DNA of 23,092 nt from Candidatus Thorarchaeota archaeon. GTDB taxonomy: Archaea; Asgardarchaeota; Thorarchaeia; Thorarchaeales; Thorarchaeaceae. The notes under the pieces were generated by a model. The model saw nothing but the letters and a program-made list of their open reading frames with translations. It was not told the origin of the DNA and made no database searches. Position 1 is the first letter of the stretch. Every line of letters starts with the position of its first letter. Shown piece after piece: positions 1-23,092 of this stretch. A program made the position numbers and the translations under genes. Where the stretch lies: NCBI GenBank assembly GCA_048882485.1, contig JBHLRP010000039.1, positions 1 through 23,092 on the forward strand, read 5' to 3'.

Positions 1-1653
1 TGGCACATGGTCAGCCAGGCTCATCACTTCTCTATAATCTCGTTCTGCTTCGACAACTCTTTTCAATGCAGTGAAAATCCATCCCCTGGCTATTATTCTG
101 CAAGCATGGCCTCCCAGTGTATCGATTCTATTGTATTCATGGAACGTAAGGGCATCAGAAAGAGCGCCTCTGTACATTAAGTCAGTGGATGTTTGAGTCA
201 GTTTTGCGAGCGCCTCACTCTCAGATGCCAGTGAACGAACAGCAACTGACAATCCAAGAAGAGCATGGTCAGATTGCTTCTCAAATGCACTTTCGAGTCG
301 GTTGGCTGCTTCTGTCGCCAATTCTGCGATTCTATGTTCCATTTCCTTGGAAATCAGGTCTTTGGCCAGATTGTGAAGCGCGAACGTGCCATCGCCGCGG
401 TCTCTAATGAAGCTAAGATGAATCAACCTAGTCCATTGGTCCGAGTCCATTTCTGGCGCAATGATATTCAGCACTCTTTTATCGAAGAACGGGAGAATTC
501 CAGCTCGATTCACCAATCCTTGGAGTTCTTGTACCTGGCTGAAGAGTCTTCTCCAAGTCTTTAGACGAACTTCTTCGAGAGTGTCTGCCCGTAGGTTCTC
601 AATTGAGTCAAGGGAGAGCATGCCTGAATCAGCGACATCGCAAATAGTACCAATGACAAACGGATTCCCTCCGCTCACGCTGACTATTCGTTCTTGAAGA
701 GCGGAATCAGTGATTCCTCTCAATTCCAAGAGTTCAATGCAGCTTTCTCGTTCTAGCTCTGTGAGTTCAGATTCTTCAATGGCAATCTTTGCCTTATCCG
801 CAACGGGTCTTCTACTGGCCATCACTCCTACGCTGTTGGACAATGATGACAAGAACACTCGCCAGAGTTCAGACTCAGCAATCTCCTTCCCACCATACCT
901 CCAATGCGTCTTTTCTGCGTTGACCCTTTCGAAATGGTCAAAGAGAAAGAGGATTGGTAGTCCAGAGTTCGTTCGTTCGTTTATGTCTTCAAGCAACGCA
1001 TCTAGGTAGAGGAATTCAGCATGATGAGGATCCTTCCAAAGTATCTCAAGAAGTTTCTCAACATGATAATCTCCTAGTGTGTCTTGGAGCCATTTTCCGA
1101 CCGCTCCATACCTTTCTTTCAGCTTTGGAGCAACTTTTGCACTCACAGAACGGATTGCTATCCCGATGCTGACAAGAGAGCCTACGAATGGAATCGCAGA
1201 AATGACATCCTCTGCCCACTCCCGCCCGGATTCCTTGACTGGTTCGACTCCTTGTACAAACCGCTGTCTGATTTGCCAAAGAACATCAAATCTTTGCAGA
1301 GGAATTCCGAGCAACACTGCTCCCTTAGCCAAGACGTTCAATCGATCATAGAACTCGGTGTACTGCTGACAGTCAAGTACAATGGTGGACTCCACCGTCT
1401 TCTTCCAGTGTTCGAGAAGTGAACTTTTTCCAATCCCTCCAATACCACGAAGGTGTAATACAACACTCTTCTGCTTGCAGCGCCTAAGCGCCTCAGTCAT
1501 CCAGTCGATATACTCCTCTCTATCCACGAAGATCTTCTCAGAGGGTTCGAAGTGCTTGTACACTCTAGGATGCCCCGATTGAGCGATGAGGTACGTTCGA
1601 CCGGGTACCACATAAGCTAGCCGGTTCTTTATCCAAGGATAGCGAACTACCAT
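1..1653 (-). CDS. STAND-class P-loop NTPase (AAA_16/NB-ARC-like) with winged-helix region and probable start of helical/TPR repeats; 3'-truncated by the window edge
   Basis: Hand translation of the reverse strand gives an open frame from ATG at 1653 to base 1 (551 codons, no stop). Motifs: IFVDREE (FVGRE-like), Walker A GIGGIGKS (nt 1446-1423), Walker B ILFLFDHFE (~954-928), sensor-1-like VMASRR, GxP motif SGGNPF (~672-660), WHD FALHNL (MHD-like, ~384-367). The true start may be somewhat downstream of 1653. Confidence 0.88.
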   Translation of the reverse strand, partial: MVVRYPWIKNRLAYVVPGRTYLIAQSGHPRVYKHFEPSEKIFVDREEYIDWMTEALRRCKQKSVVLHLRGIGGIGKSSLLEHWKKTVESTIVLDCQQYTEFYDRLNVLAKGAVLLGIPLQRFDVLWQIRQRFVQGVEPVKESGREWAEDVISAIPFVGSLVSIGIAIRSVSAKVAPKLKERYGAVGKWLQDTLGDYHVEKLLEILWKDPHHAEFLYLDALLEDINERTNSGLPILFLFDHFERVNAEKTHWRYGGKEIAESELWRVFLSSLSNSVGVMASRRPVADKAKIAIEESELTELERESCIELLELRGITDSALQERIVSVSGGNPFVIGTICDVADSGMLSLDSIENLRADTLEEVRLKTWRRLFSQVQELQGLVNRAGILPFFDKRVLNIIAPEMDSDQWTRLIHLSFIRDRGDGTFALHNLAKDLISKEMEHRIAELATEAANRLESAFEKQSDHALLGLSVAVRSLASESEALAKLTQTSTDLMYRGALSDALTFHEYNRIDTLGGHACRIIARGWIFTALKRVVEAERDYREVMSLADHVP

Positions 1654-1882
1654 CCTAATAGCTCGATGAAGTCTCTAGGACGCACTCGAAGCGCAAATGA
1701 ATTATCTTTCGCAAATGGAGCATCGCTTGCTATAGCTTCAATAGCATCTCATTGCAATACTACAAAGCTATCGAGTTTTCAAAAAGAACCGAAAGATTAT
1801 ATCTCATGTTCAATACCATATCCTTCTCGTGCTACTCCAAATGGTTGGAGAATGCAAATGAAGCGAATGATGCCAGAAGGAG

Positions 1883-2434
1883 ATGGCAATCGTGTCAACG
1901 GGAAAGGATTTCATCGAGCAATTGAAGACTCAGTTTGATTCATCCTGGGATATGATACGCCAAGCAATCATGAATGTTCCAGATGAGAAATGGTCGACTG
2001 GATTGATTGGACGTGGTGAACCTTGGTTGGAACCAGAAGAGATGAATATTGAGTATTACTCCTACGTCGTGCTTCATCTGATTGAGAGTGCGGATTTCTA
2101 CTCTCGGGATGACCCAAACAATATGAAATGGGGTTCAGCGATTGGAGGAATTGACTGGAAGAATGAAACCCCACAAGAAACAGCATCCAGAATCTCAAAG
2201 GAAGCAATGCTTGATTACGCAAAAAAGATAGAATCCCAACTGACAAAGAAGCTCGATTCATTATCGATTGAAGACCTACTGGAACAGGATGGATTCTCCA
2301 AGTCGTATCCCAATCGCCTAGCGAAGTATCTGAGTCTCATGCGGCATACTATGTTTCATATAGGAGAGCTTGCCCGAGTCCTTAGGAACTATGGTTGTGA
2401 GCGTTTGAGCTGGGAGCATCAAGCGAATCCCTGA
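1883..2434 (+). CDS. DinB/YfiT-superfamily four-helix-bundle protein (putative metal-dependent)
   Basis: 183 aa. N-terminal 'AIMNVPDEKW' pattern, His in 'VVLHLIES' and C-terminal HxxxH-G 'RHTMFHIGEL' form the DinB His triad. AGGAG just upstream of the ATG. Confidence 0.8.
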   Translation: MAIVSTGKDFIEQLKTQFDSSWDMIRQAIMNVPDEKWSTGLIGRGEPWLEPEEMNIEYYSYVVLHLIESADFYSRDDPNNMKWGSAIGGIDWKNETPQETASRISKEAMLDYAKKIESQLTKKLDSLSIEDLLEQDGFSKSYPNRLAKYLSLMRHTMFHIGELARVLRNYGCERLSWEHQANP

Positions 2435-2479
2435 GATTTATCTTCCACTAGAAGGGAATCTTATTATTCATGAATCACA

Positions 2480-3490
2480 TTGACCCTTAAAATGTCAAAA
2501 CCATCAGATGTCAAAGTAATGGTAATCAATCGTGTTCCAGAAGACCATAGAGCGTACATTGCAAAGCTACTGGCAGATTATCCCCAGATTGAGATGTTCT
2601 ATCCAGAGTCCAAGGAGGAACAAATGAGGTTTGCACCTGATATGCGGGTCATTGTTGGGAGAGAGATTGAACTCGAGGTCCTCGAAGCCGCGAAGAAGCT
2701 TCAGATGTATGTCTTCTCAGGCACGGGTGTAGATGAATTGCTAAAAGCGTATTCTCAATTTTCAAGAAGGAAGGAGGTCATACTCTGCAATACACACAGA
2801 AGTTCCTACAACTGTGCTCAACATGTCATTGCACTGCTTTTTGGTCTGCTGAATAGACTGCTAATCCACGATCGACGTATGCGGAATCAAGAGCCAAGCA
2901 GAAGATATCCTGAATCCATAATCATCAGGGGTAAAACTATTGGGCTAATGGGTTATGGACCAATCAATCGATTTGTTCATGATTTTCTGAGAGGATTTGA
3001 TGTCAATTTCGCAATTATGAAACGGAGTTGGAAAGAGGACGAACTCACAGGTGATGCCGAACGGTATAGCTCAGACAGGACGATTGAGTTCATGCAGGAT
3101 ATCGACATCCTCGTAATCGCCCTGCCTCTCACCAAAGAAACTAGAGGTATGATAGGCACTATGGAACTTGAGGCACTCGGAGAAGATTCATTTCTCATCA
3201 ATGTTGCTCGTGGCGCAATAATTGACCAGGCAGCCCTATTCAATGCGCTAAAGGACGGTAAGATAGCTGGTGCTGGTCTTGATGTCTGGTATGATGTGGA
3301 AGAGGAGAGCAAGTATGGATATAGTCGTGAGTATCCATTTCACGAACTGGACAACGTTGTTCTTTCCCCTCATAGGGCCAATTCCGGAGGACGTATCACA
3401 AAGTGGAACCCAGTATTTGTGAACATAAAGAAACTTGCTGATGGCGACTCAAATCTTGTACATATCATCGATATCGAACGTGGCTACTGA
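2480..3490 (+). CDS. D-isomer-specific 2-hydroxyacid dehydrogenase family protein
   Basis: GTGVD motif, Rossmann-like GKTIGLMGYGPIN, ALPLTKETRGMI, INVARG (catalytic Arg), GAGLDVW, SPH (catalytic His), terminal RGY. Start is TTG 2480 or ATG 2492. Confidence 0.9.
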   Translation: MTLKMSKPSDVKVMVINRVPEDHRAYIAKLLADYPQIEMFYPESKEEQMRFAPDMRVIVGREIELEVLEAAKKLQMYVFSGTGVDELLKAYSQFSRRKEVILCNTHRSSYNCAQHVIALLFGLLNRLLIHDRRMRNQEPSRRYPESIIIRGKTIGLMGYGPINRFVHDFLRGFDVNFAIMKRSWKEDELTGDAERYSSDRTIEFMQDIDILVIALPLTKETRGMIGTMELEALGEDSFLINVARGAIIDQAALFNALKDGKIAGAGLDVWYDVEEESKYGYSREYPFHELDNVVLSPHRANSGGRITKWNPVFVNIKKLADGDSNLVHIIDIERGY

Positions 3491-3503
3491 CAAGGCCAAA
3501 ATG

Positions 3504-3566
3504 TTAAAGTCACTTTAAGAAATTTCTAGGTTTGCATATTTATTAAAGAATATAACTTTAATAAAT
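3504..3566. promoter_or_regulatory. Two AT-rich inverted repeats sharing TTAAAG/CTTTAA half-sites (candidate operators)
   Basis: TTAAAGT-C-ACTTTAA (3504-3518) and ATTTATTAAAG-N7-CTTTAATAAAT (3538-3566), both perfect, in the AT-rich gap upstream of the ABC cluster. The regulatory role is inferred. Confidence 0.4.
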
Positions 3567-3720
3567 GCCTAATGCCCATTTTCATAAATAGAAGCTATGT
3601 GATTTGGTTAATTCTTCTTTAATCAACCAACCAACTTAAATGATATGTTTCTCCCTCGAATACGAAGGATATGCAATTGAGTTCCCTCTCATCTGTCTTT
3701 AAATCATTTAACGATATTTT

Positions 3721-4872
3721 ATGATTTCTCCAATTGATAAGAACACTTTAATGTCAGTTTGGCTGTGTTTTTGGCTTGTGGTGGTTAAGACGGCTGATTG
3801 GAAAACAATGGCTATTGCTGGAACAGTAATAGCACTAATCGTCGGAGCAGGTGCGGGCTATCTAATAGGCGGATTTCAGACGAATGCCGACTATGAAGCT
3901 CGCATTGCTCAACTGGAACAAGAGATCATTGATCTCGGTGGAGTCGTGCCTGAGCCCAAACCAACAATTCGGTTCACCCGAGCTCAGACGAGCGTAAACT
4001 TCATTGACTACAGTAGAGAAAAGCAATTCCGAATTATGGAGGCAATGGGGTATACTGTAGATGTCCAATACGTGGATGTCACCCCTTCGATTGCAGCTTT
4101 GATTGCAGGGGAAGTAGATTTCATTGGTACAACTGCAATGGAATACCTTCCTGCCATTGAGGCAGGAGAAGATATCATTCAAATATGCCCAACAAACACA
4201 AGAGGTTATCTTCTTGTTACATCTGATGACATCAACTCTATTGCAGACCTGGAAGGCAGGATAATTGGAGCATCAAGTTACACCTCCATATCATATCTAT
4301 ATATGAAATACATCCTACTGGATAATGGAGTCGACCCTGCTTCAGTGACCTGGAGCATGGTAGGTGGAAGTTCAGCGAGAAATGCTGCACTGGCTGCAGG
4401 AAGCATAGATGCTGGACTACTCTATGCAGAATATGCGCTGGTTCTTGACACTTTACCTGGACTACACATCTTGGGATCTTTGCCAGAGTTCTCGGACACC
4501 GGAGAGGTAACTTCTGGTGTTGCAGTGCGAAAAGATTTCATGGACCAATATCCACAAGCTACAGCAAACTTTGTCAAGGCCGGTCTCCTCGCTAATATAT
4601 TTGCTCTGACCCAGAGAGATGCCTACATCGCGGAAGGCATGGCTTGGGTGGAGGAAGAGACCTCAGCTGGAAATAATATCAGCTACTATACACAACTCTA
4701 TGATGGATATCTGAGTTGGGGAGTATGGGACTTGGAATTCAATGCCGCAATGGCTGATAGAGCTGTAGAATTAGCGATAGACGCAGGGTCAATAACTACA
4801 AGCTTGGCGGCTAGCACGTGGAACGACTTTTCTTTGTGGACAAGTGCACTACAGGAGTACTATCAGGCGTAA
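3721..4872 (+). CDS. ABC transporter substrate-binding protein, SsuA/TauA/NMT1(THI5)-like, membrane-anchored
   Basis: N-terminal TM (AIAGTVIALIVGAGAGYLIGG) and a short coiled coil, then ALIAGEVDF, INSIADLEGRIIGAS and ARNAALAAGSIDAG, typical of this class II SBP family. The real start is probably GTG 3778/3781 or ATG 3808. Confidence 0.85.
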   Translation: MISPIDKNTLMSVWLCFWLVVVKTADWKTMAIAGTVIALIVGAGAGYLIGGFQTNADYEARIAQLEQEIIDLGGVVPEPKPTIRFTRAQTSVNFIDYSREKQFRIMEAMGYTVDVQYVDVTPSIAALIAGEVDFIGTTAMEYLPAIEAGEDIIQICPTNTRGYLLVTSDDINSIADLEGRIIGASSYTSISYLYMKYILLDNGVDPASVTWSMVGGSSARNAALAAGSIDAGLLYAEYALVLDTLPGLHILGSLPEFSDTGEVTSGVAVRKDFMDQYPQATANFVKAGLLANIFALTQRDAYIAEGMAWVEEETSAGNNISYYTQLYDGYLSWGVWDLEFNAAMADRAVELAIDAGSITTSLAASTWNDFSLWTSALQEYYQA

Positions 4873-4885
4873 GAAGTGATGATGT

Positions 4886-5656
4886 ATGAGATTTTCTAAG
4901 ATTCGTATTTCCAAGATTCGCTGGCTTCAATTCCTTGGATTCCTAGCCACGCTTGTGGTTTGGCAGATAATCTCATACATCATCCCTCCAATTTTTTTCT
5001 CCAATCCAGTAGACACAGGAATCGCATTGGTTAATGTCATTGCTTCCGGGGATATTCTCATCTATTTGCAGGAAACATTCTCGGCATATTTAGCGGGTTT
5101 TGTGCTGGCAGTCGGAATTGGCGTCCCTTTTGGTATTGTGGTGGGCTATTTTCGAACTCTTAGACTCACCCTTGATCCTGTTATAAGTGCAGCATATGCC
5201 ACACCGCGAGTGACGCTTATCCCCTTGATAGTCATCTGGTTTGGAATAGGCAGTCTATCCAGAGTGATATACATCTTCTTGTCAGCAGTCTTTCCTTGTA
5301 TCATTAATGTCATGCAGGGAGTAGCCTACACTGATCCAGAACTTCTAGAAACAGGACGAGCCTACTGTGCAAATGGGAATCAAATGATTACCAAGATAGT
5401 CATACCCAATGCCATTCCGTACATAGCGGTAGGAGTACGTCTTGCGTCAATTAGGTCCATGATTGGTGTAATCACTGCAGAAATGTTTCTGCAAGCAGTA
5501 GGGCTAGGAGGAGCCATTCTCCGCTATGGTCATGTTTTCAGGACAGACCTCTTGCTCGCCTTGGTTGTTGTAGTTGCCCTAATAGCCACTTCACTGTCGA
5601 TAGGCACAAAGAAGGTCGAAGAGAGAGTCACTAGTTGGAGGGCGGAGATAAGATAG
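4886..5656 (+). CDS. ABC transporter permease, SsuC/TauC-type
   Basis: 256 aa with about 6 TMs, 'PRVTLIPLIVIWFGIG', EAA-loop-like 'ELLETGRAYCAN...KIVIPNAIP', and 'AEMF...GLG'. Confidence 0.93.
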   Translation: MRFSKIRISKIRWLQFLGFLATLVVWQIISYIIPPIFFSNPVDTGIALVNVIASGDILIYLQETFSAYLAGFVLAVGIGVPFGIVVGYFRTLRLTLDPVISAAYATPRVTLIPLIVIWFGIGSLSRVIYIFLSAVFPCIINVMQGVAYTDPELLETGRAYCANGNQMITKIVIPNAIPYIAVGVRLASIRSMIGVITAEMFLQAVGLGGAILRYGHVFRTDLLLALVVVVALIATSLSIGTKKVEERVTSWRAEIR

Positions 5657-5758
5657 GGGTCATACAAACTCACCTCTCTGAAACCCAGAACCTATCGGAA
5701 TGAGATATATCATTCATTAATATGAACAACTATTTTATTATTCTAATAGACGATTACC

Positions 5759-5772
5759 GAAACATTTAATAA
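5759..5772 (+). promoter_or_regulatory. Candidate archaeal BRE/TATA promoter internal to the cluster
   Basis: GAAACA-TTTAATAA in the 172-nt AT-rich gap before the CMD gene; SD-like AGGAG at 5823-5827. Confidence 0.4.
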
Positions 5773-5828
5773 TCGCCACGAAGTAATGTGGTTGCTAACA
5801 AACACTTGAACTCCATGCATATAGGAGC

Positions 5829-6236
5829 TTGAATCAAATGGAAGAAGATTACAAAAAGAAAATGAAAGAAGCTAGAGACTACTGGATGAGCTATTACAAG
5901 ATCGAACCAGAGCAATACGAACGACTTGGAAAATACAATCCTGACATTATGGCCAGTTGGACGAATTTCCGCCGCTCAACTTGGAAAGTCCCTGGAGAGG
6001 GCGGACACCTTCCTTTCAAGTTCAAAGAACTTCTTGCCGTGGGAATCGAGGTAGCAGTTGGGAAACAGCACGTCGGACATGTTGAGCGAGCAATCGACAA
6101 TGGTGCTACAGTTGATGAGATAGCAGAGGTTCTGGGAATTTGCATTATGCTGGGAGGCATGATGACCTATGAAACAGGCGGCAAGGACGTGTTAAAGCGA
6201 GCTGAAGCTCACGCGAAGAAAATTGGGAAACTCTAG
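5829..6236 (+). CDS. Carboxymuconolactone decarboxylase (CMD/AhpD-fold) family protein
   Basis: 'LPFKFKELLAVGI...HVERAIDNGATVDEIAEVL' is the CMD signature. There is no CxxC. Likely start is ATG 5838, given SD spacing. Confidence 0.85.
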   Translation: MNQMEEDYKKKMKEARDYWMSYYKIEPEQYERLGKYNPDIMASWTNFRRSTWKVPGEGGHLPFKFKELLAVGIEVAVGKQHVGHVERAIDNGATVDEIAEVLGICIMLGGMMTYETGGKDVLKRAEAHAKKIGKL

Positions 6237-6292
6237 ACCGCAGGGGGAAAATTGCACCCATTATACATGATTTGCTGTAGGAAGGAAATATC

Positions 6293-7258
6293 ATGAAGTT
6301 TGGAGTACGTCTACCGAACTCTGGCCCATTTGCGACCAGAGATTCAATCCCTAGAATTGCTAAGAAATGCGCAAAGCTAGGCTATGACTCGCTATGGGTT
6401 CATGACCACATGCATTGGGGTGTGGAAGACGCCACACATTTTGCAGCTGGTTCGTATGAGGCTGTTAAGCATGGAACAAGGCAGAACTTCTTCGAATCCA
6501 TAACAACCCTGGCACACCTGAGCTCAATCGAGAAGATTCGTTTCGGAGTCGCTGCAGTTGTTCTACCTTTTAGGAGTCCACTTGCAATTGCACGCCAACA
6601 TGCGACACTTCATGAACTTACTGGAGGTCGTATGATCTTAGGTGTGTGTCCAGGCGGCATAGAACATGAATTCCAGCGTCTGAATCTCGATTTCAAGACG
6701 CGTGGTAAAGCCACAGAGGAATATATAGAAGTCATCAATTTGCTGTTTGATGAGGAGCCAGTAACGAATTATGATGGGGACCATATCAAAATCTCAAATG
6801 TTGAGTTCTTTCCGAAACCAAAGAACCTTCCAATGTGGTATGGCGCAAAGCCTGGATCAAGAACAGCTCGGAGAGTGGCTCAGTATTGTGATGGATGGAT
6901 TCCAGCCTATCTCACATGTGAACAATTTGAGGATATGGTGAAGATGATTGCAAAATACGCAGCGAAGTTTGATAGAAATTCAGACGATTTCACTATAGCC
7001 CATGAAACATATACTTGCATTGCGAAGACTAGCAAGGAGGCAGAGGATATCTCAAAGCAAACAATGAAGAAAATCTTCCCAGAGGCATATCAGAAAATCT
7101 TCTTGATTGGAACACCTGATGAAGTATATGACATGATTGCTAAATATGAAAAGGCCGGAGTCAACTACCATGAGGTGAAATTCATCAGTCAGAACGTAGG
7201 TCAGATGATAGAAATGATTGAGCTATTTTCGGAGGAGGTTAAGTCCAGATTTAGCTAG
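6293..7258 (+). CDS. Luciferase-like (LLM) flavin-dependent oxidoreductase, probably F420-dependent (Rv2161c/TIGR03619-like)
   Basis: MKFGVRLP start, LGYDSLWVHDH, VLPFRSPLAIARQHATLHELTGGRMILGV, EF...DFKTRG, FFPKP, ARRVAQYCDGW, LIGTPDEV. F420 dependence is inferred from motif resemblance and archaeal context. Confidence 0.88.
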   Translation: MKFGVRLPNSGPFATRDSIPRIAKKCAKLGYDSLWVHDHMHWGVEDATHFAAGSYEAVKHGTRQNFFESITTLAHLSSIEKIRFGVAAVVLPFRSPLAIARQHATLHELTGGRMILGVCPGGIEHEFQRLNLDFKTRGKATEEYIEVINLLFDEEPVTNYDGDHIKISNVEFFPKPKNLPMWYGAKPGSRTARRVAQYCDGWIPAYLTCEQFEDMVKMIAKYAAKFDRNSDDFTIAHETYTCIAKTSKEAEDISKQTMKKIFPEAYQKIFLIGTPDEVYDMIAKYEKAGVNYHEVKFISQNVGQMIEMIELFSEEVKSRFS

Positions 7259-7304
7259 GAAATCATGACCAAAAGCAATAATCCTTGAGGAGTAGTATAG
7301 GAGA

Positions 7305-8087
7305 ATGGCAATAGTCGAAGTAAAGAATGTTTCACACACCTTCACAAAGCAAACCAAAGAAGGAGTAGTGGAAACGCAGGCAATTTGTAATGCAAATCTG
7401 AGTGTCGAAAAAGATGAATTTCTGGTCATGCTGGGTCCAAGCGGATGCGGCAAGACGACTTTGCTTCGACTAATTCATGGGCTGATTAAGCCTACCGAAG
7501 GAGAGATTCTCGTCAATGGCAATCCGGTTGAGGGACCCGGAATGGATCGAGCATTTGTCTTTCAAGCCATCAATCTATTGCCATGGAGGAATGCACTCGA
7601 TAACGTGGTGTTGGGTCTTGAGATTAAGGGTATGGAGAGGGAAGAACAGGTAGATATAGCACATAAGTACATCGATATGGTGGGGTTAAGCGGTTTCGAG
7701 AATCATTATCCACATGAGCTAAGTGGAGGGATGCAGCAGAGGGTCGGGATAGCTCGTGCGCTTGCGGTCAGTCCAGAGATTCTTCTGATGGATGAGCCTT
7801 TTGGCTACCTTGATGCCCTAACAAGAATGGCTCTTCAAATGGAGCTTCTAGAAATCTGGTCTAAACAGAAAAAAACATGCATCTTCATCACACATGATTT
7901 GGATGAATCCATCTTTCTCGGAGATAGGGTCGTGCTTATGTCTTGTAGACCTGGACGAGTAACCGATACATTTCCCATTGACCTACCGAGACCTAGACCT
8001 GGTCATGATATTAGAAATACTCACGAGTTCCAAGAGATCCGGGCGAAAGTTTGGGCCAAGCTGAAGGAAGAGCTTGTTAACATGTAG
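7305..8087 (+). CDS. ABC transporter ATP-binding protein, SsuB/TauB/NrtD-type
   Basis: Walker A GPSGCGKT, Q-loop FVFQ, signature LSGGMQQR, Walker B LLMDEPF, H-loop ITHD, C-terminal IDLPRPR. Confidence 0.96.
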   Translation: MAIVEVKNVSHTFTKQTKEGVVETQAICNANLSVEKDEFLVMLGPSGCGKTTLLRLIHGLIKPTEGEILVNGNPVEGPGMDRAFVFQAINLLPWRNALDNVVLGLEIKGMEREEQVDIAHKYIDMVGLSGFENHYPHELSGGMQQRVGIARALAVSPEILLMDEPFGYLDALTRMALQMELLEIWSKQKKTCIFITHDLDESIFLGDRVVLMSCRPGRVTDTFPIDLPRPRPGHDIRNTHEFQEIRAKVWAKLKEELVNM

Positions 8088-8108
8088 ATTATCAGTAATT
8101 GAGGTTGT

Positions 8109-9470
8109 ATGACTATGACAATAGATATTCTATTAAAAGATGGAACTGTCTTCACTCCGAGTGGTGTACTGAGATGCAATTTGGCTATATCTGAAGACAA
8201 GATTGTTTCACTCGTAAGTGATAGTCACTCTCCAAAAGCAGAGAGAGTCCTTGACTGTTCAGGAAAATGGGTACTCCCTGGTGTCATAGATGCGCATGTG
8301 CATTTTCGAGACCCCGGCTACACTCACAAAGAAGACTATGAAACCGGAAGTAGAGCAGCTGCTGCAGGCGGAGTCACAATGGTGATGGACCAACCAAACA
8401 CCAATCCAGTTCCTAATACGCTTGAGAGATTTGAAGCGCACAAAGAAAATGCAAACAAGAAAAGCTTCGTGGATTTCAATCACTTCGCGAGTCCAGGAAT
8501 ATTAGACGAAGTTCCCAAAATCGCATCGTTTGGTGCGATTGCATTCAAGATTTTCCAGAAGAAAGCGGCATATCCATATGATACTGAAGCCTCCATTGCT
8601 GATGATTATCATATCTTTGAAGCTTTCAAAGCAACTGGAAAGGCAAATCGGCTATGTAGCGTTCATGCACATGAAACTTTCATCTATGAGGGAATGATGA
8701 AGCGACTTAGAGACACGGGAGAGATGACATGGCAAAATTTCATCGATGCATCTTATAACGAACTCGTCCGTGTTGGAACCGTTCCTACGCTAATATATCT
8801 AGCAGAGAAATCTGGCGCAAGATATTATGCCCTACACTGTGGCCTGAGAGACTATGTTGATGTGATAAGAGGGGCAAAAGCAGCAGGCAAGAATATTATC
8901 GCAGATTGTGTCATATCGCATCTAGTTCCTTCGCCAAAGCCAGAGAATCCAGGTATCCTAAAGGGGCAATATAAGACAAACGAAATCCATGTCAAAGCTA
9001 CTTGGCAAGGGATTTTGGATGGAACTATAGACTTCATTGATAGTGATCATGCTCCTCATCTGCCCGAGGAGATTGAGATAGGAGTAGAAGAGCCGGAGAA
9101 GATGGCACTCGGATATGGATGCATCGAGTATTACTTCTCACTTCTACTTAATGAGGTAAATAGAGGCAGAATATCAGTCGAGCAGCTAGTGAATCTGTGC
9201 TCCACTAATGTTGCGAAAGCATTTGATATCTATCCACGGAAAGGCGCACTGCAAGTAGGGTCTGACGCAGATATAGTGATAGTAGACCCAAAAAAGACTA
9301 TGACCATTTCTTCTGAGAATCTCTATACCAAATCGGGATGGACCGCATATGAGGGATATGAAGTCACAGGTGTTCCCATCTTCACTATTGTCAGGGGAAA
9401 TATTGTGATGGAAGATGGTAATGTCATTGGGAAGCCTGGATTTGGAGAATTCATAAGGCCAATCTGTTAG
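8109..9470 (+). CDS. Cyclic amidohydrolase (dihydroorotase/allantoinase/hydantoinase family), divergent
   Basis: PGVIDAHVHFRDPG, AAAAGGVT, PNTNP, FKIF (carboxylated-Lys position), VHAHE, ALH, SDHAPH, RKGALQVGSDADIVIVD. SD GAGGT upstream. Confidence 0.9.
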   Translation: MTMTIDILLKDGTVFTPSGVLRCNLAISEDKIVSLVSDSHSPKAERVLDCSGKWVLPGVIDAHVHFRDPGYTHKEDYETGSRAAAAGGVTMVMDQPNTNPVPNTLERFEAHKENANKKSFVDFNHFASPGILDEVPKIASFGAIAFKIFQKKAAYPYDTEASIADDYHIFEAFKATGKANRLCSVHAHETFIYEGMMKRLRDTGEMTWQNFIDASYNELVRVGTVPTLIYLAEKSGARYYALHCGLRDYVDVIRGAKAAGKNIIADCVISHLVPSPKPENPGILKGQYKTNEIHVKATWQGILDGTIDFIDSDHAPHLPEEIEIGVEEPEKMALGYGCIEYYFSLLLNEVNRGRISVEQLVNLCSTNVAKAFDIYPRKGALQVGSDADIVIVDPKKTMTISSENLYTKSGWTAYEGYEVTGVPIFTIVRGNIVMEDGNVIGKPGFGEFIRPIC

Positions 9471-9565
9471 GCTAGGATTGAAACCAAGCGTTTTCGTCTG
9501 GAAACATTGGATTCATGCAAGCATTTAACTATGGTTAACATCCAAATAGAATAGGTCATCTAGGA

Positions 9566-10798
9566 ATGAGCGAGCATGTGGAACTATCGAGCAAGATTGC
9601 GGTGGCTGAGCCGGGCAATTATCGATTCATAGACCTTACAGCCTACATTCTGTTTGGAATTGGTCCACTTGTTGGGAATGCCGTACTCACTCTATTGGGT
9701 CCTATTTCCGCTCAATTCGTTCTTGATCCAACTGCCATTCTTGTAGCCATTCCAGCTTTCATGTTTCCATTTGCATTCATTCAGCTGTTCTCTGGAGCGA
9801 TCTCCGACATTTACGGAAGGGTCCCAGTAATCGCCGGCGGCTTACTTGCATTCATAGTAGGCATCGCACTCATTGCATTCTCGACTTCCATTGAGTTCTT
9901 TGCCCTAGGGCATTTGGTATCCGGAGTTGGCTTTGGATTTGCGAATCCAGTGCTTCTAGCTCTCCTTTCCGATTGTTCTATCCCCGAAGAGATTCCTATG
10001 AAGATGGGCATAGCTTCAGCACTTGCATCTCTCGGTGTAGGACTGGGCCCATTTATTGCTGGCCAAATGGTAATCTTTGGATGGCAATACTACTACCTCC
10101 TCATTTTGATGATAGTGTTTCTAGGCCTCCTCGCCGTTACAGCGGCCAAGCGACCTCCAACTCAAGTTCAAGGCGAAACGGGAATTCGTGTACTTATTGA
10201 GAATCTGAGCTTGGAGCTGAGGAAACCTGTTGTTCTTCTGATGTTGTTCACAGGCTTTCTTGTTTCCAACGCATATCTGGGAACACTCGTCTGGACTTCA
10301 CGCGGATTGACTGGAGCAATTGATGAAACGCTCACTGGATTGCTGCTCCTTGGAGCCGGGATATTTGGAGCGACTGCGGGATTGCTATTGAACCGGATAG
10401 TCAGAAAATGGGGATATGGAATCTCAATTGCTATAGGTATGGCAACCCTGTTTGTGACCATGGCTATCTTTATCCTGATTGGTGATATAACCGCAGCTAG
10501 TTCAATTCCATGGGTAGGTCTAGCCCTCATTCTTGTCGGCTGGGCAGGTGGTATCCTGTTTCCATTATTGATTACCTACAGTCAAATCATCTCGCCTGAA
10601 CGACGCGGAGTATTAGCTGGAGCTCTGACATTTTCATTCTTTCTTGGAATGGCTTTGATTCCTTCAATATATGAGCCGTTCTTTCAACTAGGGATGTCCG
10701 TGGTGTACCTAGGATTGCTAGGCGTTTCTTTGGTACTGACACTGTTCTTTCTTATTCTATTCCGTACTGTTGACTCGCTATTATTCAATCAGGAGTAG
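9566..10798 (+). CDS. Major facilitator superfamily transporter (DHA1-like)
   Basis: 410 aa with about 12 hydrophobic segments, motif A GAISDIYGRVPV, motif C-like GVGLGPFIAG, and PERRG in the second half. Confidence 0.9.
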   Translation: MSEHVELSSKIAVAEPGNYRFIDLTAYILFGIGPLVGNAVLTLLGPISAQFVLDPTAILVAIPAFMFPFAFIQLFSGAISDIYGRVPVIAGGLLAFIVGIALIAFSTSIEFFALGHLVSGVGFGFANPVLLALLSDCSIPEEIPMKMGIASALASLGVGLGPFIAGQMVIFGWQYYYLLILMIVFLGLLAVTAAKRPPTQVQGETGIRVLIENLSLELRKPVVLLMLFTGFLVSNAYLGTLVWTSRGLTGAIDETLTGLLLLGAGIFGATAGLLLNRIVRKWGYGISIAIGMATLFVTMAIFILIGDITAASSIPWVGLALILVGWAGGILFPLLITYSQIISPERRGVLAGALTFSFFLGMALIPSIYEPFFQLGMSVVYLGLLGVSLVLTLFFLILFRTVDSLLFNQE

Positions 10799-10814
10799 TC
10801 AGTTCCGGAAAGGT

Positions 10815-10907
10815 CAAGGGAGAGATATGTCTTCAGATAATAGTAGAAGTTCAGGAATGAGCTCATTTGTTAAACCTCACAATCCGAAAACATCATCTCT
10901 CACCTTG
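10815..10907. repeat. Long imperfect inverted repeat with a central perfect palindrome, between convergent genes
   Basis: Left arm CAAGG-GAGAGAT-ATGT-C-TTCAGAT (10815-10838) pairs with right arm ATCCGAA-A-ACAT-C-ATCTCTC-A-CCTTG (10882-10907). The 12-bp palindrome AATGAGCTCATT (10856-10867) lies on the same symmetry axis. Confidence 0.55.
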
Positions 10908-10933
10908 TTCGATTCTATAGTAGCCAGAATGAC

Positions 10934-12118
10934 TTAGTCTATGATTTGCAGTTCTGTCTTCCACCTTACGAATACAAGAACCACCAAAGCAATCATAGCA
11001 ATACCCCCTGCTATTACAAGTGGGTCTATGGGCATTGGCGGGCCCCTTTTCTCCCAAGTATCTGTATTAGTGTCATAAGCCCACAGGTCGTTTATGATGT
11101 AGTAGGACTCCGTATCGTTGTACCATCCGCCACTATACAAAACTGTGCGGTCGGATTCGGTATCGTAGGCCATATACGCTCTAGCCCGGGCTTGAGGATG
11201 ATTATTGGGACTCATCTCTGTCCATGCGTTGGTTCCATAGTCAAAAATCCATGTTTCTGCCTCAAGTTCCCCCTCGAACCAATCCATAGCTCCTCCAAAG
11301 AATACACACACCTCTGATTCCACATCATAAACCATCACTCCAATCGAAACTGGATGTTCAGCTGGTTTCATCTCAGTCCAGCTGTTGTTGTCATAGTCGT
11401 AAACCCAAGTGTCAGTGTATGTCTGTATCGGCCACTCGTCATAGCCGCCTCCTCCGAATAGAACAACACGATCGTATTTGCTATCATACGACATTGCTGC
11501 TACTCGACTTGAGGGGTGGATTGGAGGATTCATTCTAGTCCAGCTATCAGCATCACAGTCATAGACCCATGTTTCGTTACTGAACTCCCCTCCATCCATC
11601 AGGCCTCCGAATAGCACCATGACATCTGATTGGCTATCATAGACCATAGGGGCTGCTATTCTCGGAGGCGGCTGTTGTGATGGTGATTGTTGTATCCAAG
11701 TATTACTGTCATAATGATAGGCCCATGTTTCCTGCCAACTCTCAAGAGTTTCCCCTTCTCCACATTTATGGCCACTGAACAAAATGGTCACGTCTGAATC
11801 CGCATCATACGCCAGGGCACTAGCACTTCTTTTGCTGGGTGCTGATGACGGACTCATATTGACCCAGCTGTTGGTATTGAATGAATATGCCCAAGTGTCG
11901 CCATATGCGGGATCTGAGAACCTCTCCTTCCAGCCACCAAACATGATGATGCGGTCTGATCCTGAATCATACGCGAGTTGTGCACTATTCCTGTCGAGCG
12001 GGAATTCATCAAGAGTCTGTGCTTTTGCTGGAATGGCTGTCAGAATCGGCATTGTGCCGCCCAGGACGAGGACGAAAAAACAGCTCACCACGAAGAATGA
12101 ACGAACCGTGTTTTTCAT
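10934..12118 (-). CDS. Kelch-like six-bladed beta-propeller surface protein with signal peptide and C-terminal TM anchor
   Basis: Six repeats of YDxxSDxx(I/V)(L/F)FGG...(D/E)TWxYDxxxNxW. Hydrophobic N-terminus ending AKA, and C-terminal TM (LVIAGGIAMIALVVLVFV) followed by RWK. Confidence 0.87.
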   Translation of the reverse strand: MKNTVRSFFVVSCFFVLVLGGTMPILTAIPAKAQTLDEFPLDRNSAQLAYDSGSDRIIMFGGWKERFSDPAYGDTWAYSFNTNSWVNMSPSSAPSKRSASALAYDADSDVTILFSGHKCGEGETLESWQETWAYHYDSNTWIQQSPSQQPPPRIAAPMVYDSQSDVMVLFGGLMDGGEFSNETWVYDCDADSWTRMNPPIHPSSRVAAMSYDSKYDRVVLFGGGGYDEWPIQTYTDTWVYDYDNNSWTEMKPAEHPVSIGVMVYDVESEVCVFFGGAMDWFEGELEAETWIFDYGTNAWTEMSPNNHPQARARAYMAYDTESDRTVLYSGGWYNDTESYYIINDLWAYDTNTDTWEKRGPPMPIDPLVIAGGIAMIALVVLVFVRWKTELQIID

Positions 12119-12254
12119 CTCCTAACCTCATCATTTCACAATTAACCTAGTTCAGGCAATAGATTAATATATCACTCTTCTACTTAAATTAACCGGTCTA
12201 AGGCAATCATTAAAGTAAAACTATGTTGATGTAAAAAGCGCGGAGTATTAAAGG

Positions 12255-12722
12255 ATGTATTTGACTCTTAGATATCCAACACCGAGGCAATGTCTGATAT
12301 GGCTCAAGAGACGTCAGAAAGTCCTACCCTCGCAGATTGCACGTGAGCTCAAGGTTTCACGTCCCTTTGTCAGCAAGGCTCAAAGGATAGCAGAAGAGCG
12401 GATTGGAACTCTTTTGAAGCATGCGGCATCAGTCAACCGAGTAAAGATCCGACATTTGAGTCCGAAATATGGATTTGCTGTGGGATATTGCTCTGCACAC
12501 CGGATGGACACGTTCATCCTATTCTCTCCAAAGATGGGCGTTCAAACTTGGTTTGATCATGAAGAGGATTGTGGGAGTTGCGCGGAAGTAATTGATTGCA
12601 AAAGGACACTGACTCAGCTAGCCGAAGAGTGGGAGATTTCCTTGAAGGGCATGGAGACTCCTACAGACATGGCAGCTCATATGTTTGAAGTAATAATGAG
12701 GAGGCTGAAATGGATAGAGTAG
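12255..12722 (+). CDS. HTH DNA-binding protein with C-terminal His/Cys cluster
   Basis: 'PSQIARELKVSRPFVSKAQ' HTH and C-terminal H-x3-C-x2-C-x5-C (HEEDCGSCAEVIDC). Confidence 0.72.
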   Translation: MYLTLRYPTPRQCLIWLKRRQKVLPSQIARELKVSRPFVSKAQRIAEERIGTLLKHAASVNRVKIRHLSPKYGFAVGYCSAHRMDTFILFSPKMGVQTWFDHEEDCGSCAEVIDCKRTLTQLAEEWEISLKGMETPTDMAAHMFEVIMRRLKWIE

Positions 12723-14095
12723 AATCCTCGGATAATATTACTTCAGAAGTCATAAAACCATGTCCACATACTCCGAAAAGAAGCCACAATTCTTCCCTTA
12801 TTGGGAAAATAAGAACTCAAATCTCGCGAAAGCAAGCAGCTGCGGCTGGCACGATGTCATTTGTTATGATTGGGATTCTTGTTAGTAGTCTAATGCCAAT
12901 GCCATATGTTCAGATTCCGAGCACGGCCAGGTACAACATTGATTGTATTGTTGTGAGATTCACTAGCAGCGGCGATTTTATCCAAGCTTCAAGTATCCGA
13001 ATCGCCAATCAGACAAGCAACGGATGGATTGATTTCGGATCGGTAGATATAGTGGAGTGCAGTGACAGTGGCTATGCTTTGGTCTCCCCCATATTACGCA
13101 ATATGGATGGGACTAAAACTTGGAGTATCCAGCTATCTCGTCTGGATGATTTCGGAAATGTCTTGTGGACACGTGTCTTTGATGTATTAAATATCGAACC
13201 TAATCTGTCACTTGTGGAAGCGCAGTCCGGAGGATTTGTTATCGCCGGCTCATCACTGTTCTTTTGTGAGGAATCAAACGAATGGATTCGAGAAGTATTT
13301 CTAATTCGGACCAATGGCACTGGCTATCCTGAATGGACTCAAAGCTACAGCAATTTATCGGGTGTTTGCAGCCAGTCATTGGTTGAATGCGAAAATGGAG
13401 ATTATGCGATAGCAGGAACAACTGGAGTTTGCTCGAATTCAAAGAGTGATATTCTTTTAGCACGGATGGATCCCAATGGAACACTGCTTTGGAATACTGC
13501 AATTGGTGGCACATCATTCGATGAAGGGTATTCACTCCTGGAACATGAAGAAGGCGGCTTCATAGTAGTTGGTAGCACTCAGGACGAAGACTATGATTAT
13601 AGAGTCCTCATGGTGCGCACTGCTGCAAATGGATCAATGATTTGGAATCGCACATTTATTGAAGAGGGTAGCAGCAGAGGTAATTCCATTTGCTCTTTTG
13701 ATGATGGTGGATTTGCCATAACGGGCCCCCATATACCGTATATCGGGGGATCCTCATCTGAAACATTATTCCTAAAAGTCGGCTCTGATGGCGAATTGAT
13801 AAGCAGCAAATCTATTCGATTCTCAGCATGGACGCGGATACATGGCTATTATAATGACTGCACAGGTCATGCAATTACTCAATCTGGTGACGGAGGCTTC
13901 ATTATAACCGGCGTCATACTACGAGATCCATGGACCGATGATTGGGAACTGCTTCTTTTAGGAACTGATAATGCAGGGAACTTACTCTGGAATTCAACCT
14001 ATGGCGGAGGAACTTGGGCAACTGGCTGTTCACTTGTGGTCTGTAGAGATGGGCGCTTAATTGTTGCTGGTGCAGAATCGAGTCTTGTTGGCTAA
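12710..14095 (+). CDS. Single-pass membrane protein with extracellular beta-propeller-like repeats
   Basis: Basic N-terminal tail and one TM (AAAGTMSFVMIGILVSSLM), then 6-7 repeats of SLxExxDGGFxIxG...LLxRTDxNGxLLWNxTxGG. Overlaps the upstream gene by 13 nt. Confidence 0.75.
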   Translation: MDRVESSDNITSEVIKPCPHTPKRSHNSSLIGKIRTQISRKQAAAAGTMSFVMIGILVSSLMPMPYVQIPSTARYNIDCIVVRFTSSGDFIQASSIRIANQTSNGWIDFGSVDIVECSDSGYALVSPILRNMDGTKTWSIQLSRLDDFGNVLWTRVFDVLNIEPNLSLVEAQSGGFVIAGSSLFFCEESNEWIREVFLIRTNGTGYPEWTQSYSNLSGVCSQSLVECENGDYAIAGTTGVCSNSKSDILLARMDPNGTLLWNTAIGGTSFDEGYSLLEHEEGGFIVVGSTQDEDYDYRVLMVRTAANGSMIWNRTFIEEGSSRGNSICSFDDGGFAITGPHIPYIGGSSSETLFLKVGSDGELISSKSIRFSAWTRIHGYYNDCTGHAITQSGDGGFIITGVILRDPWTDDWELLLLGTDNAGNLLWNSTYGGGTWATGCSLVVCRDGRLIVAGAESSLVG

Positions 14096-14111
14096 TGTCT
14101 AACTCGGAAAA

Positions 14112-15116
14112 TTGCCTAGTTCCAATTGCAGAAGTATATACATGTCAAGGTCAGAGGGAAACATAGTACAAATCCTAGGGCCCGTGAAAGCATTGGACTC
14201 GATTGACCGAAGTATCCTCTGGCAGCTAGATGCAAATTGCAGAATAACTTACGAGAACCTCTCTCGCAAATTAGGGATAACTGCAAATGCTGTCAGGAAA
14301 CGAATAACCAACCTGATTGACAGCGGAGTCATTATCCGGTTCATGGTGTTGCCCAGCAATGCATTGATGGACCTCGAGTTTGCTTCTGGAGTCCTGTACA
14401 CAAACGGTAGAGAAGACCGTCAGGAAACTGTTGATATCTTGGGGTCGCATCCTGCAATTCACCATGTCAGCCCGTTGGTTACTACTCGGGGCGGTGCATA
14501 CCACTTCTTTGGTCAATACTCTGGAGCTGAGATGCTGGCACAGCTTGGTTCCTTCCTTCGTGGACTTCCTCAGACTGAAGAAGTGAAGTTCAATACAGTT
14601 CTCTTTCCTCGGGGAGAGAGGGTGAAATTGACAAAGCGACAGATGCGTGTCTTACGTGTCCTAATGGATGATCCACGCATGCAGATCAGTGAGGTCGCTA
14701 GGAAGTCTCAACTTCCTGTTCGAGCGGCGCGAAGAGCATTGAAGGAACTTGAAGAAGAAGGCGGAGTTAGGTTCACAGTCAGGTGGGATGTTAACACCAG
14801 AGGGAATAATTCCTTCTGGGCGGTTATCGAATGGGACGACAAAGCCTCTGAACATTCCCAGATAATTGACTGGCTTAACAAAGAGTTTCCAAACGAATAT
14901 TGGACCTTTTTCGTTGCTGCAGCGGAACCGCTGGTCTGTGCGAGGTTCGTCGTTGACGACCTACTAGATGTCGACCGAATCACAAATCAAATCAAAGGCG
15001 CTCCATCTGTCAAATCCCTCGAAACTCTAGTTTGCTACTCCACGTTTGATTTCCCATGGTACGGAGAGGCAAAACTAAGGGAGATGCTAGCCCAGGAAGG
15101 AATTCAAGACTCCTAG
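14112..15116 (+). CDS. Lrp/AsnC-family regulator with two tandem wHTH + RAM-like units
   Basis: First HTH LDSIDRSILWQLDANCRITYENLSRKLGITANAVRKRI; second LTKRQMRVLRVLMDDPRMQISEVARK. Likely start is GTG 14184, by alignment with the paralog at 18939. Confidence 0.87.
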   Translation: MPSSNCRSIYMSRSEGNIVQILGPVKALDSIDRSILWQLDANCRITYENLSRKLGITANAVRKRITNLIDSGVIIRFMVLPSNALMDLEFASGVLYTNGREDRQETVDILGSHPAIHHVSPLVTTRGGAYHFFGQYSGAEMLAQLGSFLRGLPQTEEVKFNTVLFPRGERVKLTKRQMRVLRVLMDDPRMQISEVARKSQLPVRAARRALKELEEEGGVRFTVRWDVNTRGNNSFWAVIEWDDKASEHSQIIDWLNKEFPNEYWTFFVAAAEPLVCARFVVDDLLDVDRITNQIKGAPSVKSLETLVCYSTFDFPWYGEAKLREMLAQEGIQDS

Positions 15117-16612
15117 GTATTGAATTCTACGCTAGGCTTGAAATCGGGTGCCTGCCTGATCTTGGTTACTTGTTCGAATGCATATGCAATTTCGATGAGT
15201 TTGGGTTCTTGATATGGTCCAGAGATAAATGAAATTCCTATTGGCAGACCATGAATATAACCAGCAGGTACTGTAATGCTTGAATACCCCGAAACCGCTG
15301 CCAACGATGATGAGCCTCCAGAGAAGTGATCTCCTGTCACATAATCGGTGAGCCAAGCAGGACCACCAGATGGCGCAACAACTGCATCGAGTTTCTTCTC
15401 TTTCAGAAAAGGATCCAAACCTTCAGTCTGTGACAGTTTCTTGCATTTCTCCAAGGCTTCTACATACTCTTTTTCATCGAGCAAGCCTTTCTCCTGGCTC
15501 TTCAGCATAATATCCTGACCAAAGAAGGGCATTGTCCTCTCTCTATTAGCTTCATTGAACTCGATCACCTCCTTCAGTGATTTCACTGGAGCATCCGGTC
15601 CAAGCCCGGCTAGGTATTCATTTAGGTCTGCCTTGAACTCATGCAAAAGGACCTCATACTCTGGATCCCACAATTCCTTGGTACTAGGGATTTCGGTTGG
15701 GTCGACTATTTCAGCCTCATTCTCTCTCATGATATTGATGCTATCCTCCATGATTGCATCCACTCGTTCATCGAACCCAAAGAGATTCCTGACCACTCCG
15801 ATTCGGGCACCTTCAAGCCCCTTCTGGTTGAGGAATTTCGTATAGTCTGTGTGGCTCTTTCCTTCGCTCTCCTTTGTGACAGGGTCTCTTGAGTCCACAC
15901 CAGTCATAGCTCCAAGAAGAATGGCTGCGTCTACGACAGACCTTCCCATCGGTCCAGCGGTGTCTTGAGTATGACTGATGGGGACAATTCCTGAACGACT
16001 TGCAAGTCCAATTGTAGGCTTGATTCCAACTATACCATTTGCATGGGAAGGGCAAATGACAGAGCCATCGGTTTCAGTACCGACGGCAACGGTGCACAGG
16101 TCTGCAGCTACTGCTACAGCAGATCCTGAGCTTGACCCGCAGGGATTCCGGTCTAGCGCATATGGATTGAGTGTCTGACCTCCTCGACTACTCCATCCAC
16201 TAGATGAATGCTCAGATCTGAAATTCGCCCACTCGCTGAGGTTGGCCTTGGCGAGAATCACAGCTCCAGCATCACGCAGCTTCTGAACCACAAATGCATC
16301 CTTTGAAGGGAAGGAACCAAGAAGTGCAAGAGACCCGGCAGTAGTCATCATCTTGTCAGCCGTATCGATGTTGTCTTTGAGAACAAGTGGAATACCATGC
16401 ATAAGGCCTCTAGGCCCCTTTTCATTGCGTTCAGCATCCATCTCATCTGCAATGGCTAGAGCATCAGGATTTATTTCTATAATGGAGTTGAGTTTCGATC
16501 CATTGCTGTCGATTCTTTCAATACGATCCAGATACCATTCAACAATTTCCCGTGAAGTCAGTCTGCCAGCGTTCATCTCCTCTTGAAGCTGCAGAATATT
16601 CCGTTCTTTCAA
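15113..16612 (-). CDS. Amidase-signature (AS) family amidase, peptide-amidase-like
   Basis: Catalytic Lys in GIPLVLKDNI, ILAKANLSEWANFRS, NPCGSSSGSA and GTETDGSVICP give the Ser-cisSer-Lys triad. TTG start with GGAG 8 nt upstream. Confidence 0.94.
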   Translation of the reverse strand: MKERNILQLQEEMNAGRLTSREIVEWYLDRIERIDSNGSKLNSIIEINPDALAIADEMDAERNEKGPRGLMHGIPLVLKDNIDTADKMMTTAGSLALLGSFPSKDAFVVQKLRDAGAVILAKANLSEWANFRSEHSSSGWSSRGGQTLNPYALDRNPCGSSSGSAVAVAADLCTVAVGTETDGSVICPSHANGIVGIKPTIGLASRSGIVPISHTQDTAGPMGRSVVDAAILLGAMTGVDSRDPVTKESEGKSHTDYTKFLNQKGLEGARIGVVRNLFGFDERVDAIMEDSINIMRENEAEIVDPTEIPSTKELWDPEYEVLLHEFKADLNEYLAGLGPDAPVKSLKEVIEFNEANRERTMPFFGQDIMLKSQEKGLLDEKEYVEALEKCKKLSQTEGLDPFLKEKKLDAVVAPSGGPAWLTDYVTGDHFSGGSSSLAAVSGYSSITVPAGYIHGLPIGISFISGPYQEPKLIEIAYAFEQVTKIRQAPDFKPSVEFNT

Positions 16613-16666
16613 ATGAGCATCTCCGATTGAAGAGCGTGTGCTTTACTGGGTAATAAGTGGGACAGG

Positions 16667-17920
16667 TTAAATTCTATCTATAAGCTCAGCAATCTTTCTC
16701 TTGGCTCCGATTAATAGGCTCTTTATCATATAGGTGAATGGGACTATTATGGTCGCTTTTGGATGAGATGGGGCTGCCGCTATATCGCTCTTGATATCAG
16801 AGATTTCAGTTTGGTGCTTGACAATGGGATCTAATGACGCAACAACAATGGTGCCCATTATTAGTAGGACTGGAACAGGAAGTAGTATTGTAGGATTTGG
16901 AGCAGCAGACACTATTCCCGGGAACGCAGCAATGTAGGGTAGAAGAAGGCTTGAAAACCCAATGAGAAGGACTCTTTGTCCTGATATCAAGCCTTTCAGG
17001 TAACGTAGTATGTAGAACCCAAATAGCAGATGCAGCGAGAGGTATGTGAAGTAATATAGCGAATCCATTGGCAATAAGGCGGAAAAGGAAACGTATATTT
17101 GATCAACCGGTTGCCCTGGAACTACGGGGACTGACCTTTCATATTGAAAGAAGCCGCATAGGGAAAGCATGACATAAACTGCTTGATTCCCTGGAAAAAC
17201 GGCAGTCATTCCTACTGGCACTAGGGTGGTTACAATACCGATTGCACAAGCTAGGATTCTATGCTTTGCTCGGAAGTCCCGATGACTGGCTTCCCTGATT
17301 ATAAGCGGAAGTATAATCAGAATGACCATTACAAGCGTGCTGAAACGAAGGAGTTTCCAATCAGGGCTTGTCTGTACCAGCCACAACAAGTCCGCTGGTG
17401 GGAAATGTTCCATGAAGTAGATTGTCACTACTGCGGTGCCAAAGTACGCGGCCAACCCAGCATCTCGGATTGGTTCATTTGGATCTTGATTCCTGATTTT
17501 GCGATTCAACAGGATTGCAGGTATACAAATTAAGAATCCAATGACCAAGGTCACAGGATTGCTAATTGTCATCAGAGGAGTATCGCTGTCGCTCCATTCA
17601 TGATATTCCATTAACACGGAGCTCATCCAGATATCATAGTAATTGCTAGCTGGAACAGGTTGGATATCTTCATAGTAGATTATCTCAATGGGAATTATGA
17701 AGAGAATGAATATTGCCACTGCCATCTTGGCCCAGAAGGACAGATCTATTGACCTTCCCCTTAGAATGATTGTGAATCTCCTCACTTCCCCAGGATACGT
17801 CAAGAGTATGTCTCCGAGGCAGGTTATTGAGCAGGTAGCTGAAGCTACAGATTTTGAATTCAAAGCAGCTCCCAAATGCTCCTTAGGTTGATTTGCTTCA
17901 TGCTTATTATTAATTTCCAA
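16667..17920 (-). CDS. Hypothetical polytopic membrane protein (about 8 TM)
   Basis: Long ORF with about eight hydrophobic segments and no motif I recognise. The true start is probably downstream, near 'MAVAIFILF'. Confidence 0.7.
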   Translation of the reverse strand: MEINNKHEANQPKEHLGAALNSKSVASATCSITCLGDILLTYPGEVRRFTIILRGRSIDLSFWAKMAVAIFILFIIPIEIIYYEDIQPVPASNYYDIWMSSVLMEYHEWSDSDTPLMTISNPVTLVIGFLICIPAILLNRKIRNQDPNEPIRDAGLAAYFGTAVVTIYFMEHFPPADLLWLVQTSPDWKLLRFSTLVMVILIILPLIIREASHRDFRAKHRILACAIGIVTTLVPVGMTAVFPGNQAVYVMLSLCGFFQYERSVPVVPGQPVDQIYVSFSALLPMDSLYYFTYLSLHLLFGFYILRYLKGLISGQRVLLIGFSSLLLPYIAAFPGIVSAAPNPTILLPVPVLLIMGTIVVASLDPIVKHQTEISDIKSDIAAAPSHPKATIIVPFTYMIKSLLIGAKRKIAELIDRI

Positions 17921-18071
17921 TCATTAAATCAACTGGCATGATGAAGCATCAGAGATCATATCCTCCAGGAAATATCGTTTGGACGTTCTGACACTCTCGG
18001 AGTCAACGAGAAGAGCGCTTATTGCAGACGATGTGCCAAGAAACACCTACTAGAAAACTGGTGTTCGAGCG

Positions 18072-18863
18072 ATGGTTGAATCAATCGAGGTTTTGGAAGC
18101 CACTCCTGAGGACGCTGAAATCCTTGCAGAGATTTCGAAGAGAGCCTTTGAGAGTGACATTGATGTAGGTGCCTCAGTGAAAGGAGGTCCACTGGGGTAT
18201 GACTCAGTGGAAGTCCATATGAAAGACGCGAAGAGAGAGTGGTTAGATTACATGAAAGTCCTCTATAAGGGACAGATTGTAGGAGGGATGCGCGTGTACA
18301 GGATGCATCACGGCCATTATGAGATAATGGGTGTCTTTGTAGACCCTGATTATCATAGAAAAGGAATTGGCCAGAAATCTTTCGAGATTGTAATGCAAAT
18401 GTATCCAGATGCAAAGAAATGGACTCTTGATACACCAGACTGGAATTTTCGAACCAAGAACTTCTACGAGAAGCTCGGCTTCGTTCAGTACGGAGTCATG
18501 CGATGGGAGCCAGATTTTGAGCTTCGAGCGTATGAGCTGCTACTGGACCCAGATTTCAAGAGAGATGTCACAGGCATAGGTGAACTTGTTGATGGCATGA
18601 AACAAGTCACAGTTGAAGGGTCAGTGGATGACATTCCACCTGCACGCGAAGTAGTTTCAAGAAAGGATGGAAAGACTCACAGGGTTGCTGATGCAAGACT
18701 ATCCGATGAAACGGGGTCCGTTAAGTTGGCTCTTTGGAATGATGCCATTCGGCAGGTAAATCCAGGGGAGAGAATACTTGTTGAAAAAGGATATGTGAAT
18801 TCGTTCAGAGAGGAGATTCAACTCAATTTGAGTAGATTTGGAAGACTTATCATCCTGCAATGA
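18072..18863 (+). CDS. GNAT acetyltransferase fused to a C-terminal SSB/RPA-type OB fold
   Basis: Residues ~1-158 carry GNAT motif A VDPDYHRKGIGQ and NFYEKLGF. Residues ~165-263 (IGELVDGMKQVTVEG...LSDETGSVKLALWND...GYVNSFREEIQLNL) resemble crenarchaeal single-OB SSB. Confidence 0.88.
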   Translation: MVESIEVLEATPEDAEILAEISKRAFESDIDVGASVKGGPLGYDSVEVHMKDAKREWLDYMKVLYKGQIVGGMRVYRMHHGHYEIMGVFVDPDYHRKGIGQKSFEIVMQMYPDAKKWTLDTPDWNFRTKNFYEKLGFVQYGVMRWEPDFELRAYELLLDPDFKRDVTGIGELVDGMKQVTVEGSVDDIPPAREVVSRKDGKTHRVADARLSDETGSVKLALWNDAIRQVNPGERILVEKGYVNSFREEIQLNLSRFGRLIILQ

Positions 18864-18938
18864 TGAACATCTCCATAAACCGAAACACAAATGACCTGCG
18901 ACTCTCGAGCCTGACAAACCTCAACTTCCATTGATGAT

Positions 18939-19856
18939 GTGAGATCCTTGGACAATATTGACAAGAGAATCATATTCGCGCTAGACCAAGACTGCCGGCT
19001 ATCATACCAGGCAATAGCAGACAAGATTGGCCTTACAGCAAATGCCGCAAAGAAGAGAATCGCAAAGCTTGTCGAATCAGGCATAATCGACCGATTTCTT
19101 ATCACACCATCCTTCGCTATGATGAATGCAGACCTTGTTCTAGCTATTGTCCAAAGTGATGGCACAGAATACCAGGAGGACCTCATTGAAACCATGGGAA
19201 GCAATCCATCCGTCGCACAAGTGAGTTCAGTTGCTTGTGGCATGGGGGGTCTCTATGCAGTATTTGCTGCAGTGAGTGGTTCAAGGGCCCTCTTGGAGTT
19301 TGGTTCTCAGATAAGGAAGCTTGAGTCTGTTACTGATGTCGACATTCATGTCTTGCTCTACCCAAAGGGTAAGAAGGTTAAACTTTCTAAGACGCAAAAG
19401 ACTGTGCTTCGGTATCTTGTGGAAAATACTCGTGCTACTATCGCGGATGTTGCAAAAGCAACAGGGATGACAGCACGAAGAGCACGAAGAGCAATTGACG
19501 ACCTCAACGAGGGAGAAGGAGTCGCATTCAGTGTTCTTTGGAATCTCGGTATCGGCGGATTGACTGAGGTTCTTATGAGGATTGCCTGGGATGAGAAGAG
19601 TACCACTGCCAATGAGATTGTGGAATGGCTTCAAGAGAAATTTCCTGATGAGTTTTGGTCTCCATTCATTTCTGCTGTAGCTCCAATCATCTTTGCCAGA
19701 TTTGTGGTCAGTGAGATTGAAACCGCGGAAGCAATATCAAGAACTATTAGAAGAGCGCCATTTGTTGACTTGGTAACTTCCTTGGTTCTATACTCCAACA
19801 AAATCTTCGAGTGGCCCGGGACTATTGAATTGAAGAAACTGTTAGACAGCCAATAG
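18939..19856 (+). CDS. Lrp/AsnC-family regulator with two tandem wHTH + RAM-like units
   Basis: LDNIDKRIIFALDQDCRLSYQAIADKIGLTANAAKKRI; second HTH LSKTQKTVLRYLVENTRATIADVAK. Clear paralog of 14112..15116. GTG start. Confidence 0.88.
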   Translation: MRSLDNIDKRIIFALDQDCRLSYQAIADKIGLTANAAKKRIAKLVESGIIDRFLITPSFAMMNADLVLAIVQSDGTEYQEDLIETMGSNPSVAQVSSVACGMGGLYAVFAAVSGSRALLEFGSQIRKLESVTDVDIHVLLYPKGKKVKLSKTQKTVLRYLVENTRATIADVAKATGMTARRARRAIDDLNEGEGVAFSVLWNLGIGGLTEVLMRIAWDEKSTTANEIVEWLQEKFPDEFWSPFISAVAPIIFARFVVSEIETAEAISRTIRRAPFVDLVTSLVLYSNKIFEWPGTIELKKLLDSQ

Positions 19857-19965
19857 CCTCGAGAAGCTTCGCTCATCTCAATTGGCTCTTCAAGCGTTGA
19901 ATTCTTATGAGATGAATCTGCATTCTGTCAAATAGAATAACGATTAGGTCAGTGAGATAGGGATA

Positions 19966-22644
19966 TTGACAGGTCAACCTTGCGACGAGCTGGCGCGAGC
20001 AGAAGAACTACTGAAGAATGGGGAATATAATCAGGCCCTTCAGATAGTACAATCCCTTTCATCCAATGAACTGATGCCTGCTGAAAGCCTCCATTGCTCG
20101 CTTCTTGAGTGCAAACTACGCATCAGGTTGGGTGATCTTGAGAAGGCCGGGCATGTTGCTGATGAGTCTTTAGAAGTTGCCAGGCAGCAGGAGAATACGC
20201 TCATGATGCTTGACTTTCTTCTCATTAAGGTTGAGCTTGCATGGCGTTCAGGAGAATTTGATGAAGGCCTTTTGATGGTCCCAGAGATTGAGAACCAACT
20301 GAAACAAAGCGATGTAAAATCAGATATTGATGAATCGGAACTAAAGAGAAGAAAGGCGCAGCTTTCACGTCATTGTGGAATCCTCAATTGGTATAAGGGA
20401 GACCTAGACAGAGCAGGCGAGTATCACGAAAAGAGCCTCGAGGTATATCGTGAATTGGGCGATAAGCCAGGCGAAGCTAGCTCTTTGAATAATATTGGAT
20501 TGGTGCAGTGGTCCAAGGGGAATCTCAATGCTGCAGCTGAGTATTATGAAAAGAGCCTATCAATCAGACAAGAATTAGGGGTCCCCTATGAAATCGCGGT
20601 TATTCTGAACAATCTCGGAAATGTCTATGTAATGAAAGGTGACTTAGAAAGTGCATTAGAATACCATAATCAAGCCCTACACATTAGGGAGAAGCTGGAT
20701 AATAAGCCTGATTTGGCAACCTCATTGACAAACGTGGGATCCGTTTACCAGACAAGGGGGAGTTTGAACCAGGCGTTGGAATGTTATCATAGGGCATTGA
20801 AAATCTATGAGGATATTGATGTTAAACAGGGCATGGCATTAATTCTAAGCAACTTGGGCAGTGCATATGAAATCCGAGGAGATCTTCTTCAGTCACTTGA
20901 TTATCAGCAAAGAAGCCTAGAGATTAGAAAAGAACTTGGAAACAGGCAAGAGATAGCTCTTTCGCTTCTCAACATCGGTGGAATTCATCGCCAGAGGGGT
21001 GATTCGGAATTAGCTCTGGAAACTTTACAACAGAGCCTGGAATTGTTCAAAGAATCAGGTAATGAGTCCTATACAGCTGCTGCAAATTATTTCATCATAG
21101 CAGTAGCAACTGAGAATGATGACCTTGAAGCTGCTGACGATGCTCTTCGCAATCTTCAGGAACTCAGTGAGGAGACCACCAACCCAGTCATCAGCCAGCG
21201 GTATAGAGTGGCCAAAGCAATCCGACTGAAGGCAAGCAAAGGCGCTCGAGACAAACTTGAAGCTCAAGGAATACTTGCTGAAATTGTTCAAGAAGAAGTG
21301 GTTCAGCACACGCTCACTGTGACTGCAATGGTCCATCTTTGTGATTTGCTTCTGTTTGAGCTCAAAATGACAGGTGACGAAGAGCTCTTCGAGAGTGCGA
21401 AAGATATAGCACAGCAGATCATGAACATCGCCAAATCTCAGATGTCCTACTCTCTCCTTGCTGAGGCTTATATTCTTCAATCAAAATTCGCATTAGTGGA
21501 GCAAGACATCGAAAAAGCTAGGATTTTGCTTTCACAAGCACATATCATGACTCAAGAGAAAGACCTCTACATCCTTGCTAGAAAAGTAGCTCACGAAAGG
21601 GATCTGCTGCAATTGGAGGTAGACAAGTGGCAGAAGATAATCGAAAAGAATCCATCTCGAAAGGAAATGATTGACTTTGCCCAACTTGATGACTATCTCG
21701 AGCGCATGATCAAGAAGACGGTGGCAGTCCTTACAGCCGATGAGAAGAAGGAGTTCGGTGATGAAGCAGTCAAGGAGAAGTACCGCCTAGCATATTCCGA
21801 CCTACTCGAGGGAGCAGAAGCTGTCGAAAAGAGTCAGTTTCGAGTGGGCATTGCTCAGATTGGACTCTCCCAGAATGGAGACCTTCTCGGTGAGTATTAT
21901 GAGGAATTTGGCAAAGGTCTCTTGGTAATTCAAAAAGATAGGATTGACGAGGTGAAGGCCAGAGTTGAGAAAGCGATCAATGAAGCCAATGATGCGGGGG
22001 TCAATGTCCTACTCTTCCCGGAGATGACAATAGACCTGAATTATCCAGAATTGATTGATGAGGTAACTAAACTGGCGAAGAAGCATCGGATGTACATCAT
22101 CCCGGGGTCGTTTCATGAGGAGGAATCCAAGCAGAACCTATGCAGAGTCATCGGACCCACCGGAGTCATTTGGGAGCAAGCCAAACATATACCCGCTATC
22201 ATCCATCTCAAAGGAAAGAGATTCACTGAGGGTATCGATGTTGGGCAGCACCCAAGAGAGACCATAGTCTGCAACACAGAATATGGAAGAATGGCTATTG
22301 TCATCTGTCGTGATTTCCTAGACATGGATTTGCGTGTTGAACTGAAGAACTTCGACCCGCCAATCGATTTGGTGCTTAATCCAGCATTTACGCCGGTCAC
22401 GGCTGATTTCGATGCAGCTCATTTTGATGCCAGAAGGTCAATCTATGCATACTGCTTCTTCGCCAATGTAGCTGAGTTCGGCGACTCACTCATATACACT
22501 CCTGAGAAAGAAAAGATTGAGAGGAAGCTGACAGCTGGAGAGGAGGGCCTTATCTACAAAGATGTGGATTTGTTCCAGCTTAGGTCAGAAAGGAAGAAAT
22601 GGGAAAAAGAGCGCAGACGGTTTATCCAAAGCACCAAGTCATAG
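19966..22644 (+). CDS. TPR-repeat protein fused to a C-terminal carbon-nitrogen hydrolase (nitrilase superfamily) domain
   Basis: About six 40-aa TPR units (SLNNIGxVxxxKGxLxxAxEYxxKSLxIxxELG) and a helical linker, then FRVGIAQ, LLFPE686, QAK740H, VIC781RDF, LVLNPA, FFANVA and GDSLIY. TTG start. Confidence 0.9.
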   Translation: MTGQPCDELARAEELLKNGEYNQALQIVQSLSSNELMPAESLHCSLLECKLRIRLGDLEKAGHVADESLEVARQQENTLMMLDFLLIKVELAWRSGEFDEGLLMVPEIENQLKQSDVKSDIDESELKRRKAQLSRHCGILNWYKGDLDRAGEYHEKSLEVYRELGDKPGEASSLNNIGLVQWSKGNLNAAAEYYEKSLSIRQELGVPYEIAVILNNLGNVYVMKGDLESALEYHNQALHIREKLDNKPDLATSLTNVGSVYQTRGSLNQALECYHRALKIYEDIDVKQGMALILSNLGSAYEIRGDLLQSLDYQQRSLEIRKELGNRQEIALSLLNIGGIHRQRGDSELALETLQQSLELFKESGNESYTAAANYFIIAVATENDDLEAADDALRNLQELSEETTNPVISQRYRVAKAIRLKASKGARDKLEAQGILAEIVQEEVVQHTLTVTAMVHLCDLLLFELKMTGDEELFESAKDIAQQIMNIAKSQMSYSLLAEAYILQSKFALVEQDIEKARILLSQAHIMTQEKDLYILARKVAHERDLLQLEVDKWQKIIEKNPSRKEMIDFAQLDDYLERMIKKTVAVLTADEKKEFGDEAVKEKYRLAYSDLLEGAEAVEKSQFRVGIAQIGLSQNGDLLGEYYEEFGKGLLVIQKDRIDEVKARVEKAINEANDAGVNVLLFPEMTIDLNYPELIDEVTKLAKKHRMYIIPGSFHEEESKQNLCRVIGPTGVIWEQAKHIPAIIHLKGKRFTEGIDVGQHPRETIVCNTEYGRMAIVICRDFLDMDLRVELKNFDPPIDLVLNPAFTPVTADFDAAHFDARRSIYAYCFFANVAEFGDSLIYTPEKEKIERKLTAGEEGLIYKDVDLFQLRSERKKWEKERRRFIQSTKS

Positions 22645-22675
22645 TCATTCATTTATCGTAAATGGTCAAATTCCA

Positions 22676-22682
22676 TTTTTTT
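22676..22682 (+). terminator. Oligo-T tract, candidate archaeal terminator of the TPR-nitrilase gene
   Basis: T7 run about 30 nt after the stop codon at 22644. Confidence 0.4.
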
Positions 22683-22697
22683 GAAACGATTTAAATA
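22683..22697 (+). promoter_or_regulatory. Candidate archaeal BRE/TATA promoter
   Basis: GAAACGA-TTTAAATA upstream of the small ORFs. Confidence 0.55.
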
Positions 22698-22761
22698 AAA
22701 GCTCAACATCATAACGCTGTTATGTTCCGGGCGCATTCAGCCCATTATGAAGAAGAGGAGG

Positions 22762-22893
22762 ATGTATGAATTGGAGCGGATATTACTTCAGACATTATCG
22801 CAGCATGAACTTGGAATCTTTCTGGGCATATCCATGATAATCATAATTGGGTTGGTACTATCTTCATGGATAGGAAATATGTGGTTCGGATAG
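22762..22893 (+). CDS. Putative single-TM microprotein (40-48 aa)
   Basis: MYELERILLQTLSQHELGIFLGISMIIIIGLVLSSWIGNMWFG*. SD GAGGAGG at 22755-22761 best fits TTG 22771. In-frame ATGs at 22747 and 22762. Too short for the ORF track. Confidence 0.6.
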   Translation: MYELERILLQTLSQHELGIFLGISMIIIIGLVLSSWIGNMWFG

Positions 22894-22947
22894 GGGCAAT
22901 CATAATGTTCCACTGAACCTGGAATCACCATGAGGGGAAAATAAGAA

Positions 22948-23064
22948 TTGGATACAGAAGAAAGGAAGTGGACCGGCTTTTTGCTGGGTCTTATAGTCAT
23001 TATCATCTTTATTATAGCAGTCCTCTATCTTCTCCTGAACTGGCCGTGGTATCCTGAATCATAA
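22948..23064 (+). CDS. Putative single-TM microprotein (38 aa)
   Basis: TTG start, MDTEERKWTGFLLGLIVIIIFIIAVLYLLLNWPWYPES*. GAGGGG at 22932-22937. Charged N-terminus, about 20-aa hydrophobic helix and aromatic cap. Confidence 0.62.
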   Translation: MDTEERKWTGFLLGLIVIIIFIIAVLYLLLNWPWYPES

Positions 23065-23092
23065 AGGCATCATGAGGAAGAATGTAAAAATG

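Follow-up and report, generated by a model that had tools for sequence, protein, structure and literature searches.

The window analyzed here is a stretch of 23,092 nucleotides from a Candidatus Thorarchaeota contig, and the feature of interest is a single open frame on its forward strand at positions 18072-18863. According to the ORF list this frame begins with ATG, ends with TGA and encodes 263 amino acids; the opposite strand contains many stops across the same positions. The deduced protein has a size of 29 kDa, is soluble-looking, and obtained Pfam matches to GNAT and OB families only. An earlier note had described the gene as an acetyltransferase fused within one frame to a single-stranded nucleic acid-binding OB fold. 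This is confirmed, as both domains are found above their Pfam cut-offs in the uninterrupted 263-residue frame, and the product is a GNAT joined to an OB fold of the SsoSSB/hSSB1 type. The motifs quoted in that note are present, namely HRKGIG (residues 95-100), FYEKLGF (131-137) and DETGSVKLALW (212-222). The positions of all features are given in Table 1.

Table 1. Features of the GNAT-OB gene, with nucleotide positions counted from the first letter of the window.
Feature	Residues	Position	Strand	Basis
Whole GNAT-OB gene	263 codons + stop	18072..18863	+	ORF list, translation, homologues, AlphaFold2 model
GNAT acetyltransferase domain	1-157	18072..18542	+	Pfam PF00583, PF13508, PF13673; Foldseek; subfamily profile
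GGPxGYD, subfamily-specific acceptor-side loop motif between helices 1 and 2	38-44	18183..18203	+	Alignment
HRKGIG, acetyl-CoA pyrophosphate-binding motif A	95-100	18354..18371	+	Alignment
Strand 5, loop and helix 4: WTLDTPDWNFRT and FYEKLGF with presumed general-acid Tyr132	117-128 and 131-137	18420..18482	+	Alignment
Interdomain linker	158-168	18543..18575	+	Ends of stand-alone GNATs; start of SsoSSB alignment; model
Tail-less SSB-type OB fold	169-263	18576..18860	+	PF21473, PRK06461, sequence and fold matches
DETG turn and strand 3 ending in W222 (= SsoSSB W56)	212-222	18705..18737	+	SsoSSB alignment; conservation
Y241 and F245 in strand 4 (= SsoSSB W75/F79, hSSB1 Y74/F78)	241 and 245	18792..18806	+	Alignment

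Domain structure and residue conservation

In the N-terminal half the family Acetyltransf_1 (PF00583) covers residues 57-137 with an E-value of 1.1e-13 and 51.9 bits compared to a cut-off of 20.7. We calculated residue conservation from 133 aligned full-length fused homologues. The glycine at position 98 of motif A occurs in 129 of them (97%), and position 100 is occupied by Gly or Ala in 132 (99%). Tyr132 is kept in 130 proteins (98%), W117 in all 133, W124 in 132, and N125 at the passage from strand 5 to the loop in 130. If the subfamily profile is aligned to the PDB, HRKGIG coincides with the Q/R-x-x-G-x-G/A motif of 8osp and PaiA, and the segment around Tyr132 with the FYeKfGF segment of the same two proteins. 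The cofactor and catalytic residues are intact, and the GNAT domain looks catalytically competent.

As is usual for GNATs, the GGPxGYD loop presumably lines the acceptor site. Each of its positions is kept in 93-99% of the 133 fused proteins, and the motif is common to 76 stand-alone GNAT relatives. Near-invariant residues on the acceptor side of the fused proteins are acidic or aromatic (D29, D44, D91, F26, Y43, W117, W124).

A Foldseek search of the PDB assigns the GNAT half to small generic GNATs (8osp, PaiA (1tiq), 3fnc, RimI and SpeG in the lead), and nearly all of the top 30 matches are GNATs with a probability of 1.00. The subfamily profile yields whole-domain alignments with the canavanine-selective GNAT 8osp (2e-12; PMC10416765) and the polyamine acetyltransferase PaiA (3e-12). 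No equivalog cut-off is reached by the GNAT half in the NCBIfam scan; this half belongs to a distinct, uncharacterised GNAT subfamily.

The AlphaFold2 model of the whole protein, for which an alignment of 26 sequences served as input, has a mean pLDDT of 92.7 and a pTM of 0.85. It follows the strand-helix order of a GNAT up to residue 157, continues with a loop without regular secondary structure (residues 158-178), and ends in a five-stranded OB fold with one short helix. The border between both domains can also be read from the relatives: the stand-alone GNATs stop approximately 5-10 residues past the position of Y154, and the alignment to SsoSSB begins at residue 169.

The C-terminal half is matched by the Pfam family Ssb-like_OB (PF21473) at residues 193-259 with an E-value of 3.8e-7 and 30.6 bits compared to a cut-off of 24. 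Archaeal SSB models of NCBIfam including PRK06461 match residues 165-259 with an E-value of 8e-16, below their equivalog cut-offs. In a phmmer search of the PDB, residues 169-254 align with residues 5-88 of SsoSSB (1o7i, 2mna, 7wcg; E-value 2e-7), and human SSB1 is also matched by the OB half (1.7e-6). The earlier note had placed W222, Y241 and F245 at the +19/+23 spacing of the base-stacking residues of SsoSSB, and the phmmer alignment indeed puts them on W56, W75 and F79; V194 aligns with I30. The corresponding stacking residues of hSSB1 are W55, Y74 and F78, with a tyrosine in the middle as Y241 here (PMC5027503). The superposition on SsoSSB which had been suggested for a predicted model gave the same picture: Foldseek fits the OB half to 1o7i_B with an rmsd of 1.4 Å over 98 columns and a TM-score (target) of 0.78, and to the hSSB1-ssDNA complex 5d8f_B with an rmsd of 1.9 Å over 93 columns.

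The face formed by these residues is well kept in the 133 fused proteins. D212 is found in all 133, L221 in 132 and W222 in 130 (98%); position 241 is Tyr or Phe in 120 (90%), and position 245 Phe or Tyr in 129 (97%). V194 occurs in 130 proteins, and position 192, an arginine here, is basic (Arg or Lys) in 129. The assignment of the OB half to the SsoSSB/hSSB1-type fold with an intact aromatic binding face holds, and nucleic-acid binding is predicted for it.

The flexible acidic or RGG-containing C-terminal tail is absent from the fusion, since the protein ends four residues past the last OB strand, in agreement with the earlier observation that the acidic SSB tail is missing. The genome's own SSB paralogues have RGG tails. 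The net charge of the fused OB fold is approximately zero, a value not below that of the OB folds in the genuine SSBs of this genome, and 13 of its positions are basic in at least 60% of the sequences. With the four RGG-tailed single-OB SSBs encoded in the genome the OB half shares 38-40% identity, and with tail-less OB proteins of approximately 100 residues from metagenomes 45-50%. Among the three closest of these stand-alone OB proteins with readable flanks, two have a gene for a small RNA-binding TRAM protein just downstream; among the small ORFs flanking the fused genes no TRAM-like proteins were seen by eye. SsoSSB was reported to bind RNA with high affinity (PMC5346138), and the SSB of S. 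islandicus to be dispensable for replication and to act as an RNA chaperone and cold-shock protein, like archaeal TRAM proteins (PMC10684826). Because the class binds RNA and the closest stand-alone OB proteins have TRAM neighbors, single-stranded RNA is as plausible a ligand as single-stranded DNA.

Distribution, neighborhood and origin of the fusion

A word-indexed search returned 164 relatives. Nearly all of the 120 that were listed are 260-270 residues long and possess both Pfam domains; their identity reaches down to 45%, and their names refer to Thor-, Hod-, Sif-, Odin- and Lokiarchaeota and to Theionarchaea. An exhaustive HMMER scan of 1.84 billion cluster representatives yielded, at 50% identity, roughly a dozen clusters with the full-length fusion. 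Out of 301 Asgard species genomes 74 were matched at an E-value of 1e-20, approximately 60 of these genomes with a two-domain match free of stops, and a scan of one genome per prokaryotic species adds many Bathyarchaeia, Heimdall-, Hermod- and Promethearchaeota and Theionarchaea. Overall, the range comprises five Asgard classes (Thor-, Hermod-, Hod-, Heimdall- and Lokiarchaeia), many Bathyarchaeia, and Theionarchaea. The architecture claimed in the earlier note is found as one gene in more than 100 proteins from several archaeal lineages. Two further contigs with the fusion are labeled as bacterial bins (Krumholzibacteriaceae, Patescibacteria); they are probably mis-binned, because their neighbor genes are shared with Bathyarchaeal loci. 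No relative was found in viral contigs.

Within this range the presence is patchy (3 out of 13 genomes of the own genus, 16 out of 90 high-quality genomes, several families), and some Asgard genomes contain two paralogues. The GNAT-OB gene is accessory, not core. Compared to two close orthologues the dN/dS ratio is 0.07-0.11 for the GNAT half and 0.09-0.10 for the OB half, i.e. both halves are under purifying selection. The fusion is old and retained. An artefact of assembly, read-through or gene calling was considered and can be dismissed with near certainty: a single ORF of 260-270 residues recurs without stop or frameshift in independent assemblies of at least seven named archaeal lineages, and purifying selection acts on both of its halves. 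A few database entries are shorter (157-225 residues), and the two examined (P0154 and P0234) are fragments of fusions. One Bathyarchaeal locus (L061) contains the GNAT half only, which reads as a secondary loss.

We inspected the gene neighborhoods of 12 Asgard loci and 65 loci from species genomes, and annotated recurrent neighbors with Pfam. In the own genus the order is a membrane protein, the GNAT-OB gene, a double AsnC-type HTH protein (18939-19856) and a TPR-nitrilase (19966-22644). Synteny beyond the genus is absent in the 12 Asgard and 65 further loci. The neighbors found elsewhere are genes of housekeeping or envelope functions, among them an FtsX permease, a PKD protein, a dehalogenase-like protein, an ADH, a thioredoxin-like protein, an O-antigen polymerase, an adenylosuccinate synthetase and another GNAT, and the most widely shared neighbor cluster occurs in at most 11 of the 65 loci. 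As the neighbors outside the genus are unrelated, no operon can be inferred. An ORF of 85 residues is conserved downstream in some Bathyarchaeia and has no Rfam match.

The 76 stand-alone relatives are approximately 155 residues long and 35-50% identical to the GNAT half. They possess both signature motifs, GGPxGYD in the loop that joins the first two helices and WTLxTPxWNxRT following strand 5, and occur, among others, in Chloroflexota (Anaerolineae), Firmicutes (Lachnospiraceae, Christensenella), Bacteroidota (Bacteroides) and Gaiellaceae. In the tree of the GNAT domain the fused proteins fill one half, together with the stand-alone proteins of Chloroflexota. That the fused proteins form one clade together with the secondarily truncated ones is not rejected by the AU test (p 0.56), in agreement with a single origin of the fusion. 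Sequences from Asgard archaea, Bathyarchaeia and Theionarchaea are intermixed within this clade, and this suggests transfer among sediment archaea. The catalytic module stems from the stand-alone subfamily.

At three related loci of Anaerolineae (Chloroflexota) the stand-alone gene is divergent to a HTH_11-WYL-WCX regulator of the PafC/DriD type. In the GNAT tree these three relatives and the fused proteins fall in the same poorly separated region. Regulators of this type are activated by single-stranded DNA after DNA damage (PMC9186387, PMC11804915). The adjacency, seen in three related genomes only, parallels the archaeal enzyme with its single-strand-binding domain; WYL regulators, however, have many different targets of control. 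Other stand-alone genes, from bacteria of gut and sediment, adjoin XRE regulators and a GyrI-like small-molecule-binding protein. Members of this GNAT subfamily also occur with a SWIM zinc finger, pentapeptide repeats, DUF3795 or a transglutaminase-like domain as fusion partner, so that the catalytic cassette was repeatedly combined with different C- or N-terminal modules. Several of these partners are typical of protein or DNA-protein recognition. The sister fusions fit a catalytic cassette which is aimed at macromolecules by swappable adaptors.

Potential function of the joined domains

We tentatively propose, as the best of several explanations, that single-stranded nucleic acid directs or gates this acetyltransferase, and we favor a protein bound to the strand as acceptor. 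The tail-less OB fold would bind approximately five nucleotides of single-stranded DNA or RNA by stacking W222, Y241 and F245 on the bases, and the linker of approximately ten residues would hold the GNAT beside the strand. Because this linker is so short, exposed single strands may keep the enzyme in place or activate it. The GNAT would transfer the acetyl group from acetyl-CoA to an amino group of a molecule on the same strand, either by mere proximity or because strand binding relieves an inhibition. The likeliest acceptors would be lysines or N-termini of strand-bound proteins, e.g. the archaeon's own RGG-tailed SSBs, RPA or Alba-type proteins. The binding of nucleic acid, its role as a tether or as an allosteric gate, and the acceptor are what we infer here.

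Protein acceptors are favored because tethering helps only localized substrates and because the sister fusions use macromolecule-recognition modules. The proposal is further supported by the adjacency to WYL regulators in Anaerolineae, and protein acetyltransferases in which a regulatory domain is combined with a GNAT are an established design (PMC6456759). The acceptor motifs are common to the stand-alone bacterial GNATs, which speaks against chromatin targets peculiar to Asgard archaea, e.g. histones, and for a substrate that is not specific to archaeal chromatin or replication proteins. It counts against the proposed function that a conserved neighborhood pointing to a pathway is absent and that the gene is accessory.

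As the nearest solved GNATs are acetyltransferases of small amines (canavanine, polyamines), a non-protein acceptor is a live rival. In this main rival the OB fold would target or gate the enzyme as well, but the acceptor would be a small cationic amine concentrated on the nucleic acid, e.g. spermidine, spermine or an analogue of a basic amino acid, and acetylation would lower the local polyamine charge on single strands or detoxify the amine. We regard this as unlikely, even though 8osp and PaiA are the nearest structures by the subfamily profile and 8osp, PaiA and SpeG are among the top Foldseek matches. GNAT sequence similarity is a poor predictor of the substrate, and the NCBIfam models of PaiA and SpeG stay far under their cut-offs (24 compared to 250 bits). 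The near-invariant acidic and aromatic residues on the acceptor side would suit a cationic amine, and so would the XRE regulators and the GyrI-like small-molecule-binding protein next to the stand-alone genes; on the other hand, being tethered to a polymer is of little advantage if the substrate is diffusible, and the partners in the sister fusions (SWIM, pentapeptide repeats, transglutaminase-like) speak for macromolecules as targets.

Quite improbable, in our estimation, is an acceptor that is the nucleic acid itself or a group attached to it, i.e. an exocyclic base amine of single-stranded RNA or DNA in an ac4C-like reaction or an aminoacyl-tRNA as for TacT/AtaT, with the OB fold binding the substrate. 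The short linker would bring a bound strand near the active site, and the SSB class comprises tight RNA binders and RNA chaperones (PMC5346138, PMC10684826), with the TRAM gene found downstream of two of the stand-alone OB proteins, out of the three closest whose flanks are readable, as a further hint; the stand-alone GNATs, however, have the same acceptor motifs without any nucleic-acid-binding domain. A match of the OB half to PF01336 (tRNA_anti-codon, E-value 1e-5) is below the cut-off (25.9 compared to 27), the likeness to TmcA/NAT10 is confined to the generic GNAT fold without helicase or tRNA-binding domain, and KacT is a marginal match (6.6e-4) with no conserved antitoxin-like neighbor. 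We likewise see little probability that the OB fold no longer serves nucleic acid at all and instead allows an ordinary GNAT to interact with proteins, to oligomerize or to be autoinhibited. Reuse of OB folds for binding proteins is frequent, and human SSB1 binds INTS3 via the face opposite to its DNA site. A pTM of 0.85 suggests that both domains pack together, and the gene is accessory without replication or repair neighbors. Had binding been lost, the conservation of the stacking aromatics, V194 and R192 at 90-98% would be unexpected, and the net charge of approximately zero, which might otherwise be taken as an argument for this explanation, has to be seen next to the genuine SSB OB folds of the genome, which are no more basic.

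A more far-reaching version of the nucleic acid-directed acetyltransferase, to which we give a low probability, is a one-piece sensor-effector. Single-stranded DNA arising from damage, stalled forks or R-loops would bind to the OB fold and activate the GNAT, which would mark strand-bound proteins; or nucleic acid or aminoacyl-tRNA would be acetylated directly. If this version is true, the protein would be an archaeal, Asgard-rich counterpart both of the acetylation signaling on eukaryotic RPA/hSSB1 and of the bacterial WYL regulators which sense single-stranded DNA.

In the literature searched we found no paper describing the GNAT-OB architecture. The eukaryotic DNA-damage response is known to be controlled at the acetylation of SSB/RPA-type proteins, for which separate enzymes are used; strand binder and acetyltransferase are combined here in a single protein of 29 kDa. 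Provided that the OB fold acts as a tether or gate, no GNAT of such simple design would have been directed to nucleic acid before. An enzyme for polyamines or other small amines would still represent a new way of localizing such chemistry to nucleic acid. Binding and activity are directly testable, because the protein is small, soluble-looking and confidently modeled.

Comparison with known systems

Several identities were considered for the GNAT half and rejected. RimI is the commonest weak match in NCBIfam (33 of 40 subfamily members), with 30-32 bits for TIGR01575 compared to a cut-off of 86.4. SpmdActasePaiA obtains 22-24 bits compared to a cut-off of 250, and the SpeG model is also far under its cut-off. 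A toxin of the TacT/AtaT/KacT type was rejected because no conserved small partner gene occurs in the 65 loci, and the profile match to KacT is marginal (6.6e-4). For TmcA/NAT10 the architecture of DUF1726, helicase, GNAT and tRNA-binding domain is missing, Pfam reporting GNAT and OB families only.

Among solved structures the GNAT half is matched best by PaiA/SSAT/SpeG and 8osp, along the entire domain with motif A and the segment of the catalytic tyrosine. They are only 15-19% identical, however, none of them has an OB fold, and GGPxGYD and WTLxTPxWNxRT set the GNAT-OB subfamily apart from them. The stand-alone bacterial GNATs of approximately 155 residues do share the motifs of the acceptor loop and strand 5; they lack the OB fold and adjoin XRE or WYL regulators.

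The OB half resembles SsoSSB (1o7i, 2mna, 7wcg) and hSSB1/SOSS-B1 (5d8f, 4owx) in its single OB fold, the DETG turn, and the triad of tryptophan, aromatic residue and phenylalanine with identical spacing. Proteins of this class have both single-stranded DNA and single-stranded RNA as ligands (PMC5346138, PMC10684826). In contrast to these tailed proteins the fusion is tail-less, its OB fold is located C-terminal to an enzyme, and the gene is accessory. As it lacks the tail and is accessory, the fusion is not a canonical SSB.

With regard to the domain principle, the bacterial class I-beta and type III KATs are comparable, in which an N-terminal ACT, cAMP/cNMP or NADP effector domain is followed by the GNAT (PMC6456759). 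Common to both is a small ligand-binding domain on a single GNAT, by which acetylation can respond to a signal in the cell. The order is reversed here with the GNAT in front, and none of the three effector domains described is an OB fold; for both reasons GNAT-OB lies outside the described regulated KATs. Furthermore, these KATs are lysine acetyltransferases, whereas GNAT-OB is a putative N-acetyltransferase. The GNAT and the OB fold are both known folds, and what is new is the targeting or effector domain on a GNAT. Should the OB fold tether or gate, it would be a fourth kind of effector domain besides the three described for regulated acetyltransferases.

Genes downstream of the fused gene

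The gene for a double AsnC/Lrp-type winged-helix protein begins 76 bp past the stop codon of the GNAT-OB fusion, and this synteny is limited to the genus. The gene for a TPR-nitrilase protein is likewise kept downstream within the genus; the combination of a TPR array and a nitrilase-type domain in one protein is an unusual pairing. In several Bathyarchaeia a conserved ORF of 85 residues, starting with MERWF, lies immediately 3' of the fused gene. Its composition is odd, and its comparison to Rfam returned no match. The ORF may represent a conserved element that is non-coding or mis-framed.

Two of the contigs carrying the fusion are filed in bacterial bins, namely L040 (Krumholzibacteriaceae) and L045 (Patescibacteria). 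As some of their neighbour genes recur at Bathyarchaeal loci, both are probably mis-binned. Identical GNAT-OB sequences also occur under the labels Thorarchaeota and Heimdallarchaeota (loci L070/L071), and the taxon labels of these MAGs are therefore not wholly reliable.

Locations of genes related to or neighbouring the GNAT-OB fusion
Feature	Location	Strand	Host or source	Details
Double AsnC/Lrp-type winged-helix HTH protein	18939-19856	+	window	305 aa; HTH at residues 4-50 and ~149-196
TPR-nitrilase protein	19966-22644	+	window	892 aa; N-terminal TPR array, C-terminal carbon-nitrogen hydrolase (nitrilase-type) domain
85-aa ORF (MERWF...)	L047:4360-4617; L048:6864-7121; L049:1996-2253; L040:5251-5508; L041:6448-6753			
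PF21473 OB loci (L001-L004, L006)	C80:10733-10990; C26:28577-28798; C98:577-840; C8:63512-63778; C1:90399-90656		genome of the window (G000)	
Tail-less OB gene and small TRAM-domain gene	L099:3001-3581; L100:105-998		metagenome contigs	
GNAT-half-only gene	L061:6001-6630		Bathyarchaeota bin67 chromosome	209-aa ORF; annotated as partial
HTH_11-WYL-WCX regulator region	L087:3758-4735; L088:4405-5631; L096:3460-5142	-	Chloroflexota	

Relatives of the OB half

In addition to the fused protein, five further PF21473 OB proteins are encoded in the genome of the window. At least three of them are single-OB SSBs (167-208 aa) with long C-terminal tails rich in RGG/RGGY, and a fourth, closely similar copy is truncated by the end of its contig. 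Such a number of paralogous SSBs is unusually high for a single archaeon.

Among stand-alone proteins, the OB half has its nearest relatives in tail-less OB proteins 98-158 aa long. At two loci (L099, L100) a small TRAM-domain gene of the RNA-chaperone type follows directly downstream on the same strand, and the two genes may form an RNA-binding pair. In a third case (L101/L102) a small zinc-ribbon-like protein is encoded at this position instead.

The GNAT half in other contexts

The L061 gene falls within the Thorarchaeal fused clade, contains the GNAT half only and is followed by an unrelated ORF of 92 residues, apparently a secondary loss of the OB fold.

Among the bacterial stand-alone GNATs, three Chloroflexota genomes carry a divergent gene for a PafC/DriD-like HTH_11-WYL-WCX regulator, separated from the GNAT gene at L096 by a GyrI-like small-molecule-binding gene; an ADP-forming acetyl-CoA synthetase-like gene lies nearby. 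At seven further loci (L090-L094, L097, L098; Lachnospiraceae, Christensenella and Bacteroides) the gene upstream on the same strand codes for an XRE-family (HTH_3) protein, which is conserved, 222-291 aa long and without a Pfam match over its C-terminal two-thirds.

The same GNAT subfamily, recognized by its GGPPGYD and WxLxTP motifs, is joined to other modules in four metagenome cluster representatives (P0134, P0174, P0236, P0202), the partner being a SWIM zinc finger, pentapeptide repeats, a DUF3795 or a transglutaminase-like domain.

Follow-up and report, generated by a model that had tools for sequence, protein, structure and literature searches.

The gene described here encodes an array of TPR repeats joined, in a single polypeptide, to a C-terminal nitrilase module whose active site is intact. 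The module starts at residue ~602, resembles by profile the nitrilases of known anti-phage effectors, and is replaced in relatives of the protein, on the same scaffold, by a kinase, a TIR domain or nothing. We give about even chances to the reading that the protein is a cytoplasmic single-chain sensor-effector, made of two exchangeable parts, whose nitrilase activity depends on assembly. Within this reading we infer that a ligand is sensed and that assembly activates the enzyme, and we also infer the type of substrate and the role in the cell.

The gene encodes a TPR solenoid fused to a nitrilase module

The window, that is the whole stretch of DNA analysed, comprises 23,092 nucleotides (contig JBHLRP010000039.1 of a Candidatus Thorarchaeota archaeon). 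The gene (Table 1) is a single open reading frame of 892 codons closed by a TAG stop. Its TTG is the earliest possible start after an in-frame TAG at position 19945, and the same start is kept in two orthologs (G170 and G179). The preliminary description had read from the sequence an in-frame fusion of about 600 residues of TPR/helical repeats to a C-N hydrolase, and this was confirmed by the reading frame, by Pfam and by the AlphaFold model (pLDDT 80.5 at full length). The protein divides into three parts: residues 5-560 form a TPR solenoid, 561-601 a conserved connector helix and 602-892 the nitrilase module; in the model, 27 helices form the solenoid (5-560) and are followed by a long low-confidence helix (565-601) and a nitrilase fold (606-882). 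The hydrolase had been described as ~270 residues long and is actually larger, ~290 residues from residue ~602 to the C-terminus. More than 40 proteins have the complete TPR-nitrilase architecture. The 41 that we aligned at full length match end to end, and two genomes from this genus have orthologs in a syntenic position, meaning that the fusion is neither a singleton nor the product of a misassembly.

Table 1. Positions in the window of the gene, its parts and the upstream regulator.
Feature	Position	Strand	Basis
Double winged-helix regulator (AsnC-type HTH x2), context only	18939..19856	+	Pfam; 110 bp upstream
Whole gene	19966..22644	+	892 codons + TAG stop, TTG start; start kept in G170, G179
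N-terminal helical cap, residues 1-125, fastest-evolving part	19966..20340	+	Identity, dN and dN/dS vs orthologs
Canonical TPR_12-type repeats, residues 126-384	20341..21117	+	Pfam TPR_12 157 bits, TPR_1, TPR_10, TPR_MalT
Scaffold-specific helical repeats, residues 385-560	21118..21645	+	Near-invariant motif H457-L-C-D-L-L + E465 (family alignment)
Connector helix, residues 561-601, part of the scaffold	21646..21768	+	Kept in scaffold-only and kinase-bearing relatives
Nitrilase module, residues 602-892	21769..22641	+	Extra N-terminal strand + hairpin, alpha-beta-beta-alpha core, conserved tail
Catalytic Glu E686 (FPE)	22021..22023	+	E in 186/187 family modules
Catalytic Lys K740 (AKH)	22183..22185	+	K in 186/187 family modules
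Candidate second Glu E755 of E-K-E-C tetrad	22228..22230	+	E in 186/187 family modules
Catalytic Cys C781 (ICRD)	22306..22308	+	C in 184/187 family modules
Two helices, residues 785-795 + 813-825, predicted symmetric dimer interface	22318..22440	+	Homodimer model; conservation map
C-terminal tail FIQSTK-S (family consensus FIQSTR)	22621..22641	+	Conserved across family modules

The scaffold carries exchangeable heads

In the scaffold (residues 1-601), Pfam recognised TPR_12 (157 bits) and further TPR models across residues ~130-400. The N-terminal cap, which also consists of helical repeats in the AlphaFold model, diverges most: its identity to close orthologs is 0.62 (compare with 0.87 for the nitrilase), and against G170 its dN is 0.153 and its dN/dS 0.25, versus 0.026 and 0.08, respectively, for the nitrilase. 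The canonical repeats were modelled with a pLDDT of mostly 85-97, and the top Foldseek matches of the TPR part were the TPR domains of LGN/Pins (E 2e-12). When the region of residues 385-560 alone was used as query, it matched only members of the same scaffold family, whose head is a nitrilase, a kinase or a TIR domain or is missing.

The exchange of heads always takes place at the same junction, residue ~585-608, which is as far as BLAST collinearity extends in P0275, P0280, P0291, P0292 and P0306. The first two align collinearly with residues 1-608 (48-49% identity) and continue into a Pkinase (Ser/Thr kinase) domain, the last three end after the connector without any head, and in P0309 and P0313 the same TPR scaffold carries a TIR_2 head. 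The connector helix (565-601) was modelled at a pLDDT of 36-47, and connector dN/dS is 0.026. That one scaffold can bear a nitrilase, a kinase or a TIR domain, or lack a head altogether, directly supports the sensor-effector idea; a kinase in the head position is as compatible with ordinary signalling as with conflict. A search with residues 385-600 found no second copy of the scaffold in the same genome, and no NTPase model (NACHT, NB-ARC, AAA_16) matched the full-length protein (P0001). On one contig, two TPR-TIR genes lie in tandem and are followed by a RelA_SpoT/TPR gene.

The module keeps its active site and is predicted to dimerise

The match of the module to Pfam CN_hydrolase (PF00795) is narrow, with 26.7 bits over residues 665-874 for a cut-off of 23.2, and this reflects the divergence of the module. 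Modelled alone, it reached a pLDDT of 92.5 and a pTM of 0.91, and Foldseek aligned it with mouse Nit2 (2w1v; E 5.7e-16, TM 0.67/0.71). In the VIA comparison Z was 25.7 (rmsd 3.9, 239 aligned residues), all nitrilase branches ranged from 18 to 26, the next unrelated fold stayed below 8, and the four-layer alpha-beta-beta-alpha fold was recovered. Since the structural Z values were tied at 22-26 across Nit2, NitFhit, formamidase, amidase, carbamoylase and nitrilase, the fold assigns the module to no branch.

The E686-K740-C781 triad is present exactly where the preliminary description had placed it. E755 lines up, in the profile alignment, with the Glu of the Nit2 'QES' motif and is thus our candidate for the second Glu of the tetrad. 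The tetrad is kept in 184-186 of the 187 family modules and the dN/dS of the module is 0.08, which suggests that the module is catalytically competent. One family member, P0152, departs from this with D/G in place of the Glu and Cys.

The region of helices 785-795 and 813-825 is the best-conserved stretch of the module family, and the homodimer model predicts that the module dimerises through these two helices. The ipSAE of this model was 0.48 (best control, 0.00), a mark that 20 of 30 proteins solved as same-chain pairs attain, compared with 1 of 23 proteins whose structure is a single chain; contact agreement between runs was at least 86% and the partner pLDDT at least 88. The predicted interface is the canonical nitrilase surface, so the pass may reflect likeness to solved dimers. 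As for the tail, FIQST[RK] closes 176 of 181 complete modules and lies 0-2 residues from the C-terminus in 170 of the 181; its pLDDT is below 50 in both the monomer and the dimer models, and it is absent from the confident dimer contacts.

The module stands apart from housekeeping nitrilases

The genome encodes five classical CN-hydrolases, which score 115-216 bits on the profile that gives the present module 30 bits; conversely, the module-family HMM gives these five enzymes 7-30 bits. In the tree, the module family forms its own clade apart from them (SH-aLRT 98-99). The module therefore lies outside the housekeeping branch; the omega-amidase/Nit assignment is excluded by the profile scores, the separate clade and the distribution over 94 of 301 genomes. 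The tree covers the module family, the genome's own classical enzymes and outside sequences picked by similarity to the query; the outside clades split three ways in it and no sister group emerges.

The profiles favour a link to reverse transcriptase (RT)-associated nitrilases, raised from the start. The nearest proteins outside the family (40-105 bits to the family HMM) all match RT-associated, UG5, CARF or Drt1a nitrilase models. The PADLOC models of CARF-nitrilase, RT_UG5-nitrilase and RTasNitrilase gave the module 46, 43 and 36 bits, respectively, compared with 26.7 for Pfam CN_hydrolase, and the family profile matched DRT1 (PDB 9yfd) over its full nitrilase domain (1004-1223, E 1.1e-5). 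The fold libraries searched returned no DRT1, which the sequence library contains. The weakest nitrilase-fold match was the Nta1 structure (5b62, Z 18.4), and the profile search gave no sequence match to Nta1 at E up to 1.

The module is found on unrelated partners

The 290-residue module is 60-69% identical across more than 800 proteins, almost all of them of Asgard origin, and at this same identity it occurs on unrelated partners, the present 600-residue TPR scaffold included. One partner is a solenoid of ~1275-1277 residues, present in two copies in this genome (L005, L006). This ~1277-residue solenoid-nitrilase family, also from Asgard archaea, shares the module (65-66% identity) and the same FIQSTR end, whereas its scaffold is unrelated to the canonical TPR_12 array of 600 residues, only residues 600-892 being alignable. 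Further partners are AAA_16 with an alpha/beta-hydrolase (P0087 is an AAA_16 example), a zinc finger with a kinase-like domain, and beta-helix/NosD/PKD proteins that begin with a signal or anchor and end with the module. This last layout is typical of polymorphic toxins. The module was present in 94 of the 301 Asgard genomes searched and is restricted to a few families; the carrier genomes have from 1 to 8 or more matches, with tandem arrays. A full-text literature search (nitrilase with Asgard, DRT1, TPR/effector/conflict systems) found no description of either the TPR-nitrilase or the solenoid-nitrilase family.

Genomic context and selection

The neighbour genes are metabolic or regulatory, and the window also encodes an amidohydrolase and a separate enzyme of the amidase signature family. 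Only the nearest orthologs share the upstream synteny (amidase, membrane protein, GNAT-OB, double-HTH regulator). The regulator is absent beside more distant TPR-nitrilases, and a conserved operon partner is excluded, these more distant proteins having different neighbours. When ten neighbour proteins were compared with PADLOC (nine of the ten from ~12 kb upstream to the contig end), no match beyond generic HTH similarity was obtained, and hence no sign of a defence island. A foreign insertion was discarded as well, the GC content of the gene being that of its surroundings. Pairwise dN/dS ranged from 0.03 to 0.25 along the whole protein, indicating purifying selection; dS was saturated against G179, so that only the comparison with G170 is informative. 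With dN/dS at or below 0.25 everywhere, these pairwise comparisons gave no positive selection and none of the hypervariability typical of pathogen sensors.

A possible assembly-dependent sensor-effector and its alternatives

In the mechanism that we propose, the scaffold, a TPR superhelix like those with which LGN/Pins bind peptides, would probably bind a protein or peptide cue. The head would be a nitrilase from the divergent group that supplies the effectors of DRT1, UG5/DRT11 and the CARF-nitrilases; like other nitrilases it is expected to work only when assembled, with a predicted dimer through its two most conserved helices. Binding of the ligand to the scaffold would alter the assembly of the head or expose it, and the head might then hydrolyse a C-N bond in a cellular target, which may be a protein side chain or an essential metabolite with an amide, such as NAD+ or a nucleotide; growth arrest or a signal would be the outcome. 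The preliminary description had offered a sensor-effector or a substrate-recruiting enzyme; module swapping backs the former, and among such broad alternatives the data only lean towards it. If the activity served defence, one would have to accept several findings that speak against this role: no defence island, no GC anomaly, a locus that is syntenic in the nearest relatives and purifying selection throughout.

The same findings, i.e. the stable locus with ordinary GC and without defence neighbours and the purifying selection along the entire protein, favour a substrate-recruiting, protein-modifying enzyme of ordinary cell regulation, within the enlarged signalling network of Asgard archaea, rather than of conflict. 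The TPR part would bind a client whose side chain or N-terminus is deamidated or deacylated by the head, the kinase siblings phosphorylating theirs. The kinase head on the same scaffold at 48-49% identity, the binding of extended peptides by LGN/Pins-type TPRs and the existence of nitrilase-fold protein amidases (the module aligns to Nta1) also fit this reading. We nevertheless judge it somewhat unlikely, since the same scaffold carries TIR heads, with a tandem TIR/TIR/RelA_SpoT cluster; the closest relatives of the module are defence effector nitrilases, Nta1 being the weakest nitrilase-fold match; the module recurs on signal-peptide beta-helix and AAA_16 proteins; and its distribution is patchy and multi-copy, with tandem arrays.

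A metabolic amidase or nitrilase, in which the TPR part would serve merely for assembly, stability or localisation, appears improbable. The nitrilase fold, the intact active site and the separate amidase and amidohydrolase of the window are compatible with such an enzyme, but the genome already has its five classical CN-hydrolases, the module lies far from the classical branches by profile score, the same scaffold can bear a kinase or a TIR domain in its place, and the more distant homologs are not embedded in a conserved metabolic operon. An artefact (a gene in decay, or two genes merged through a frameshift error in sequencing or through misassembly), at which only the low Pfam score could have hinted, can be dismissed almost entirely in view of the 41 collinear full-length homologs from independent assemblies, the identical frame in G170 and G179, the dN/dS values and the intact catalytic residues.

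Coming back to the sensor-effector, a bolder extension of it, which we put forward as speculative and rather unlikely, is that undescribed NTPase-free combinatorial receptors exist in Asgard archaea and in at least one myxobacterium. These would combine swappable scaffolds (TPR_12 array, giant solenoid, beta-helix, AAA_16) with death or signalling heads (DRT1-like nitrilase, TIR, kinase, perhaps RelA/SpoT), and the nitrilase would be a new immune effector, activated by scaffold-driven assembly and destroying an essential amide-bearing metabolite, for example by deamidation of NAD+. If this were true, the archaea closest to eukaryotes would own an innate-immunity or cell-suicide toolkit. The TPR-nitrilase family is largely confined to Asgard archaea, where experimental knowledge of immunity and regulated cell death is almost nil and whose modules of the TPR, TIR, kinase and small-GTPase types are relevant to how eukaryotic signalling arose.

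Comparison with known systems

That bacterial anti-phage systems (DRT1, UG5) depend on nitrilase domains as effectors is a very recent finding. DRT1 (UG1) and UG5-large/DRT11 are class 3 UG/Abi reverse transcriptase-nitrilase anti-phage proteins in which the nitrilase catalytic Cys is required for abortive-infection defence; the DRT1 nitrilase requires oligomerisation, and conserved C-terminal residues act as a lid (PMC13275509; PMC13436386). Like the present protein, they join a large regulatory or sensing part to a C-terminal nitrilase of what appears by profile to be the same divergent group, with intact catalytic residues and a short conserved tail after the last helix, and a dependence on oligomerisation is expected here as well. 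They differ by their RT, their alpha-repeat/DUF4136 connector and their protein-primed DNA, in place of which the present protein has a TPR scaffold, in an Asgard host; no reverse transcriptase domain was found in the protein or among the neighbour genes. Their nitrilases are only ~25-30% identical to the present module, with no sister relation emerging from the tree, and the present family is known from sequence and models. The TPR-nitrilase family would offer a module of this kind in a much simpler form, one polypeptide with neither reverse transcriptase nor DNA adduct. It also comes with natural controls, namely the same scaffold with a kinase, a TIR or no head and the same head on unrelated scaffolds, which make two questions directly testable: what the substrate of an effector nitrilase is and how the nitrilase is held off.

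The best-scoring defence model was the CARF-nitrilase, a type III CRISPR ancillary effector (PADLOC PDLC01989, 46 bits over residues 661-856). It resembles the present protein by a ligand-sensing domain joined to a nitrilase head, but its sensor is a CARF domain that binds cyclic oligoadenylate instead of a TPR array, and the match covers the nitrilase part only (model positions 215-398); the window contains no cas genes or CRISPR context. The classical enzymes (Nit2/omega-amidase, aliphatic amidase, formamidase, beta-ureidopropionase) share the fold (Z 22-26), the Glu-Lys-Glu-Cys site and the predicted dimer surface. However, they are stand-alone proteins of ~270 residues, whereas the present module is extended by a strand and hairpin at its N-terminus and ends in an invariant tail.

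Finally, the STAND/NLR-like TPR receptors (Avs, MalT-like, AAA_16-TPR) also combine a TPR array with an exchangeable enzymatic head, TIR included, but they possess a central P-loop NTPase that the present protein does not have. The order is opposite in most Avs proteins, the present protein having its repeats at the N-terminus and its head at the C-terminus. Some carriers of the nitrilase module do contain AAA_16 (P0087, for instance), and one ortholog has an AAA_16-TPR gene directly upstream.

Domain architecture of P0001

P0001, the protein under study, is encoded in a single frame (Table). Its start codon, a TTG kept in two orthologs, is the earliest option downstream of the in-frame TAG at position 19945. 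Pfam gave a strong match to a TPR array over residues ~130-400 (TPR_12, 157 bits) and a marginal but significant one to CN_hydrolase over residues 665-874 (26.7 bits, cut-off 23.2). In the full-length AlphaFold model (pLDDT 80.5), residues 5-560 form a solenoid of 27 helices, residues 565-601 a long, low-confidence helix and residues 606-882 a nitrilase fold. Modelled by itself, the nitrilase part reached a pLDDT of 92.5 and a pTM of 0.91, and it matched nitrilase-superfamily structures with a Foldseek E of 5.7e-16 and VIA Z of 18-26, the next fold class remaining below Z 8. The catalytic residues E686 (FPE), K740 (AKH) and C781 (ICRD) lie in their motifs and, together with the second glutamate E755, are kept in 184-186 of the 187 family modules. 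The ORF, Pfam, the models and the motifs thus confirm the preliminary description of a TPR array joined in frame to a nitrilase domain with an E686-K740-C781 triad. The presence and triad of the hydrolase stood, but its size, put at about 270 residues, did not: the enzymatic unit is a module of ~290 residues starting at residue ~602, preceded by a scaffold (residues 1-601, TPR part and connector helix).

Features of the window and one gene of another stretch of DNA (L022)
Position	Strand	Feature	Details
1-1653	-	Partial ORF	551 aa; crosses the window edge; weak AAA_16 match
10934-12118	-	Kelch beta-propeller protein	N-terminal signal-like segment; C-terminal hydrophobic anchor
14112-15116	+	Regulator	Two AsnC-type winged-helix domains per chain
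18072-18863	+	GNAT acetyltransferase fused to Ssb-like OB fold	263 aa; 307-309 aa in relatives
18939-19856	+	Regulator	Two AsnC-type winged-helix domains per chain
19966-22644	+	TPR-nitrilase (P0001)	One 892-codon frame
21769-22641		Module part of the P0001 gene
L022 8119-9030	+	Arf/Ras/Roc-type small GTPase gene	300 bp downstream of scaffold-only P0292 (607 aa)

The nitrilase module is closely conserved and widely reused

At E values up to 1e-3, a search with residues 600-892 returned 818 proteins (490-1561 aa), the best 120 of which were 61-95% identical over the full module length. Among 1.84 billion cluster representatives, 51 clusters scored below 1e-30; full-length matches ended at about 230 bits, with shorter fragment matches beneath them, and non-family proteins reached about 70 bits at most. 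The carriers' source names are Thor-, Loki/Prometh-, Hermod-, Hod- and Kariarchaeota. The module was found in 94 of 301 Asgard genomes, which fall into four families, a fifth contributing one weak match; there were one to at least eight matches per genome, and tandem arrays in some (e.g. four consecutive genes in G192:C1).

The module, closed by the motif FIQST[RK] normally at the extreme C-terminus, is borne by the present TPR scaffold (~850-900 aa); by a ~1275-aa solenoid, which this genome encodes twice (76% identity between the copies) and which aligns with P0001 over residues 600-892 only; by P0087, where AAA_16 precedes the module and an alpha/beta hydrolase; by P0032 and P0123, with a zinc finger and a kinase-like domain; and by the beta-helix/NosD/PKD repeat proteins P0146, P0148 and P0150. 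These last are 926-1800 aa long, carry beta-helix/NosD repeats (P0146 also PKD and TSP3) and end in the module, a layout resembling polymorphic toxins; the complete P0148 and P0150 start with a hydrophobic signal or anchor, and P0146 is partial, its N-terminus missing. One GC-rich subclade includes P0159 from the myxobacterium Sandaracinus amylolyticus (WP_053232411.1). The occurrence of this subclade in bacteria implies that the module passed between myxobacteria and Asgard archaea, in one direction or the other. Its modules are fused to an alpha/beta hydrolase.

The scaffold swaps heads at residue ~600

Searching with the scaffold-specific residues 385-600 yielded 55 proteins, most of them TPR-nitrilases. 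In P0275 and P0280, a region collinear with residues 1-608 and 48-49% identical, which is as high as in many TPR-nitrilase homologs, is followed by a full Ser/Thr kinase domain (170 bits). In P0309 and P0313 the alignment runs to residue 584 at 30-33% identity and gives way to TIR_2; P0291, P0292 and P0306 stop just past the connector helix, headless. These alignments place the junction at residue ~600 and assign the connector to the scaffold. On the metagenomic contig of P0309 (JGI 3300042731), a tandem pair of TPR-TIR genes (792 and 796 aa) precedes a RelA_SpoT/TPR-S gene (669 aa), with genes for a NUDIX protein and an Apyc1-like metallo-beta-lactamase close by. The cluster has the look of a small effector island.

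Kinship with effector nitrilases

This genome encodes five classical CN-hydrolases scoring 115-216 bits to PF00795 and three module-family members scoring 30-37. With the family profile, members scored 343-525 bits, the nearest outside proteins 40-105 and the genome's classical enzymes 7-30. Ten of the nearest outside proteins were scanned, and all matched PADLOC nitrilase models (RT-associated, UG5, Drt1a or CARF); the general Pfam model mostly scored far lower on them. These ten are likewise fusions (HEAT repeats with nitrilase, tandem double nitrilases, nitrilase with aldolase or winged helix). P0001 itself scored 46 bits with CARF-nitrilase, 43 with UG5-nitrilase and 36 with RT-associated nitrilase. 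The profile covered the whole domain of solved DRT1 (9yfd, E 1.1e-5); Nit2 matched slightly better, yet over the N-terminal half only. In a maximum-likelihood tree the module family formed one clade (SH-aLRT 99), apart from the five classical enzymes (98) and in no settled order with two clades of outside proteins; since the outside rows were picked by similarity to the query, the tree gives the family no place among the 13 classical branches. We class P0001 as a DRT1/UG5/CARF-type effector nitrilase in an Asgard archaeon, differing from DRT1 and UG5 by a TPR scaffold in place of the reverse transcriptase. Full-text literature searches found no description of this family.

Genomic neighbourhood and selection

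The nearest orthologs retain the upstream genes for an amidase, a membrane protein, GNAT-OB and a double-HTH regulator; more distant TPR-nitrilases sit at other loci, even within the genus. On the contig of the ortholog P0007, the double-HTH regulator and the TPR-nitrilase are separated by an inserted AAA_16/TPR gene of 1096 aa, and this slot may accumulate genes of that type. The neighbours matched no defence model beyond generic HTH similarity, and the gene did not differ in GC from its surroundings. The two regulators are paralogous (36-38% identical) and both kept in the nearest relatives, and the unusual GNAT-OB fusion is kept in close orthologs. The partial ORF about 18 kb away possibly encodes a further STAND-like protein. 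In relatives, genes for Kelch and beta-propeller proteins are repeatedly found close to TPR-nitrilases.

Among close orthologs, identity climbs towards the C-terminus, from 0.62 over the first 125 residues to 0.87 over the nitrilase; in distant homologs it is 0.34-0.43 for the scaffold and 0.65 for the nitrilase. Against the ortholog of the same-genus genome G170, dN/dS was 0.25 in the N-terminal cap and 0.03-0.09 elsewhere; the whole gene is therefore under purifying selection, its front end evolving fastest. For the same gene pair (L019), module dS was 0.34, a third of the 1.05 of the TPR repeats, which codon constraint, recombination or gene conversion between copies of the module might explain.

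Possible function and mechanism

We give about even chances to P0001 being a conflict-type sensor-effector, a reading that for P0001 and its relatives rests on sequence and models. The module's kinship, TIR as an alternative head, the polymorphic-toxin-like and AAA_16 carriers, and the patchy, multi-copy, tandem distribution speak for it; the lack of a defence island at the locus, ordinary composition and purifying selection on the scaffold speak against it. So does the kinase head, which suits plain signalling; a client-recruiting enzyme that modifies proteins or signals is rather unlikely. A metabolic enzyme is improbable; a housekeeping nitrilase is ruled out by the PF00795 scores, the family profile scores and the separate clade. 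An artefact is hardly credible for an uninterrupted frame with syntenic orthologs.

The TPR part resembles that of LGN/Pins, whose groove accommodates extended peptides. The module was modelled as a symmetric dimer via residues 785-795 and 813-825, helices that are the family's most conserved stretch (ipSAE 0.48 against 0.00 for the best control, contact agreement between runs at least 86%, partner pLDDT at least 88). Among proteins of solved structure, 20 of the 30 seen as pairs of one chain reached the same mark, as did 1 of the 23 seen as single chains. Since the predicted interface corresponds to the dimer surface of classical nitrilases, the module may have passed through its resemblance to dimers already solved. 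The nitrilase of DRT1 is the abortive-infection effector, inactive as a monomer, whose conserved C-terminal residues form a lid over a neighbouring active site and whose substrate the authors suggest to be an essential molecule bearing an amine or amide group (PMC13275509); in UG5-large the nitrilase cysteine is also needed for defence (PMC13436386). By analogy with both, ligand binding by the sensor-effector's scaffold would govern how the head assembles or is exposed, and the head would then hydrolyse a C-N bond in an essential metabolite or in a protein. The conserved FIQST[RK] tail and the connector helix, both of low confidence in the models, are candidates for a lid or plug.
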